Positions 1 through 64,000 of a DNA stretch of 64,000 bases are shown piece after piece. The notes beneath the pieces are model-generated. The model saw only the letters and a program-made list of their open reading frames with translations. It made no database searches and was not told where the DNA came from. The stretch's first letter is position 1. Each line of letters begins with the position of its first letter. Source of the stretch: a virus; IMG/VR virus record IMGVR_UViG_3300047509_000037, positions 1 to 64,000 of that record. The stretch is one strand, 5' to 3'. The position numbers and the translations under genes were made by a program.

Positions 1-2
1 GC

Positions 3-1091
3 ACTGAGGAACGGAATCTGTTTGAACTCGTTCGCAGTTTCGCAAATGACGTGCGACTGGTTGAGAACGAGAATCTTCTGCTTGCGGTCCCAATACTCCA
101 GAATTTCCATCTTCTTCATCCGGGGGTCCGGTGATACTTGGATGTTCATGTCTTCAGAGTGGTGGACGATTCCTTTGGCGTGTGTCAGCCCTTCGGACAT
201 CGTTGTCTTCTGGGGCGCTTCTTGGTCCCAGATACCTTGCAGTTCAGATTCGGTTGGGATGTTCCAACCCTTGATTGCGTCACCTTCCTCGCCGTCTTTC
301 TTCGCGTTCTCAATTGCCTCGCGGAGAGCGTTGAGTTGGTAGTAGTCCATGTACTGAACGTCTACAACCCACGCGGCGCGACGGATGTCACTGACCCAAA
401 GCTGAGGGTCAACGTACACCTTGTCGATTGGTCGCCATTGGAAGAACGGCATCGGCACCGTCTTGACTTCCTGTTGGATGTCAGGCGGCACGTCTGTCGG
501 CATGGAGACGGTGGTGTTAGCGGCTTGAGGGTCGCCCGCCGGAATGTCCAGCTTGGTCGCCTTCCGCTTGTAGGTGATGATGTCTTTCCAGTTGTAGCCC
601 CACTTGAAGATGCCCGTTCCGAGGAACGCCATCTGTTCGAGTCCCCACTTCGTCTGCGTTTTGAATCCGCATTCGTCGAGGATGAAACTGAACAGTGCCG
701 TCTTCGCATCGACCACTTCCTGCTTCGTGCCGGGATGTGGACGCATGAGCATCGGCGGGTCGTCGTAGAACAGACCCTTGTAAAGCTGAGGGACAACCGC
801 GTTGCAAACCTTCGCCACGGTAAACCGCTGGACGTTTGGTTCGAGGATGTAGGTGTTGTCGTAAACCGACATCGGTCGCGGGGATTGATAAAGAAGGTCG
901 GCATCGCGCCAGAGCAATGCCCACTGGTTCTTCTCAATGTAGTTCCGCGCCATGTTCGCGCTCTGTACGACGAGAGTCAGCTTGTTGTTCTTCGTCTTCA
1001 GAGAGCCGTCGGGGTTGAAGTCTCCCGGCTGGAGAGAACCTTTCGCCATCCCATCTGTAGGCGGTGCCACAGGCAGTTTAGTTGCTTCCAT
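3..1091 (-). CDS. Putative portal protein, N-terminal part (runs off the window's left edge)
   Basis: Manual translation from ATG 1091 with AGGAG RBS: MEATKLPVAPP...KNQWALLWRDADLLYQ...EQMAFLGTGIFKWG. Directly downstream of the terminase. Missing from the ORF track because it has no stop in the window. Confidence 0.65.
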   Translation of the reverse strand, partial: MEATKLPVAPPTDGMAKGSLQPGDFNPDGSLKTKNNKLTLVVQSANMARNYIEKNQWALLWRDADLLYQSPRPMSVYDNTYILEPNVQRFTVAKVCNAVVPQLYKGLFYDDPPMLMRPHPGTKQEVVDAKTALFSFILDECGFKTQTKWGLEQMAFLGTGIFKWGYNWKDIITYKRKATKLDIPAGDPQAANTTVSMPTDVPPDIQQEVKTVPMPFFQWRPIDKVYVDPQLWVSDIRRAAWVVDVQYMDYYQLNALREAIENAKKDGEEGDAIKGWNIPTESELQGIWDQEAPQKTTMSEGLTHAKGIVHHSEDMNIQVSPDPRMKKMEILEYWDRKQKILVLNQSHVICETANEFKQIPFLS

Positions 1092-1098
1092 GATTCTC

Positions 1099-3093
1099 CT
1101 AGCCCATCAAGTCTGAGAGCGGGTTGTTGTTTGCCCACAACGCTTCTTCAGCATTGCGTCTGGCAACCGCGTCCGGTGCTTGGTCGGGGAACTCCAACTT
1201 CGTATTCTGTGCGTTGTACTTGTCGTATTTACCGAGTCCATGCACCATGTCGTAGTGTGACTTCGCCATCGGGTCGGGCGTGAAGTCCAGTGACGCTGCC
1301 TGAATCTTTGCTTCGGCGTCTGCGTAGCTGGAGAACGTGTTGACCATGATTGCGAGGGCATCGACGATGTCATCGTGCGTGCTCGACGCCGTGCCGAACT
1401 TCGACAACTCATCGTAGAGTTCGTCGAGGGACGGGCACGTGTTTACGAACTTCAGGCGGTCGTCTCCAAGGAATCGGAGAACCGGACCAGCCTTCATCTG
1501 CTTGGAGTTTTTCTTGTTGCCCTGTCCAAGCGGGATGAGTTCAACGGGACAACGGACTTTCAACTTGTCCATCTCGCGGTAGACTTCCCGCTGGATGTAC
1601 TTCATTGCTCCGGTGTCTTCAATGCAAACTCGTTTCGGCTTCCATTGGAGAGCCGTCGCCGCAATCATCGCGGGGAGCGTGTACTCGTCATAGCGACCGC
1701 GTTTCATGTCGATGACGTAGAACCGTCCGCCGTAAATCAGTGCGGTGATGATGACCGTGTAGTCCGCCCACGACTTCGTGCTGTAAGCGGTGTCCACGCA
1801 CGTCACAATCATCCCGGTGCCGGGAACCTCAACCGCGTTCACAGTTTTGCGAATCAGCAGTTCCCGTGGGAACTTGATGACGTGCATCTGTGTCGGGTCG
1901 TTGAGGTACTTGATTGCGAAGTACGGGTCGGTCTTTTTCAGATAGCGCAGGTTGGCATAGGTGAGAGAGTTCGGATTGTCGGGCACGTTAAACCACAGCG
2001 CCCAATCATTCTCGACCATCTCCTCCTCAATTTTGCCTTGCTTGACAGCGTCGAGGTTTGCCCACCATGCAGGACGGATGTAAATCTTCATGGGGAACTT
2101 CTCCCCATCTTCCTCATACGCCTGCTTGTTTTTGATGTCTTGACCGTAGGTATCTTCGGCGTCGTACCATGTTCCAATCTTGTCGTAGAACCCATACGGG
2201 TGCAACATAGCTTGGTTGATACTGACTTGCTTGTTGACCGCCTTCAGGCGTTCAACGGTGAGCGAGTTTTCGTTGGTCACCACGTCGTCCAGTTTCAGGA
2301 CGCATACGTGGAAGCCCGTCAAGGACTGCTCAATAGACGCGGAAAATATCGTCGGCTCTTTCCCTTTGATGGCGGTCGCGGGGGTTTGGAACTCGTTCGC
2401 TTTACCTTCATCAACCGGGATGCAGTGCTCCGCAAAGAGCACTTGGAACATTTTGTAGGTGCCGTCGTCGAACTGCTTCGGACGATAGCACTTCTTCGGG
2501 ACCATCAGGTCTTGGTACTCAGGCGTTCCTTCTTCGAGCGTGAAGTGCTCTTTGATTTCACCGATGAACTTGTCAGCCAGCTTCAACACGCCGGAGAGCA
2601 CGAGAATCGTGACTTCGGGGTACGTGATGATGTACTGGATGCTGTCTGCCATGTTCATCGTGGATTTGAAGCCGCCACGAGGGACCAAGAGAAGCCGTTG
2701 CTTCTCCTCAATGTATTGCATGGCGAACTCTTTGAAGTTCACCTTGGTTGGGTCTTTGCGGACGAAGAACTCGTTGCAGATTTCTTCGTGCGTGTTGTGA
2801 ATCGTACCGTCTTTCCAAACGTACTCGCCGTCGGACATTTCTTTGTAGCCGAGCAGCTTGCACAGGAAGAACAGATTAGTTTGCGCGAGGAACCGCGCAC
2901 GTGCGATGAGAGTTGGGTCAACGAGACCGAACTTCGCCCACACCTTCTTGCAGCGTTCGAGGCGCTCTTTGTTCATGCGCTTCAGGCTGGCTTTCGCCCG
3001 CTCGTCGAACTCCACGTCCGTCATGTCTCGGTGCTGGTAGTTCTTATCCAGCCGATGCTTCTCCACAAGGGATACGAGTGCGTCCACTTTCAC
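1099..3093 (-). CDS. terL: Terminase large subunit
   Basis: Walker A-like LLLVPRGGFKST, Walker B LKLDDVV, IGTWY coupling motif, RNase H-like nuclease (VDTAYS...ADYT, C-terminal HDDIVDA). Start moved to GTG 3093, which has a GGAGG RBS. Confidence 0.9.
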   Translation of the reverse strand: MKVDALVSLVEKHRLDKNYQHRDMTDVEFDERAKASLKRMNKERLERCKKVWAKFGLVDPTLIARARFLAQTNLFFLCKLLGYKEMSDGEYVWKDGTIHNTHEEICNEFFVRKDPTKVNFKEFAMQYIEEKQRLLLVPRGGFKSTMNMADSIQYIITYPEVTILVLSGVLKLADKFIGEIKEHFTLEEGTPEYQDLMVPKKCYRPKQFDDGTYKMFQVLFAEHCIPVDEGKANEFQTPATAIKGKEPTIFSASIEQSLTGFHVCVLKLDDVVTNENSLTVERLKAVNKQVSINQAMLHPYGFYDKIGTWYDAEDTYGQDIKNKQAYEEDGEKFPMKIYIRPAWWANLDAVKQGKIEEEMVENDWALWFNVPDNPNSLTYANLRYLKKTDPYFAIKYLNDPTQMHVIKFPRELLIRKTVNAVEVPGTGMIVTCVDTAYSTKSWADYTVIITALIYGGRFYVIDMKRGRYDEYTLPAMIAATALQWKPKRVCIEDTGAMKYIQREVYREMDKLKVRCPVELIPLGQGNKKNSKQMKAGPVLRFLGDDRLKFVNTCPSLDELYDELSKFGTASSTHDDIVDALAIMVNTFSSYADAEAKIQAASLDFTPDPMAKSHYDMVHGLGKYDKYNAQNTKLEFPDQAPDAVARRNAEEALWANNNPLSDLMG

Positions 3094-3529
3094 GGCGTTG
3101 CCTCCACAATTCAGCGTAGGCAACAATCTTTGCGAGAACGGTCGGAGAGTCTTTAGCGAAGCCGAGTATAACATTGCAGGAGTGGCAAAGAATGCCACGA
3201 ATACATTTCCCACAACTTCTCGAACTATCACAGCAAGCATGGTCGTGGTCAACGCACCATCCCCGCCCTCCGGGTTCTGTAGCCCCGCATGAAGCGCAAC
3301 ATCGACCTTGCGAATCGAATAGCGCATTCCACGCATCCGAGGTTAGCCCGTATTTCTCACGTCTACGTTTCTCAACGCATCGTTCGGGATTATCATCACG
3401 CCAACGCTTTGCGTAAGCAGCGTGCTCCTCTGGATGTTCTTTCGCACGCTTGCTAGAACGGGCGATAACTGCATCACGATTTCGGTCGTAATAACGACTA
3501 GCCGCGTCTTTCTGGTTCTGCGTTTGCAT
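3044..3529 (-). CDS. Endonuclease VII-family (HNH-like) endonuclease
   Basis: KYGLT...QGRCCASC...VDHDH...IRGILCHSCN motif; overlaps the terminase start. Confidence 0.85.
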   Translation of the reverse strand: MQTQNQKDAASRYYDRNRDAVIARSSKRAKEHPEEHAAYAKRWRDDNPERCVEKRRREKYGLTSDAWNALFDSQGRCCASCGATEPGGRGWCVDHDHACCDSSRSCGKCIRGILCHSCNVILGFAKDSPTVLAKIVAYAELWRQRRESGRTRIPCGEASAG

Positions 3530-3607
3530 ATTTCTCCTGATAAAAGAAATGGGCGATTGTTATCAGCAATCGCCCGCCAACGGGTAATTAATCCGTCAGG
3601 ATGTTCT

Positions 3608-4204
3608 TTACTTCTTATGCGACCAACCGTGCATCGCCACTGCGAGACGCCCCATCGCCGCCACATGCGGATTCGATGAATTTGCCGCTTCTTGTTTCTT
3701 CACCATCGGGATAGGTTCTCCCTCGGGAATACCTAGATGCCGATGCAAAGCCCCGCCATGCAATTTGTGCATGGAGCGGGCGAAGTGTTGTTTTTCGCTA
3801 GGACTGTGTTCCATAAAAGCATCCTCTACTGCGTTCGTGTCTTTGTCGTGATTGTCCGGGTTCTCGTGAGCCGGGACAACCTTCTCGCCCTCGTGGAGTT
3901 GATAGACTCCAGTCTTCGGGACGCTGTCACATCCGTCTTTGTACGAGCCGAGTGACTTCGTCCAATCACCGATGTCTTTCGGTGAGATAGGTTTCTCGCC
4001 TTTGATGGGCGCACGTTTGACGTGTTCCCAAGGCTGCATTGGTTCTTTCGCACGCGGCTTCGTATCGACAGGTGCCGTCGGCGTTCCGAGAGCGGCAGCG
4101 GTCATCGCCGCACGCTCGTGCAGTTCGTTCCCCAGACCGTCGGTCTCGGCGTTGCCCGCCTTGATTGCGTCTGAAGTTTGTTTTACCTTGTCGAGTATTC
4201 CCAC
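3608..4204 (-). CDS. Small virion-associated-type protein with VPKTGxxxLHxGEKVVPA motif
   Basis: DGCDSVPKTGVYQLHEGEKVVPA plus GALHRHLGIPEGEPIP; located in the morphogenesis operon. Confidence 0.65.
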   Translation of the reverse strand: MGILDKVKQTSDAIKAGNAETDGLGNELHERAAMTAAALGTPTAPVDTKPRAKEPMQPWEHVKRAPIKGEKPISPKDIGDWTKSLGSYKDGCDSVPKTGVYQLHEGEKVVPAHENPDNHDKDTNAVEDAFMEHSPSEKQHFARSMHKLHGGALHRHLGIPEGEPIPMVKKQEAANSSNPHVAAMGRLAVAMHGWSHKK

Positions 4205-4205
4205 G

Positions 4206-4811
4206 TTACGCTCCCGGCATTGGTGATGGAGCAGCCGTCATCGGTGCCGGAGCAGCCGCGCCTTCAGCGGGAGCCGCTTCGCCATCGTTCGGTGTGCCCG
4301 CGTGGTCTTCCATGTGATTGTGGAGTTCACTCATGTCCGACATGACGTGAGTCTCGTCGGGGTGATGCTCCGGGTGGTGATGTTTGTGGGTGATGATGTG
4401 CTTGCCGTTCGCGGACTTGGTGTGAACCATTTCCTTGATTTCTTTCTTCGGCTTTTTGTCACCCTTCGTAATTCCTGCAAACGGGTCCATTTTGTTTTCC
4501 TTTGCGGGGACGACTTTCTCCCCTTTGTGAAGCAGCGCGGGACCAGTCTTAGGTACGAAATCTGTTCCGTGCTTGTACGAACTGATGTGCGGCTCACGAA
4601 GTTGTTCGGGCGTCATCACATCGGAATGAATTGGCTTGGTCTTGACATCGACCTTTTGCACATCGCCTTTTGCGCCGCCCATGCGATACCACTTGCCTGA
4701 ACTGTTCGAGGGCAACTCAGTATCCCATCGGGGTGCGACGTTGTGCGGGTTGGGGAACACGGGACCGGGGAAATCGGCGGGTGCGCCCTTGCCCTTCGGT
4801 TTGTCAGCCAT
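4206..4811 (-). CDS. His-rich protein with HGTDFVPKTGPALLHKGEKVVPA motif
   Basis: Shares the motif with the neighbouring gene; tightly packed. Confidence 0.65.
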   Translation of the reverse strand: MADKPKGKGAPADFPGPVFPNPHNVAPRWDTELPSNSSGKWYRMGGAKGDVQKVDVKTKPIHSDVMTPEQLREPHISSYKHGTDFVPKTGPALLHKGEKVVPAKENKMDPFAGITKGDKKPKKEIKEMVHTKSANGKHIITHKHHHPEHHPDETHVMSDMSELHNHMEDHAGTPNDGEAAPAEGAAAPAPMTAAPSPMPGA

Positions 4812-4816
4812 GAGAC

Positions 4817-5074
4817 CTACTTGTTCGGAACGAGAGCCAGAGCATCCATGTCAAGCGTGAATGCTGTCGGGTCGATGCCGAGTTCTTTGACAATCTCAGC
4901 GGCGACGGCGTTCGTCGCGTTGAGTTTGTCCATGTAATCGCGCTGGGTTTTGTCAAACAAAATACGTGCGCTCATCACATCGCGCTGTGCCAAAAGCAAT
5001 TTCAGCTTGTGGTCAGCCAACAGCACCGGAACGATTTGCTCCGGTGCCGTGGTAGTTGCTTCTTTTGTCGCCAT
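4817..5074 (-). CDS. Hypothetical helical protein
   Basis: GAGGAGG RBS; operon packing. Confidence 0.65.
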   Translation of the reverse strand: MATKEATTTAPEQIVPVLLADHKLKLLLAQRDVMSARILFDKTQRDYMDKLNATNAVAAEIVKELGIDPTAFTLDMDALALVPNK

Positions 5075-5095
5075 AAGTCCTCCTCAGGTTTATGC

Positions 5096-5389
5096 TTATC
5101 CGAATCCTAACACTGTCGGAACAACCGCGTTCAATCCTGATGTTGCGGGGATTTCTTGGGGTGCCCCAGATACAAATCGAAACAGGCGGATTTTACCGCC
5201 GTCTAATACCGAGAACAGTGGAACATTTAGAGAGTTTTGCGAAGGAGGAACTTGTCCCAAGCACACCCCTAAAAAATTGTTGTAGTTAAGACCTACCACA
5301 GAAACAGGTTCGCCGCCTGCGGGATAATCAATGATTGTCACGGTTGCAAAAACCGTAAGACTACTGAGTTGACTCAAAGTATGACTCAT
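5096..5389 (-). CDS. Hypothetical (possible structural) protein
   Basis: Operon packing after the fibre-like gene. Confidence 0.55.
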   Translation of the reverse strand: MSHTLSQLSSLTVFATVTIIDYPAGGEPVSVVGLNYNNFLGVCLGQVPPSQNSLNVPLFSVLDGGKIRLFRFVSGAPQEIPATSGLNAVVPTVLGFG

Positions 5390-5395
5390 GGATTC

Positions 5396-7051
5396 CTACG
5401 ATTCAAACATGACGAAGGGAATACCCGTTCCCATCGCTACCGCAGACGCCGAAAAGGTTCCGAGACTCGCAGGGATGTCCCCAGATGAGGCTCCGTTAGA
5501 CGCTTTGAAGAACTTCGTGGTATTCGCATTCAACGTCGCCATCAAAGATGACCCGATGTTCCACGGAGAAAATGGGTAAAAGTTCGCCGTCGTGTTGGAC
5601 ACTGTCCAAACAAACCGATAGGCTCCCGGCAACAGGAGGTATGTCGCAGTCAACGTGATGGCGTAACTCGTGTTACTCGTTGCTAGACTCTGGGAATTTG
5701 AAGAAAAAATTTTGTTCCCCAAGGAGTCGCTAAGACCGAAAGCCCCGGTCACCCCAGCCGCACCAACAGAACATCGCGCAGAAATGTGTTTCACTATCTG
5801 GGCTTGCCAAAGGTTAAACAGAACTCCATCTACGTCGCCCCCAGCGGTAACGTTAGCAGTACCTGCCCCTGACCCAGACCATTGCTGGCTGCCGGGAGAG
5901 ATGAAGTAATTGTTCGTGGTCAACGAACCAGAGTTGAGCAACTGGTAATTAGTCCCGTTCGAGAACAGAAGCGCCGACGAACCCGGAGGCATGACCATGA
6001 TAGTCGCACTATCAATCGTGGATGTCGTAGGCGTCACAGTAATAACGCCCGTGCCGATGTTCTTGAGCCAGCACCACCAGCCGTCAATGAATGTCGAACT
6101 CGCTCCTGCTTGTGGGAGCGTAACTGCGATAGCCGCTGCGTTGCTGAAGGTCACCGTCGTCGCACGGTCAGAATCTTGAACTGGGTAGGAAGTTCCAGTC
6201 TGGGCATTGCGACCGAGTTTCATTTCAGCCAACTTCAACATCGTATTTGAGTCAAGACCCGCGTAACCGCTGGCGGTGTCTTTTTGAGAGAGTAGTTGGT
6301 ACGTCGCACTCAACGAGGGGATGTCCGCCGCGACGAGAGCACGAAACGCTGGAGTAGCAGCGCCGCCAGAAGTGGGACCAGCAAACACAAAATTTGCAGA
6401 TTCATTCGCCCAAGAGAGAGCGATAGTTCCACTCGTCGTGATAGGTGAACCGCCGACAGTAATTTCCGTAGGGGCGGTCAACGCCACCGAAGTAACGGTT
6501 CCTGTGCCGGGGGTAAGAACTTTCAGCTTGTAAGACGATGACGCGTTGTCCCAATAAATGACGTAACCATCTTGACCAGCACCCGCCGTCCCGATAGTTG
6601 CATCAAGAGCAGCGCCGCGCAGTTTGATGACCGAGGAAGCCGTGCTTCCAGAAGTCGTGACATCACCAGTGAGGTTGCCGACTGCAATTGCAGAGCCGCC
6701 TGCTCCAATGATAAGTCCCCCAGCAGTGAGGCTGGTGCTCGTGACGTATGGCAGCGCCGGAATGTCGGCTGCTACCAGAGCACGGAAACCGGGGGTCGCC
6801 GCACCGCCAGAAGTCGGACCAGCAAACACGAAGTTTGCGGTCTCGGTCTTCCACGTCAGTGCGATAGTCCCGGCTGAAGTAATCGGTGAACCTGAAACGT
6901 TGAACTCTGTAGGAGCGGTGAATGCAACCGAAGTGACGCCCAGCGCCGCGAGGGTGATGGTCGTTACATCGTTGGTGTTCGAGACCGATGCAATACCATT
7001 GGTGAAATCAAGTTCCGAAATTCCATTGATATTGATTTTGGTCGTCGCCAT
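5396..7051 (-). CDS. Tail fibre/appendage-like structural protein with internal repeat
   Basis: G/T/S/A-rich; two copies of the ~60-aa unit VTSVA.TAPTE..V.GSPIT..GTIAL.W..E.ANFVFAGPTSGGAATP.FRALVAADIP. Confidence 0.75.
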   Translation of the reverse strand: MATTKININGISELDFTNGIASVSNTNDVTTITLAALGVTSVAFTAPTEFNVSGSPITSAGTIALTWKTETANFVFAGPTSGGAATPGFRALVAADIPALPYVTSTSLTAGGLIIGAGGSAIAVGNLTGDVTTSGSTASSVIKLRGAALDATIGTAGAGQDGYVIYWDNASSSYKLKVLTPGTGTVTSVALTAPTEITVGGSPITTSGTIALSWANESANFVFAGPTSGGAATPAFRALVAADIPSLSATYQLLSQKDTASGYAGLDSNTMLKLAEMKLGRNAQTGTSYPVQDSDRATTVTFSNAAAIAVTLPQAGASSTFIDGWWCWLKNIGTGVITVTPTTSTIDSATIMVMPPGSSALLFSNGTNYQLLNSGSLTTNNYFISPGSQQWSGSGAGTANVTAGGDVDGVLFNLWQAQIVKHISARCSVGAAGVTGAFGLSDSLGNKIFSSNSQSLATSNTSYAITLTATYLLLPGAYRFVWTVSNTTANFYPFSPWNIGSSLMATLNANTTKFFKASNGASSGDIPASLGTFSASAVAMGTGIPFVMFES

Positions 7052-7054
7052 TCG

Positions 7055-7549
7055 CTATCCTTTGAACATATCAGGCAGCGTCCGCCAGTGGTCTCGCGCC
7101 GTGACCCACATGCCCTTGGCGGGTGAGTACGGGTCGTAGAGAGTCCTGAAGATTTCTTGCGCCCTGTAAAAGCCTTGTGTCAACTCTCCGATTGCTCGAA
7201 GATACATCATCACCGTGATAGGGCTGCGGGAGTGTCCCGCATTGCAGTGGACGAAAACCGTCTCACCCTTCTGCCGCATCCTGTGAATGAATCGAAGCCC
7301 TGCTTCCAGAGGCTCCCACGGAATCATCGCGGGGTCTTCATGGTCGATGAGGTTGAGCGCCATCACGTTGCCGCGTTGGACAAAGTAATAGTTGTCATCC
7401 TTCGGAGCGCCGAGAGTGGTGTACTCTAACATTGAGCGGTGGCTGTCAATCCCATCTTTGCAGCAGCAGAGCCGCGCCATTCGCCGTCGTTTCGCTTCGG
7501 GCACGTCCTTGTCACTTCCAAGGTAAAGCCCATCAATAATTTTCTCCAC
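7055..7549 (-). CDS. Dual-specificity protein phosphatase
   Basis: IIDGLYLGS start and VFVHCNAGHSRS (HCxxGxxR) catalytic loop. Confidence 0.85.
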   Translation of the reverse strand: MEKIIDGLYLGSDKDVPEAKRRRMARLCCCKDGIDSHRSMLEYTTLGAPKDDNYYFVQRGNVMALNLIDHEDPAMIPWEPLEAGLRFIHRMRQKGETVFVHCNAGHSRSPITVMMYLRAIGELTQGFYRAQEIFRTLYDPYSPAKGMWVTARDHWRTLPDMFKG

Positions 7550-7828
7550 CTAGCAGTCCGTCAGGATGATGCTAGACTTCGGTGCCGGAGCAGGATTGAC
7601 TTGCGTTGGCACAGCAGTTGGAACTTGTGTTGGTCCGCCCTTGGCGGCTTTCGCTTTCGCGGCTTTCTCCACGAGGTCGTTGACATACGACCGGAGAACG
7701 ACGTTCGCAAAATCAACTGCGAACTTCAGCGACGTGGCGTCGAGAATCATTTTGATTCCGTTGCAATCCCACGCCTTTGCGAACATCTTCACATCATTTG
7801 GGTCAACTTGCGGGTAGCTTATCGGCAT
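7550..7828 (-). CDS. Hypothetical protein
   Basis: GAGGAGG RBS before ATG 7828. Confidence 0.6.
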   Translation of the reverse strand: MPISYPQVDPNDVKMFAKAWDCNGIKMILDATSLKFAVDFANVVLRSYVNDLVEKAAKAKAAKGGPTQVPTAVPTQVNPAPAPKSSIILTDC

Positions 7829-8057
7829 CGGAATCCTCCTCAAGAAACTTTGCCATCTTGTCGTTGAACTCGCCTTGGGTCAAATCGTCCGTGGGCTGGT
7901 TGCCCGAACCTGTCGAGTCATGGAACGAAATTTTGTAGAAACTGCGGAGCACGCAGAATCGGTCGAACCACCGCAGCCGCGTAGCGGGCGGATTTGATTT
8001 GTTAAGTGTTTCCTTCAGCGCAATCTTCGCTGCATACTCTCGTCCGAGTTTTGGCAT
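7803..8057 (-). CDS. Hypothetical protein (small-terminase candidate, unverified)
   Basis: GGAGG RBS before ATG 8057; basic N-terminus, acidic C-terminus. Confidence 0.5.
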   Translation of the reverse strand: MPKLGREYAAKIALKETLNKSNPPATRLRWFDRFCVLRSFYKISFHDSTGSGNQPTDDLTQGEFNDKMAKFLEEDSDADKLPAS

Positions 8058-8285
8058 GTTGCCTCCCCGGAGCGAGATGGGTAATGGGGGCACGTCGCCG
8101 CGTACTTATTTCCTGTGGTGACGGCGCGGATTCACAGTTGTCCGCGAAGTGATACGGGTCCAAGAGAACATCGTACAAGATGTTCACGGCGGTATCCTTC
8201 TCTCCTCCGAATTGAAATCTTTGCCTCGCCCCCTCGCGGGTCGGCTGGGCGTCGAGTCCGTTTGTGAACGGACAAACATTTTCGA

Positions 8286-8639
8286 TTACTCGGTGTTGGG
8301 TGCTTGCGACAGACCGTTGGCGGGTTGAGAACCCGTTGGCGGGGTTGGGTCGCCATGCCCTGCGGTCGAATCATAGGATGGGACAAGCGTGTTGCCCACG
8401 TTTCCTGCGGTGCCGTCGGAGAGCAGAACTGCTGCACACTGCACAACGCCACTCACCAGCTTCAAACCTGCTTTGCCGGGAGGAACGGTGCCAAGAATCG
8501 TGCCGCTGTCATACGGAGTAATTGTTTCGAGGGATGATGCGGAGCTGCCGGTGCCGCTCAACTGGTATTGCTTCACGACGCCCACGGGCTGTACGCCTGC
8601 GGTCGCATCGCCTGCTGGTTTCAGAATTGCGCCTGCCAT
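8286..8639 (-). CDS. Hypothetical G/T/P-rich protein, possibly virion
   Basis: AAGGA RBS; composition. Confidence 0.55.
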   Translation of the reverse strand: MAGAILKPAGDATAGVQPVGVVKQYQLSGTGSSASSLETITPYDSGTILGTVPPGKAGLKLVSGVVQCAAVLLSDGTAGNVGNTLVPSYDSTAGHGDPTPPTGSQPANGLSQAPNTE

Positions 8640-8649
8640 AGTTTTCCTT

Positions 8650-9552
8650 TTAGTTGTCGTACCAGTCTATCGTCAGCCCGTCCGCCGCGTACTTGCTTGT
8701 GCGTTTCGAAACGAGTCCTGTTCGGTAGACATCTCCTACGGGGTTCTTCCACTCCCGGTTGCGGTCGTACTGATGCACGATGCAGAAGGGCTGCGTGGAG
8801 CCTTGAGGATAAAGGATTCCTTTTTTCAGGTCGGGCTTAGGGTCCAGCCAGAAATGATTCGGAAGGTTTCCGAAACAGTACCCGATGACCGCGAATCCTT
8901 CGCTCAGTCGTGGGACGAGTGTGATGCTTTCAAAATCTTTGTCGCGGGCTATGATGTTGAGCGCCGCCTGCTCTGCAATCTCTTTGGTGCCCGCTGCGAT
9001 GTCGCACGTGCGCCGGAAGATTTCCGCCAAAACTTCAGGCGTTCCCGCGAACGTTCCACCGTTAAGGGCTTCGTGTTCTCGGATACGAGCGTAGTCTTCA
9101 GGAGTAAACATCGCCTTGCACCAATTGTCGTTGCAGGCTTCGTTCTTGATGAAGTAACTCTCGGTTGCGATAACCAGTTTCTTATCGCCCAGATTTTTCT
9201 CCAACCATTCAGAAGGGTCGGACTGGAAGACCACGTCCCTGATGTCCATCCAGAGAACGTATCTGAACTCGTGTCCACGGTCGCGCAAGAACTGGTAAGC
9301 CAGCCTGTCGCGGTACTCGTAGAAATTTTTGTGCGCGATGTGCCAGTCGGAACTGGTCTCGCCTTGCGGCACGTCAATCAACTCGAACCCATGTTCGATG
9401 AGTTTATTTCTAACATCAGCGGCGAGGTTCCACACAAGCAGAATCTTGCGACCACGAAAGCCACACCGCTTGGAGGAGACCATGTAGGCTTCAATCCAAT
9501 CGAAGCCGACGTTGGCGAAGACGCCGAGAAGCAAATCGTTCGTGGCGTCCAT
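8650..9552 (-). CDS. GT-A-fold glycosyltransferase-like protein
   Basis: YVLWMDIRDVVFQSDP, LNGGTFAG, EQAALN, IVHQYDR motifs. Confidence 0.7.
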   Translation of the reverse strand: MDATNDLLLGVFANVGFDWIEAYMVSSKRCGFRGRKILLVWNLAADVRNKLIEHGFELIDVPQGETSSDWHIAHKNFYEYRDRLAYQFLRDRGHEFRYVLWMDIRDVVFQSDPSEWLEKNLGDKKLVIATESYFIKNEACNDNWCKAMFTPEDYARIREHEALNGGTFAGTPEVLAEIFRRTCDIAAGTKEIAEQAALNIIARDKDFESITLVPRLSEGFAVIGYCFGNLPNHFWLDPKPDLKKGILYPQGSTQPFCIVHQYDRNREWKNPVGDVYRTGLVSKRTSKYAADGLTIDWYDN

Positions 9553-10409
9553 TAACCCTCCGCAAATTCCGTGATGTACTCAGCCAGCGCCGCTTTCCAG
9601 TGACGCGGCGTGAAGCCGTCGATAGGCGTGTTGACGAGAACTTCCGAGCGCGGTCGAGCCGCGTGATACTCCGTCGAGAAATACGAGGAGTCCACTGAGA
9701 CGACCGAGACTTCCCGGTCGAGCAGTCGGACGAACTCTTTGGCAATTTCGTATCGGGTTGCGGCTCCCTCACAGCACACATGAAATGTGCCGAAGTCGCC
9801 GGAGTCCAGAATCTTCTCCAGCGCGACCGCAAGGTCGGGGAGGTACGAGAGGCTGCCTGACTTATCGCCCACCGCAGCTATGGGCGTTTGCCCGCGCTCA
9901 ATCTGGCGATAAATCTTTCCTATGAATTTTGTATCGTGCTTGGGTCCGCCGCCGAAGCACCATTCGGTGCGAAGGACGACGTGCTTGATGAGAGACCGTG
10001 CGACGTTTTCACCCATCAGCTTAGTTTTACCGTATGTTGAAATCGGTCGCGTGGGTGAAAGGATGTCATACGATTCACTCTCGCCGTCGAAGACGCAAGC
10101 AGAACTGAGATAAACGTAGGTCGCGCCGATGCGCTCTGTAACGAACGCGATGTTCGCGGTTCCGAGAACGTGAGTCCGCAGAGCCTTCTCTGGGTTGAGT
10201 TCGCATTTCTCCATGTCGCAGATGGCTGTCAAATTGATGACAACGTCCGGGGCGAACAGATGAATGTCCGTCCACACCGCTGAGAAATCCTCAACGTCGA
10301 TACGGGGGATTTTACCAACTCCGGGTGCTCGAAGGGTGTGACGCTTGCTGAGATGTTTGATGAACGCGTGCCCAAGCATTCCTGAGCCGCCGAAGATGTA
10401 AATCTTCAT
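9552..10409 (-). CDS. rmlD: dTDP-4-dehydrorhamnose reductase-like SDR
   Basis: Rossmann GGSGMLG, YLSSACVFDG, YGKTK catalytic motif, C-terminal AARPRS; ATG 10409 overlaps the upstream TGA. Confidence 0.85.
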   Translation of the reverse strand: MKIYIFGGSGMLGHAFIKHLSKRHTLRAPGVGKIPRIDVEDFSAVWTDIHLFAPDVVINLTAICDMEKCELNPEKALRTHVLGTANIAFVTERIGATYVYLSSACVFDGESESYDILSPTRPISTYGKTKLMGENVARSLIKHVVLRTEWCFGGGPKHDTKFIGKIYRQIERGQTPIAAVGDKSGSLSYLPDLAVALEKILDSGDFGTFHVCCEGAATRYEIAKEFVRLLDREVSVVSVDSSYFSTEYHAARPRSEVLVNTPIDGFTPRHWKAALAEYITEFAEG

Positions 10410-12064
10410 CAGAATCCGCCTTCTCGCATTCCCCCCTTCGGGTCGGTGTGAGCCTGAATCAAAACTTCTCCAAGCTGTACGATATTGTCGCGTGTCCAAC
10501 GTTTCTTCGCAATGATGCCGCGATAGTAAAGCTGGTCGTGAACGAGTGAGCCGGGAGTCCACGTCGGAGTCGCGTCTTCCTTGCGGAGCCACGCCTCTTG
10601 AGTGTCGTAACTGAAATCACAAACCCCTGTCGGCAACCGCATCCCGCAATGAACTACTTTCACGAGAGGGTCTGCGAACGGCGCTACCATCTTGGAGAGA
10701 TAGCCGGGGAGCATGTCGTTGTCGTCGTCGAAGCAACAGACGAGGTCGCCTGTCACATATTGATAGCCACCGTTTTTCGCGTAGCAAGGATTCGCCTGTG
10801 CGCTGTGTTCGTAAATCTTGATGCGCGAGTCGTCAGGCAAATCGACTTTACCGCCGCTCTCGTTGTTGATGACAATCAACTCCCAATTGGCGTAGTCCTG
10901 CGCGAGAAGTGTTTCGACCGTTCGCCCGATGATATGCTGGCGACGGTAGGTGCCCATGATGATGCTGACCTTGGGCTGGTAATCCGTGAGCGTCACATGC
11001 GGCGTGACATCGACGACCATAATCCAGTGATACGTGCAGTAAGGAAACAGGTCGGAAATTTTTGGTTCGTCCAAGAACTCCAGAACTTCGTAGTCGTGTC
11101 CGACCATCAGCGGCGCGATGTGCGCCTTGAACGCGGCGGCGAAATTGCCCTTCGCGTTGACGATGCAGTACGAGACTCCGCGCTTTCCGTCGATGTTGTG
11201 CGTCCACCATTCGGGGTAGGTTTGATAACCCCAATCCTGTGTCAGCCCATCAGCGGCGTAGCGTCCGTTACGCGGCTGCCGTAGTATCGGCGGGCGTCCC
11301 GGTATCGGTTTTAGTTTCGGCTGGACTTGCGACATGCTTCCCCATTGCTCGTCGAAAATTTCTTTCTGCACAGCGGGCTTGCATGAGTGAAACGATGCGA
11401 ACCTGTCGAGGTTGAACGCCGACGGTACGATGTTGTACGACTTGCCGAATCCGTTCTGAACTTCAGGATGACGGAATGCAATCATCCCCTTCTGCTCCAT
11501 CACACCGCCAATCCAAAGGTCGTCAGCGTAGTTGGTGATGGGCGCGGCGATGATAGCTTTCATCGCGGCGGCAGACAACGTCATGCAACCGCCGGGAACA
11601 AACGTTCCATTCGGGCTACCTGCATAGTCGTGTTGCCAGTTGAGTTTGAAAAATTTCACAGCGTCGAAGTACGTGTCGTCATCGCAGCGGACGATGTAAT
11701 CATATCCGTTGTCGAGAGCGTACTTGCAAATCGCTTTCATCTTCGCGGGGTTCTGCGTGTACTGGTCGCCGCACGAAAGAAAAATTTCATCTTCGAGAGG
11801 CTGGCGGTCGGGTCCAGTCACAGCAACGGTGCGAGGATTTTGATTTGACTTCGCTCCCTGCGTGCGGAGACGGTTGCCGTAGAAAAATTTGAGGGTGAGT
11901 TCCGGGTCGGAAACTTTCGGAACGAGAGTTGCCCACGTGCTGCGAATCGTATTCACTCGAAGGGGCTGGTCAAGTTGGCGTTGGTCCTTCAGCCAGTCTT
12001 GCGTCAAATCGTCGATGTAGTAATCCAGACGATGACATGTCATAACCGCGATGAGAACTTTCAA
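10409..12064 (-). CDS. Two-domain glycosyltransferase (GT31/Fringe-like + GT2)
   Basis: N-domain YIVRCDDDTY and ADDLWIG; C-domain PKVSIIMGTYRR...QDYANWELIVIN...VCCFDDDN. Confidence 0.8.
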   Translation of the reverse strand: MKVLIAVMTCHRLDYYIDDLTQDWLKDQRQLDQPLRVNTIRSTWATLVPKVSDPELTLKFFYGNRLRTQGAKSNQNPRTVAVTGPDRQPLEDEIFLSCGDQYTQNPAKMKAICKYALDNGYDYIVRCDDDTYFDAVKFFKLNWQHDYAGSPNGTFVPGGCMTLSAAAMKAIIAAPITNYADDLWIGGVMEQKGMIAFRHPEVQNGFGKSYNIVPSAFNLDRFASFHSCKPAVQKEIFDEQWGSMSQVQPKLKPIPGRPPILRQPRNGRYAADGLTQDWGYQTYPEWWTHNIDGKRGVSYCIVNAKGNFAAAFKAHIAPLMVGHDYEVLEFLDEPKISDLFPYCTYHWIMVVDVTPHVTLTDYQPKVSIIMGTYRRQHIIGRTVETLLAQDYANWELIVINNESGGKVDLPDDSRIKIYEHSAQANPCYAKNGGYQYVTGDLVCCFDDDNDMLPGYLSKMVAPFADPLVKVVHCGMRLPTGVCDFSYDTQEAWLRKEDATPTWTPGSLVHDQLYYRGIIAKKRWTRDNIVQLGEVLIQAHTDPKGGMREGGF

Positions 12065-12141
12065 TGTTCCTCCTCAGAAACAATTCGAGCCGCATCAATG
12101 GGGTATTGATGCGGCTCTTAAACTCGGGAACGAGCCTGTCG

Positions 12142-12564
12142 TTAGACAGGGGAGGAGGTCTCGTCCCGTTTTTCAATCTTGTCTACGTAATCAAGAACTG
12201 ATTGCGCCACAAGAGTTCGTAGGGAAGGATTCATATCAATGGCGTACACAAAGCCATTATTGCACACGCGGCAGAGAAGCCCTCTCACGCACTTCTCGCA
12301 GCCAATCTTTCCTGAACAATGTTGATGGTCGTGGTCTACGTGCGGCGTCTCTGTGAAGGCACATCCACAAATCGCGCAACCCTGAGCGAACAGAGTGTCA
12401 TACGTTTCCACAGACAGACCGTGCATGTTGCGCCGCCCTGTCGAATATTCTCGTTTTCGTTTTCGTTTCTTGGAATGTTCAATACCACATGGAACACACC
12501 AGCGTTGCGCCGTTCCGGTTCCTTCGTAGGAAGCGCCGCAGGAGATACAAACCTTCGTTTTCAT
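12142..12564 (-). CDS. Endonuclease VII-family endonuclease
   Basis: GCAICG...HVDHDH...VRGLLCRVCN. Confidence 0.8.
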   Translation of the reverse strand: MKTKVCISCGASYEGTGTAQRWCVPCGIEHSKKRKRKREYSTGRRNMHGLSVETYDTLFAQGCAICGCAFTETPHVDHDHQHCSGKIGCEKCVRGLLCRVCNNGFVYAIDMNPSLRTLVAQSVLDYVDKIEKRDETSSPV

Positions 12565-12852
12565 GTTCTTCCCTTCAAGAAGAATTTGGGCGGCGTTGAA
12601 GGCACCGCCCAGACATGGGTAATTAGTCCACGTCGTTTCGTTTAAGATGTAACCGTCTTTCGTCCAGTCTAATGAGCTATGTCTGCTGGATGGGCGGCGG
12701 TTTAGCCGAAGTCTCGAAAGTCTCTCCATACCTTCTCACCCATCGTAGGATAGGGGCTGTTTGGCTGGTTAAATTTGGTCAAGCTGTTGAAAACACTCAG
12801 AAAATAATTGTTTGCGGATTCCGCGCTCCTGTGCATGTAATTTTTACACAGA

Positions 12853-13050
12853 TAACGCGTACTAACGCGTAAACGGTTTACGCGTTTCGATTTCCTTTGT
12901 AATCAACGACTTAACTCATTTTTCGCTCTAACGCGTAAATTTCCCTTATACGCACACCCCCCTAAGAAAGTATCTAAGTATAAGAAAACAATCAATTTTT
13001 CCTGATGACTATATCAGGTGGGTGTGTAAGAGTTCCGTGTTTACGCGTTA
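12853..13050. repeat. Cluster of five ACGCGT-core palindromic repeats in an AT-rich strand-switch region (putative origin)
   Basis: ACGCGT at 12855, 12865, 12880, 12931 and 13043, mostly as TAACGCGTAA-like units. Confidence 0.55.
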
Positions 13051-13303
13051 GGAAAGTCCGAGGTACGCCCGATTTCCATGCAGCCTACCGACCTCCGCTT
13101 CAGACTCGTGTCGCTGGTCGGGCGTGAGGTACACCGTGAAGTCCACCATGCGCCGGAAGTCCGGGTCACCCCGGTAGAGTTCCGAATGCCTGTCGATGAA
13201 TCCCGCCTTGCGCTCGAAGTCGCGCAACTCTTGGTCATACATGCCGCACCGCCTTTCTCGCTCGTCTTGCAGCCTAGCATTCCGCCGGAGAAAAAATCAA
13301 GTG

Positions 13304-13332
13304 TTGACTTTGAGTGGTGACCGTGATAATCT
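13304..13332 (+). promoter_or_regulatory. Sigma70-like promoter for the replication operon
   Basis: TTGACT-17nt-TAATCT with extended -10 TG. Confidence 0.55.
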
Positions 13333-13404
13333 GACTTTGGTGGGACGTGGACGTGTGTCCCGCTGTTGTTTTGAGTTGCCCTCATGGGCAGGAACGGAAA
13401 CACA

Positions 13405-13815
13405 ATGGGTCTGGTAGCGAAGAAACGGGAGTATGAACTCCTGAACGAAGGTCTGCACAATGCGACGATTACCCGCGTCGAAGACCTCGGCAAGCAGGAG
13501 ACACAGTTCGGCACGAAGGAACAAGCAGCAATCTACTTCACGAGTGCCGACCAGAAGGACAAGGAAGGCAACGCTGTTGACGCCCGTATGCGAGTCAGCA
13601 CCGAGTCGCTTCACCCGAAGTCGAACGTCGCAAAGTTGCTCACGCAGCTTGGCGTGCCGTTCGGTTCTTCCTTCGACCTGAATGACCTTGTAGGCATCAA
13701 GTGCCAAGTCGTCATCCAGCACAAAGAGACTGAGCAAGGCACCTTCGCCAATATCGTCTCTGTCCTGAAGCTGAAGGGCAAGCCCGCCCCGGCTGCGCCT
13801 GCGGAGCAGTTCTAA
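13405..13815 (+). CDS. Phage single-stranded DNA-binding protein-like (OB fold)
   Basis: EGLHNATITRVEDLG...DLNDLVGIKCQVVI...FANI; flexible tail ending in F; first gene of the replication operon. Confidence 0.6.
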   Translation: MGLVAKKREYELLNEGLHNATITRVEDLGKQETQFGTKEQAAIYFTSADQKDKEGNAVDARMRVSTESLHPKSNVAKLLTQLGVPFGSSFDLNDLVGIKCQVVIQHKETEQGTFANIVSVLKLKGKPAPAAPAEQF

Positions 13816-13845
13816 CCCACCCGTCTGTTATTTGTAACAGGCTCA

Positions 13846-13881
13846 ACGGAAGTGTGGACGCCCGTTCGCACTTCCGTTTTA
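13846..13881 (+). terminator. Hairpin/terminator after SSB
   Basis: AACGGAAGTG...CACTTCCGTT followed by T run. Confidence 0.5.
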
Positions 13882-13894
13882 GTTCGGAGGCAAG

Positions 13895-14218
13895 ATGAGC
13901 ACACGTTGGAATCGGGCAAACCCCGAACGTGCTAAAGAAATTGCAAAGAAATCATATCACATAGACCCGTTCCGCGCAAAGATGCGTGATTTTGTGCCGG
14001 AGCCAGAAATCAATCGGGCAATCGAAGCGTGGAAAATTTTTGACGGAGTGTGCCAAGGGTGCGGCACCCGGTGTTCTACGAAGTTCGATACGGACCACGA
14101 CCACATCACCAAAAAGTTTCGTGGCATCCTTGGGTCGAAGTGCAACAAGACTCTCGGATTGATGAAGGATGATATTGAGCGGCTGCTTGCACTCGCTCAA
14201 TACCTCGTGAGGATATGA
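13895..14218 (+). CDS. Endonuclease VII-family endonuclease
   Basis: CQGCG...DTDHDH...FRGILGSKCN. Confidence 0.8.
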   Translation: MSTRWNRANPERAKEIAKKSYHIDPFRAKMRDFVPEPEINRAIEAWKIFDGVCQGCGTRCSTKFDTDHDHITKKFRGILGSKCNKTLGLMKDDIERLLALAQYLVRI

Positions 14219-16305
14219 TGGGCGACCCCAAGATTGTAGCAGAACTTCGAGCAGCCGCTCAAGCATCTCTCGACCGTGGCTTCTCAATTCTTATTTGTGA
14301 ACCCCACGACAAGAACCCGTTCGTAAAGTACAGCCCACATGCGGTGAACTCCGCAACGAACGATGCGACGATTGCACTCAAGGCATGGGATGACGGGCAC
14401 GAAGCAAACTACGGCGTTGCTGGTGGTAAGAGCAACCTCGCCCTCGTTGACTGTGACCAAGGTCTCGCAGATGAAGTCGCGCTCGACGCGTGGATGAAAA
14501 AGAACAACCTGCCTGAGACGTTCACCGTCCGGTCGGGTCGCACTACGTCTGCCGGATTCCACTTGTACTACAGTGGCACCGTCCCCACGACAGGCTACAA
14601 CATCGACGGCGTCATTGGAGAAATCCGTGGCGTTGGCGCATACGTCGTTGGTCCCGGCTCCATCCACCCCTCCGGCAAGAAATACGAAATCATTCGTGAC
14701 GTTCCGGTTGTCTCCCTGCCGGAGAACTTGAAAGAGATTGCCCAGAAGAAGCACGAGACGATGGCTGCGTACCAGCCGGGAATCGACGAGAAGATTCCAG
14801 AGGGCAACCGCTGGATGCACCTTCAGTCGATGGCGGGAAAACTCCGCAATCTTGGGCTGGACCGCGACGGCATTTACACCGCGCTCAAAAATTTCTGCGT
14901 CAACAATTGCGTTAATGGTGACAACTATCCGAACGAGAAGATTGAACTCCTCGCGGACGCCGCCGACGAAAAATTCAAAGCGAATGTCGCGGGCATTGTC
15001 AGCATCGGGAAGCAGGACACCGAAGCCGACACTACAATTCCTGAGACGCCAATCTCCACGATTGACGGCGATGCTCTCGGAGACCTAAGCCTTGCGCTCA
15101 CCAACGGGACATTCATCCCGGCAGGGTTTGCTCGTGCGTCTCTGAAGGCACTCGCTGGCGCGATGCTCGACGACAACATCGGATTCCCCGGAGAACCCAG
15201 CCTACACATGCGGCACTGGAATGCGCTCATCTCATCTCGCCCAGAGATGGGAAAGGGCGAAGCCTGGAAGCGCATCATGTCTTTCATGGCACCGCTTGCG
15301 GAGCAATGCGAAATCATTTTTCCGAAGGGCGGCTTCTTCTCCTCCGGCGAACACGCCATCAAGACTCTCGCAGCCAATGACGGCAAGGCTCACCTTGCGT
15401 ACTTCGACGAAATGCGAAACCTGTTCGAGAAGGGCAACTCCAGCGGGTCAACGCTGTTTGCCAAGCTGCTCGAACTCTACGAACAGAAGCAGGGCGGCGT
15501 CGGCAGTCTGACGCACAACGCGGCGATGTTTGAGAACGTATCGCTCTCTATGACGGGCGGCTTCACTCTCGACGGCTTCGAGCGTGCGACATCCGGTAAG
15601 GGTGTTGGCGGCGACGGATTCCTGTCGCGTATGGTGCTGGAGTATTCCGGCGGCGTCAACTACCACGGTGATTGGGATGACCTTGACGCCCAGAAGGTGA
15701 ACGCGGCTGTCGCTGCAATCAAGGACGCTGTCGTGTGGCTTCGCAACTATAAGGGAGAACACAAAGGCGAACGCTTCGTTCCTGTGGAAGACTTCGACGC
15801 GAAGGCCCTCCGCATGGACTTCCAGAAGTGGCTCAAACAGCAAAAGGAAATCATTGAGAAGAACACTCCCGGCGCATCCTATGCGGCTCGTCTGGAGTCA
15901 CACTTCAAGCGCGACTTGCTCATCCGAGTTGCCTTCACCCCGGAGAAGAAGATTACCGGGAAGCTGACGCAGAAGGCAATTGATTGGGCGAAACACCAGT
16001 TGAAACTCCGATGCGAACTCTGGACGGTGGACCGGGGCGGCGACGTTCAACAAGCCGAACTGAAAATCGTCAAAGCCGTAAGAGAAAAGGGTCCGCTCAC
16101 CAAGACTGAACTTCAAAAGTTCACAAACGCAGCGAAGGGCGCAGGCGGCTTCGATGCGTGGAACCGAGCACTCACCAGTGTTACTCGCGCTGGTCAAATC
16201 GTTCTGATGCCGTACAAGAGTCAACGCGGCAAGGAAGTGTTCGGGTTCGACGGAATGTTCTGGAGTAAGAACAAAGGCACTTGGCTACCGGAGATTGATT
16301 TATGA
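14215..16305 (+). CDS. Bifunctional primase-polymerase (Prim-Pol) fused to a DUF3987-like helicase domain
   Basis: ANYGV, LVDCD, GFHLYY, YVVGPGSIHPSG, PriCT-like IPEGNR; degenerate P-loop SRPEMGKG, YFDEM, GFLSR. Confidence 0.85.
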   Translation: MMGDPKIVAELRAAAQASLDRGFSILICEPHDKNPFVKYSPHAVNSATNDATIALKAWDDGHEANYGVAGGKSNLALVDCDQGLADEVALDAWMKKNNLPETFTVRSGRTTSAGFHLYYSGTVPTTGYNIDGVIGEIRGVGAYVVGPGSIHPSGKKYEIIRDVPVVSLPENLKEIAQKKHETMAAYQPGIDEKIPEGNRWMHLQSMAGKLRNLGLDRDGIYTALKNFCVNNCVNGDNYPNEKIELLADAADEKFKANVAGIVSIGKQDTEADTTIPETPISTIDGDALGDLSLALTNGTFIPAGFARASLKALAGAMLDDNIGFPGEPSLHMRHWNALISSRPEMGKGEAWKRIMSFMAPLAEQCEIIFPKGGFFSSGEHAIKTLAANDGKAHLAYFDEMRNLFEKGNSSGSTLFAKLLELYEQKQGGVGSLTHNAAMFENVSLSMTGGFTLDGFERATSGKGVGGDGFLSRMVLEYSGGVNYHGDWDDLDAQKVNAAVAAIKDAVVWLRNYKGEHKGERFVPVEDFDAKALRMDFQKWLKQQKEIIEKNTPGASYAARLESHFKRDLLIRVAFTPEKKITGKLTQKAIDWAKHQLKLRCELWTVDRGGDVQQAELKIVKAVREKGPLTKTELQKFTNAAKGAGGFDAWNRALTSVTRAGQIVLMPYKSQRGKEVFGFDGMFWSKNKGTWLPEIDL

Positions 16306-16526
16306 AGCGCAAAAGAGCACAAGCACGAAAGTCAACAGACCTTCGCACCGTAGACAAAGAATCCCAATCATATTGGGAGGAAGTTCTCGCACGAGAGAAT
16401 CTTCGCATGACACGCGGCAACGACACGCGGCTCGTGTACGTCGGAGACGGAGCGGCTGTAGAACGTATCCACAACGAGGTCATCTCGGATATGGGTAGGG
16501 TTGAGCCACATTCTGCTGGAGAGTAA
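16302..16526 (+). CDS. Hypothetical protein
   Basis: ATGA-coupled between primase and polymerase. Confidence 0.55.
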   Translation: MKRKRAQARKSTDLRTVDKESQSYWEEVLARENLRMTRGNDTRLVYVGDGAAVERIHNEVISDMGRVEPHSAGE

Positions 16527-18614
16527 ATGAAGAAACTTTGGTTGGATTTTGAAACGCGGTCCTTCATCGACCTGAAGGACTGCGGGCTTGACAAGTACGC
16601 GAAAGATGTCACGACTGAAGTGCTCATGCTTGCGTGGGCGTTCGACGACGATGCGGTCAACCTCTGGTTGCCGTGTCTCGGAGAGCCTATGCCCGAAGCA
16701 CTCAAAGCGGGGTTGGAAGACCCCGACGTGATGAAGATGGCGTGGAACTACAACTTCGAGAAAGACATCTTCCAGTATCGCGTGGGAATCATCATCCCGC
16801 AGGCACAGTGGTTTGACCCCAGCGTGCTCTGTGCGTACATGTCCCTGCCTGTCGGCTTGGACCGCGCCGCGAATGCGCTCAACATCGACATTGAGTTGAA
16901 GAAGACTGTTATCACTGGCAAAAATAAGCCTGTGAAGCTATTTTCGGAGCCGTCGAAGCGAACGAAGACGTTCCTCAAAAAGAATCCGGGGATGCCGGAG
17001 TTCTACTACAAAGATTGGAACTCGGACCCAGAGAAGTGGCAGGAGTTCTGCGATTATTGTAAGCAGGACGTTGTGGCAGAACGTGCCGTGTGGTATGGCG
17101 CGGTCGCACTCAATTGCCCCATCACTGAGGAGGAAACTCGTGCGTGGCTGCTCGACCAGCGCATGAACGACACGGGCGTCTACATCGACACGCAGTTCGT
17201 CGCCAACGCGAAGAACATCGCTATCGTCGAAGCCGACGGTCTCGTGAAAGAGACGAAGGACATCACGGGGCTGGAGAACCCGAACTCCCCGAAGCAACTG
17301 AAGGAATGGTTGCAAGCGAGGAAGTATCCGTTCAACTCGCTCGACAAGGCGCACGTTGAGGAAGCCCTGAAAGAAAAAGGGCATCTCTGCCTGCCGCCAC
17401 TTGTCGTTGACGTTCTAGACCTGAAACAAAAACTCGGCGGGTCCGCGTACAAGAAATTGCAGACCATCGAAGACCGCATCGGCAGCGACAGCCGACTGCG
17501 TGACCAGTTCGTCTACCACGGTGCTCACACCGGACGGTGGTCTGGACGCGGCGTGCAGTTACAGAACTTGTTCAAGCCGAGCAAAGATGTCAGCACGTTG
17601 CGTGACCCAATCGTCAACGCAATTCGCGGCAACTCGCTCGACCTCGAACTCATCGTTTCGGAGTACAACAAATCCGTCGCGGAGTTCAACGCGAAGGAAC
17701 CCGACGCGAAAAAACATAAGAAGCCCATCAAGGGCGTCACGACGATGCAGGCGGTCGCAGGCACGATTCGCGCCGCATTCATCCCGACGCCGGGATACAA
17801 ATTCTCCGTAAGCGATTTGGCACAGATTGAGTCCCGCGTTCTCGCGGCTCTCGCTGGTTGTCAGACGATGATTGATGCCTATGCGAAAGGTCTCGACCTT
17901 TACAAAGACATCATGTCGTTCCTGCTCAACAAGCCATACGACACGATTACCAGCGCAGAGCGTGCCGACGGCAAGGTCATCATCCTTGGTTGCGGCTTCG
18001 GCATGGGCTGGGAGAAATTCATTGACTACGCGGCAACGTTCGGTGTTACACTGGACGAGAAGACGGCGAAGACCTACGTCAACGCCTTCCGCGAGAAGTA
18101 CAGCGAGATTCCGGCATACTGGAAGGCTCTCGACAAGGCTTGTGTCACAGCGACGAAGCTGAACATCTGCGTCTACGTCAAAGGCGTGGTCGTCGATGGG
18201 CGCAATCCTGAAATGCTCAAAATCAAATTGCCGTCCCAACGGTGCTTGCATTATCTGCATCCGAAAGTGACGCAAGAGATGACTGAGTGGGGCGCGGTTC
18301 GTGAGGGAGTCTCTTACGAAGCGTTCGACGAGAAAGGTCTTCAACTCAAGCGGCTCTACGGCGGACTCATCTGCGAAAACGTTGTGCAGGCTGTCGCACG
18401 CGACATCCTACTCAACGGAATGTTTGAAGCAGAGAAGGTCGGCTTCAGAATCGTAATGACAATTCACGACGAAGTGGTGGGAGAGTCACCGCTCACTTCT
18501 CCGCTCACGTTCAAGGACATGGAACACGCCATGACACGAACGCCTGAGTGGGCAGAGGGCATGGGGTTCGTTCTCGCTGCGGAAGGATATGACTGTGCTT
18601 ACTACCGAAAGTAA
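16527..18614 (+). CDS. Family A DNA polymerase (phage type)
   Basis: Exonuclease LDFET, TGRWSG, motif A DLAQIESR, motif B RADGKVIILGCGFG, motif C TIHDE. Confidence 0.95.
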   Translation: MKKLWLDFETRSFIDLKDCGLDKYAKDVTTEVLMLAWAFDDDAVNLWLPCLGEPMPEALKAGLEDPDVMKMAWNYNFEKDIFQYRVGIIIPQAQWFDPSVLCAYMSLPVGLDRAANALNIDIELKKTVITGKNKPVKLFSEPSKRTKTFLKKNPGMPEFYYKDWNSDPEKWQEFCDYCKQDVVAERAVWYGAVALNCPITEEETRAWLLDQRMNDTGVYIDTQFVANAKNIAIVEADGLVKETKDITGLENPNSPKQLKEWLQARKYPFNSLDKAHVEEALKEKGHLCLPPLVVDVLDLKQKLGGSAYKKLQTIEDRIGSDSRLRDQFVYHGAHTGRWSGRGVQLQNLFKPSKDVSTLRDPIVNAIRGNSLDLELIVSEYNKSVAEFNAKEPDAKKHKKPIKGVTTMQAVAGTIRAAFIPTPGYKFSVSDLAQIESRVLAALAGCQTMIDAYAKGLDLYKDIMSFLLNKPYDTITSAERADGKVIILGCGFGMGWEKFIDYAATFGVTLDEKTAKTYVNAFREKYSEIPAYWKALDKACVTATKLNICVYVKGVVVDGRNPEMLKIKLPSQRCLHYLHPKVTQEMTEWGAVREGVSYEAFDEKGLQLKRLYGGLICENVVQAVARDILLNGMFEAEKVGFRIVMTIHDEVVGESPLTSPLTFKDMEHAMTRTPEWAEGMGFVLAAEGYDCAYYRK

Positions 18615-18709
18615 AGAAGGTCTCAACCCATCCATCCCGTGCAACCTCAGCCGAACATTCGATGAGGAGCGCCACGCTCCGGCGGGGATGGTCGAGCCGT
18701 CGAGTTTTA

Positions 18710-19126
18710 ATGAAAGAAAACATGACACGACAAACATTGTGGGCGCGACGGAATTATAAGAAGAACCGTCGCAAACGTCTCGCATGGGAGAAGTCACACC
18801 AGATTCTCCTCATGTGGCACCGAGCGAAAAATCGCGCAAAGAAGTTGGGCGTGCCTTTCACCATATCGGTCGAAGACATTCAGATTCCGAAAGTCTGTCC
18901 TGTTCTTCACACCCCTATTCGATGGCGTGCGAAGAATCGTGACAACTCTCCGAGTTTGGACAGGCGACGTGCGGACCTCGGTTACGTGCCGGGAAACGTC
19001 GTGGTCATATCAAACCGAGCGAATCGAATCAAGAGCGATGCGACTGCGGCGGAACTCTGGTTCGTCTGGAACTATTGTCGTCGTCAAATTTTGCTTGACA
19101 CAGGCGTCGATAACCTGCTAGGGTAA
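18710..19126 (+). CDS. HNH-like endonuclease
   Basis: RAKNRAKKLGVPF...CPVL...SPSLDR...GYVPGNVVVISNRANRIK. Confidence 0.8.
   Translation: MKENMTRQTLWARRNYKKNRRKRLAWEKSHQILLMWHRAKNRAKKLGVPFTISVEDIQIPKVCPVLHTPIRWRAKNRDNSPSLDRRRADLGYVPGNVVVISNRANRIKSDATAAELWFVWNYCRRQILLDTGVDNLLG
19095..19124 (+). promoter_or_regulatory. Sigma70-like promoter upstream of the tmRNA region
   Basis: TTGACA-18nt-TAGGGT with TG extension. Confidence 0.45.
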
Positions 19127-19211
19127 AAGAGTGAGCGGGGATGGCAGATGCCTCGACCCGTAGGGTGGCAACCTGCCTATCCGCCATTTGTTACAAATAA
19201 CAGGAGGAAAC

Positions 19212-19430
19212 ATGGACATCCTGGGATACCTGATTGGACTGCTGGTGGGCGCTGCCCTCGGCTACGCATTTCGCGGACGCATTCGTTCGACCATCGGTAC
19301 GGTCGGCGCGACTGCCAAGCTGGGCGCAGTGAAGGCGAAGACGGCTGTTGTGAAAGACGCCGTTGATGCTCACGCCGCCGTGGTTGCCGATGTGCATACC
19401 GCCATCGAAGACCTCGACAAGAAACTTTAA
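19212..19430 (+). CDS. Small membrane-anchored protein
   Basis: AGGAGG RBS; N-terminal hydrophobic helix. Confidence 0.65.
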   Translation: MDILGYLIGLLVGAALGYAFRGRIRSTIGTVGATAKLGAVKAKTAVVKDAVDAHAAVVADVHTAIEDLDKKL

Positions 19431-19569
19431 CCAAGATTCCCGAACGGATGGGTAGCGTGCGGCTGACCAGTGGATGCGACAAGAAACCCCACACAGCGGA
19501 CGAGGCTTTGGCTCAGTAGGGAAATGACATCGGGACGGCGAGGGGCGGAAGAAGGCTAAACTCATACCT

Positions 19570-19975
19570 CAACTAGTTGTGCCGAGCCTTTCTAGTAGGC
19601 ACATGCCGCGACGATTTACGCACGTATGAAGCGCAGGCTTCTGTTGTCGGACGCGGGTTCGACTCCCGCCGCCTCCACCAAGAGCACCAATAATTCCGAC
19701 GGCACCCTTCAGAGGGGACTCGCCGCGAGTATAGAGGGATTTCTGAATTGGTGTTCTTGACGGGGGCGTCATGGTTTCGACGGCGGCTGATGCAGGCGGG
19801 GACGTGCCGGGGTGCTGTGGCTCACCGACCGAAAGGTTAGAGCGCAAGAACGAGTTGCGCCAACGAGACATCAGAAAAAACACTTGCTAAGACTAACACT
19901 CTTGCAATGGGCGCTGCCGCTGGTCGGTAGTTCTCACGCGGCTTGGTCCCCACCGTGTCAAATAACGGGGACACT
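19570..19975 (+). ncRNA. ssrA: Circularly permuted (two-piece) tmRNA
   Basis: Acceptor piece ending GGACGCGGGTTCGACTCCCGCCGCCTCCACCA (19680) lies upstream of the conventional 5' end GGGGGCGTCATGGTTTCGAC (19762). G3:U70 pair present. Tag ORF 19886-19930 reads AKTNTLAMGAAAGR*. Outer boundaries approximate. Confidence 0.85.
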
Positions 19976-19994
19976 TTTTCTCAGGAGAACCAAC

Positions 19995-20261
19995 ATGAGC
20001 AAAGAATCGACATCCGTCAGCGTGGGCTTTCCGCTGGCAAGCATTCTCACCGTCATCTTCGTCATTGCGAAGTTGATGGGCACCGTGGCGTGGTCTTGGT
20101 GGTGGGTGTTCTCACCGCTGTGGATTAGCGCCCTTCTCGGCATCGGTGTCTTCGTCATCATCATCATCATGGTCGTGGCGGCAATCATCGCCGTCATCGC
20201 CGCAATTCTCGACAAGTTCACGGGCACACGCTGTTGTGGAACACCGGGGAAATCTCGGTGA
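19995..20261 (+). CDS. Small membrane protein (WSWWWVFSPLW type)
   Basis: AGGAG RBS; two hydrophobic helices; motif common in phage membrane proteins. Confidence 0.7.
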   Translation: MSKESTSVSVGFPLASILTVIFVIAKLMGTVAWSWWWVFSPLWISALLGIGVFVIIIIMVVAAIIAVIAAILDKFTGTRCCGTPGKSR

Positions 20262-20368
20262 ACAGCTACGCAAAGAGTCCCTGACTGATTGAACGGCTGG
20301 CAATTCTAGAACAAGCCACGCCTAGTAATCTTTGTGGACCGGAGGTTCGACTCCTCAGGTGCCCACCA
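20222..20368 (+). ncRNA. tRNA-like RNA with expanded D and anticodon domains
   Basis: GGGCAC/GTGCCC-A-CCA acceptor, GAGG-TTCGACT-CCTC T-arm, CGCAAAGA/TCTTTGTG central stem. Confidence 0.55.
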
Positions 20369-20384
20369 GATTTACGGAGGAAGC

Positions 20385-20663
20385 ATGAGTGAAGAACGCG
20401 ACATGGACAAAGCGATGACTGACAACGTTCAGGAGCGCATGGAAATCGGGCGTGCGATGATTCGCCGTTCGGTTGCTGCCGACGCAGTGTTGGAAATTCA
20501 CCCGTTCGACCTGTTCCACAAGATTCGCAACCCTCTCGTCATTGACGTGCTGATGCTCAACATGTTCGACCGCCAGTTCTACGTCATCGACGGAGAAGTG
20601 TGCGAGGTCGCCGTCGTCCCGAACAAGACCAAGTTGGCTGATGTGATGGACCCGTCCAAGTGA
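20385..20663 (+). CDS. Hypothetical protein
   Basis: GGAGG RBS. Confidence 0.6.
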   Translation: MSEERDMDKAMTDNVQERMEIGRAMIRRSVAADAVLEIHPFDLFHKIRNPLVIDVLMLNMFDRQFYVIDGEVCEVAVVPNKTKLADVMDPSK

Positions 20664-20812
20664 ACAAGGTCGCACATTTTCTCGTTGCGCTGATGGCGTG
20701 GGAGTGTGGAGCAACTACACTTGCGTTCGTCTACACCGGACAGTGGAAGCTGGCGGCTTACTGGCTGGGCGCGACCATCAACACCGCCGTATATTATTTC
20801 TAGGAGCACGCC

Positions 20813-21418
20813 ATGAGTGGAGTTCTCATCACCAGCGACGAGCACTACGGGCACGAGCGCATCATCGAACTCGCCAATCGTCCGTTCGTCTCCGTCGAGG
20901 AGATGCAGGAAACCATCATTGAGCGGCACAACAAGAAAGTTCCGAACAACCCTAACTACCTGACGATTCACGCCGGGGATTTGTTCTGGCATTCGATGAA
21001 CTCAAGCGATGCCGCTGTCATTCTCACGCGGCTGCACGGGCGTCACGCGTTCCTGTACGGCAACCACGACGAACTCATCGAAGGCAACCAATTTCTCCAG
21101 ATGATGTTCAAGTGGGTGAAGGGTAAGAACAAGGTTGGCGGCGCGACCACCATCAATCACAACAAGCACAGCCTGACCATCTCGCATTTCGCTCGACGTG
21201 TTTGGCAATCCAGCCACAAAGGACACTGGCACGTTTACGGGCACTCGCACTCGGCGCTCCCCGGACTCGGCAAGTCGTTCGACATTGGTGTGGACGGCAA
21301 TGACTTTACTCCGTGGGCGCTGGAGGAAATCGAAGCGAAGATGAACTCGCTACCTCAGCATCACACCATCAACACACCGGAGCCGGGAGCACTGATGTGG
21401 TCGATGATGGGAATCTGA
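20813..21418 (+). CDS. Calcineurin-like metallophosphoesterase
   Basis: SDEHYGH, AGD, GNHD, GHSH motifs. Confidence 0.9.
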   Translation: MSGVLITSDEHYGHERIIELANRPFVSVEEMQETIIERHNKKVPNNPNYLTIHAGDLFWHSMNSSDAAVILTRLHGRHAFLYGNHDELIEGNQFLQMMFKWVKGKNKVGGATTINHNKHSLTISHFARRVWQSSHKGHWHVYGHSHSALPGLGKSFDIGVDGNDFTPWALEEIEAKMNSLPQHHTINTPEPGALMWSMMGI

Positions 21419-21668
21419 CGGCGTGCCGCGAGTGCGGACAAACGGGTTTTCACAAGATGAGTTGCGACACTGGCGGTTTCCGAAAACTGGAGTTCAAATG
21501 AGTGACTTCATGTGGCGGGCTGGTCTTGGTCTGATGTTCACGTTCTCTGCGTGGGGCTTGCTCCACCTGAACCACGAAGTCTGGGCGACATTGCCCGCAG
21601 GCGCGGGCGTTATCTCTTAGCGGTCACGCTCTGGGACGCTCTCGGGAGAAACTACTAGCGAGGGCGAC

Positions 21669-22541
21669 ATGGCATCAGAGGCGAACGTCCAACTCTACAT
21701 GGAAGGGTTGTGTAAAGTTGCGACCCAAGGAAACGTCTCTGTCAATTTCGCGTGGTTTGCGAACCGGATGGAGTTGTTCTGCAATAAGTGCAAGCAGACG
21801 TTGACCGCCGCGAAGCCTGAAGACACGACCATAGATTACGCGGTCCAAGAATTTCTCAAGCTGCATCTGCACAAGGTTCACCCGGACTATTGCTCGTGTG
21901 AGACCTGTGCTGCCATCGTCGCGCAAAAACAGAAAGAGACGTGGGGTGACAAAAAGAATCCGTGGGCTAAGAACGAAGTCCCTCTGACTGCGGACTTCAA
22001 GCCCGTGCCGCAACAATCGTTCACTGGCGAGGAAGCCTACAAGACCGCGATGGATGCGGCGCTCACGAAACCCGACGCGGTCGTGATGACAAACATCGAA
22101 GTGCCTGACCCGGACGGATATGGGCTGACGAACCTGCCCAAGATAAAACCGCCGATGAACAACTACGACAAGGATGCTCCATACCTTGCGGAGAAATTGA
22201 AATCGGTCCAGCAAGAGTACGCCGCGAAGGTGAACGACGTAGCGAACAAGATTAAGCTGCTTCAACTCTCGTCGCAGGAAGCGAAACTTGAGGCGATGCA
22301 ACAGAAGGTAGCCGCCGCTCAGAAAGCATTTGAGGAACAGGCGAAAGCTGTCACGGCGGAAGATGGGGTTTACTACTCGAAAGAGACCGTCGAGAAACTA
22401 AAGCAGCAACTAGAAGGATTCGGCTATAAGAAGCCGCTGCAAATCATACAGCATCAGCCTTACGTTCCGCCGCAACCGCCCGCTCCGGCTCCAAAGAAAG
22501 AGAAGCCGCTCAAGCAGGCAGCGGGAAGGAAAATCCGATGA
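21669..22541 (+). CDS. Hypothetical Zn-finger/coiled-coil protein with C-terminal GRKIR
   Basis: CNKC and CSCETC; ends KQAAGRKIR*. Confidence 0.75.
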   Translation: MASEANVQLYMEGLCKVATQGNVSVNFAWFANRMELFCNKCKQTLTAAKPEDTTIDYAVQEFLKLHLHKVHPDYCSCETCAAIVAQKQKETWGDKKNPWAKNEVPLTADFKPVPQQSFTGEEAYKTAMDAALTKPDAVVMTNIEVPDPDGYGLTNLPKIKPPMNNYDKDAPYLAEKLKSVQQEYAAKVNDVANKIKLLQLSSQEAKLEAMQQKVAAAQKAFEEQAKAVTAEDGVYYSKETVEKLKQQLEGFGYKKPLQIIQHQPYVPPQPPAPAPKKEKPLKQAAGRKIR

Positions 22542-22981
22542 GACTCTACGTCAAAGACAAGGGCTTCGAGGATTCAATAGTTGCGCTGAATCGGGAAGCC
22601 TTCAGCGGCATCGAACGTGCGCCGGATGGAATCGTCCGCGACACATTTCAGAATGCCGACGCGGTGTTCACGATTCACAACGACACGACGATGCTGGGCG
22701 CTGCGATGGTGACCACCAAAGCGGGCTACGGTCCTGAGCCGTACATCTGGAGTATCGCCGTCAAAGAATCGGCACGAGGTCTGGGGATCGGCGGCACGCT
22801 GCTCGACGAAGTTGCGCTCTACGCGAGGGAACTTCCCTCGACCGGAACATATCTGATTGTCAACAGCAACAACGCGAACGCCCAGCGACTTTACCTGAAG
22901 CACGGCTATCGCGTGATGAAATTTTTGCCACGTTACTACGGAAGCGACGGTGACGGGGTTATGATGAGGAGACCACTATGA
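22538..22981 (+). CDS. GNAT acetyltransferase (RimI-like)
   Basis: IAVKESARGLGIGGTLL motif A; NANAQRLYLKHGY; RYY...DGVMM. Confidence 0.85.
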   Translation: MRLYVKDKGFEDSIVALNREAFSGIERAPDGIVRDTFQNADAVFTIHNDTTMLGAAMVTTKAGYGPEPYIWSIAVKESARGLGIGGTLLDEVALYARELPSTGTYLIVNSNNANAQRLYLKHGYRVMKFLPRYYGSDGDGVMMRRPL

Positions 22982-23406
22982 GCCAAAACATTGAATGCAC
23001 CAACTGCCACGACGTTATCACTCTCGAAGGCGGACGCACGATTGAAATCCCTTTCGTGTGCAATCCCTGTCGCGTTGAAGCGGAACCCGTCGAGTCCAAC
23101 TACGAAGCGTCGGCTGAAGGTGAGCCGGAACTCGAACACGATTTCGCCACGACTGAGAACACTACGATTCTCATCAACGATTTGTCAGACCAGCTTGCCG
23201 CGTCACAAGAAACAGTGACGGTGCTCGTCGAGAAATTGACACAGGCTGAGGAGTTCATCGGCGCGGAAGTTGACCGCTCGACGAAGTTTCTCGAAGACCT
23301 GACGAACCTCACCCAGCGCAACGCCGAACTGGAACTCGAAGCGGAAGGTCTGAGAACCGCCGCCGCAAAGTTGCTCAAAGCGTTCCTTGAAAAAATCGAA
23401 CTCTAA
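22978..23406 (+). CDS. Zn-ribbon + coiled-coil protein
   Basis: CTNC...CNPC followed by heptad-like acidic region. Confidence 0.6.
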   Translation: MSQNIECTNCHDVITLEGGRTIEIPFVCNPCRVEAEPVESNYEASAEGEPELEHDFATTENTTILINDLSDQLAASQETVTVLVEKLTQAEEFIGAEVDRSTKFLEDLTNLTQRNAELELEAEGLRTAAAKLLKAFLEKIEL

Positions 23407-23677
23407 GAAGGGTGCTGCGCCCGTCCAGGCTGAGCACTCGTTTGAGCAGGCGTATATGGTGCAGGACGGAATCAAGCACGAGTTCACGGGCACGCTGTTC
23501 ATCCCCGCCCCGGCGAGGCGGCGAAAATCGAAGCCCGTGAGCGCGAGAGCCGACCGACACCAGAACTGACGCGTGACTCGTCTGTCGATTACACGACGGT
23601 CATCGCGCCGTTTCCCGGCAATGGACAACACAGCGAGTCAAGATGTCCGGTATGGACATGCTGAGATTGAGGCAAAA

Positions 23678-24379
23678 ATGAACGCAGCTATCTTCGTCAT
23701 ATCATGTTGGCAAAATTATGCGCGGCGTCAGGCTATCCGTGCGACGTGGGCGAAGCTCTCGCCACTTCCCGTGTACTTCGTTCTCGGTCGTCCGTCGTAC
23801 CTTATCGGAACTCCGAAGGAACCGGATGCGGTCGTTGTCAACGCGTTCGACGATTACATTCACCTTCCCGAAAAAGTTCATGCGATGGTCGATTTTGCGT
23901 CCGCGTCCTACGACAAGATTCTCAAGGTTGATGACGACGCGTTCGTTGCCGCCGACCGATTCCCGGCGAACATCCCAGACGCTTCCTACGTAGGGCACGT
24001 CTGTCAGAACAAACCGGGGAGCACTGTTTACTGTCACGGCGGCGCGGGCTACTGGCTCGACATGAAAGCTATGGCAGCCATCAACGTGAGCAAGCCGTCG
24101 GGTCTGTCCGAAGATGCCTACGTCGCTCGTGCGTGTTTCTCTCAGGGCATTCATCCCGTGAACGACACGCGATACATCGTTGAGTCAGGACCGTTCCGCT
24201 GGCATCGCTTGCCTCGTGCGTCAAACGACTTGCTCGTGACGAGTGAGTTCACCGCCGAAGAAATGGAGCGTTGTCTCCGCATGTATCAAGCGGACGACCG
24301 CGAAGACAAAATGTCCGCAGACGAATACAAAGCGAAGGTGCTCCGTGCCCGACCCGAAAATTCGCCAACGCAAATTTGA
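23678..24379 (+). CDS. GT31/Fringe-like glycosyltransferase
   Basis: RRQAIRATW, DDYIHLPEK, ILKVDDD, HGGAGY, SEDAYV. Confidence 0.8.
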   Translation: MNAAIFVISCWQNYARRQAIRATWAKLSPLPVYFVLGRPSYLIGTPKEPDAVVVNAFDDYIHLPEKVHAMVDFASASYDKILKVDDDAFVAADRFPANIPDASYVGHVCQNKPGSTVYCHGGAGYWLDMKAMAAINVSKPSGLSEDAYVARACFSQGIHPVNDTRYIVESGPFRWHRLPRASNDLLVTSEFTAEEMERCLRMYQADDREDKMSADEYKAKVLRARPENSPTQI

Positions 24380-24761
24380 GTGGGCGGAACCTGAACCACC
24401 TAAACTTGAATCTGAGTGGACGTATCAGTACCAGTATCAGGTCGGAAACAAAATCAAGACCGCGACAGGTCTGAAGACAGCGACCGCGACGAACGTATTG
24501 CTGGCGGGTAACACGCAGGTTCTCACGAAGGCGAAGTTGCAAGCGGCTGTGAAGGCTCTGGCGGCAATGCCGTCTAATCCGCCCGCGTTCATCATACACC
24601 CATTCGCAGTGAAAGACTTGCTTGACGATAGCAAGGTCGCTGTGATAGATTTGGAGACAGTGGAAGCGAAGGCGCTAATCGAACTTTGGGAGGAGAATGC
24701 GACATGGAAAAAACCAGAGCCAAAAGTCTATTCCTTCCCCTCATCATCTTCGCTCTCCTGA
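24345..24761 (+). CDS. Hypothetical protein
   Basis: GTG start overlapping the upstream gene. Confidence 0.45.
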   Translation: MPDPKIRQRKFEWAEPEPPKLESEWTYQYQYQVGNKIKTATGLKTATATNVLLAGNTQVLTKAKLQAAVKALAAMPSNPPAFIIHPFAVKDLLDDSKVAVIDLETVEAKALIELWEENATWKKPEPKVYSFPSSSSLS

Positions 24762-25333
24762 CGCCCGCTTTCGCTGCGAAGAAAATGTTTCCGGCTACGC
24801 GTGACAGCGTGCCTGCGGAGAACCGCAGAGCCGACGCCGCCGGGATACCGAGATACAGGGACGAGCGTTCGATGGCTGGTGACGTTGAACGCAGAGTGCT
24901 TGTCCCTGTTCCAATTACGTGCAACAAGAAGTTGCCGGAGAACCGAAGATATGTTCGCGTGGACACCGCCGACTTCATGCTCGAACTGGACACACGTTTC
25001 CATTTGGCGACTGGTGGCTGGCTTGTGGTTAACTCTGCCGTTCGCCCTGCGACAGTCCAGAAACGATTGGCGTCTCGCAATCGCAACGCTGCGCCTGCCG
25101 ATGGCGCGAGAGCGTCGTCTCACGAACGTGGCACGACATTCGATTTGAGCAAGAGGATGCGGCGCGGGCAACTCCGCTGGCTGCTCATCCAGTTGATGTG
25201 TTATCGGTCGATGGGGAGAATCCTCATCATCGAAGAAAGAGCGTGCATTCATGTTTACGTCGATGCCGGAATCCTACCGACAGGAATTGCTGTCGGAGCC
25301 GAAAGCGGTGGTGACTACATTCACGAAATGTAG
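24704..25333 (+). CDS. Secreted peptidase M15/DUF5715-like (Hedgehog/DD-peptidase fold) cell-wall hydrolase
   Basis: Signal peptide; VNSAVR...Q, SSHERGTTFDLS, CIHV zinc ligands. Confidence 0.7.
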   Translation: MEKTRAKSLFLPLIIFALLTPAFAAKKMFPATRDSVPAENRRADAAGIPRYRDERSMAGDVERRVLVPVPITCNKKLPENRRYVRVDTADFMLELDTRFHLATGGWLVVNSAVRPATVQKRLASRNRNAAPADGARASSHERGTTFDLSKRMRRGQLRWLLIQLMCYRSMGRILIIEERACIHVYVDAGILPTGIAVGAESGGDYIHEM

Positions 25334-25479
25334 GCACGAGCAAGTCTCCGGCGGGAACGTCGCGGACCCCGGCGCTGAAATGAAGCGCCAGCTTTTGCAC
25401 GTTGAGTTCAAGACGCAAGAGGGGATGTGTCCCGTGTGCAACGGAGAAATCCCGGCGCAAAATTTCGTTCGTAGCCGAT

Positions 25480-25566
25480 GGGCGTTATGGGGAATTGGCT
25501 GGCCCCGGCTAGGGGAAGCAGGGTTACAGCCTAGTGGGAGTGGAGGTTCGATTCCTCTCGTGCCCG
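25480..25566 (+). ncRNA. tRNA-like element with a 16-nt anticodon loop
   Basis: GGGCG/TGCCC acceptor, GGGG/CCCC D-stem, GCTAGG/CCTAGT stem, GGAGG-TTCGATT-CCTCT T-arm; no encoded CCA. Confidence 0.5.
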
Positions 25567-25841
25567 ATGTGCGGCACCCAATCGTTCTGCGGGAGCACGT
25601 CCCTGGGGGATGGTGAGCGCCAACAACTGCTGCGTTGCCTCAGTCCAGCGCCACTGTAAACTCCATGCGGCGCGTATCAGAATGTAACAAACAAGCGCGA
25701 GGTCATCAACGCCCAGCGCCCGTTACCGCCGCGTCTTCCCGTGCAAGAAATGGCGGGTGAAACCGACCAGTTTCCGCGACCATGAGGGCGGCGTTTACAC
25801 GGTTGTTATCTAGTAAACAAAAATTTCTAAAAATTATTTTT

Positions 25842-25876
25842 GCCCACCGCTCATCCCGGTGGGCGTTTTTATTTTG
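25842..25876 (+). terminator. Rho-independent terminator
   Basis: GCCCACCG...CGGTGGGC followed by GTTTTTATTTT. Confidence 0.7.
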
Positions 25877-26727
25877 TACCGCCGTCGGCAGCGGGACGAC
25901 CGGGACGTTGACGCCGGGGAACCTACGACCGGGAGCGGGGTAACCACGAAAAATTTTAGAAAAATTTCAGGCAGGTTACCTGCCCCCGGATGTAATTTTT
26001 ACACGCACAAGTACAGGGCGTTGGCTTAGGCAAGGCCTGGCGGCGGCACAAGGACACCGGGTGGGTGACCGCACCCGCCCTTCGCCGGAGAGGAGGTAAC
26101 ATCCTTTGGCTCAACGACTTAGCAGGTTGACCTTCGCTCTGTCTTCTCCCTCGAACTTTATCGCGGAAGTCCTTTGGTATGCGTCAGATGCAGACCAGCC
26201 CGTCACTCACTGCCAATTGTAGTCCCAAATGTAGTCTTATCATGCACTTACAGCGATGAAACAAAACGTCATATTGTTTCATGGCACGAAAGTGGTGTGC
26301 GATAGCGCGAAAGTGGGCGGAACAAGAGGCGAAGTTCGGGGCGTAGCCTCAGCCCTTGGATTGGCGAAGCGATGGCGAAGGGTTTCGCTCTCTGTTCCCT
26401 GTTACCTTGTGCTGTTAGATAGTAACAGCGAATGAGAAGCGAAGGCGAGCTGGCTGGGCATTCGCATTCCCTTCTCCCCTGTTGTTACAAATAAACTCCA
26501 GCGAAGCCACGAGCCTTGACACCGACGCCTGTTGTGTGCCTCTGCATATCTCTCTGGTATCTCCTCTGCGTTCTCCTGGTGACCGACTCTGGGTGCGTGC
26601 CCGAATTGCTCGGTGAGCGTGTTACGTTGTAACAACACGTAGGCGAACATAAAGCGAACACGCGGAATAGACTAATGGACGTGCATCGCAATAGACTAAT
26701 GAGAGCACAGCGAAGGAATAGCGAACA

Positions 26728-26988
26728 TCACCACGAGGTAGGAATGCCCTTCAGGGCGAACACAGAGCGAAGCTGCGCGTAGCGTGCGATGGCTCGTAGT
26801 TCGTCTGGTGTGCCGTCTGACTTCATGCGGTTTGCTCTGCCTGAATGGGACGCCACGTTTGCGTGCTCTTGACTTGGCTGCACGCCACAGGTACAATGCG
26901 CGGTTTGTGTGCGCTCGTGCTTGCTGTAGACTGCTTTGCACGTGGCGATGTTCTTCGCGCCATGCGTGCATCGTTCGATTATAGGCAT
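26728..26988 (-). pseudogene. Degenerate HNH endonuclease with deleted catalytic core
   Basis: YLWRAAKSRARKRGVPF (one frame) is joined directly to RANRMKSDGTPDELRAIARY (another frame). Paralogues at 18710 and 49514 have the CPVL/SLDR core in between. Confidence 0.65.
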
Positions 26989-27170
26989 AGAGACCTCCAT
27001 GCTCAGAATAGCACGATTTGCGCTCACCTGTCAACCAGCCTGTCAATGGCACGATGGTGTTATATGTAAACGACACGAAGGTGCTAGGTCGGCATAGCAC
27101 TCTCGTGCCGTTCCCATGTGTGCCCGCTTCCTATATGATTTAGAAAGTAAATCGCAGTGAGGAGACGGCA

Positions 27171-27476
27171 ATGACATCGCAAACACTGGCAGCACTCGAA
27201 GGTTTCATCGCAGCACTGAACGCGAAGTTCAACACCATCGACGGCACGACCACGGGCTACGTGTTCAGCATCGACCGCCCCGGCATCAAGTTCACACGCA
27301 TCGTCCAGCGTGGCGTCAACGGCGGGCTATCGCGGTCGGTCTATTGCTTCGTGGACGCCGACGGCAACATCTACAAGGCGGCTGGCTGGAAGGCACCTGC
27401 TAAGGGCGTGCGGTCCACGCTGGCGACTGTTGATGTGTCTAAGGTTGACCCTTACGGCTCGTGGCTCTATCGCTAG
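27171..27476 (+). CDS. Conserved phage early protein (GNIYKAAGWKAPAKGVR type)
   Basis: GAGGAG RBS; SVYCFVD...YKAAGWKAPAK motif. Confidence 0.75.
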   Translation: MTSQTLAALEGFIAALNAKFNTIDGTTTGYVFSIDRPGIKFTRIVQRGVNGGLSRSVYCFVDADGNIYKAAGWKAPAKGVRSTLATVDVSKVDPYGSWLYR

Positions 27477-28061
27477 GTCGAACGCCCGCAAGGGCGTCCA
27501 GCCGTTAGGCGGCTGCTGAGGAGACCAATATGGGACACGCATCAACAGCAATGCGAGTGAGAGAAGCGAAGGAACGCAAGCCCGAAGACTTCTGTGCCAA
27601 TCCACGCTGCCTGGCGCATTCGCACGGCGCAAGGTTTGAACCCTTGCAAGAAACATCCGGTCGCAACTGTCCCGGCGCTAGTGCCGACTCAGACCACGTT
27701 CGATGTGCTCAAGGTGCGCTAGACTTGACACGCGTGTTAGACTTTAACTCTGGAGGATGCCATGTACGGTTTTGAAGCGAAGCACATAGCACGGCGCATT
27801 GCGATGCACGACGACAAGTGGGCGAGGATGAGCGCATGATTGACCCTAACCATCTGTTCACCGTGCATCACACGTACACGGGGCTGGGCTGCGCCGTCTG
27901 CGGTCTCGCGCCGTGTGAGCACCCGTCGTTCGATTGGCTGGTCGAAGGCGAGAAACGAATCGACCCTCTAGACAGGAGCAATGCGCCATGCGTCGTCATC
28001 ACAGGCAGCACCATTCGCAAGTGGAAGAACCGCGACTGCCGCACGCGAGAGGTCGTGGAAC

Positions 28062-28448
28062 ATGTATAGGCATTTTCAGCGCAACAAAGCGGCGGCGAAG
28101 ATTCAGCAACGCGAGTGGGAGAGAGCCGCCAAGCGTGCTCAACGTGCGGAGGAGTTTATAAGTAAACCGTGCCCGTATTGCGGCACGATGATGACAATGG
28201 GAGACGACAATCCGAACACACTCACGAGTGAGAGCGAAGACCACATCGTGCCACGCTGCAAAGGCGGACGCGCTACCGTCGTCGTCTGTGTCGCGTGCAA
28301 TCGCGATAAGCATCACCTGGGCCTGGGCGAATATCGCGCCGTGCTCTGCGTTCGTCGGCGCACGTTTCACGTGTTCTACTTTGAGCGACAGGCGGCGCTG
28401 CATCTGCTCTGGAATGCGCTGGCATTGTTCAACAGGTTTGCGATATGA
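28062..28448 (+). CDS. HNH endonuclease
   Basis: CPYCG...EDHIVPRCKGG...CVACNRDK. Confidence 0.8.
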   Translation: MYRHFQRNKAAAKIQQREWERAAKRAQRAEEFISKPCPYCGTMMTMGDDNPNTLTSESEDHIVPRCKGGRATVVVCVACNRDKHHLGLGEYRAVLCVRRRTFHVFYFERQAALHLLWNALALFNRFAI

Positions 28449-28822
28449 ACACGCGTCGAAATTACTTCAGCGCATCAAAGCGGGCACGCATCGCAGGCGA
28501 TGAACTCGCGGCTGCTATCGCGGCATCTTCACGTGAATGGCACACCTATATGATTCTCGCAGAAAAGACGAAGCTGGTGAAGATTGGACACGCACGCGAT
28601 GTTGCGAAACGTCTTGAGGGTTTGCGTGCTGTCAATGCAGACTCACTCCGGCTGCTATGCGTGGTGCCTGAGACCGAGAAGGAATTGCACAAGCGGTTCG
28701 CGCATCTCCGCACGCACGGCGAATGGTTCAAATATCACAACGATATTCGGTGGTTCGTCGAGCACCGTTCCTCACGGGAAAATCACCAAGAACTACCTGC
28801 CCAAAGCGAATTATCCTCGTAA
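28445..28822 (+). CDS. GIY-YIG (T5orf172/MUG113-like) nuclease-domain protein
   Basis: TYMI...VKIG...KRL...EKELHKRF...GEWF. Confidence 0.8.
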   Translation: MNTRRNYFSASKRARIAGDELAAAIAASSREWHTYMILAEKTKLVKIGHARDVAKRLEGLRAVNADSLRLLCVVPETEKELHKRFAHLRTHGEWFKYHNDIRWFVEHRSSRENHQELPAQSELSS

Positions 28823-28861
28823 GTCGTTGATTCTAAACCGAAAATAGTTGAAAGATTTATG

Positions 28862-28916
28862 TTGCAAGGTTCCGGGTATCTGCTATGATTGTTTCAGTTC
28901 GACGGTCCTTGACAAC
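28862..28916 (+). promoter_or_regulatory. Sigma70-like promoter followed by a boxA-like element
   Basis: TTGCAA-16nt-(TG)TATGAT with AT-rich upstream region; GGTCCTTGACAAC at 28904 resembles rrn boxA. Confidence 0.55.
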
Positions 28917-29510
28917 CTAAGCAGAAGCCCACAGGGGAGAGGCAAAGCAAAGCCCCTGAGACTAGCCGAAGCGGAATAGAAGTCCTGAGACGGTGACCGA
29001 AACCGTTTCATACCAGCGTAACGCACTAATGCAAGCCGAAACCGGACAGTCCTAGAACATCCGGCAGGGGCTACAGGATGCGAACCGCGAGACGCCGCAC
29101 AACGGCACGGTATGAGGCGCAACGGCTGAACCCGTAAGGCTGAGTGAACATCCTGACCACTCAAATCATCGGCTCCACGGAGCGAGATGGAAACACAACG
29201 ACAGCGCACAATCGAAAACGTGTAGCGTTCACGAACCCAGAAAGCAGATTGCCTTCGATGGCAAACGGCACGTGCAGACGACCGTATCTGACGACAATGA
29301 GAAGCGTGAATGCTGCGAGTCAGTCGATTGACTAACGATTACCTGTTCCGCATCTCCCGCGAAAGCGGTTGGAACAACGGGCGCATCCCTCGTGGGTGCG
29401 CTCGAAAATTTCTGGAGGCTACGAAACGCAGACGTGTGGACCTGGATGAAGCGAAGACCGAAAATCCTAGCAGGGTATCAGGGCGTGGTAGTAGAGACGG
29501 CAACACCGTC
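28896..29510 (+). ncRNA. Candidate large structured RNA / long leader (~620 nt)
   Basis: No credible ORF; many hairpins (GAGACGGT/ACCGTTTC, CCGC-GAAA-GCGG, GGGCGCATCC/GGGTGCGCTC, GACGG/CCGTC). Confidence 0.45.
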
Positions 29511-29534
29511 AAATCGCAGTGAGGAGCAAACATC

Positions 29535-30458
29535 ATGGCATCACTCGCACCCGCATTCAATCAGACAGTCAACGTCACGAAGGCAACCCAAGAATGCGTG
29601 TACATCACGACGCACTATCACATGGGCATCGGTCGGATGCGACAGATTAGCCTCGACACGAAGAACGTCACGACCGCTGACGCGTCGGAACTGCGTCACC
29701 AGAAGCGGCTGATTGATTCGCCTGAACTCGACGCCATCCGTTCGCAGGATGGATTCATGCAGCGCCACATCGACAGCGTCACCTGTGCTTGCGACAAGAG
29801 CACGCGGTTCCTGCCGAAGCCCGAACTGGCGAAGCTGTACAAGGCGCTGGTCGCATACCAGACCATCCGGCGTCCGAAACTCGTGGACGCATTCATGGCG
29901 AAGTATGAAGCCCTCGAAGCTGCGGACTTCACGCCACTGGCTGAAGTGCTGGGCGACAAGTTTGACCGTGCCGATTATCCGAAGGCTGACACGGTTCGCG
30001 CTGGCTTCTACATGACGTTCCGCATTCGTCCGGTCGGTAGCGTGAACCTTGAAGGCTGCCCTGACTTCGTCATTGCGATGGAGTTGGAGAAAGAACTGAG
30101 CGAACGCACTGCCGCAATCGAAGCGTGGAAGGACACGCTGCGGTTGGCTGGTCTCGCTGCCGTAGAGACCCTGGCGAAGGCACTGTCGCCTGACCCGGAT
30201 GGCAAGCGCAAGAAACTCTACGAGAGCAACGTCGAGAACCTGAAGCAATACCTCGACACATTCACCAACCGCGACCTCGCCTCTGACATCGAATATCAGA
30301 AGACGGTCGTCGAACCGCTGAAAGCTATGATGCGCGGCGTCTCAATCGAAAAGTTGCGAGAGAGCGACAACCTGAAAGTTGAAATCGCTGCCAAGCTGGA
30401 AGGCATCAAGAAGAATGCCAGCCGGCTCGTGCAAGTCACTGGTCGTAAAATTCGCTAG
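29535..30458 (+). CDS. DUF3150-like protein with C-terminal GRKIR
   Basis: KRLIDS..., LGDKFDRADYP...VRAGF, GKRKKLYESNVENL; ends VTGRKIR*. Confidence 0.65.
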   Translation: MASLAPAFNQTVNVTKATQECVYITTHYHMGIGRMRQISLDTKNVTTADASELRHQKRLIDSPELDAIRSQDGFMQRHIDSVTCACDKSTRFLPKPELAKLYKALVAYQTIRRPKLVDAFMAKYEALEAADFTPLAEVLGDKFDRADYPKADTVRAGFYMTFRIRPVGSVNLEGCPDFVIAMELEKELSERTAAIEAWKDTLRLAGLAAVETLAKALSPDPDGKRKKLYESNVENLKQYLDTFTNRDLASDIEYQKTVVEPLKAMMRGVSIEKLRESDNLKVEIAAKLEGIKKNASRLVQVTGRKIR

Positions 30459-30509
30459 ACAACAGCCCTCCCCCGGCTGTACACTTCAAAAGTTCACGAG
30501 GAGAACACA

Positions 30510-30713
30510 ATGAAGACATTCGCTACGTTGTTCGCTATCGCGGTAGGCTTCTGGTGCTTCCCGCTTATCGGCATCGCGGTCGCTGCGATTGCTCTGGTAT
30601 GTTTGCTCGTGGACGACAGCAGCACTCGCACGCAGAAAGAACTGGTCAAGAAATATGCTCAAGCAAAAAAGATGTCAACACAATCGCGCTCTACACCTTT
30701 GCCGAGAGTGTAA
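30510..30713 (+). CDS. Small membrane protein
   Basis: GAGGAG RBS; hydrophobic N-terminal half. Confidence 0.5.
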   Translation: MKTFATLFAIAVGFWCFPLIGIAVAAIALVCLLVDDSSTRTQKELVKKYAQAKKMSTQSRSTPLPRV

Positions 30714-30888
30714 CGGCGTAGGGTTTTGTGAGCATGACAAACTTCGCACCTACTGCACACGATGCAAGGGCGGTGGAACCTGCCAACATGGGCGGGTTCG
30801 ATAATCGCATGAAGATGTCGCAAACCGAATCCGAATTTCTGAAACAGGTTGCACGTATCTACAAACTTCGCATTGAGGAGATTTAGTC

Positions 30889-32451
30889 ATGTCTAAGACA
30901 TTCATTCAGATGTTCACGGATGCCCGCGCAGTCTCGACACCGAACGTCGCAATCAAGACGTTCGACAACGCGTCCACCATCCAAGGTATTCGCGCTTCAC
31001 TCGGCGGCGAACTCGCTGAGTTAACGCCGTTCGTATCGTGGGATGGTATCCACGGTCTCAAAGGTCTGAACGACTCCGGCGTCGAAGCGGTCGATGCGAT
31101 GTGCAAGAAAGCTGACGGCGGCGCTGGGGTTGACCGCGCTGCCACGGTTGACTTGACCATCTGTCTCGCCACGCTTGAAGAAGCGGACGAGGATGTCATC
31201 GCCTTCATTCACAACCCGCAATTGTTTTGGGACAAAGACCCGCGTGCCATTCAGGGCATGTGGAATCTGCGTGACCCCAACAAGGCGGCTGGCAACATGC
31301 TGGTGCTCTTGCTTGGTCCTGGCGACGAACTGCCTGCGGAACTTCAGCAGGACACGCTGGTGCTCGAAGAACCGTTGCCCACGCGTGACCAGCTTGCGAA
31401 AATCGTGACCGACACCTACGGTTACTTCGCACAGAAATATCCCGCGTGCAAAAAGGGACCGTCGGCTGAAGTGCTCAAGGCTGCGGTCGATGCACTCATC
31501 GGTCTGCCAGCGTTCCCGGCTGACCAGGCTGTTGCGATGTGCTTGGACAAAGCCACGGGCATTCTCGACATCGAAACCCTGTGGGCACGCAAGCGCAGCA
31601 TCGTGAGCCAGAACCCCGGACTCAGCTACCACGCTGGGAAAGAGAAGCTGGCTGACATGTACGGATGCGCCCCGATTCAGGCATTCGGCAAGGCTTTCAT
31701 GGGCGGCAAGTTCGCTCCCACACTCATCGTCCGCATGGATGAAATCGAAAAGCAATTCGCTGGCGCTGGCACGGATAGCAGCGGCACGAAAGGCAACCTG
31801 CTTGGTGAGTGGCTGACGTGGGTGAACGACAAGCGCATCGTGTGCTCGTTGTTCGTCGGCGTTCCGGGTTCGTCCAAGTCGCACAGCGTTTACTGCATCG
31901 GCGGCGAGTACGGTCGTCCGGTCATCAACTACAGCATCCCCGGCATGGAGCATGAGCACGTCGGCATGTCTTCACGTCACCAGCGCACAGCGCACCGCGT
32001 GCTGGACGCAATCAGCGACGAGAAAATCTGGCTCATCGCTACTGCGAACAACATCGACGGCTTGCCGCCGGAGCTAATCTCCCGGTTCCAAGTCGGCGGC
32101 ATTTTCTTCTTCGATGCTCCTGACTCCGATGAGAAGCAGGGCATTATGAAGCTGAAGATGAAAGCCTACGGTCTCGACGCAAACCAGGACGTTCCGAACA
32201 TGGACGACTGGACTGGTCGTGACGTTGACAACTGCGCTCGTAAGGCGCTCACGCTGGGTATCGACTTGGACAACGCGTCGAAGTTCATCGTGCCACTGCT
32301 CCAGTCACACGGGGCGCAGATGGATGCACTGCGGCAATCCGCCAGCGGTCGCTTCCTCGCAGCCAACAAAGAAGGCGTGTACAAATACAGTCCTCCTGTT
32401 AAGAAACCTATTGTCACCGTCACAAACCCTGAGGGTAGGAAAGTCAGGTAG
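30889..32451 (+). CDS. Ycf46-like AAA+ ATPase with permuted core and C-terminal GRKVR
   Basis: Walker B IVRMDEIEK precedes Walker A-like GVPGSSKS; sensor-1 IATANN, LPPELISRF, IFFFDAP, WTGRDV. Confidence 0.85.
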   Translation: MSKTFIQMFTDARAVSTPNVAIKTFDNASTIQGIRASLGGELAELTPFVSWDGIHGLKGLNDSGVEAVDAMCKKADGGAGVDRAATVDLTICLATLEEADEDVIAFIHNPQLFWDKDPRAIQGMWNLRDPNKAAGNMLVLLLGPGDELPAELQQDTLVLEEPLPTRDQLAKIVTDTYGYFAQKYPACKKGPSAEVLKAAVDALIGLPAFPADQAVAMCLDKATGILDIETLWARKRSIVSQNPGLSYHAGKEKLADMYGCAPIQAFGKAFMGGKFAPTLIVRMDEIEKQFAGAGTDSSGTKGNLLGEWLTWVNDKRIVCSLFVGVPGSSKSHSVYCIGGEYGRPVINYSIPGMEHEHVGMSSRHQRTAHRVLDAISDEKIWLIATANNIDGLPPELISRFQVGGIFFFDAPDSDEKQGIMKLKMKAYGLDANQDVPNMDDWTGRDVDNCARKALTLGIDLDNASKFIVPLLQSHGAQMDALRQSASGRFLAANKEGVYKYSPPVKKPIVTVTNPEGRKVR

Positions 32452-32453
32452 GT

Positions 32454-32834
32454 ATGCGCGATATTAAGAAACTGAAAGCGAAATGGTATCGCCATGCTCA
32501 CTCCATCGGTGGAAAGTATCGAAACACTCGGGCGAGTGCTAAGAGACGAGGACTCCAATTCACTCTTACACTCGCGGAGTTTAGGGCTATCCTAAAGAAG
32601 CCGTGTGCCTACGGTGATGCCATCCACAGTCTGAAGTTACACGTCGGCATCGACCGGAAGGACAACCAGCGCGGGTACGTTCGAGGTAATTGCGTGGCGT
32701 GTTGTGGAAAGCACAATCACATCAAAGGCACGTGGGCGTCGTATCGCCAGATGCGTTCTCTGATGCAAGAGTGCAAGAACAAAGCATTCACCACTTGCCA
32801 AGACAACGTGGGCGGGCGTAAAATTCCATCTTAG
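32454..32834 (+). CDS. HNH-like endonuclease
   Basis: AKRRGLQFTLT...GIDRKDNQRGYVRGNCVACC..HN.IK. Confidence 0.75.
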   Translation: MRDIKKLKAKWYRHAHSIGGKYRNTRASAKRRGLQFTLTLAEFRAILKKPCAYGDAIHSLKLHVGIDRKDNQRGYVRGNCVACCGKHNHIKGTWASYRQMRSLMQECKNKAFTTCQDNVGGRKIPS

Positions 32835-32844
32835 GAGCATTCAC

Positions 32845-33258
32845 GTGAAAGCATTCCCGAAGACAGAGCGAAAGATTCTGACGGTCACCATCGACGAGAA
32901 CGGTGACATGTTATATCTAAAAACTGATTCGTGCGATGTGCTTCTCGAACTCGGTGAGACAGTCACGAAGCGTGCGAGTCACGTTGAGCCTGTGAGCGTG
33001 CCCCTGCGGTACGCGTTCAGGTTGCTCCGCATGTTCGGAGATAAGACACGCGTGGCAGAGTGGACGCGTCACTGGCAATGCGAATGGCTGGTGGACACGA
33101 GACCCGTCGGTGGTCCGGTGCTCACGTATGCCGATGTCGAGCCGCGCTACAAAAACTTGAGTGCGCCAATCGGCAAGCGCATCGCAACATGGCGCAATCG
33201 CCAGGACGCGATTGACGCCGAAATTATTTTCTTGAACGAATGGTTCCTCACGCGGTAG
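32845..33258 (+). CDS. Conserved 'RASHVEP' protein of AAA/DUF1257/DUF2997 modules
   Basis: KRASHVEP...W.VD..PVGGPVL...RQDAIDAE..FL. Confidence 0.65.
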   Translation: MKAFPKTERKILTVTIDENGDMLYLKTDSCDVLLELGETVTKRASHVEPVSVPLRYAFRLLRMFGDKTRVAEWTRHWQCEWLVDTRPVGGPVLTYADVEPRYKNLSAPIGKRIATWRNRQDAIDAEIIFLNEWFLTR

Positions 33259-33285
33259 AATCCAATTCTCGAAGGGAGCAACACC

Positions 33286-33720
33286 ATGAGCGAGTATCGC
33301 AAGAGCACGACGAACTGCAAAGACCGGGAAGTGCTGATTGGCGCACTGATTGAGATGGGCTACAAGCGTGAGCACATCGAAATCCACGAGCAAGCCCAGC
33401 AGCTAATCGACTTCCAAGGGCACCCCACACGCTACATCGACCCGACAGGCGACAAGGCGAACGTCATCGTTCGTCGCAGGCATGTGGGCGGCGCTGCGAA
33501 CGACCTTGGGTTCAAGCTGAATCCAGAGACGGGCACCTACGACGCAATCATCAGCCGCTACGACAGCGGCAAGCACAATGCGAAGTGGCTTGCTGGTCTG
33601 AAGACGAACTACGCTGAGAAGGGCTTGGCGAAGACCCTGAAGAAACAGGGCTTCAAATATCTCGGCAAGGAAATCGTCAACGGCAAGATTCAAATCAAGT
33701 ACATGGACATGAAGGCGTAG
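33286..33720 (+). CDS. DUF1257 (Ycf35-like) protein
   Basis: MSEY..., LIGALIEMGY, ANDLGF...GTYDAIISRYD, KKQGF. Confidence 0.75.
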   Translation: MSEYRKSTTNCKDREVLIGALIEMGYKREHIEIHEQAQQLIDFQGHPTRYIDPTGDKANVIVRRRHVGGAANDLGFKLNPETGTYDAIISRYDSGKHNAKWLAGLKTNYAEKGLAKTLKKQGFKYLGKEIVNGKIQIKYMDMKA

Positions 33721-33755
33721 AGCCAACATCCAAATTCAACCAGGAGAAAAACATC

Positions 33756-33950
33756 ATGGCGAAAATTCTGACAGCGACGATTGACCCCGCGACCGGAGAG
33801 ATGGAAGTTGACCTCTCCGGCTACAAGGGCAAAGGTTGCCACGCGGTTCAAGAGGCAATCAGCAAAGCGATGGGCAGCACGACCATCGAAGACAAACGCA
33901 AGCGCGAGTACAACGACGTGGAAGTGAGCAAGGTCTGCGTCCGGTCGTGA
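33756..33950 (+). CDS. DUF2997-like small protein
   Basis: IDP.TGEMEVDLSGYKGKGC...MG...KREY. Confidence 0.7.
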   Translation: MAKILTATIDPATGEMEVDLSGYKGKGCHAVQEAISKAMGSTTIEDKRKREYNDVEVSKVCVRS

Positions 33951-34312
33951 ACCAGCCCGCATACAAGGGACACGTCGTCGAGTATCGTGCATACCACGAT
34001 GCCCGACGGCGATGTCTGAATCCGAAATGCGCAGACTACCCGAACTACGGCGGACGTGGAATCCAATTCCTGTTTGCATCGTTCGAGGAGTTCTTCGACG
34101 TGCTAGGCGAACGCCCGCCGGGGAAGATGCTTGACCGCATCAACAACGATGGGCACTACGAGAAGGGCAACGTCCGGTGGGCGTCTCGTGCCGTGAGCCT
34201 CAAGAACCAGAGGCATCCGAAGATTGCCAGCCTAGCGAACTTCACAACGTCCGAACTGCTGGCGGAACTCGCCAAGCGAATCTCCAAAGGGGAAATCAAA
34301 TGTTCATTGTAA
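33947..34312 (+). CDS. HNH endonuclease
   Basis: RRCLNP...YPNYGGRGI...LDRINNDGHYEKGNVRWA. Confidence 0.8.
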   Translation: MNQPAYKGHVVEYRAYHDARRRCLNPKCADYPNYGGRGIQFLFASFEEFFDVLGERPPGKMLDRINNDGHYEKGNVRWASRAVSLKNQRHPKIASLANFTTSELLAELAKRISKGEIKCSL

Positions 34313-34695
34313 CGCCAAACGGAGTAATCATCGACGCTCAAGAGTACGCACGCATCATCACCCGCCTTGCCTTCAAGGTGCTGAAGTCCAGCATCGAAGA
34401 CAAAGACATCCAGCGTTTGCTGCCCTTCCAGACCTCTCTGGAACTCGGCAACCACGTCCACATCGTGAACGAATCAGCCTACGCGGTTGAGACGAAGTAC
34501 CACGTCATCACCGACGGCGATACGCTCTGTGCTCGTGGCGGTCGTCCGCGTGGCACCGTGACAGGCACAGCGCCCACGTGCCCAGGCTGCTTGGCGAAGG
34601 CTCAGGGCATCGTCGTCAACCACCTGCTCGACCAAGCGGCGGGAGATTTTCTCGCGGTCGCTTACAAACTTCAGGAGGTTGCTGAGGGCAACTAA
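34300..34695 (+). CDS. Hypothetical protein with H/C zinc site
   Basis: H...LC...TCPGC. Confidence 0.55.
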   Translation: MFIVTPNGVIIDAQEYARIITRLAFKVLKSSIEDKDIQRLLPFQTSLELGNHVHIVNESAYAVETKYHVITDGDTLCARGGRPRGTVTGTAPTCPGCLAKAQGIVVNHLLDQAAGDFLAVAYKLQEVAEGN

Positions 34696-34832
34696 TGACC
34701 GAGCACTAGGAGACCCTATGAAATTATTTTTCTTCGCAGGCGGCAGTATCGTGTATGCTCTGTGTGTGGTCGTAGCCGGAAGATTTTTGAAACTGGTTCG
34801 CACTCCCCCAACTCCAACACCGGAGAAACCAA

Positions 34833-35195
34833 GTGCCACTAGCAACATTCGCCGGAGTGCCTGATGGTCCCGTCATCGCATTGGCAAAACTGAGGCTGGA
34901 GAAATCCAAACTCAAAATGCCGTGCGAGACGCGGGCGCAAGCACTGAACATCCTGCGTAGCATTCAACCAGCACCAGCGAAGAATGCGCCGCTCAACATC
35001 AAATCAGCCTCGGTCGTGCATGACGCGTGCCGCAACTGTGGTAAGCCAATACCGTTCGGGACTCCATGCAAGGTGTGCTTCAACGGCGAACTGCCAGAGC
35101 ACATCTCGTGCAAGAAAGTCAGCAAGACCAAGCGGCAAGAGGAAGCGGCATTGCGTAAGTTGTACCTCGAAGCCATCAAACAAGTCTCGTGGTAA
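34833..35195 (+). CDS. Hypothetical Zn-finger protein
   Basis: CRNCG...CKVC. Confidence 0.5.
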   Translation: MPLATFAGVPDGPVIALAKLRLEKSKLKMPCETRAQALNILRSIQPAPAKNAPLNIKSASVVHDACRNCGKPIPFGTPCKVCFNGELPEHISCKKVSKTKRQEEAALRKLYLEAIKQVSW

Positions 35196-35356
35196 TTCGC
35201 ATTTCAACTCAGCCCTGAGGAGGGTCATCATGCCTGGATACGGAGCGAAGGAAGCACGCATCAACAAAGAGCGCCAGCCGCGAGTCAATCTGTGTACCTG
35301 CGGGAAAGAAATTGACAACGGTGCGCTCCTGTGTCAAGATTGCTATGAGGAGATTC

Positions 35357-35878
35357 ATGGACAATCAAACACAGAAGTTAACGAGGGGCGCGAAGTCTCG
35401 TAGGAAATGGCGTAGTCGTTGTATCGAACAGGGTTTGTGCGTGGGGTGTGGGCGAACTCCCAACACGGGTGGTCCGCCGCACATGTGCGAACCCTGTGCA
35501 ACGCGCCAGAAAAATTATGGAACTGAACGTCGTGCGCGGGCAAAGTCAATCGGGCTGTGTACCCTTTGCGGTAAGAACCCTCCGATTGTTGGACGACGTT
35601 TATGTTCCGCGTGCGTGCTCTACCACAAGTTAAGCGATTTGAGGAGTGCGGGTTTATCGGAAGCTGAGGTAGACCGTGCCCATCATGCCGTCATAAATTT
35701 TCAAAACCTGTGCGATGCGTGTGGTCGCAATGACTGTGGAAGGTGGTGTCTAGACCATGACCACGACAGAAAAATCTTTAGAGGAATCGTCGGAAACAAG
35801 TGTAACCTCGCCCTTGGGCACGCCCGCGACAATGCAGACACCCTACGGCTACTCGCCGCATACATCGACCGAAGATGA
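35357..35878 (+). CDS. Endonuclease VII-family endonuclease with N-terminal Zn fingers
   Basis: GLCVGCG, GLCTLCG repeats; CDACG...LDHDH...FRGIVGNKCN. Confidence 0.8.
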   Translation: MDNQTQKLTRGAKSRRKWRSRCIEQGLCVGCGRTPNTGGPPHMCEPCATRQKNYGTERRARAKSIGLCTLCGKNPPIVGRRLCSACVLYHKLSDLRSAGLSEAEVDRAHHAVINFQNLCDACGRNDCGRWCLDHDHDRKIFRGIVGNKCNLALGHARDNADTLRLLAAYIDRR

Positions 35879-35992
35879 GGGTGAGGAAGCGCGGCGGACC
35901 CGATGACGTGCAAACGTTGTGGACTCGCCCGCCCAGAGCGTTACGGCATAGGCTGGCGCTGTGGGTGCTGCGGGTTGTTATATGTAACAGAC

Positions 35993-36065
35993 GGGGTTGG
36001 GGTAGTGGTATCGGCAGGGTCTCCAAAGCCCATGCCAGCAGGTTCGACCCCTGCCAGCCCCGCCA
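35993..36065 (+). tRNA. tRNA-Trp(CCA), weak D-arm
   Basis: GGGGTTG/CAGCCCC-G-CCA acceptor; loop CT-CCA-AA; GCAGG-TTCGACC-CCTGC. Confidence 0.7.
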
Positions 36066-36496
36066 AATAGCCAGAAATGCCACTTTCCCGCCCCCGCCCT
36101 GAGGGTTTGGGCGTCGGATGGGTCTTAGCCTACCCTGGCACGCCGGAGGGCTTAAATCGACCGCAAACGCAAAACGGAGGGCTATGAGCCAAGCTGAGAG
36201 TAACAGGACGCGCCGGGGTGCCATATCCGAGCTACAAACCGCCGCCGACCTGAGCGACGACTGGCGAATGGCGTCATCATTCGACCGAAAGGAATCCATG
36301 AGCTACTGGACAGAAAAAATCGGATGGCGTGAGAGCATCACGACGCTGTGCGGCTGGCTGAATGAAATCATCCCGCTCATCGCGTTCGCGTTTCTCATCG
36401 CGCTGTGGATGAGTGGTGCCCGATGAGTTGTAATCGACAACAGAAATATGATGCACAAACCTTAGAACGGTTAGCAAAATACTTGAGGAGGCGAAC

Positions 36497-36688
36497 ATGA
36501 GTTTCACAGCCTTCTTTCAGGCAGATGGTGAACTGCGCTACACCATCGGCACGACGAAGATGCAACACACCGCAGACTTCGCCGCAGAGAATTTCATCAA
36601 GCGCATGACGCACCCTGAGGTTGGTATCTGGTGGGTGTGGGTCGAGGAGACCAATGACCCGGACGACGAAGCAAAAAGAAATCGCTAG
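36497..36688 (+). CDS. Hypothetical protein
   Basis: GAGGAGG RBS. Confidence 0.55.
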   Translation: MSFTAFFQADGELRYTIGTTKMQHTADFAAENFIKRMTHPEVGIWWVWVEETNDPDDEAKRNR

Positions 36689-36851
36689 TCATTGCACGTG
36701 CCCGCATTGTAAGCTGGCTCACAAGATGCCCGCCTACGTCTACGCACATTGGGAAGACGCGTTCACCGTGACGTGTGCCGATGAAGGCGAGACCAAGGGA
36801 TGCGGCAAACAGTTCGAGATGTTTCAGGGAGAGACCGAATGTATAAACTGA
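36654..36851 (+). CDS. Small Zn-ribbon protein
   Basis: CPHC...TC...GCG. Confidence 0.5.
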   Translation: MTRTTKQKEIASHCTCPHCKLAHKMPAYVYAHWEDAFTVTCADEGETKGCGKQFEMFQGETECIN

Positions 36852-37480
36852 ACGGTAAGAACCTCAGCCTCGCACGTCTCATCCCACGAGGGAAAGACGC
36901 GGACAAGCGTTTGAAATATCTCCACGTCAACAACAAGGGCGTCACCGCTGTCAGCCCCGAACTGGTCGCACGCGTCACACTGCCTGACGGTGTAGCGCAG
37001 CCCCAGCAGTCGGTCATCTACCCGCAGGAGTCTCTTGATTCGATTCCGATGGGAGCACGTGCGCCGGAGAGCAACGAACTGGTGACACTGACTGGAGACA
37101 AGCCCGCGTTCACAGGTCCGCACTATCTCGTGCCGATGGTGGACAAGTGCTTCCCAGAGCCGACAGAGACCACCGCGACGTTCACGTGCAACGGAGAACT
37201 TCTCCGCAAGCTGCTCACGGTCGCGTGCGAAGTGTGCAACGACAGCAACAAGACTCTGCGTCTTCGCATCGTTGACAACGGCAAGGCTCTACGCGTGGAC
37301 ACGTATCGCCAGCCGGGAGAACAAGAATTTTGTGGCGTCATCAAACCAATTGAGTACGACGGCGATTACATCCCCGGCGAGATTCCATCAGGTACGCCGA
37401 AGGTCGAGAAGAAACCTCAGCAGACAGGTCTGTTGCTGAAGACCAGCGCCGGGAGGAAAATCCGAGGCGAGGGTGAGTAA
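36839..37480 (+). CDS. Possible degenerate beta-clamp-fold protein with near-terminal GRKIR
   Basis: C-terminal FCGVIKPI resembles clamp-like C-terminal strands; ends SAGRKIRGEGE*. Confidence 0.5.
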   Translation: MYKLNGKNLSLARLIPRGKDADKRLKYLHVNNKGVTAVSPELVARVTLPDGVAQPQQSVIYPQESLDSIPMGARAPESNELVTLTGDKPAFTGPHYLVPMVDKCFPEPTETTATFTCNGELLRKLLTVACEVCNDSNKTLRLRIVDNGKALRVDTYRQPGEQEFCGVIKPIEYDGDYIPGEIPSGTPKVEKKPQQTGLLLKTSAGRKIRGEGE

Positions 37481-38669
37481 CGGTTGCTTCCATGAGATGC
37501 AGAATGGCGCTACCGCCGTCATCCGGCATCAAATGATTAACGGAGACATCTGGGTTAGGTGTCTTCGATGCGGCGACACGTGGCACTCCGAGGAGGAGTT
37601 CGCAATGAGCACAGGCACGGGGAAAGCGAAATGCAAACACACTCAGTGGACCACCGACAAGGTGACCGGGGTGAAGATGTGTACGGATTGCGGCACTGAC
37701 CTTGCCAAACATCCGAAGTGCAATCACGCCCTGGCGAAAATCGTCATCGAAAATGGAATGACGAAGACGCAATGTGAGAAGTGCGGAGTGATTGTCACAG
37801 AGGGTCCGGTGCAATCCGTGAAGGTTCCGCTGGGCTATGAGAAGCGATTGCTCCCGATTCCGAACGTGCGCCCCGTCGGACAGTGGGTCAAGGAAGGATT
37901 CGGAGCATTCCAGCCGAAGACACGACAGCAAGCGCAGATTCTCATCGACGAGTGGAACGAAGCATGTCAGACGAACGGCATGAAAGTTGAGTACCGCCTG
38001 CCCGTGGTGAATGTTGACTTACGTTGCAAGAAATGCGATACTCTCGTGAACGAGACGTACAAGGGCGATGTCTGCCTCTCGTGTCACCTTCAGGAGAAAA
38101 TGGCAATGGCGAAAGAACCTAAGGTCTCGAAGTCGAACCCCGATTTTGATATTTACGGAATGCCTGTCTGGAAGACCAAGAACAAACCCGCGTTCAACGT
38201 TAACAGCACTCCGGCGAAACCTGTCACGAAGAAACCAACTCTCATGGTCGTGCCGAAGGCTCCTGTCGTTCACACCGAGGGAGACATCTGGGAATTACCA
38301 CACGTCAATGCTCCGTTTATGAGTAAGCAATGGGCGTACCAAGGCAGCGCATCGACGCCGTATGTCATCACGCACTACCAGACCAAGCGCGATGGCGCGG
38401 TGACGAAAGATGGTTGGGCTTGCTCGTGCATGAATTTTACGCGGAAGACCCCACGCACCGAATGCAAGCACATCCTGAAGACGATGATGAAGAACGGCAC
38501 GAAGCCCACGGCTGATGCGAAGCTGGCGGCGGTACCCGATGAGACCCTGAAGGCGTTCCAGAAGTGGCAGCGCGAACAAGCGGCGGCGGGCGTCCCGGTC
38601 GGTGCGGGCGTCGGCGCTGAGAAGGGCAAGCTGAACATGTTTGAGAACAAGGGGAGGAAAATCCGATGA
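37473..38669 (+). CDS. Multi-Zn-finger protein with SWIM domain and C-terminal GRKIR
   Basis: Several CxxC pairs; WACSCMNF...ECKHI SWIM motif; ends NKGRKIR*. Confidence 0.75.
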   Translation: MSNGCFHEMQNGATAVIRHQMINGDIWVRCLRCGDTWHSEEEFAMSTGTGKAKCKHTQWTTDKVTGVKMCTDCGTDLAKHPKCNHALAKIVIENGMTKTQCEKCGVIVTEGPVQSVKVPLGYEKRLLPIPNVRPVGQWVKEGFGAFQPKTRQQAQILIDEWNEACQTNGMKVEYRLPVVNVDLRCKKCDTLVNETYKGDVCLSCHLQEKMAMAKEPKVSKSNPDFDIYGMPVWKTKNKPAFNVNSTPAKPVTKKPTLMVVPKAPVVHTEGDIWELPHVNAPFMSKQWAYQGSASTPYVITHYQTKRDGAVTKDGWACSCMNFTRKTPRTECKHILKTMMKNGTKPTADAKLAAVPDETLKAFQKWQREQAAAGVPVGAGVGAEKGKLNMFENKGRKIR

Positions 38670-38980
38670 AGCATATCGCAATTTTCAGGGTAGAGGGGTA
38701 CTCCAAAACGGGAACCGACCAGGCTTTCGTCACGGGGAAAGGCGAGGAGTCAGTGACCACGCATCTCAAGGCGGACAGTTGGAATCCCGGCGCACGCATC
38801 GGAGCGTTCACACTGCACTCGCTGGAGAGCAAAGCACCTGAGTGGAAGGATGGTTTCATCGTCACTCTGGAACCGTTGCCACCAAAGCCCGAAGGCGCGG
38901 ACTACACCGGATATCTAAAGCAGGTAATCGCGGAGAAGCTAGACCCAACTCCAGCACCGAGCGGGAGAAAAATCCGATGA
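38666..38980 (+). CDS. Hypothetical protein with C-terminal GRKIR
   Basis: ATGA-coupled; ends PSGRKIR*. Confidence 0.7.
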   Translation: MKHIAIFRVEGYSKTGTDQAFVTGKGEESVTTHLKADSWNPGARIGAFTLHSLESKAPEWKDGFIVTLEPLPPKPEGADYTGYLKQVIAEKLDPTPAPSGRKIR

Positions 38981-39255
38981 CGGACAGAGACGCACTCATT
39001 CAAATCGGCAACCTTGTGGGCGCACCCACGTCGGCATACTTCCCAGAGCAAGAGCGCAAGCAACTGGTGAAACGTCTTCAGGACATCAGCGCCATTGTAC
39101 AGGCCCAGCTAGGCGTTCCGACGCCGCCTGCGAAGCACCCAGACGACACTAGACAGAACCCCGGCATCGGTGCTATATTGAATGGGTCGTTCTATCGTCC
39201 GAGCCGATTCAACAAAATCGACGAGGAAGACAACGGGAGGGACATCGGAAAATGA
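38977..39255 (+). CDS. Hypothetical protein
   Basis: ATGA-coupled (MTDRDALIQIG...). Confidence 0.55.
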   Translation: MTDRDALIQIGNLVGAPTSAYFPEQERKQLVKRLQDISAIVQAQLGVPTPPAKHPDDTRQNPGIGAILNGSFYRPSRFNKIDEEDNGRDIGK

Positions 39256-39390
39256 GCATGTCAGCCAAGGCAGTTCTGGCGCGGTTCGGCGGCAACGTCA
39301 CCGCAGCCTGCGATTATTGCGAAACGATGGCGCGAACCTACGCCAACCTGACCACGGAGTATCGTGGATACCGTGAGGAGATTCTGAGCC

Positions 39391-40305
39391 ATGTCTAAAT
39401 TCCCAAAGCCCATGCTTGCTGAAGCGGTCGAGAACTTCGCCGCTCTCACTTTTCCGAAGATGGCGTCACCGAAACTCGACGGCATTCGTGGCACCGTTCA
39501 CGCGGGCATTCTCCGCTCACGGTCACTGAAAGATATTCCGAACGTTCACGTGCAGAAGAAATTCGCGGGACTCCGCGAAGGGCTGGATGGTGAGTTCATC
39601 GTCGGTGACCCGTATGGTCCTGAGGTCTACGACCGCACTCGCCGCGTCATCATGGAGTCGGGTAAGAAGACCAACGCGGACGACGTTCGCTACTACGTCT
39701 TTGATTCCCAGCCTCAGGATGACGCGCTGCCTTTTCACGTGCGCTACGACTCCCTGCCGAACGCAGCCGCCGGGAAGACGGATGTCATCGTCGTGCCCCA
39801 CATTGTTATAAGTAACTTGGAAGAACTGGAGCAATACGAGAACGCGATGTTGTCGAAGGGCTTCGAGGGCGTCATGCTCCGTGACCCTGTCGGACCCTAC
39901 AAGCACGGTCGGTCCACCGAAGCGGAGGGCTGGCTTGTGAAGGTGAAGCGTTACGTCGATGACGAGTGCCGCGTGCTCTCGTGCTACGAGGAGATGGGGA
40001 ACAACAACGAATCGTTCACCAACGAACTTGGACGCACCGCACGGTCAGCATCGAAGGCTGGCAAGACTGGCAATGACACGCTGGGCGGATTCAACGCCGT
40101 CGGTCTCACCGGGAAGTACAAGGGCGTCGAGTTCCAAGTCGCGGTCTCCAGCCTGAAGCACCCAGAGCGCAAAGCAATCTGGGACACGCGTGATGAACAG
40201 GTCGGAAAGATTCTGACCTACAAGTGGTTCCCAATCGGTAGCGAAGAAAAACCACGTCACCCGATGTTCAAAAACTGGCGAGAAGTCATAGATATGAGCG
40301 AATGA
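39391..40305 (+). CDS. ATP-dependent DNA ligase
   Basis: KPMLA, motif I SPKLDGIR, LDGE, YYVFD, EGVMLR, KVK, PRHP. Confidence 0.9.
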   Translation: MSKFPKPMLAEAVENFAALTFPKMASPKLDGIRGTVHAGILRSRSLKDIPNVHVQKKFAGLREGLDGEFIVGDPYGPEVYDRTRRVIMESGKKTNADDVRYYVFDSQPQDDALPFHVRYDSLPNAAAGKTDVIVVPHIVISNLEELEQYENAMLSKGFEGVMLRDPVGPYKHGRSTEAEGWLVKVKRYVDDECRVLSCYEEMGNNNESFTNELGRTARSASKAGKTGNDTLGGFNAVGLTGKYKGVEFQVAVSSLKHPERKAIWDTRDEQVGKILTYKWFPIGSEEKPRHPMFKNWREVIDMSE

Positions 40306-40332
40306 TGTACGACCCAAAGACCCACAAGTTTG

Positions 40333-40362
40333 TTGACAAAGCCAGAGCCGCCGTGGTAGGCT
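40333..40362 (+). promoter_or_regulatory. Promoter probably producing a leaderless recombinase mRNA
   Basis: TTGACA-18nt-(TG)TAGGCT, 7 nt before ATG 40370; no SD. Confidence 0.5.
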
Positions 40363-40369
40363 TGTAGGC

Positions 40370-40876
40370 ATGTTGAAATCAATGACACGCGAAGAACTGG
40401 ACAGGCTGCTCGAAGTCGCCAAGCAAGAGTCCTTCATGGACTACCTGATGATGCTCGTGACGTTTCTCCACGGGCTTCGAGTCTCCGAGACGTTGTCGCT
40501 GACAAAAGACAACATCGTCAACGGCTACATCGTCGTGAAGCGCGGCAAGGGTTCGCACAAATGCGAACATCCCCTCTTACTCACGCCGAGCGAAGCCGAG
40601 CACCTGTCCAGTATCGAAGGCAAGTTCTTCACGATGTCGCGCATCACGTTCTGGCGCAGGATGCAGAAATACGGTGCGACCGCTGGGCTGGCTCCATACC
40701 TGAGGCACCCGCACACGCTGAAGCACACGTGCGGCAGGCTGGGGTTTAAGGGCGGCATGACGGTGCCCGACCTCGTCGAGTGGCTTGGTCACAAGAATCC
40801 AGCGATGGCTCTGGTGTATTCCGCCAGTGATATTGACACGGCGTCACGAGCGTTCGCCGCTGCGGTGGGACGCTGA
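40370..40876 (+). CDS. Minimal tyrosine recombinase (catalytic domain only, FimB/XerC-like)
   Basis: HGLRVSE, KRGK, HPHTLKH, LGH...Y; no N-terminal core-binding domain. Confidence 0.8.
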   Translation: MLKSMTREELDRLLEVAKQESFMDYLMMLVTFLHGLRVSETLSLTKDNIVNGYIVVKRGKGSHKCEHPLLLTPSEAEHLSSIEGKFFTMSRITFWRRMQKYGATAGLAPYLRHPHTLKHTCGRLGFKGGMTVPDLVEWLGHKNPAMALVYSASDIDTASRAFAAAVGR

Positions 40877-41079
40877 TGGACGGCTTGGCGTGGTTGCTCA
40901 AAGACATGAAGCCTATGCCGCCGGAAGTGAAAGAGGCATACAAGGGGACTGAGTTCACGTGTGAGTGCGGCGGGATGGTCATCCCGCAAACGATGGATGA
41001 CGGCATCTGCTTTTCTTGCAAAGCAATTCTGAAACTCGCGGAATGCGAATACGAGGAGGCTAACGATGACACCACCTAA
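40876..41079 (+). CDS. Small Cys-containing protein
   Basis: CECGG...CFSC. Confidence 0.45.
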   Translation: MDGLAWLLKDMKPMPPEVKEAYKGTEFTCECGGMVIPQTMDDGICFSCKAILKLAECEYEEANDDTT

Positions 41080-42118
41080 AGGGCGCTACGCATGGTTTGG
41101 ACCGGACGAACCCGTACACCGGGAGAAGTCGCAAATTCCGTGGGGGAGAGCAATCATCTGGTTTATTCTTGCGGCGCTGGCGGTCTGGGCGGTAGATGCC
41201 CACGGGCAAGAAAGGCTCTATGACATCGAAGACGGCACAACAGCGGTATCTCCATTCACCCAGGGGTCGAGCGGCGACCGACCGGAGACATGCGCGGTAT
41301 CGCACGCGACCCAAGAACAAGTTTCGCATCTACCAGTATCGTGCGACCCGTCTTCTCAAGGTGGAATTTTCTTTGGGGTTCGAGCATTTCTGCAATCTGA
41401 TTGCACAAGCGTGCCGTTACTGTGGAGACCCTGCGACGGGGATAGACCGACTCAACAACGCCGAAGGCTACACCGCGACGAACAGCGTCCCCTGTTGCGG
41501 GATGTGCAATCGCATGAAACTCAAATGGGGCGAGGACTTGTTTCTTGCTCAAATCGAGAAGATTTATCGGCATCGGTTCATGCCGTCGCCTGTGCAATCG
41601 CTAGAACTGAAGGCTTCTTTACCAAGAGAACAAAACCCAATCGCTACAACAATCCGGGGGACATCCGAGGGTTTGGCGAGACGCGATACGCCGGGGAGAT
41701 TGGACGAGACCGATTCGGTTATGTGATTTTTAAGTCCTCAGCGTTCGGCTGGGCTGCATTGACGCGGAACCTCCAGCGCATCGTGGACGGCACGAGCACG
41801 TACTACTCGACCGACCCGACGTTCGCAGAGATTGCGAAGGCATACGCGACCGACAAACGGTGGGGCAAGAGCGTGTGCAAGATTCTCCAAATCAATCCGC
41901 GAGCAACGATGCGGGAGTACCTTGGGCTGGCTCCACTGGTGAGGATGACATGGAACTCAAATGCGGACATCTTGAAGCGCATACTTGCACCGCTTGCGGA
42001 CAGTGTCGGGCTTGTCGCCACACCTACGTTGAGCGTGCGGACGGGTGGGTTTGGTGTCGGTGTCCTAATCTCAGATGGAGGCGGGTATTACAAATCCGAA
42101 ACATATCAACGACCGTAA
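41066..42118 (+). CDS. Membrane-anchored lysozyme-like (NNPG-type) protein, read through an inserted HNH cassette
   Basis: N-terminal TM/signal; C-terminal AIARTEG...RYNNPGDIR...F...GWAAL...AYA; middle is the alternative frame of an HNH gene. Confidence 0.55.
   Translation: MTPPKGRYAWFGPDEPVHREKSQIPWGRAIIWFILAALAVWAVDAHGQERLYDIEDGTTAVSPFTQGSSGDRPETCAVSHATQEQVSHLPVSCDPSSQGGIFFGVRAFLQSDCTSVPLLWRPCDGDRPTQQRRRLHRDEQRPLLRDVQSHETQMGRGLVSCSNREDLSASVHAVACAIARTEGFFTKRTKPNRYNNPGDIRGFGETRYAGEIGRDRFGYVIFKSSAFGWAALTRNLQRIVDGTSTYYSTDPTFAEIAKAYATDKRWGKSVCKILQINPRATMREYLGLAPLVRMTWNSNADILKRILAPLADSVGLVATPTLSVRTGGFGVGVLISDGGGYYKSETYQRP
41220..41726 (+). CDS. HNH-like endonuclease nested in another frame of the 41066 ORF
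   Basis: CRYCGDPATGIDRLNNAEGYTATNSVPCCGMCNRMK. Confidence 0.8.
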   Translation: MTSKTAQQRYLHSPRGRAATDRRHARYRTRPKNKFRIYQYRATRLLKVEFSLGFEHFCNLIAQACRYCGDPATGIDRLNNAEGYTATNSVPCCGMCNRMKLKWGEDLFLAQIEKIYRHRFMPSPVQSLELKASLPREQNPIATTIRGTSEGLARRDTPGRLDETDSVM

Positions 42119-42611
42119 ACGAAACACATGTCTTCGATGCGCCCAAACTTTCTTAACGTACTTTCGATTAGAGAGTGGACGATACCTGAATTGCGCGAAT
42201 CGAAAACTGTGTTTCGAGTGCAACCCTTTGAAGTCCGGCAAACACTACGCAGAAAGAACACCCGCCTGCGAGAAATGTGGTGCGACAGAACCTAGCGGGA
42301 AATGGTGTGACTCTTGCTACCGGAATCAACGACGGTGGGCACACAAACGTCGCGCAGTGGAACTGTTGGGCGGCAAATGTAATCGCTGCTCGTGGTCAGG
42401 ACACATCGCAGGTTATGACTTCCATCATCCTGCGGACGATAAAGAATTTACGCCGAGCCAGATGCTATCTTTCAGTTGGGAGAAATTCTGGAGTGAGGCG
42501 CAGAAGTGCGAACTACTCTGTGCGATTTGCCATCGCATCGAACACTCAAAATTCGAGGAGGAGCCACATGAAGGGATTGAAGGAAGCAACCAAGAACCTC
42601 AAGCTAGTTGA
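42075..42611 (+). CDS. HNH endonuclease with Zn fingers
   Basis: LLGGKCNRC...YDFHH...KCELLCAICHRIEH. Confidence 0.75.
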   Translation: MEAGITNPKHINDRKRNTCLRCAQTFLTYFRLESGRYLNCANRKLCFECNPLKSGKHYAERTPACEKCGATEPSGKWCDSCYRNQRRWAHKRRAVELLGGKCNRCSWSGHIAGYDFHHPADDKEFTPSQMLSFSWEKFWSEAQKCELLCAICHRIEHSKFEEEPHEGIEGSNQEPQAS

Positions 42612-42774
42612 CACCGACGCGATTGCCGCGAAGGGGAAGCTGGCATACCGGATGGGCATCGAACGCCGGAACAACCCGGAGAACACACCGACCGCACGCA
42701 CCGTGTGGGAGCGTGGCTGGGATGCGGCGAAGGTCGAGTTCGAGGCGATGCAACTCCGCTGGAAATCTCTGTAA
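42568..42774 (+). CDS. Ribosome modulation factor (Rmf)-fold-like small protein
   Basis: GAGGAG RBS; KGKLAYRMG..R.NNP......VWERGW pattern. Confidence 0.5.
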   Translation: MKGLKEATKNLKLVDTDAIAAKGKLAYRMGIERRNNPENTPTARTVWERGWDAAKVEFEAMQLRWKSL

Positions 42775-42806
42775 ACCGTTTCACAATTAGGTGACGACCT
42801 ACGTCG

Positions 42807-43154
42807 ATGTATTGGAGTTCACAATGGGAAACGATTCTGTTTCTGCTTTTCCTCGTGTCGCGCACGGGGAGAAAATTCGGAGTAATTTTGGGCATCTATC
42901 AGAAGAACCACTACGACCGACGCATGGTCGAATACCAGCGGTTGAAGTCTAAGCCGTGTCGAGATTGCAAGAAAAAGTTTCATCCGGTGTGCATGGATTG
43001 GGACCATCGACCACGCACAAAGAAACTCGCAGATGTCTCACGTTTGGTCATCGCCCGCTGTTCGTGGAAGCGTGTCCTTGCGGAGATTAGAAAGTGTGAC
43101 CTCGTGTGCGCGAACTGCCACAGACTTCGCACGTTCAGAAGGGAACAATACTAA
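42807..43154 (+). CDS. HNH endonuclease
   Basis: PCRDC...MDWDH...KCDLVCANCHRLRT. Confidence 0.75.
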   Translation: MYWSSQWETILFLLFLVSRTGRKFGVILGIYQKNHYDRRMVEYQRLKSKPCRDCKKKFHPVCMDWDHRPRTKKLADVSRLVIARCSWKRVLAEIRKCDLVCANCHRLRTFRREQY

Positions 43155-43321
43155 TATGCCTTGGGACGATTCTTTAAGTGCGGTCCACAACGATGACACG
43201 AAAGTCGTTGGTCGCGCACTCAACGCAGTAAACTTTATCGAAGTCGATTGGGAAGCCGTCGAACGCCGGAACGCCGGATACCTCGCGGTCAACATCGCCA
43301 ACAGCCGAAAGCGAGAACAAG

Positions 43322-43609
43322 ATGCCAAGTAAAAAGCGCAAGCTGCTACAAGCTGAAATCGAATACCTCGACCCGCTCAACTGCGGCTCGACACTCGGCT
43401 ACAACATCGTCGACGGTCGCCGGGGACTCTATGGCGACGTGGACATCACTGATTGCAATCGCAAGGTGACGTGGAACTTCAGCGTCAGCGACGAGAATCC
43501 GCTGGCGAAAATCGACTGTGCTATCGGTCTGCTCATTCGATTCCGGTCGAAGCTGGACCTAGAACTTTCCAAGGCGAAGAAGCGCCGCCCGCGAAAACCG
43601 AGGGCTTGA
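43322..43609 (+). CDS. Hypothetical protein
   Basis: ITDCNRKVTW motif; coupled to the upstream gene. Confidence 0.55.
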   Translation: MPSKKRKLLQAEIEYLDPLNCGSTLGYNIVDGRRGLYGDVDITDCNRKVTWNFSVSDENPLAKIDCAIGLLIRFRSKLDLELSKAKKRRPRKPRA

Positions 43610-43643
43610 CACGCGTGGTATACTAGTGTCTGGAGGATTTCTC

Positions 43644-43919
43644 ATGGACAAAGAAAAATCGGTCAAGGTCGTCACGCTCGAAGGCACATTCCCTGAACTG
43701 GTCGTGAAGCACGTGTACCAGCAAGGGCGGGGCACCGGGAGCAACATCCGTGCCGCTGCCGCCGCTGCCATTCGGGATTTGATGAGTAAGCCGGGATTGA
43801 AAGCCCGCCGCATCACATCTGCGAAGTTGACAATGAGCATTGGAACGCGTATAGTCGATTCAGTCGAATCCACGGAGGGCACCAATGTCGCTGATGGTCT
43901 ACAAAAATCGAACGGTTGA
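43644..43919 (+). CDS. Hypothetical protein
   Basis: GGAGG RBS. Confidence 0.6.
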   Translation: MDKEKSVKVVTLEGTFPELVVKHVYQQGRGTGSNIRAAAAAAIRDLMSKPGLKARRITSAKLTMSIGTRIVDSVESTEGTNVADGLQKSNG

Positions 43920-44394
43920 AGTCATCGAAACGTCCGGCTCGTTGTCCAAGATTAACGACGACGGCAACGAGTACAGCGTGAAAACCGCCAGCCTCAAGGC
44001 ACCGAAGACGCCCCGGCGTCCCAAGAGCCTGAACATCGTCACCATCACGGAGAGCATGAAGCCCTTTGTGACATATCTGCTCACCGCTCAGGCGAAGACC
44101 TTGCTCACGCTGGAAGCACAGTGTGAGGAGATGGACTTCGCGGTTCGCAAACAGTACACCGCTCTGACGGGCGGCGACGAACTGGTCGAGGGTGCGGGCT
44201 ACCACGTCGCGCCGGAGTCAGCCAAGAAAGAAGGCTGCGAGGGTAGTGTCACATTCGTCATGCCAACCGACGAGTCCATCATCACACCGGAGATTACCGC
44301 CATGATGACACAGCGTCCCGGTCTCATCAACCGAATCGGTTTCGTGTGGGCTTTGGTCGAAGCCGGATTCAAGGTGGCGCGGGTTCTCGGATAG
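43885..44394 (+). CDS. Hypothetical protein
   Basis: GGAGG RBS. Confidence 0.65.
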   Translation: MSLMVYKNRTVEVIETSGSLSKINDDGNEYSVKTASLKAPKTPRRPKSLNIVTITESMKPFVTYLLTAQAKTLLTLEAQCEEMDFAVRKQYTALTGGDELVEGAGYHVAPESAKKEGCEGSVTFVMPTDESIITPEITAMMTQRPGLINRIGFVWALVEAGFKVARVLG

Positions 44395-44401
44395 GAGTCG
44401 C

Positions 44402-45475
44402 ATGGCTCTCAAGATTCACAAATACCCGGACCTGTCGGGACCTCTGTACCATTACAACAATAGCGTCAAGCTGAGATTCAGCCCGAAGCACTGGCTCTAT
44501 CTGCTCGAAGGTGCCGACGGTTCCCTGACTCCAATCTCCGGCGTCACGAATACGCTGAAGATTGTGGACAAGAGTCAGGCACTCATCGGCTGGGCGACTC
44601 GGCTGTTCATGGAGAAAGCCGTCGCGCTTCTTCAAGAGTGTCGCCGGGGAAACATGGTCGAGGTCGAGTACGAAGACTTGATTACGATTTTGATGAAGGC
44701 GAAGGACGAGCACCGCAACGTGCTCGAAGCGGCGGGAGACACCGGACACAGCGCACACGCGTTCGTCGAATCTCTCATCCGTGCGACCGCAGTCGAAGAC
44801 GAGAACCGTCGGCTGGAGATACTGGCGAAGTTCCCTGAGGATGAGCGTGCATCGAACGCGGCTATCGCGTGCTTGGCGTTCTTCGCGGAGCACAACGTCC
44901 GGTACATCGCGGCGGAGCAACGCGTCTTCTCACTGGAGTGGTTAGTCGCGGGGATGATGGACGGCGACGTTCTGATGGACTCGTGCGACGATGCCGACTG
45001 TCCCTGCCAGCAACACGCACCGTTCAAGGACAGGCGCATGGTGCTGGATTTGAAGACCAGCAACCAAGTCGTAGCGACGTACTTCGCGCAAGCGAATTTC
45101 TATTGGAAGGCGAAGGTCGAGGAGTTCCCCGACACCAAGTTTGACGGTGTCGTCATCCTCAGGCTGGGCAAAGACGACGCGGCTGAGTTCGAGCCGTGGA
45201 TTCACTTCGGAGACGAAGCGCACGAGCGGCATCTGCGGTTCTTCAAGCGGGCACTGGACCTGAAGCAATCGGTCGAAGAAGTCGAAGGCGAGATGAAGTC
45301 GGTCAAGGCAGCCCTACGCGCTAAGGCGCAGGCGGCGAAGGACGCGGCGATGCGTATCGCGTGCCCCAAGGCGAAGGTCTATAAGGGCAGCCGCAAGAGC
45401 AAGTGCTTCGACGACGGCACACAATGTGAGGCGTGCGCGAAGATTTACTTGACAGCCAATAGCACGAAAGTGTAG
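44402..45475 (+). CDS. PD-(D/E)XK exonuclease (Cas4/RecB-like)
   Basis: SGVTNTL...L..WA, G...H...E, AGMMDG, LDLKTS, Q..FY; C-terminal Cys cluster. Confidence 0.8.
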   Translation: MALKIHKYPDLSGPLYHYNNSVKLRFSPKHWLYLLEGADGSLTPISGVTNTLKIVDKSQALIGWATRLFMEKAVALLQECRRGNMVEVEYEDLITILMKAKDEHRNVLEAAGDTGHSAHAFVESLIRATAVEDENRRLEILAKFPEDERASNAAIACLAFFAEHNVRYIAAEQRVFSLEWLVAGMMDGDVLMDSCDDADCPCQQHAPFKDRRMVLDLKTSNQVVATYFAQANFYWKAKVEEFPDTKFDGVVILRLGKDDAAEFEPWIHFGDEAHERHLRFFKRALDLKQSVEEVEGEMKSVKAALRAKAQAAKDAAMRIACPKAKVYKGSRKSKCFDDGTQCEACAKIYLTANSTKV

Positions 45476-45478
45476 TAT
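45449..45478 (+). promoter_or_regulatory. Sigma70-like promoter
   Basis: TTGACA-18nt-TAGTAT. Confidence 0.5.
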
Positions 45479-45485
45479 TGAAAGA

Positions 45486-45713
45486 GTGGAGGGACACATG
45501 ACTATCGGCAAAGTAGGGAACATAGCAGTCAGCGGAGTGGTCGAAATTGCGCAGCGGTACGAAGCTGCTGGTAACCGTCGTATCGCGTGTCAAGCCGCAA
45601 TCGACGAGTACCTCGACCGTCCTGAGTACAAAAAACTTTGCAAGGCTTTGCGGGATGCCGACGCTGCATGGCGTGCGGCAGGAGCCGAATATGAAACTGG
45701 TCGTTTGGTCTAA
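45486..45713 (+). CDS. Hypothetical protein
   Basis: GGAGG RBS (true start probably the ATG at 45498). Confidence 0.5.
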   Translation: MEGHMTIGKVGNIAVSGVVEIAQRYEAAGNRRIACQAAIDEYLDRPEYKKLCKALRDADAAWRAAGAEYETGRLV

Positions 45714-45725
45714 CGGGAGGGATAC

Positions 45726-46022
45726 ATGACTTTTGCAAAGGATGCACTCAGGCAGGCGAAGCGCCTTACACGCAAAGAGCGCAACAAGGCGGGCAAGCTG
45801 GCGAAAGCCGCTGCACGTGAAGCTGCTACCAAGATTCCCACCATCGAAGTTCCCCCGGTGCCGCGTAGTGTTTCGTCGCTGGCATTTCTGGGCGGCAAGC
45901 AGTACCGCCAGCACGGTCTGAGCATGAAGAACCGCCCCGGCAATCACATGCTGCACGAGGAAGCGGAAGCTGAGAACCACGCACGTTCACTGACGGCGTA
46001 TCAACCGAGCGCGGAGTTATAA
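45726..46022 (+). CDS. Basic hypothetical protein
   Basis: GGAGG RBS. Confidence 0.6.
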   Translation: MTFAKDALRQAKRLTRKERNKAGKLAKAAAREAATKIPTIEVPPVPRSVSSLAFLGGKQYRQHGLSMKNRPGNHMLHEEAEAENHARSLTAYQPSAEL

Positions 46023-46197
46023 ATAAAATGAACTTCTTCAAATACATGCGACCAGAGAACGAAAAAATTTCTTCTATCCTGTTCGCCATGCTTGACAACA
46101 AGGATGTGCGTCCGGTAATCTGGAAGAAGGTTAAGCACGTGACCGCCGGGGGTCAACCCGATGGTCGATTCGCATAGCCTCTGAGGAGGGACACATC

Positions 46198-46575
46198 ATG
46201 GCAACTTCAAAAACCAAAACCGGAGCCACACTCGTCTCGACCATCGGCGGTCGTGTCAAGTATCGCTTCACTTCCATCCTGATGAAGCAGGTCCAAAGCA
46301 GATACGCCTACTTCGCAACCAAGAACGAGATTTTCTCGCTCATCAACAGCCTGTTCCGCACGGAAGTCGCTGAGTTCCCGACGATTGTTTACACCGGGAC
46401 GCAGGGTCGCACGACCTACAACGCCCGCAAGAACAGCTACGGTGGATTCAGCATCGGCTGTCAAGACTTCGACCGCAACACGGTTCGCGCTATCGCAGCC
46501 AGCGTCGGTCACTCGAAGTCATTCATCAACGCGTACCTGCCCCGGTTGGCGAAAGCCGCTGCCGCTGGTCGCTAG
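46198..46575 (+). CDS. Hypothetical protein ending AAAAGR
   Basis: GAGGAGG RBS; C-terminus matches the end of the tmRNA tag. Confidence 0.7.
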   Translation: MATSKTKTGATLVSTIGGRVKYRFTSILMKQVQSRYAYFATKNEIFSLINSLFRTEVAEFPTIVYTGTQGRTTYNARKNSYGGFSIGCQDFDRNTVRAIAASVGHSKSFINAYLPRLAKAAAAGR

Positions 46576-46682
46576 ACTGTACAGCAGGGAGCCTGAACTA
46601 CCAGCCCTGTCACTCGCGTTGAAACGGTAGACTGATGCGGCGAATAACACGCGTGCCAAATTCAAATTCAGGAGACACAAAC

Positions 46683-46919
46683 ATGAGCATGACATCGAAA
46701 GTAATCAACCTGCTCCGGCTAGCAATTCTCAATGCTCTGGCGAACGGTTCGAGCGCCAGCAACCAAAGTCTTCGCTCCGTCGTCGGCAGTGTTTACTCAC
46801 TGCGTTCGATTCAGGAAGCGACCCAGAAGATGACCAAAGAGGGACTGCTCGTCGCGTCCACTCGTGGTGTCTACAAGTTGAACACGAACGTCCCGCAGGC
46901 AATTGGCGCGACGGCGTAG
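46683..46919 (+). CDS. Small winged-helix-like protein
   Basis: AGGAG RBS; SIQEATQKMTKEGLL....RGVYKL. Confidence 0.55.
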   Translation: MSMTSKVINLLRLAILNALANGSSASNQSLRSVVGSVYSLRSIQEATQKMTKEGLLVASTRGVYKLNTNVPQAIGATA

Positions 46920-47012
46920 TCCCTTCGAGGGGCGTGGTTCCTCACGAGATGGGGACTAACGCGGAGGATGCGAGCCTCCCGCCACATTGTTGTTTGATTC
47001 AGGAGAGTTCAC

Positions 47013-47468
47013 ATGGCTCGTGCAGGAAAGAAAGACGTTCTCGCCGCAGGCGGGAGCAAGATGGTCATCGCAGGCGGCATTGGAGAGAGCGACCCGCTAC
47101 GCAACGTATCGAAGGAAGGGCGTGACGACACACCGATTCCAGCGTTCGAGAAACCTGTCGAACCCAAGATGGAGTTCATCCCCAAGAACGGTCACATCCT
47201 CGTTCGCCGCGACACCCCGGTCGAAGCGAAGGGTCTGGTCGAACTGGTGCAGGACGAAGCCGCGAAAGAAAAACCTGCTCAGGGCATCGTGCTTGAGACG
47301 AATTGTGTTGACTACGTCGTCGGCACTCGTGTAGTGTTTGGAAAGTATTCGGGCACTGAGTTCAAGCTGAACGGCGAGTTGCTGCTCATCATGCGTGACG
47401 AAGACGTTCAAGGGCTGCTCGTGCAGGCGGAACCCGACAGCGAAGTAGAAATCGAAATCCTTCCGTAG
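47013..47468 (+). CDS. groES: Co-chaperonin GroES with N-terminal extension
   Basis: FIPKNGHILVRR...AKEKPAQGIV...VVFGKYSGTEFKLNGELLLIMRDEDV. Confidence 0.85.
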   Translation: MARAGKKDVLAAGGSKMVIAGGIGESDPLRNVSKEGRDDTPIPAFEKPVEPKMEFIPKNGHILVRRDTPVEAKGLVELVQDEAAKEKPAQGIVLETNCVDYVVGTRVVFGKYSGTEFKLNGELLLIMRDEDVQGLLVQAEPDSEVEIEILP

Positions 47469-47479
47469 AGGAGTCCAAC

Positions 47480-48226
47480 ATGGAGAAAGCTGCAATCGTC
47501 GGAGACGCGGACGTATCTCGCGCAACACACGTCCGCCGCCGCATCACCAATCTGGTCAAGGCAGCCAACACGAGCGACTTTGACCTTGCCGAATTGTTCC
47601 ACGAGTCAAAGAAGAACCAGTACCCCGCGATGTGGGGCTTCGAGTCCTTCTCTGCTTACGGCAAGGCTCTGGCGAAGGACTACAACTTCAAGTGGACGAA
47701 GGTCTACTACCTGACTCGCATTGCTGAGAACATGGAAGCCGCGAAGCTGGAGCGTTCGCAGTACGAACCCGTTGGCAAGACCAAGCTGCGAATGATTTCC
47801 CGGCTGAAGCCTGACACCGAGTTCAACGGCGTCTCCGTCTCTATCCTGATTCGGGAACTGACGCTGAAGGCTGGGCAGATGTCACCAGACGAAGTCCAGT
47901 ACGAGGTCGATAAGATTCTCGGACTGACGGAAGATGAGTCGATGTCATGGCTCAACATCCGTGTGAAGAAGATGGCGAAGGACAACGTCATCATGCCGTC
48001 CATCGCTCTCGCAAAGAAACACATCGGGAGCGTTGGGCAGGACGAAGAAGGACAGTCGCAGGACGCAAGTGAAGGTCGCTGTCTCGAACTCATCTGTGCG
48101 AACTTCCTCGCGGACCCGAACTACAACAACGAGCAACCGCCGGATACCGCCGCGAAGATTCAAGCAGCCGCCGATGCAACCGAGGCGGCGCAAGAGGAAA
48201 ACGAACAACCAACCAACGACGAATAA
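47480..48226 (+). CDS. Hypothetical DNA-binding-type protein
   Basis: WGFESFSAY, VGKTKLRMI, RCLELICANFLA. Confidence 0.65.
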   Translation: MEKAAIVGDADVSRATHVRRRITNLVKAANTSDFDLAELFHESKKNQYPAMWGFESFSAYGKALAKDYNFKWTKVYYLTRIAENMEAAKLERSQYEPVGKTKLRMISRLKPDTEFNGVSVSILIRELTLKAGQMSPDEVQYEVDKILGLTEDESMSWLNIRVKKMAKDNVIMPSIALAKKHIGSVGQDEEGQSQDASEGRCLELICANFLADPNYNNEQPPDTAAKIQAAADATEAAQEENEQPTNDE

Positions 48227-48239
48227 CTGGAGGGTGCCA

Positions 48240-49280
48240 ATGCCATTCCGAAAGCTGGACATCACCCGCAAGACTGGTGAGGCAACCGCTCTGGCAACGA
48301 AACTCGAAGGACTCATCGTGGGACAGCGGGCACCTAAAGACGCTCTCCTGTCGGTCGTAGACCGCATCCAAAGTGGGTTCTATGACAAGACGAGACCCGT
48401 CGGCATCTTCCTCTTTCTCGGACCCACCGGGACGGGAAAGACCGGAGTAGCCGAGGCGTTCACGATGGGTCTGTTCAATAACCCGAAGATGTTGATGAAG
48501 GTGGATTGCGCAGAGTTCCAGCACTCGCACGAGATTGCGAAGCTAGTTGGCAGCCCTCCCGGTTATCTGGGACACCGCGAGACGCATCCGTACTTCACCA
48601 ACAATTCGCTCAAGGCGCATCGCACCGATGCCTTTCCATTCACGCCGATTCTGTTCGACGAGATTGAGAAGGCAAGCGACTCACTCTGGAATCTCCTGCT
48701 GGGTATTCTGGATAAGGGCACGCTCACGACGGGCGCCAACGAAGTCGTGGACATGAAGCCCACAATCATTTTGATGACCAGCAACGTCGGGGCGTCGGAG
48801 ATGTCGGAAGACAAGTCTCTGGGCTTCGTCGGCAAGACCACAGTTGATGATGCCAAGCTGGAGTCAATCGCTCTGGCGGCGGCACGGCGGAAGTTCTCGC
48901 CGGAGTTCCTGAACCGCATCGACTACATTTTGAACTTCAAGACTCTGACTGAAGACGAACTCAAACAGGTTCTCGCGCTTCAGTTGCAATTGCTTCAAGA
49001 CCGCATCGTCGTTGACTCGAAGGTGCTCTTTGAACTGCGTGTCTCCAGCCGGGGACTCGCGCAATTGCTGGTGGATGGTTATGACCGTCGCTACAACGCA
49101 CGGCATCTCAAGCGGACGATAGACAAACACATCTCCGCTCCGCTAACGAGTCTTGTCGCCACGGGGCAGATAATGAACGAAGACGTTGTCATCGTTGACT
49201 ACCTCGAAGGCGACTGGCGATATGTGGCAGTACCGAGGGCGAATGCTCCCCAAGGCGATTTCTCAGGCAGTCTACCGTAG
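48240..49280 (+). CDS. Single-domain Clp/Hsp100 ATPase (ClpA/B/C D2-like) with LGF loop
   Basis: IVGQ, RPVGIFLFLGPTGTGKT, GSPPGYLG pore loop, LFDEIEKA, MTSNVG, SLGF, FSPEFLNRID, YNARHL. Confidence 0.9.
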   Translation: MPFRKLDITRKTGEATALATKLEGLIVGQRAPKDALLSVVDRIQSGFYDKTRPVGIFLFLGPTGTGKTGVAEAFTMGLFNNPKMLMKVDCAEFQHSHEIAKLVGSPPGYLGHRETHPYFTNNSLKAHRTDAFPFTPILFDEIEKASDSLWNLLLGILDKGTLTTGANEVVDMKPTIILMTSNVGASEMSEDKSLGFVGKTTVDDAKLESIALAAARRKFSPEFLNRIDYILNFKTLTEDELKQVLALQLQLLQDRIVVDSKVLFELRVSSRGLAQLLVDGYDRRYNARHLKRTIDKHISAPLTSLVATGQIMNEDVVIVDYLEGDWRYVAVPRANAPQGDFSGSLP

Positions 49281-49569
49281 AGACGGCTGGAAATGTCGTT
49301 CCTGCAACAACCGCAATGGGCTTGACCCGCACCACGTCATATTCCAAAGCGCAGGCGGACCCGACACACTGGACAACCTGCTGGCGCTCTGCCGCAAATG
49401 CCACGATGACATTCACGCCGGGAGACTGGTGCTGGAAGTCCTTCGTAAGCTGGAGAGCAACCTTGACGTTCGATTCTGGAAGCGTGCTGCGTGGGAGATT
49501 TACAGGAGTGTAAATGAAGACTTGCACCAAGTGTCAAACATCGAAGAACCCGAAAACGGATTTTCATAA
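49243..49569 (+). CDS. HNH endonuclease
   Basis: RRDGWKCRSC...PHHVIFQSAGG...NLLALCRKCH. Confidence 0.8.
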   Translation: MLPKAISQAVYRRDGWKCRSCNNRNGLDPHHVIFQSAGGPDTLDNLLALCRKCHDDIHAGRLVLEVLRKLESNLDVRFWKRAAWEIYRSVNEDLHQVSNIEEPENGFS

Positions 49570-49996
49570 GGATAAGAGTACGAAAGACGGGTTGCGCTAT
49601 TGGTGTAAGGCGTGTGCGCGACCCGCTGCGGTGAGCTACGCTCGACGAAATCCTGAGGAAAAGACGCATCGTCACCGAGACTACAAGCGAGACAACCCTG
49701 AACACTACTTATTGTGGCAGGCGAAACATCGCGCCAAGCGGAATGGTCTAGTCTTTGAGTTAGTGCCGGGAGATATACAAATCCCGCCGACCTGTCCGGT
49801 GTTGAAGATACCCATCTATCCGGGGAAACGAAACTCTCCGAACTCACCGAGTCTCGATAGGCGGGACAATGACGAAGGCTACACGAAGGCGAACACTCAA
49901 GTGATTTCGTATCGGGCGAATGTACTTAAACGAGACGCCACGGTCACTGAGTTGAAATTGTTCGCGGACTGGATTGTGGGGACGTATGGAACTTAG
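49514..49996 (+). CDS. HNH-like endonuclease
   Basis: CTKC..CKAC; AKHRAK...CPVL...SPSLDR...ISYRANVLK. Confidence 0.8.
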   Translation: MKTCTKCQTSKNPKTDFHKDKSTKDGLRYWCKACARPAAVSYARRNPEEKTHRHRDYKRDNPEHYLLWQAKHRAKRNGLVFELVPGDIQIPPTCPVLKIPIYPGKRNSPNSPSLDRRDNDEGYTKANTQVISYRANVLKRDATVTELKLFADWIVGTYGT

Positions 49997-51653
49997 GAGT
50001 TACCAGCAGGACGCACTCAATTCCATCGTTACAAACTATGACGCGGGGGCGAGAAAACTTCTCATTCAATCGGCAACTGGAACAGGGAAAACGATAATTT
50101 TCGCATCCCTGTACGAGCGCATGAAGTCCCGAATACCCGGACAGATGTGGGTTCTGTCTCACACGGAAGAACTAGTTGTCCAGAATTTGAAGAAACTCCA
50201 ACAGGTGAACCGAGCCCTGAAGGTAGGCAAAGAGATGGCGGGGAGTTATGCCGACCCTGATTGCGATATAATCTCGGCGTGCGTGGCGACAACAGGTAGA
50301 CACGGAACGAAACGCAATGACAGATTTAATTGGGGGAATGTTTCCCTGCTCACAATCGACGAGGCTCATCACTCCACCGCTGACGCATACGGACGAGTCA
50401 TCGACCTTGTCGGCATTAACAGCCCCGGCTCGAACAAACTTCTGGTCGGCGTTACGGCAACGGCTCAACGTCCTGACGGCAAGGCTCTGTCTGAAGTTTT
50501 CGACAAAGTTGCCTACGTGTATGGGATGCGGCAAGCCATCGAAGAAGGATGGCTCGTGCGTGTTCGGGGATACCGAGTATCGACGGACACATCCGTGGAC
50601 GACGTATCGGTTTCATCTGGGGACTTCTCCGTCACCAAGCTGGCGGCACGTGTCAACACGGAAGCACGAAATCGACAAGTCGTAGAGGCATGGGCGAAGC
50701 TGGCGGGCGACCGCCGAACGGTTGTGTTCTGCGCCGACATCGACCATGCGAAGGCAATGGCTGAGGAGTTTAAGAAGTCAGGCGTACTCGCGGAAGCTGT
50801 CTGGGGTGAAGACCCGGAGCGCGAGTCAAAACTGGAGACACACCGTGCGGGAAAAATTCAAGTTATTTGTAACTGCGCTGTACTCGTGGAAGGCTACGAT
50901 GACCCAAGCATTGCGTGCGTTGTACTGGCTCGTCCTACCACGTCTCCTGTCCTATTTTCCCAGATGGTAGGACGCGGGACTCGTCTCGCAGAAGGCAAGA
51001 AAGACCTTATCGTCATCGACGTGGTGGACGCATCGTCCAGCCACTCGCTCATCACCCTGCCGACGCTGTTGGGCCTGCAAGGCATCCTAGACCTTCGTGG
51101 GCGCGACGTGCTCACGGTTGTTGAGGAGATGGAGGAGATTCAGTTAGCGAACCCCGGCATCGACCTGTCGAAGCTGGACGACGTTGCGAAGCTGAAGACC
51201 CTCGTCGAACAAGTCAACCTGTTCACCATCCGGTTCCCGGCTGAAGTCGAAGCGAACAGCGAGTTGACTTGGTTCAAAGCGATTGACGGCGGCTACAAGA
51301 TGCTCGTGCCGAAAGATGGACCGGAGCCTGCGGGCTTCATGCGAATTTACCAGAACCAACTCGGCTCGTGGGACATCATCGGGAGCATCAAAGGCAGGGC
51401 GCTTCAGGCGAACCGCGCCACGATGGAAGACGCGTTCAAGGCGACTGATGAACAGATTCGTAAGCGGCTGTCGAAGATGGCTCTGTCTTACGTGAAACGT
51501 GAGGCTACATGGCACGGCAAACCAGTCACGAGTGGACAGATAAAAATGCTGGCGCGGTTGTTCCCGAAGAAGTTGTTTCCTTTGGAGTCGATGACATCGG
51601 GGATGGCGTCCAAGATAATCAGCGAACGCCTAGCACGCAAGCACAAAGGTTGA
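49986..51653 (+). CDS. SF2 DEAD/DEAH helicase (Irc3/RadD-like)
   Basis: LRSYQ, ATGTGKT, DEAHH, TAT, EGYDDP, QMVGRGTR. Confidence 0.92.
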   Translation: MELRSYQQDALNSIVTNYDAGARKLLIQSATGTGKTIIFASLYERMKSRIPGQMWVLSHTEELVVQNLKKLQQVNRALKVGKEMAGSYADPDCDIISACVATTGRHGTKRNDRFNWGNVSLLTIDEAHHSTADAYGRVIDLVGINSPGSNKLLVGVTATAQRPDGKALSEVFDKVAYVYGMRQAIEEGWLVRVRGYRVSTDTSVDDVSVSSGDFSVTKLAARVNTEARNRQVVEAWAKLAGDRRTVVFCADIDHAKAMAEEFKKSGVLAEAVWGEDPERESKLETHRAGKIQVICNCAVLVEGYDDPSIACVVLARPTTSPVLFSQMVGRGTRLAEGKKDLIVIDVVDASSSHSLITLPTLLGLQGILDLRGRDVLTVVEEMEEIQLANPGIDLSKLDDVAKLKTLVEQVNLFTIRFPAEVEANSELTWFKAIDGGYKMLVPKDGPEPAGFMRIYQNQLGSWDIIGSIKGRALQANRATMEDAFKATDEQIRKRLSKMALSYVKREATWHGKPVTSGQIKMLARLFPKKLFPLESMTSGMASKIISERLARKHKG

Positions 51654-51788
51654 AGAAGCTGGAGGAAGACAAGGGTGGTCGTCGATGTGATGATTGCCGC
51701 CGGGGATTTGAACCCGGACGCGATTGAGACAGCCAAGCACGAGAAGGCTCTCACCATCTGGAAGTACCTGCATCATCAGGAGGGCTAG

Positions 51789-52124
51789 TTGCTGACACCG
51801 GAAAAAGAACAACGCATTCAAGAAATCACCGCAGAGATTGCGGCAGAAGTGACCCGCGCCACGAGGATGTTTGAACCGATGAACTCTCCGCATGAAGCCG
51901 AGGGTGTCATCCGTGAGGAGTTCGACGAGTTCTGGGATGAAGTGAAGGCGTACAATCCCCGCAAGAACCGCGACACCCGTCCCGCGATGCGAACCGAGTT
52001 GATTCAGTTAGCAGCGATGGCAACACGAGCAGTGCTTGATGTCATCGACTTTGGGAAGCACTACGAGGCGCAACCATGCTACAACCCCGTTCCGACGCAA
52101 CCTACTACCGAAACTTCCAACTGA
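51789..52124 (+). CDS. MazG-like all-alpha NTP pyrophosphatase-fold protein
   Basis: HE..GVIREEFDEFWDEV...ELIQLAAM. Confidence 0.55.
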   Translation: MLTPEKEQRIQEITAEIAAEVTRATRMFEPMNSPHEAEGVIREEFDEFWDEVKAYNPRKNRDTRPAMRTELIQLAAMATRAVLDVIDFGKHYEAQPCYNPVPTQPTTETSN

Positions 52125-52417
52125 GCAAATTTCAGGTGGGCATCCTCAAGCGCCTTGCCAACGGTAAGGTCAAGGTCTACTGTATGCCTGCCGGGACGCT
52201 GCGCGACAAGCGCCGCGACGAGATGAACATCCAGTTCAACGAGGTTCTGCAACTCGTGGAGATGGGGATGGTCAACGACGTGAGCGACGGTGAGAAGTTC
52301 AAATCCATCGTCGAACAGCATCGCGTGAACGAAGGGCGCGACGTTGTGGTCGTGTGGCTCAACGGATTCGGGCAAGAGATGTGGGGAAGGACTCCGTGGG
52401 ACAAACAACGAAACTGA
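52076..52417 (+). CDS. Hypothetical protein
   Basis: GAGG RBS; overlaps the upstream gene. Confidence 0.55.
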   Translation: MLQPRSDATYYRNFQLSKFQVGILKRLANGKVKVYCMPAGTLRDKRRDEMNIQFNEVLQLVEMGMVNDVSDGEKFKSIVEQHRVNEGRDVVVVWLNGFGQEMWGRTPWDKQRN

Positions 52418-52956
52418 ACACGAAGGACCGAGCCAAAGCAAAGCGGCTCATGGATACTTACCAGCAAACTCTGGAGGAACACAATGCAAAGCGAACAGAC
52501 CAAACCAACGCCTGCGCCATCTGCCGCCGACCGTTCAGCCAGTATCAAGCCTACCAAGACCACGACCATAAGTGCTGTGCCCGTCCCCGGAAAAAAGAAG
52601 GTCGGTACTGTGGTAAGTGCAACCGTGGACTCCTGTGTTTTCTTTGCAACAAGAAAGCCGTAGCGTGGCTGGAGCAACTAGCGAAGTGGGGCATCGACAT
52701 TGAAAAGGTGCTTGAATACATTCGCTTCTGGACAAGAGAGATTACGTTGAAAGGTGGATATGCCTCTAAAGCCCCGAAAGCAAAAACCCCGCGAAAGCGA
52801 AAGTCCAAAGCCGGAGTACCGCGCAAACAAAAAAGCGTTCGACCAAGTTCTGAGCCGAGTGCGCCAGAACGGGGAAGTGACAGTGGGTCCGGTGAAAGCA
52901 GTGAAGTCAAGTGGTGGCGGTGGGAAGCCAGCGGCGATGAACCCAGCCGTCCCTAG
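52354..52956 (+). CDS. Endonuclease VII-family endonuclease
   Basis: QTNACAIC...QDHDH...NRGLLCFLCN. Confidence 0.75.
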   Translation: MAQRIRARDVGKDSVGQTTKLNTKDRAKAKRLMDTYQQTLEEHNAKRTDQTNACAICRRPFSQYQAYQDHDHKCCARPRKKEGRYCGKCNRGLLCFLCNKKAVAWLEQLAKWGIDIEKVLEYIRFWTREITLKGGYASKAPKAKTPRKRKSKAGVPRKQKSVRPSSEPSAPERGSDSGSGESSEVKWWRWEASGDEPSRP

Positions 52957-53221
52957 CATGGTCGAATTTCTGTGCGACGTGTTCCTCGCGGTGAAGCGTG
53001 TGCTCCCGCGTGACATCTCGTTCGAGAAGTTCCGTCAGGCTTACACGTTCCCCATCACCGATGACTACATCGAACAGGAGCGGTTCGCTCAGTTCGTTCT
53101 CCGCGACCGTCGGCATAGTGCAGAGCAACGCATCGGCGCTGAGTTCATTCGCGTCGGGATTTTCCCACTGACCAAGTACATGAAGTGTCCCCGCAAGCCG
53201 CGACCGAAGAACGCGGTCTAA
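52754..53221 (+). CDS. Hypothetical protein
   Basis: Overlaps the EndoVII tail; plausible globular composition. Confidence 0.55.
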   Translation: MDMPLKPRKQKPRESESPKPEYRANKKAFDQVLSRVRQNGEVTVGPVKAVKSSGGGGKPAAMNPAVPSMVEFLCDVFLAVKRVLPRDISFEKFRQAYTFPITDDYIEQERFAQFVLRDRRHSAEQRIGAEFIRVGIFPLTKYMKCPRKPRPKNAV

Positions 53222-53480
53222 ATTTTTGTGTCAAATCCAACCTGAGGTACAACGCAATGACAGCTACAGCGGTACTCCACAAGGAACGTAAACGTAGGGA
53301 ACGCAAGACGAAGCGAGGGGCGGTGACTCTCGAAGTCAACGTGAAGCGGCAACTCTCGGCTGAGATTGGCGAAGACGAATTGCCGCAGGGTGAGAAGTTC
53401 ATCCTGCTTCAGAAGTACGGAGTGGCGGCTCCACGCATTGACCGTCTCGTGACAAAACCCGTTTGGATGGAGGAACGTTT

Positions 53481-54011
53481 ATGGCGACAGAAGAACAACG
53501 ATTGGATGCGGGCAACGAAGGGTCTAGTGCCAGCGAAGCAGCAACCGCGAACGCAGGCGCAACAGAGGCACCAACAGTCACAGCGCCCGACTACTCGAAC
53601 CTCCCGCCAGAGCTAAGACCTGACGCAGACGGCAACCCGCCCGTGCTCACCGAAGCCCTGATGCGGAAACTCCGGGGGGAGTATTTCACGGTCAAACATG
53701 CGAGGCTCGACAACTGCGAACACCGCATTGACCTGATTACGGAGCCACGCACGAATTGTCAGAACTGCTGGTGGAATTGGTTCAACATCCACCCGCAGTT
53801 GATTGAAACCACCGACCAGTTCTTTCGGACTAAGGGGAAGGAACCGCTCATAGCCATGAGGGGCAAACGCTACTTCAAAATGTTTCTTCGGTTCATGAGC
53901 ACGGTGTGCCAACTTCAGAAAGAACAAGAGGCACTCAATGCCAAGCAGATACGTGAAGCGAACCCGCCGAGCGTTGAAGATGAACGAAATATGGAGGATA
54001 TGTGGCGCTAA
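53481..54011 (+). CDS. Hypothetical Cys/His protein
   Basis: GGAGG RBS; H...CEH...CQNC. Confidence 0.6.
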   Translation: MATEEQRLDAGNEGSSASEAATANAGATEAPTVTAPDYSNLPPELRPDADGNPPVLTEALMRKLRGEYFTVKHARLDNCEHRIDLITEPRTNCQNCWWNWFNIHPQLIETTDQFFRTKGKEPLIAMRGKRYFKMFLRFMSTVCQLQKEQEALNAKQIREANPPSVEDERNMEDMWR

Positions 54012-55126
54012 CAGCGGGAGTCAAATCGACGGCGGCAACGCCGGAGAAGTCGGAGGAGAAGTCGTTCGTGAAACCACAGACCAAGGCGGACAAGTTGCAA
54101 GCGGTCTCGTCGGCGGCGAAGTCACTCAATAACACGTACAAAGACCCGAAGTTAGTCCAGAAGCTAGGGAAGAAGGCAGGCGCACTCCGCTTGCCTTCTC
54201 TCGCGCTTGGACTACCGACGGTAGACGAAGATGTCATCGGTTGCGGCGGATTGCCCGACGGTCGCATCATCGAAATCTATGGACCGGAGTCGGCTGGTAA
54301 GACTGCCATCTCCCTGCACGCAATCGCGCAGGCGCAGGCTGGTGGTGACCTAGCTGCCATCGTGGATGCCGAGCACGCACTGATGCTCTCGCACGCGAAG
54401 ACTCTGGGCGTCAACATCGACGAACTCATCATCTCGCAGCCTGACTACGGTGAGCAGGCATTGGAGGTTGTCCTTGGTCTTGCTGAGACTGGCGCGGTGC
54501 GTCTTATTGTCGTTGATTCGGTATCCGCACTCGTCCCGAAAGCCGAGTTGGACGGAGATATGGGAGACAGCCACATGGGTCTCCAAGCGCGACTGATGTC
54601 TCAGGCGATGCGGAAACTCGTGGGCGTCTCTGCGAAGACGGGCACGACAATCATCTTCATCAACCAAGTGCGCGAGAAAATCGGCGTCATGTTCGGCAAC
54701 CCGGAGACCACAACGGGCGGGCGTGCTCTGAAGTTTTACGCGTCACTCCGCTTCGAGGTTCGGCGTCTGTCGAAGACTGACGGCGGTGAAATCATCGACC
54801 CCGTGACCAAGCTGCACATCGGTCACCGGATGCGTGTGAAGAACGTCAAGAACAAAGTAGGCTCACCATTCCGCGAGACCTGCGTGGACTTGCTCTACGA
54901 TAAAGGGTTTGACAAACGGGCGGACACTCTGGAATACTTGCTTGGGCAGGACGTTGTCATCGTCGGAGACATGACGAAGGACAACAAGGGCAACGGCGTG
55001 TCGAAGGGTTGGCTGGGGTTCGAGGGCGAGAGCTACCGAAAATCGGACTTGACATTGGACCCCGTTTACGATAAGGTTGCACTAGCGGCGAAGAAGGTCA
55101 TCGACGCGAAACTTCAACAGCAGTAA
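54002..55126 (+). CDS. recA: RecA recombinase
   Basis: GRIIEIYGPESAGKT, VDAEHAL, SQPDYGEQALE, VDSVSAL, LQARLMSQAMRK, IFINQ, GGRALKFYAS. Confidence 0.97.
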   Translation: MALTAGVKSTAATPEKSEEKSFVKPQTKADKLQAVSSAAKSLNNTYKDPKLVQKLGKKAGALRLPSLALGLPTVDEDVIGCGGLPDGRIIEIYGPESAGKTAISLHAIAQAQAGGDLAAIVDAEHALMLSHAKTLGVNIDELIISQPDYGEQALEVVLGLAETGAVRLIVVDSVSALVPKAELDGDMGDSHMGLQARLMSQAMRKLVGVSAKTGTTIIFINQVREKIGVMFGNPETTTGGRALKFYASLRFEVRRLSKTDGGEIIDPVTKLHIGHRMRVKNVKNKVGSPFRETCVDLLYDKGFDKRADTLEYLLGQDVVIVGDMTKDNKGNGVSKGWLGFEGESYRKSDLTLDPVYDKVALAAKKVIDAKLQQQ

Positions 55127-55129
55127 ACA

Positions 55130-55216
55130 CGTGGGTGCTCCGTTCCGTAAGGACGGGGAGTTCGCCAAGCGTGCGGCATAGCCGCGAGAGTGGCTTGGTG
55201 ATTGGATACACCCACC
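55130..55216 (+). ncRNA. Multibranch structured RNA element
   Basis: GTGGGTG/CACCCAC encloses CTCCGTTCC-GTAA-GGACGGGGAG and CGCCAAGC/GCTTGGTG stems. Confidence 0.45.
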
Positions 55217-55220
55217 TTAG

Positions 55221-55323
55221 CGGGCGGTAGTTGAATATGTCACAACACCGGGAACGCAGGGCAGTGCTCTACGAAAGCCTGCTCGTGCCCTCGGAAGCGT
55301 TGGTTAAAACCCAACCCGCCCCA
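55221..55323 (+). ncRNA. tRNA-like RNA with expanded anticodon arm
   Basis: GGGCGG/CCGCCC acceptor, TA, GTTG/CAAC D-stem, long anticodon domain, GTTGG-TTAAAAC-CCAAC T-arm. Confidence 0.5.
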
Positions 55324-55342
55324 TCACTTTCTGGAGGGTGCC

Positions 55343-55699
55343 ATGAGCAAGAAGAACCGTGTCGTGCCGAAGACTGTCAACCTGAAGGACGCCGTGTTCG
55401 CGTACTTCTCCATGTGCTGCAATGAAATTGCCGAGAAGCCTTCCTGCGTCGTGCCTCAGGGCGAACGTGTGGGAACGTATCTCGGTGCGGTGCCCGACCC
55501 TGCCAAGCGCAATCTGACGCTGGGCACGTGGCGCTGCTCGAAGTGCAAGAAGAAGTGCAAGGTGACCCGGACGGCAAAGAGCGCCGGTGCCCAGTCCAGA
55601 CCACCTTCGCGGGATAGTTCCCGTGCGGTAACATTTTCTCAATCTCGCGCCTTAGACGCGCAATTATTCCCGAACGGGAACATTCTGGAGGAACCATGA
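55343..55699 (+). CDS. Cys-rich hypothetical protein
   Basis: GGAGG RBS; SMCC...CSKC. Confidence 0.55.
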   Translation: MSKKNRVVPKTVNLKDAVFAYFSMCCNEIAEKPSCVVPQGERVGTYLGAVPDPAKRNLTLGTWRCSKCKKKCKVTRTAKSAGAQSRPPSRDSSRAVTFSQSRALDAQLFPNGNILEEP

Positions 55700-56886
55700 G
55701 CCACGCAGACCATATGATGGGGTTAAGCCCATCGCAACCTCGTGACACCCACGCGGTACGCATCATCGTCGTAGGACCGATTCTGCCTCACCCGAACGCC
55801 GACAAGTTAGAAATAACAATGGTCGGCGGCTATCAAATCGTCACCGGGAAGGGCAACTTCAAAGAGGGCGACCTCGCGGTCTACATCCAGCCCGACAGCG
55901 TCGTTCCACAGACCGAGCCGTTCAAGTTCATCTGGGCTGACCACGTCGGCATCGACGGCAAGGTGCCAGAGAAGCGCCGCCGCATCACGGTGAAGCGTCT
56001 TCGCAAAGAGTACAGCGAAGGACTGCTCATGCCCGTGACGGATTTCCCGACCGAGTTGGTGTGTGGAATCCTACAGCAACGTGCCAGCCTCAACCTTCGG
56101 GTCGAAGGCATCGACGTTGCCGAACTCCTCGGCATCACGCACTACGTCCCTGAGTTCGACAAGGAATCGACGAAGGCGGACATCGCTGTGTCCCCGAAGC
56201 GCCGCTACCCGAAGACCCTGCGTGGATGGTTCTATTGGACCCTCCGCAAGATTGGGTTCAAGAATGCGGGCGGTCGGAGCTACGCTGAGGAAGTCAGCTT
56301 CCAACTCCCGGTCTACGACATCGACGCTCTGAAGAACCACAAGAACTGGTTCGACGAGACCGACATCGTTCAGGTGACCGAGAAGATTCACGGCAGCAAT
56401 GCGCGGTTCACTTTCATCCTCGACGATGAAAAGCAGGTTCTCGGTCCCGGCAAGTTCTACGTCGGCTCCCACGAGCAGTGGAAGATGGACGGCGCGAACG
56501 TGTGGTGGAACGTTGCCCGTGCCTTCCCTCAGATTGAGGAGTGGTGCGTGCAGAACCCCGGCAAGGTTCTCTATGGCGAGGTTGGTCCGACTCAAAAGGG
56601 CTATCGCTACGGAGCCGAGCAGGGCGAGACGTTCTTCTTCGCGTTCGATGTCTACGACCCGAAGACGAACAACTGGACGTGGGCTGGTAATGAAGGCTTT
56701 GCGCCAACCGTGCCCATCCTCTACGTCGGCTCTTATGACTTCGAGAAGGTGAAGGCTCTGGTCGACGGAAAGAGCACCGTGCCTCAGGCTCAGAACATCC
56801 GTGAGGGTGTCGTAGTTCGCCGCCTCTCCGACAGTCGCAAGCTGAAGATTGTCAGCAACAGTTATCTAGAAAGTGACGCTAAGTGA
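55696..56886 (+). CDS. RNA ligase (DRB0094/Rnl2-like family)
   Basis: N-terminal HPNADKLE OB domain; motif I TEKIHGSN; YGEV, FFAFDV, REGVVVR, KIVS. Confidence 0.85.
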   Translation: MSHADHMMGLSPSQPRDTHAVRIIVVGPILPHPNADKLEITMVGGYQIVTGKGNFKEGDLAVYIQPDSVVPQTEPFKFIWADHVGIDGKVPEKRRRITVKRLRKEYSEGLLMPVTDFPTELVCGILQQRASLNLRVEGIDVAELLGITHYVPEFDKESTKADIAVSPKRRYPKTLRGWFYWTLRKIGFKNAGGRSYAEEVSFQLPVYDIDALKNHKNWFDETDIVQVTEKIHGSNARFTFILDDEKQVLGPGKFYVGSHEQWKMDGANVWWNVARAFPQIEEWCVQNPGKVLYGEVGPTQKGYRYGAEQGETFFFAFDVYDPKTNNWTWAGNEGFAPTVPILYVGSYDFEKVKALVDGKSTVPQAQNIREGVVVRRLSDSRKLKIVSNSYLESDAK

Positions 56887-57224
56887 ACTTGAAGATATGC
56901 CCGCACACCGGACAACCGGGGCGGTCAAAATGCAATCTGTGCATCAACGATTTGCGTAAGAAGCACCGAGCCGCCGACCCCGAAACATATAGAGGGTACT
57001 CCCGAAAGTGGCATCGTAAGAAGTACGGCGTCAACACAGGGGAGCGGCGGGTGGGAACTTGCCCTTTATGTGATGCGGAAGGCGTCGAACTCCGACCCGA
57101 CCACAATCACGAAACCAATAAGTTGCGGGACTGGATTTGCGCCCGCTGTAACATGGCGTTGGGCTTCATGGAGCAGAACTCGAACCTCCGAAGACTACTC
57201 GCATACTTGGAGAAACACAAATGA
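56883..57224 (+). CDS. Endonuclease VII-family endonuclease
   Basis: KYGV...CPLC...PDHNH...RDWICARCN. Confidence 0.8.
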   Translation: MNLKICPHTGQPGRSKCNLCINDLRKKHRAADPETYRGYSRKWHRKKYGVNTGERRVGTCPLCDAEGVELRPDHNHETNKLRDWICARCNMALGFMEQNSNLRRLLAYLEKHK

Positions 57225-57634
57225 AGAAGACCATCGGTTGGTTTATCATCCTTGCCGCTCTGTTCCTGTGTCTAGCTGGGTTGATGATAGGGACCGGGCA
57301 TGCTTCGACCACGTCTAGGACCAACGCATTCGGTGCCCAGACGATTACCAGCGACCCAAACGTCACTCTGGTTGCTTCCTTACTCGGTGGAGAGGTTCAC
57401 AAGGACAGCGACGGGCGTCTAGGCTACAATCTGCGCCTGCATCCCAAGTACACGTTTGGTCTCTATGACGAGAGCATCATGTTCTGCGGCGACATCCGGG
57501 GACAGATGGACGGCAAGCAGACGACGTTTCAGGCTTACACCTATCGTCGCGCAGCCAGCCGACTCATCGACGGCATACCGTGCCACGCTCTCGTTGGCGT
57601 GGACGATGTGAAAAATGAGAAAGGGATTCAGTGA
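57221..57634 (+). CDS. Exported/membrane protein
   Basis: N-terminal signal/TM segment. Confidence 0.6.
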   Translation: MKKTIGWFIILAALFLCLAGLMIGTGHASTTSRTNAFGAQTITSDPNVTLVASLLGGEVHKDSDGRLGYNLRLHPKYTFGLYDESIMFCGDIRGQMDGKQTTFQAYTYRRAASRLIDGIPCHALVGVDDVKNEKGIQ

Positions 57635-58017
57635 ACTTCAAATTTGAAATCAAGACGGGCATCCTGTACGGACTCGACGGCAAGAAGGTTTGGGCTGGGT
57701 ACGCGGGCGGAAACTGTGGGAAAAATCCTGAGGCAATCAACAACCCGGACTTCATCAAAGTCAAGAGCGTCGGTCCACTCTGCCCCGGCATCTACACGTT
57801 CGGCACGCCCGTGGCTCAGTCGCACCTTGGACCGTTCGCCATTCCACTCATCCCTGACCCAAGCAACGAGATGTACGGTCGCGGGGACTTCTTCTGCCAC
57901 GGCGACACAACGCCATCCGGCAAGGCTTCTGAGGGTTGCGTTATTATGCCGCGATGGGTCCGCGATATGCTCTGGGCGTCACCGTGCCACACGATTGAAG
58001 TAGTCATCTCACTCTAG
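57631..58017 (+). CDS. Tlde1/DUF2778-like (L,D-transpeptidase fold) peptidoglycan enzyme
   Basis: GYAG, GPLCPGIY, GRGDFFCHGD, ASEGCVI. Confidence 0.75.
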   Translation: MNFKFEIKTGILYGLDGKKVWAGYAGGNCGKNPEAINNPDFIKVKSVGPLCPGIYTFGTPVAQSHLGPFAIPLIPDPSNEMYGRGDFFCHGDTTPSGKASEGCVIMPRWVRDMLWASPCHTIEVVISL

Positions 58018-58027
58018 GAGCGCACAC

Positions 58028-58429
58028 ATGGATTCTGTCGGCAGCAAACCGGACCTATTCGGTGTGGGAACCCGTTACGACCACTACGTCGAATTGCGAG
58101 AGGTCTTCGCGCTAGGCTCAGAGGTCATTGACGGGCTGGAGAAAACCAACCGCATCTGCGAGGCTGACAAGGTGCTGCGGACCAAGTTACAGGGAGCCGT
58201 CGAGGTTATAAATAAACGGCTCTCGTACCTGAGCAACTTCGAGCAACTGACGGTCTACAGTTCTGCGCTGGCTACGATGACTCGTGTCGTCGAACTCCAG
58301 CGCAAGGCGGGCAACTTGCCGGAGACCAAGAGTGGGAAGTTCGGAGCGACCAATGAGCAAGCAGCGGCGCAAGATGTCAATCAAGTACGTCCTGAAGAAA
58401 GTAAGGGCGGCGAAACCCTCAACGCCTAA
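58028..58429 (+). CDS. Hypothetical protein
   Basis: AGGAG RBS. Confidence 0.6.
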   Translation: MDSVGSKPDLFGVGTRYDHYVELREVFALGSEVIDGLEKTNRICEADKVLRTKLQGAVEVINKRLSYLSNFEQLTVYSSALATMTRVVELQRKAGNLPETKSGKFGATNEQAAAQDVNQVRPEESKGGETLNA

Positions 58430-58841
58430 AGAGTTCCGTGCCCTCGGTCTTACGCTGCGTGCGATTGGCTCCGGCGCATTCCGAGACGTGTTCAAGGTCA
58501 CCAACTGCGACCTAGTCGTGAAGTTCCCGATGGAAGGCAGGACGTGCGGCAAGAAGCATACGCTGTCTGAAGTGCGGCGGCTCACGCGGCTGAGGAAGTC
58601 ACGAGTGATGCGACCGCATCTGCCAGAGGTCTTCTATCTCGACAAGCAGCACGGCGTCGTCATCATGCGCTACTACCCTGAGTACGAGTCGTTCGAGACG
58701 CAGGCTGGCTCTATGGGGAACCTGATTCAGAGGCTCATCTATGCACACACCCGCGTTCGCACTAGCGACATTCACACAGGCAACGTTCACAAACGGAGAA
58801 CGAACCATGAGCAATCTGTCATTATCGACCTTGGTTATTGA
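58374..58841 (+). CDS. Minimal protein-kinase-like protein
   Basis: IGSGAFRDVF Gly loop, VVKFP, DIHTGNV catalytic loop, IIDLG at the very C-terminus. Confidence 0.75.
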   Translation: MSIKYVLKKVRAAKPSTPKEFRALGLTLRAIGSGAFRDVFKVTNCDLVVKFPMEGRTCGKKHTLSEVRRLTRLRKSRVMRPHLPEVFYLDKQHGVVIMRYYPEYESFETQAGSMGNLIQRLIYAHTRVRTSDIHTGNVHKRRTNHEQSVIIDLGY

Positions 58842-59027
58842 CCCGCACTTCTGGCAGTCGTTCCAGTACCAGTACCAGTACAACCGACCAGACACGAAGG
58901 TGGGCGAGAAGACGACCATCTACGGACGCTGGTTCTGCGCTGGCGTCAAATGCGACGAGTGCATGGTACGCTGGTCTTGCTCTCTCGAAGCCGACGGACC
59001 AACGTTCGAGCCATGCGAGATGCACCG

Positions 59028-59390
59028 ATGAGATTCGCCAACGGGCGCTACCCAATCGCACACGACCAAGAGCAGGAACCGATTGACAACCCATCGCAGC
59101 GTCTCATCCTCCAAGACGATTCGCTGAAGATGCGGAAGCGACCGGACTACGCTTACGACACCGAGAACGGATACGCCCGCGTCTGGACGTGGTGGTACAC
59201 TCCCAAAGACTGTACCGACATGATTAAGGACGTGCGGGCGAAGGGGCTTGCGAAGGGCTTGCTGAAGATGGAGATTCTCATCGCGCAAGAGGCTTACGCT
59301 GAGTCGATGGATTGGTTCACACGAAATGGATTTGAGCGCGACGAGGGACGTGGGTCAGGCGACCTACTCTCTTTCGTTCGGGCGCTGTAG
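59028..59390 (+). CDS. Hypothetical protein
   Basis: ATGA-coupled. Confidence 0.5.
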   Translation: MRFANGRYPIAHDQEQEPIDNPSQRLILQDDSLKMRKRPDYAYDTENGYARVWTWWYTPKDCTDMIKDVRAKGLAKGLLKMEILIAQEAYAESMDWFTRNGFERDEGRGSGDLLSFVRAL

Positions 59391-59391
59391 T

Positions 59392-59478
59392 GCGGTTGTG
59401 GCGGAACTGGTAGACGCACAGCGTTGAGGTCGCTGTGGGAGCAATCCCGTGAAGGTTCGAGTCCTTTCAACCGCACCA
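59392..59478 (+). tRNA. tRNA-Leu(GAG)
   Basis: Canonical class II cloverleaf; CAGCG-TTGAGGT-CGCTG; encoded CCA. Confidence 0.92.
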
Positions 59479-59482
59479 AAAG

Positions 59483-59543
59483 AAAAAGAGGCCCGCTGTC
59501 AATATAGTTCCATCATGAAACCATATTTGACAGTGGGCCTTTT
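59483..59543. terminator. Long hairpin/bidirectional terminator containing the -35 box of the next promoter
   Basis: AAAAGAGGCCCGCTGTCAA...TTGACAGTGGGCCTTTT; TTGACA(59527)-17nt-TAAGAT. Confidence 0.6.
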
Positions 59544-59578
59544 GCATGTTAAGATGTGGTAAGTTCTAGGAGGAACCC

Positions 59579-60277
59579 ATGAAAACTTTGTTTCGGATGT
59601 TCGCCGTTCTTTCGCTGCTTGTAATGTCGGCGGTTGCCCAGATTCCAACGCCGTACGTCTACGCCGGGGGAATTATTAACGGCTCTGGATATTCTACCGT
59701 TGCAAGTCTGGCGGGAGTCGGCCTCTCGTCGGAGTCAAACCATTTCTCTTGGCGTGCGGAAGCGGACTACGATAACGCCAAAAAGGTCGATGACGGAGTC
59801 AACGGAATCTCGGGACATAACACAGGACGCGACCGAGGGCTACGCACGTCGGTCTACTATCGTTTTAGCAATGGCTGGATGTTTGGCCCCGGTGCTCGAT
59901 GGTCCGAGCTATCAACAACAGGCTATCAAAAACAATCGTGGCACGGAACGATGGGCGTAGGAAAAGACTTCATCAGAGACAACTATTCTTTCCGATTGAC
60001 CGCCGACGTTCTTGTGCCAAGGATTGGTTCAGAGCATGTCAACCAACAGGGCTGTACAATCCCTAAAGGGCAGTGTACGAGTGGGCCACAAGGTGTCGAT
60101 GTTCATTACGTCCTGCCATCTCCAGCACTCCACGGACATTTCTTTTTCATGGTCGATGCTGGCGTATACGTCGTTCACACGACAGTGACCAGCACCGACC
60201 CGAAGTTGACCGCCCTGCAAATCGCCGCGAAACAAACGACCGGAAGCACATCATTCACATTACTAGTTCGATTCTAG
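59579..60277 (+). CDS. Secreted beta-barrel-like (outer membrane) protein
   Basis: AGGAGG RBS; signal peptide; alternating aromatic beta strands; C-terminal F. Confidence 0.6.
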   Translation: MKTLFRMFAVLSLLVMSAVAQIPTPYVYAGGIINGSGYSTVASLAGVGLSSESNHFSWRAEADYDNAKKVDDGVNGISGHNTGRDRGLRTSVYYRFSNGWMFGPGARWSELSTTGYQKQSWHGTMGVGKDFIRDNYSFRLTADVLVPRIGSEHVNQQGCTIPKGQCTSGPQGVDVHYVLPSPALHGHFFFMVDAGVYVVHTTVTSTDPKLTALQIAAKQTTGSTSFTLLVRF

Positions 60278-61989
60278 CTTGCTTTTTGGAGAACAAATAC
60301 AATAGTGACATGGACAGTGACGGTGTTGAGACTCAAGGTAAGAGTCCACGCCGTCGCTGCCGTTGTAGCCGGAAGGGGCGGGTCGAAACTCACATTGATG
60401 ACCGTTGGGTCCGCTGTCGCAGCCGCCAGAGCACCTGTGTCCATATCGAAAATATACGTGTTCGTTCCATCACTCAGACTAGCAGTGAAGGCTAAGTCAG
60501 TCGTCGCCGCCGGAGTGACTGTCAAAACCAGAGTCGAGATGTCCGCAAAGATTCCCGCCGCTTGAGCCGCAACAACAGTTGTCGCTACACTGGAATTCGT
60601 GATAGTGGTTGCTTGCCCCTTTGTCTGGCCGCGACGATACGGCTTCACGAACACACTGCCTTGATAATCAGACTGGATAGCTACTGATTGGCCCGCTGCG
60701 AGAGACGGTGCAGTAGTCTGGTTAACACTCAGAGTCGCAACAGCATTCGCTGGGGCCGTGGCTGCGGTAATGACCGCGTCCAGAGCCGCTGCGGTCGAAC
60801 CGCTGATACCAACTTTCTGTACACCTGAAGCCGCCGTTGAAACAGCCGCGTTACCGATGTTCTTTGTATTGTGGTCGAGAACCCCCGCTGTGGTTTCGAG
60901 ACTCGTTCCTGCACGACCTTCGATACCGACAAGCTGGACGCCCGCCGCCGCAGTGCTGCAAGCAATGCCCACAACAGAGGACAAATCCCCCTTCAGGGCA
61001 GTAGTTGCCGCGATAACAGCAGCTTGTGTGGTGCCGTCCCAAATCTTGACCTGTGAGTCGTTAGATACCGTGACACGAGGAGCACCCGTGCCGGAGACAC
61101 CAGTCCCCGTCAGAATTGCATTTCCCGCAATCTGGTCGAGACTCTCCCGAATAAACCCATTCGGGGTACTCAGCAACGGCTTGAATCCCGTCACCGCCCC
61201 GCCCGCGTTCGTGGTATATGACCCACCCAGAGAAATCGCGAGTGGTACAGTTTCCACAACCGACAGAGTAATAGTACCTTGAGTAGTGACTGTACTCAGC
61301 CGTGCTCGAAGTTGACCAAAGCCGACATTACGAATTTCATATGTAGCCGTGGCTGCAGTCCCTACCGGGTTAGATGAACTGAAGAACGAACTCGACGGGA
61401 CCAGAATATCTTGAACATTGGTCGCGGTCCATGTCGCTCCACCATCAGTCGTGTACTCGAAGGTGATAGCCCCGTTAGCCGAGCCTGTCTGGGTGACTTG
61501 TACTGTGACAAATGCGGGACTGTCACCCGAAACTGTGAGATTGGCAGTCGTGTTGAGCGGCGTACTGGAGTTCCACGTAGCCACACTAGTATTCACTAGG
61601 CCCGCAGGCTGTGAGGCAACGGGAGTCATGCCGGACTCACCCTGAATTGAAATCACATCAACTGATGGAGTCCCAGCTACGCCCACTGCTGGTTGCTTCG
61701 CACTGGTTGCTGCTCCAGTCGGAGTCACAGATGCCGCGACATTGACATTAAGATTTCCAGAAGGGTCAAGAGAGACAGGCTGGAGAACTCCACTCTCGCT
61801 ACCGCCAACGAGTGTAGCCGAGGAAGGTGCCCCCGCACCTATTGGAGCGACAGAAGCGTTAGAGCCTCCACCAGAGGTCACGTTGACCTTCAGGGCACCA
61901 GTACTATCAACATCTGCGAGATTTCCCGAGAAACCTTCAATGATAGATTTCGGACCTTGCACAACAGGATTTTGAACGGGCTGAGTCAT
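60274..61989 (-). CDS. Structural tail/fibre-like protein
   Basis: T/A/G/S/V-rich; VDSTGALKV and LDPSGNLNV repeats. Confidence 0.65.
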   Translation of the reverse strand: MTQPVQNPVVQGPKSIIEGFSGNLADVDSTGALKVNVTSGGGSNASVAPIGAGAPSSATLVGGSESGVLQPVSLDPSGNLNVNVAASVTPTGAATSAKQPAVGVAGTPSVDVISIQGESGMTPVASQPAGLVNTSVATWNSSTPLNTTANLTVSGDSPAFVTVQVTQTGSANGAITFEYTTDGGATWTATNVQDILVPSSSFFSSSNPVGTAATATYEIRNVGFGQLRARLSTVTTQGTITLSVVETVPLAISLGGSYTTNAGGAVTGFKPLLSTPNGFIRESLDQIAGNAILTGTGVSGTGAPRVTVSNDSQVKIWDGTTQAAVIAATTALKGDLSSVVGIACSTAAAGVQLVGIEGRAGTSLETTAGVLDHNTKNIGNAAVSTAASGVQKVGISGSTAAALDAVITAATAPANAVATLSVNQTTAPSLAAGQSVAIQSDYQGSVFVKPYRRGQTKGQATTITNSSVATTVVAAQAAGIFADISTLVLTVTPAATTDLAFTASLSDGTNTYIFDMDTGALAAATADPTVINVSFDPPLPATTAATAWTLTLSLNTVTVHVTIVFVLQKAS

Positions 61990-62000
61990 GATTTTTTTTT

Positions 62001-62225
62001 CTACACTTCATTCCCGAAGTGTGTAGGGTCCGGTTGCCAAGTGACCGGATTTGAGTCTAGGCTGGGGTTTGTCGCAGGAATCGGATTGCCGAAATGCGAC
62101 GGATTAGGAGTGGGCCAAGTCACAGGATTACTATCATCCTTCGGACTCGCGGGAGGAACCGGATTTCCTTTTCGATAACTCTTTCCGGTCGTGTTGAGGT
62201 CAGTACGTACAACACCTTCAGGCAT
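62001..62225 (-). CDS. Small Pro-rich repeat protein
   Basis: DSNPVTW..(P)...HFGN twice. Confidence 0.5.
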   Translation of the reverse strand: MPEGVVRTDLNTTGKSYRKGNPVPPASPKDDSNPVTWPTPNPSHFGNPIPATNPSLDSNPVTWQPDPTHFGNEV

Positions 62226-62244
62226 GACGACCTTTCAGAATCTT

Positions 62245-62319
62245 TGGTGGACAGTACAGGGGTTGAACCTGCAACCTCCTGCGTGCAAGGCAGGCGCTCT
62301 CCCATTGAGCTAACCGCCC
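62245..62319 (-). tRNA. tRNA-Ala(TGC)
   Basis: Cloverleaf with G3:U70; CCTGC-CTTGCAC-GCAGG; encoded CCA. Confidence 0.9.
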
Positions 62320-62675
62320 ACAGGACATGTACTGGCACGATTCCCGAGGCACAAGGCCGCAGGGTTGACAGCCGACTCCGTAGAGTCTCCCGCATGTCCA
62401 CGGGTTCTCACAGCAATCGATAGGCTATTTCGCATTACTCCATCGATGTGTAGTTGTTGTTCATCGGTGCCCGCCACAGAACGCGAATGGCTGCGTAGCC
62501 ATTGGCGACATCGTCGGCGGTCATCGTGTAAATCACTTTAGTGCAATTGGGCGAAGACATGGTGCCCTCTCCACTCCAACACAGGACCGGAGTAGGCGAA
62601 CACGTTATGACTGTGTAGTAGCCCGAAGTGCGACTAGGTTAGAACGTTCGGAGCCGTTCTCTGCTCCCGAAGTTT

Positions 62676-62753
62676 TGGTAGCGGGAGTTGGATTTGAACC
62701 AACGTACTCTGGATTATGAGACCAGCGAGGGAACCGGACTCCTCTATCCCGCC
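62676..62753 (-). tRNA. tRNA with CAT anticodon (elongator Met, or Ile2)
   Basis: GGCGGGA/TCCCGCT-A-CCA; loop CT-CAT-AA; GTTGG-TTCAAAT-CCAAC. Confidence 0.85.
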
Positions 62754-62759
62754 ATCGGG

Positions 62760-63470
62760 TTAAGGCTTGATTGCTTCACGACCGAGGAACCCGACAGCAA
62801 CACCAGCCCAGAAAGTTTTCCACTTACTCCGGCGGGCGTCTTTCACGAGGGCATCCTTCTCATCTTTCCATGCCTTCGCGTTCTTGTCGTCTTCGGTCTT
62901 CATGCTGCCGATAAGTTTATCGCGGTCAGCCACTTGTGTCAAGGCTGATGCGGTATTCGCTTGCGAGTCACTCAACTGCTCTTTGGTGTCTGTCAGGTCT
63001 GCGCTACAAGCATCTGACAAAAGTTTCGTAGCGGTGAACTGCTGGAGGTCTACCGTCGGCACGTTCGCGCCGGAGTCGGTTGCGACCAACGGCGTAGGCA
63101 GCGCCGGATACGCGGCGTTCAAATCTGCGACCGCCTCAGGCGGCGTCTTCGGTGCCGTGACTTCTACCACCTTCTTCTGGGTAGCTGCGTCACGAGCGAC
63201 GATGGTCTGGACGAGCGTTGCAATCTCGGCGTCCTTCGCGGCACGCTCTTGTTGCGCGACGGCGTCGTGTTGCGCCATCGTAGCCGTCATCTGGTCAACG
63301 ATTGCTTTCTGTGCGGCGGCATCCTTCGCGGAGACCGATGCTTCGATGTCCGCCTTATGTGCGGCGTAGTCGATGTACTTGGTCGTCCCCATGAACCCGA
63401 CCGCGAGAACCGCTGCGATGATGATGAGACGTTCGTGTGCAACGAACCACTTCAGATACGTGTCCAGCAT
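62760..63470 (-). CDS. Membrane-anchored coiled-coil protein (spanin-like lysis candidate)
   Basis: AGGAG RBS; N-terminal TM, long helical region, C-terminal hydrophobic segment. Confidence 0.55.
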   Translation of the reverse strand: MLDTYLKWFVAHERLIIIAAVLAVGFMGTTKYIDYAAHKADIEASVSAKDAAAQKAIVDQMTATMAQHDAVAQQERAAKDAEIATLVQTIVARDAATQKKVVEVTAPKTPPEAVADLNAAYPALPTPLVATDSGANVPTVDLQQFTATKLLSDACSADLTDTKEQLSDSQANTASALTQVADRDKLIGSMKTEDDKNAKAWKDEKDALVKDARRSKWKTFWAGVAVGFLGREAIKP

Positions 63471-63478
63471 GTTGTCTC

Positions 63479-63682
63479 CTACTGATTGACGAGAAACGTT
63501 CCGTCGTCACTAATCTGCGTTCCCGGCAGACCGCTCAACTGGTCGAGTGCCTGTTGGAACACTTGACGCTTCACTTCAAGGTCGGCAGAAGCCGCCTGAA
63601 TGGTTGCGAACGCCGTCTTGTACGCGGCAACCTTTGAACTGATTGCCGATTGCTGCGGTGCTGTCAACGGTGTGACCTTCAT
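63479..63682 (-). CDS. Hypothetical protein
   Basis: AGGAG RBS before ATG 63682. Confidence 0.55.
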   Translation of the reverse strand: MKVTPLTAPQQSAISSKVAAYKTAFATIQAASADLEVKRQVFQQALDQLSGLPGTQISDDGTFLVNQ

Positions 63683-63726
63683 GCTTCTCCTGTGGTGCCA
63701 GTTTGTCCGAACTAGGAAACGGATTG

Positions 63727-63803
63727 GGTGGCGAGTGGAAGTCGAATCCACCAGAGGTCAGGTTCACAGCCTGCCATAACATTCCCAGAGTTATCATCGC
63801 CAC
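63727..63803 (-). tRNA. tRNA-His(GTG)-like, atypical D-arm
   Basis: GTGGCGA/TCGCCAC acceptor + C73; loop CT-GTG-AA; GTGGA-TTCGACT-TCCAC; D-stem ATAAC/GTTAT. Confidence 0.65.
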
Positions 63804-63868
63804 AATTTGCCGCACACGCTCACCGGGGTAACTTCGTTCTTGTCCCGCGTTGGTGTGCGGACTTAATC

Positions 63869-63948
63869 TGGTCCCCGTGGCAGGTGGTGTGCCCTGCGAC
63901 CCTCGCCTTCCAATGGCGATGCTGACCACATTTCTCAGCTTCACGGGG
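63869..63948 (-). tRNA. tRNA-Pro(TGG)-like with non-canonical T-loop
   Basis: CCCCGTG/CACGGGG-A-CCA; GCTGA/TCAGC D-stem; TCGCC-ATTGGAA-GGCGA; GCAGG-GCACACCA-CCTGC. Confidence 0.6.
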
Positions 63949-64000
63949 TCATAGAATTTGTGTGGGTCTTCGGCTCACGCTTCAGGTTACACCCACTGTC

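Follow-up and report, generated by a model that had tools for sequence, protein, structure and literature searches.

A phage-encoded single-ring Clp ATPase of an Acidobacteriota family, a putative minimal partner of host ClpP

With which partner could a Clp ATPase of one ring work when it is encoded by a phage, and is it part of a circuit of the phage's own making? The question is raised by a locus in the window, a 64,000-nucleotide stretch of DNA from a soil phage (positions 1 to 64,000 of IMG/VR record IMGVR_UViG_3300047509_000037), where a GroES homologue, a protein of 248 residues and a Clp/Hsp100 ATPase are encoded one after the other. The first-pass annotation described the ATPase as only the second AAA module of ClpA/B/C and suggested that phage modules plug into host ClpP and GroEL, forming with a tmRNA and GRKIR/AAAGR tails a proteostasis circuit in which Clp reads the tags.

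The clp gene (48240..49280, plus strand) encodes a single-ring, D2-only protein of 346 residues (P0001), and a GGAGG ribosome-binding site lies 8 nt 5' of its ATG. Pfam matches are restricted to AAA_2 (3.8e-33) and ClpB_D2-small (6.7e-11), and alignment places the protein on residues ~497–804 of ClpC and ~564–860 of ClpB, which confirms the assignment to the second module; Clp_N, the D1 ring and the M-domain were found in the 346 residues neither by Pfam nor in the ClpC and ClpB alignments. The catalytic motifs are all intact. Walker A (GPTGTGKT, residues 61–68; 48420..48443, plus strand) has G61, P62, T63, G64, G66, K67 and T68 invariant in an alignment of 40 homologues, as is Walker B (D140-E141; 48657..48662, plus strand), which aligns with DEIEK of ClpC, and the arginine finger (R226; 48915..48917, plus strand) is an arginine in 111/111 family members. 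The pore-1 loop G108-Y109-L110-G111 (48561..48572, plus strand), previously described as intact, is indeed present and near-invariant in the 111-member family alignment (G 111/111, Y 110/111, L 106/111, G 111/111). Together with sensor-1 (N182) and sensor-2 (R288), these Walker, arginine-finger and pore-loop residues show no or almost no variation among the 40 and 111 homologues, and domains, catalytic motifs and fold, which matches D2 modules of both ClpC and ClpB, are those of a D2 module of the HCLR-clade Clp/Hsp100 proteins. Homologous ORFs are 335–463 residues long, and homologues 55–87% identical were found on long Logan/JGI contigs; gene context was read from IMG/VR records. A blastn search of GenBank phages with this region gave no match, and no RNA data set was listed as containing the stretch.

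After sensor-1 we located the SLGF motif noted earlier (residues 193–196), with the codon of L194 starting at nt 48819. The tripeptide L194-G195-F196 (48819..48827, plus strand) is a candidate ClpP-docking motif, a hydrophobic-Gly-Phe/Leu loop in this position being what is looked for in a ClpP-partner ATPase. In the HMMER alignment it falls on A671-G672-F673 of S. aureus ClpC and on VGF of B. subtilis ClpC, while ClpB is gapped at this position and ClpB-type sequences have no such loop, in agreement with the earlier statement that IGF/LGF docking loops are absent from ClpB. Among 111 distinct family members the glycine is kept in 111/111, with a hydrophobic residue before it in every case and Phe or Tyr after it in 111/111, but the flanks (positions 189–193 and 197–203) drift; this pattern argues for a selected docking function, and the tripeptide is likewise kept in smaller homologue sets. 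In S. aureus ClpC the AGF motif is required, since the G672D/F673D exchange abolishes ClpP binding (PMC12521514). The AF2 model of Clp has a pLDDT of 87.6, and its least confident internal part is the loop (residues 191–200, pLDDT 54), which in this respect resembles real P-loops; the top Foldseek matches of the model are ClpC chains in ClpC–ClpP complexes (TMq 0.78). The loop could nevertheless bind a partner other than ClpP.

The best solved relatives of Clp are the D2 modules of ClpC (2e-59); those of S. aureus and B. subtilis ClpC and of M. tuberculosis ClpC1 are 32–37% identical to it over the whole module and share its fold (TMq 0.78), pore loop, catalytic motifs, D2-small domain and P-loop position. 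However, the phage protein has one ring, not two, lacks Clp_N, D1 and the M-domain, and has no known adaptor-binding surface. Since it aligns only with ClpC ~497–804, it does not qualify as ClpC or ClpA; the NCBIfam equivalogs ClpB, ClpA, ClpV, ClpK and ClpG match by their D2 part only (best 229 bits against a cut-off of 1232, for ClpB), and PHROG 4871 is matched only at positions 456–753 of 764. In overall architecture the closest analogue is ClpX, also a single AAA+ ring of the HCLR clade, which docks on ClpP via IGF loops. It belongs, however, to a different sequence family: Clp has a ClpA/B/C-type D2 with ClpB_D2-small and lacks the zinc-binding N-domain (no zf-C4_ClpX match in Pfam), the NCBIfam ClpX model aligns with a fragment only (E = 0.0013; cut-off 359 bits), and at E <= 1e-10 the solved relatives listed include no ClpX chain. 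BAP (engineered ClpB with the ClpA P-loop) illustrates that a D2 ring of the ClpB/C type binds ClpP once given a P-loop; its entries 5ofo, 4d2q and 4d2x are among the structure matches of Clp, and ClpP-bound BAP entries have been solved, although BAP is an artificial two-ring chimera and the phage Clp occurs naturally with a single ring. The matches also include Skd3, the human CLPB (chains 7ttr and 7us2), a natural single D2-type module that is active alone, but it is a disaggregase with ankyrin repeats, a domain that Pfam did not find in the phage Clp, and has no ClpP-docking loop. From the ClpB/Hsp104 disaggregases Clp differs in lacking the M-domain coiled coil and in having the loop that is missing in ClpB.

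The partner itself would have to come from the host. Not only the window, as stated before, but the whole phage genome (96,151 bp; CheckV completeness estimate 100%) contains no ClpP (PF00574) and no GroEL (PF00118), so that Clp and GroES need host partners if they act like their families; ClpP was not found in the closest complete relative (G036) either. Most viral records are fragments, and the absence of ClpP is firm only for complete genomes. Two related viral records (G008 and G018) do encode a genuine ClpP, and the D2-only protein is their only AAA_2-type ATPase. The proposal that phage modules plug into host machines thus stands as far as the docking-type loop at the ClpC position and the missing phage ClpP and GroEL are concerned, the plugging-in itself being a prediction from family behaviour.

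We hypothesize that Clp is a minimal ATP-driven unfoldase of a family native to Acidobacteriota that docks on host ClpP, a reading to which, from sequence comparisons, we give a probability of roughly 0.6. The D2 module would most likely assemble into a hexamer, in which the invariant GYLG pore loops would grip the polypeptide, the intact Walker, sensor and arginine-finger sites would hydrolyse ATP, and the flexible hydrophobic-Gly-Phe loops would seat in the hydrophobic pockets of ClpP, presumably that of the host because the phage has none of its own. A motor made of D2 only is plausible, because ClpA unfolds proteins mainly with its D2 ring, which accounts for 80–90% of ATP hydrolysis (PMC7568338). 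During infection the phage would in this way add its own activator to the host protease, and the GroES homologue would separately cap host GroEL. Such an activator would probably be independent of adaptors, since Clp lacks the N- and M-domains. It is via these domains that MecA- or McsB-type adaptors control ClpC; a point against our reading is that ClpC itself requires both the adaptors and these domains for its activation. One viral clp copy carries an intein, which suggests that the gene matters to its carrier.

To delimit the family we used a DNA pattern specific for the motif EFQHSHEIAK, generic patterns having returned mostly cellular two-ring Clps. The motif was present in at least 120 genomes, almost all from Acidobacteriota among the matches listed, many of the contigs being Mb-sized with housekeeping neighbours, and its exact form occurred in 30 of the 301 Acidobacteriota genomes sampled. 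The chromosomal D2-only Clps of this phylum have 385–420 residues and are present in 1–3 copies per genome. Five Acidobacteriota genomes encode 1–3 such proteins each, 43–51% identical to the phage Clp, as well as two-ring Clps (frames of 809–995 residues) whose D2 modules are 35–38% identical to it, two shorter frames of uncertain architecture (40–42%) and genuine ClpP genes. The cellular genomes inspected showed neither a clpP adjoining the D2-only genes, which counts against the proposed pairing, nor a conserved partner gene in their neighbourhood. A branch with full support separates the D2-only family in the tree from all two-ring D2 modules, and viral sequences fall in at least three places within it. 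By these comparisons the phage Clp is not a phage invention but a member of a distinct family of single-ring proteins native to Acidobacteriota, which is likely to be the phylum of the host; judged by the tree, the family has been taken up by phages at least three times. This chromosomal occurrence counts against a view of Clp as a component of a phage circuit. Our literature search turned up no paper describing a D2-only ClpP partner that occurs naturally, nor one on this phage module, and the Tunturi phage paper mentions neither Clp nor GroES nor tmRNA.

The GroES (Cpn10) homologue (47013..47468, plus strand; 151 residues) matches Pfam Cpn10 over residues 56–134 (32.1 bits, cut-off 21.1) and can be aligned with GroES/Cpn20 chains; its mobile-loop region aligns (veakglvelv...ekp) but is short and lacks the usual Gly-Gly. 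The N-terminal extension of about 50 residues reported before is real, with an AGGAG site 8 nt before the ATG at 47013, a length of ~52 residues and a motif (KKDxLAAG...AGGxGE...D..RN) conserved in four relatives; some 30 database homologues of 142–182 residues make up this extended family. Like the phage co-chaperonins of PHROG 3188 ('co-chaperonin GroES'; a weak match, 4e-4), the protein is a GroES-type lid that would rely on host GroEL, but it differs from these co-chaperonins by the conserved extension and a variable C-terminal tail. T4 gp31 is such a phage co-chaperonin.

Between groES and clp lies the gene of 248 codons (47480..48226, plus strand), overlooked in the first-pass annotation, as was the host origin of Clp. 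Its product belongs to no Pfam family; its Atlas neighbours are viral hypothetical proteins, and in structure it weakly resembles DUF222/HNH and ParB-HTH proteins. A small HNH endonuclease (49186..49569, plus strand; Pfam HNH 9.5e-09) overlaps the 3' end of clp. The position of the HNH gene is kept in all relatives, the 248-residue gene standing directly upstream with or without Clp, and clp lies between the two. We considered the 248-residue protein as a Clp adaptor and rejected it, as both backbone genes occur in the same order in Clp-less relatives. In this phage subclade the backbone gene is flanked by groES and clp, both of them accessory.

This arrangement bears on the alternative that survives best, namely that the Clp ring is an unfoldase or disaggregase independent of ClpP, acting alone or with phage GroES and host GroEL, its loop being a relic or serving another partner. 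GroES lies two genes upstream of Clp, shares contigs with it in the closest subclade and was seen only in those complete genomes that carry Clp (6/13 Clp-bearing against 0/4 Clp-less), and Skd3/CLPB is among the solved relatives. However, the association falls short of significance (Fisher p = 0.24), 7 of the 13 complete Clp-bearing genomes have no GroES, and adjacency is confined to the closest subclade, so that we rejected a GroES–Clp coupling. Furthermore, Clp has no M-domain for coupling to DnaK, and its tripeptide is kept throughout the family between varying flanks, when ClpB and Skd3 have no such loop. Activity without ClpP therefore seems to us possible but rather unlikely.

We then consider the tags. 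In the reading of Clp as a dedicated reader of phage C-terminal tags (the AAAGR tmRNA tag, natural AAAGR ends and GRK[IV]R tails) it would feed host ClpP with the tagged proteins. Rings without an N-domain, such as the deletion variants of ClpX and ClpA, can recognise C-terminal degrons with their pore, and the window contains a tmRNA (19588-20021) whose tag ends in AAAGR. In the viral records tmRNA was scored with RF04321; the RF00023 matches, none of which reached the cut-off and most of which were short and no longer than a tRNA, were ignored. A permuted tmRNA occurs in 12 of 14 complete Clp-bearing genomes, and each of the five tags seen to end in GR comes from a phage with Clp (the window, G005, G025, G021 and G036), but this set is small and closely related. 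Against a dedicated reader, the tmRNA is present in 7/7 complete relatives and Clp in 3/7 only; the tmRNA does not need Clp, since all four complete Clp-less relatives have it, and conversely Clp occurs without tmRNA in G012 and G019. Tags of Clp-bearing phages end variously in AAAA, AAHA, AGA, AGC or AGR, and one phage (G009) with the same synteny and a 60%-identical Clp has a tag ending in FAAAA. GR[KR]xR tails, in turn, occur in three genomes without Clp (G050, G051 and G057), whereas G039 has Clp but no such tails, and the Clp family is chromosomal in bacteria without known phage tags of this kind. There is thus no comparative support for a dedicated link of Clp to the tmRNA tag or the GR[KR]xR tails, and the co-occurrence of Clp with tmRNA and tails, whose absence the first-pass annotation had named as refuting its circuit, did not emerge; we regard a dedicated tag reader as very unlikely. 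Equally doubtful is its narrower form, in which Clp would select substrates by C-terminal peptides at the pore and AAAGR would be a private degron in the GR-tag subclade; were it true, the phage would both label the products of stalled ribosomes and bring the ClpP activator for their removal, so that the host ClpX/SspB route would be bypassed. The three features are instead separated: tmRNA and GR-tails form a lineage-wide core, Clp and GroES an accessory pair.

Least probable of all is that the phage ring merely fills the pockets of host ClpP, displacing ClpX/ClpA/ClpC and shielding phage proteins, which would suit a protein with a docking loop and no substrate-recognition domain, but a passive plug would not need the invariant ATPase and pore-loop residues, and the occurrence of homologues in the cells of uninfected bacteria points to a productive enzyme.

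Characterised ClpP partners are, to our knowledge, all either ClpX or two-ring ClpA/ClpC/ClpE. If Clp docks on host ClpP as we propose, a natural D2-only ring keeping the docking tripeptide would represent a minimal ClpP activator and would test directly what the D1 ring, the N-domain and the M-domain are needed for. The family is a common one: many Acidobacteriota, members of a soil phylum that is dominant but poorly studied, have it, often with two or three copies, and its repeated capture by phages suggests that reprogramming of host ClpP proteolysis may pay off during infection.

The Clp-type ATPase of the window (346 aa, 48240–49280, + strand) matched only AAA_2 and ClpB_D2-small in Pfam, while its matches to the NCBIfam families ClpB, ClpA, ClpV, ClpK and ClpG were limited to the last ~300 positions, far under the cut-offs, and it covered just positions 456–753 of the 764 in the PHROG of full-length phage Clp proteins. 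The best solved-structure matches were S. aureus ClpC (2e-59) and B. subtilis ClpC, followed by ClpB and then by ClpA, and the aligned part of each of these relatives is the D2 module. The first-pass annotation was therefore right to describe a protein reduced to the second AAA+ module (D2-only), with an intact GYLG pore loop; Walker A, Walker B, sensor-1, Arg finger and sensor-2 are all present. The AlphaFold2 model (40 homologues; pLDDT 87.6, pTM 0.83) has its lowest-confidence internal segment at residues 191–200 (pLDDT 54), and its top Foldseek matches were the ClpC chains of the ClpC-ClpP complexes 9a66, 9rai, 9gi1, 8xoo and 9jvp (TMq 0.77–0.78).

The gene belongs to a block of four closely packed + strand genes, in which it is preceded by those for a GroES-like protein (151 aa, 47013–47468) and a 248-aa protein without family (47480–48226), and followed by a small HNH gene (49186–49569) overlapping its 3' end. 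Strong ribosome-binding sites lie 8 nt 5' of the GroES-like start at 47013 (AGGAG) and of the Clp start at 48240 (GGAGG). A longer, TTG-initiated frame from 48033 was rejected as the Clp gene, since every homologue begins where the ATG at 48240 lies. In the interval that separates a 94-aa gene from the ribosome-binding site of GroES, a GGAGG...CCTCC hairpin and then a T-rich run (~46965–47000) may constitute a terminator or attenuator ahead of the GroES–Clp block. The whole record has 96,151 bp (CheckV rating, 100% complete), the window being its first 64 kb, and the absence of ClpP and GroEL, previously noticed in the window, holds for the entire genome: PF00574 and PF00118 gave zero matches, with control genomes matched as expected.

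In HMMER alignments, N182 of the Clp falls on ClpC N659, and L194-G195-F196 on A671-G672-F673 of S. aureus ClpC and its B. subtilis counterpart, VGF; ClpB has a deletion at this position. In the S. aureus MecA/ClpC/ClpP structure, ClpC residues 660–680 form the P-loop, which docks on ClpP, its AGF tip sits in ClpP hydrophobic pockets, and the interaction with ClpP is lost upon G672D/F673D mutations (PMC12521514). The SLGF loop had already been pointed out in the first reading, and the pattern extends to the entire D2-only family: in an alignment of 111 distinct proteins, viral and cellular, the loop glycine is invariant (111/111), Phe (106) or Tyr (5) comes next, and a hydrophobic residue precedes the glycine in every case (Leu 34, Ile 33, Met 22, Phe 10, others). 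Since the tripeptide is kept while the flanking positions 189–193 and 197–203 drift, these alignments indicate that the tripeptide itself is under selection. In P0025, a 547-aa protein from a Pyrinomonadaceae MAG, an internal duplication of ~170 residues, from pore loop to P-loop, yields two xGF loops and could reflect either misassembly or a genuine repeat.

On the best-supported reading, the Clp would be a minimal ClpC-type unfoldase docking on host ClpP, with a probability of about 0.6. A chimera of ClpB with a grafted P-loop (BAP), entries of which were among the structural matches, reportedly binds ClpP, making such docking by a D2 ring with a P-loop plausible. A D2-only motor is likewise plausible, because the D2 ring of ClpA is the principal unfoldase and performs 80–90% of ATP hydrolysis (PMC7568338). 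ClpC is usually controlled by adaptors via its N- and M-domains, whereas the phage protein lacks both, so that this control would be inapplicable. Among 35 viral records carrying the family, genuine ClpP was present in just two, G008 (1.9e-83) and G018 (9.1e-77); weak matches in four more were taken to be putative ClpP-like prohead proteases. Neither G008 nor G018 encodes any AAA_2-type ATPase besides the D2-only protein, which fits a ClpP partner without proving it. That the phage protein instead serves as a chaperone independent of ClpP we consider unlikely. The homologous D2-only Clp of IMG/VR record G002 (locus L226:2114–4690, + strand; 858 aa), is split by an intein with Hint and Hom_end_hint at residues ~117–240 and LAGLIDADG_3 at 438–515, located past the Walker A part and near the pore-loop region.

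In relatives identified via the helicase, the common gene order of the backbone is exonuclease ... 248-aa gene – HNH – helicase. Only the window, G036, G009, G005, G025, G015 and G028 have Clp in the interval from the 248-aa gene to HNH, and just the five closest of these Clp carriers (Clp identity 56–62%) have GroES 5' of the 248-aa gene. Where these carry Clp, other relatives have unrelated small ORFs or endonuclease VII, which suggests a hot spot for insertions. The 248-aa gene was rejected as a Clp-specific partner, because it belongs to the shared backbone while Clp is present in a subset only. Its product has weak Atlas structure neighbours, DUF222-HNH and ParB-HTH proteins (TM 0.42–0.49), and it may form with the small HNH gene two halves of one nuclease system, between which Clp was inserted.

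The GroES homologue has a genuine Cpn10 domain, and its proposed N-extension of ~50 residues (47013–47168) proved to be conserved in four relatives (K7, D8, L10, A11, G13, G22, D27, R30, N31, R37 and others), with a motif, KKDxLAAG...AGGxGE...D..RN, that has no Pfam match. Around 30 database proteins of 142–182 aa share the extension, many on contigs matching in length those with Clp homologues, whereas the alignment of cellular GroES (95–102 aa) covers the domain alone. Phage GroES genes in general are already known (PHROG 3188); the N-extended form appears to be a small family restricted to the window's phage group.

The first-pass annotation had tentatively joined Clp, GroES, tmRNA and GRKIR/AAAGR protein tails into one circuit with Clp as a possible tag reader, to be checked by co-occurrence in related phages. 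The permuted tmRNA, scored by family RF04321, was present in 8/10 complete Clp-bearing records, and G012 and G019 have Clp and no tmRNA. All seven complete helicase-defined relatives carry it, against Clp in only three, and so tmRNA is a core trait of the phage lineage, independent of Clp. The encoded tag ends in AAAGR or AAAAGR in the window, G005, G025, G021 and G036, in FAAAA in G009 (synteny as in the window, Clp 60% identical), in MAAAA in G003 and G018, in AAHA in G023 and G029, in AGA in G031 and G028, and in AGC in G001, all Clp-bearing; Clp-less relatives have LVMA and MLLAA. GR endings occur only alongside Clp, all five cases being close kin, and a facultative Clp–tag link within this subclade is conceivable, at low probability.

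The tail consensus broadens to G-R-[KRM]-x-R. In the window and eight complete relatives, assembled from pieces, ORFs with a terminal tail numbered five (window), four (G036), four (G009), two (G028) and zero (G039) with Clp, and three (G050), two (G051), one (G057) and zero (G037) without Clp. Because GR[KR]xR lies 2–10 residues from the C-terminus in some relatives (G037 14274–15818 and 17327–18436, G028 88893–89798; for example ...GRVVRFDEE, ...AGRKFRDE, ...VRGRKFRAAPETEVS), it seems to behave as a near-C-terminal linear motif rather than a strict end tag. A 125-aa protein encoded two genes 5' of GroES (46198–46575, + strand) ends in AKAAAAGR, an ending it shares with the tmRNA tag, and a 176-aa ORF of G036 (84760–85290, − strand) in AFAAAAGR. 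GroES was found in 6/13 complete Clp-bearing genomes versus 0/4 without Clp, a non-significant difference (p = 0.24). Co-occurrence with Clp is thus absent for tails and tmRNA, an outcome that the first-pass annotation had itself listed as speaking against its idea; the circuit is not supported, and a tag-reading Clp is highly improbable. That the Clp acts as a ClpP competitor is the least probable reading.

A DNA pattern derived from EFQHSHEIAK, a peptide specific to the family, matched 38 IMG/VR records and at least 120 genomes of the species-representative collection. Among the 80 genomes listed, nearly all were Acidobacteriota MAGs (Pyrinomonadaceae, Terriglobia, Acidobacteriaceae, Bryobacterales, others), many cellular carriers listed being on contigs of 0.4–3 Mb. 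The cellular ORFs are D2-only (385–420 aa), with a tripeptide identical in kind to that of the phage Clp, and have housekeeping neighbours (inositol-phosphate synthase, aminotransferase, glycine-cleavage P protein, histidine kinase, DnaJ-domain protein), with no conserved adjoining partner gene among the neighbourhoods examined. The exact motif occurred in 30/301 sampled Acidobacteriota genomes, a lower bound for the family. Five motif-bearing genomes have 1–3 D2-only genes each (43–51% identical to the phage Clp), two-ring Clps (frames 809–995 aa) with D2 modules just 35–38% identical, two shorter frames of uncertain architecture (284 and 649 aa; 40–42%), and genuine ClpP genes, none adjoining D2-only genes. 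Cellular D2-only genes often form tandem pairs ~1.5 kb apart (loci L378, L382, L387, L433, L435 and L440, from Acidobacteriota and a few other MAGs), in genomes that also carry stand-alone Clp_N-domain matches in short frames (164–328 aa) and 1–3 ClpP genes.

In trees, from which four apparently short sequences outside the D2-only clade (contig-end truncations or long branches) were left out, a branch with 98–100% support separates the D2-only proteins from all two-ring D2 modules. Cellular clades track Acidobacteriota taxonomy, and viral members fall at three or more positions, including the window's clade (16 viral or metagenomic sequences) and a jumbo-phage clade nested within Terriglobia sequences. 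The nearest cultured phages, Tunturiibacter phages Tunturi_3 and Tunturi_4 (helicase identity 45% and 41%), infect Acidobacteriota, and the syntenic site of Tunturi_3 lacks Clp. Family distribution, trees and this kinship, taken together, argue that the phage Clp is a host-derived accessory gene, and point to Acidobacteriota as the most likely host phylum.

Homologues carry generic database names ('AAA family ATPase', 'Clp protease ATP-binding subunit ClpA/ClpB'); no curated family for the D2-only architecture was found in Pfam, NCBIfam or PHROGs, and full-text literature searches gave no published account of the architecture. The Clp is not categorically new; what would be new, judging from sequence, is a naturally occurring D2 protein of the ClpA/B/C type that has a single ring and a ClpP-docking-type loop, from a family that appears to be native to Acidobacteriota and to have been captured repeatedly by their phages.
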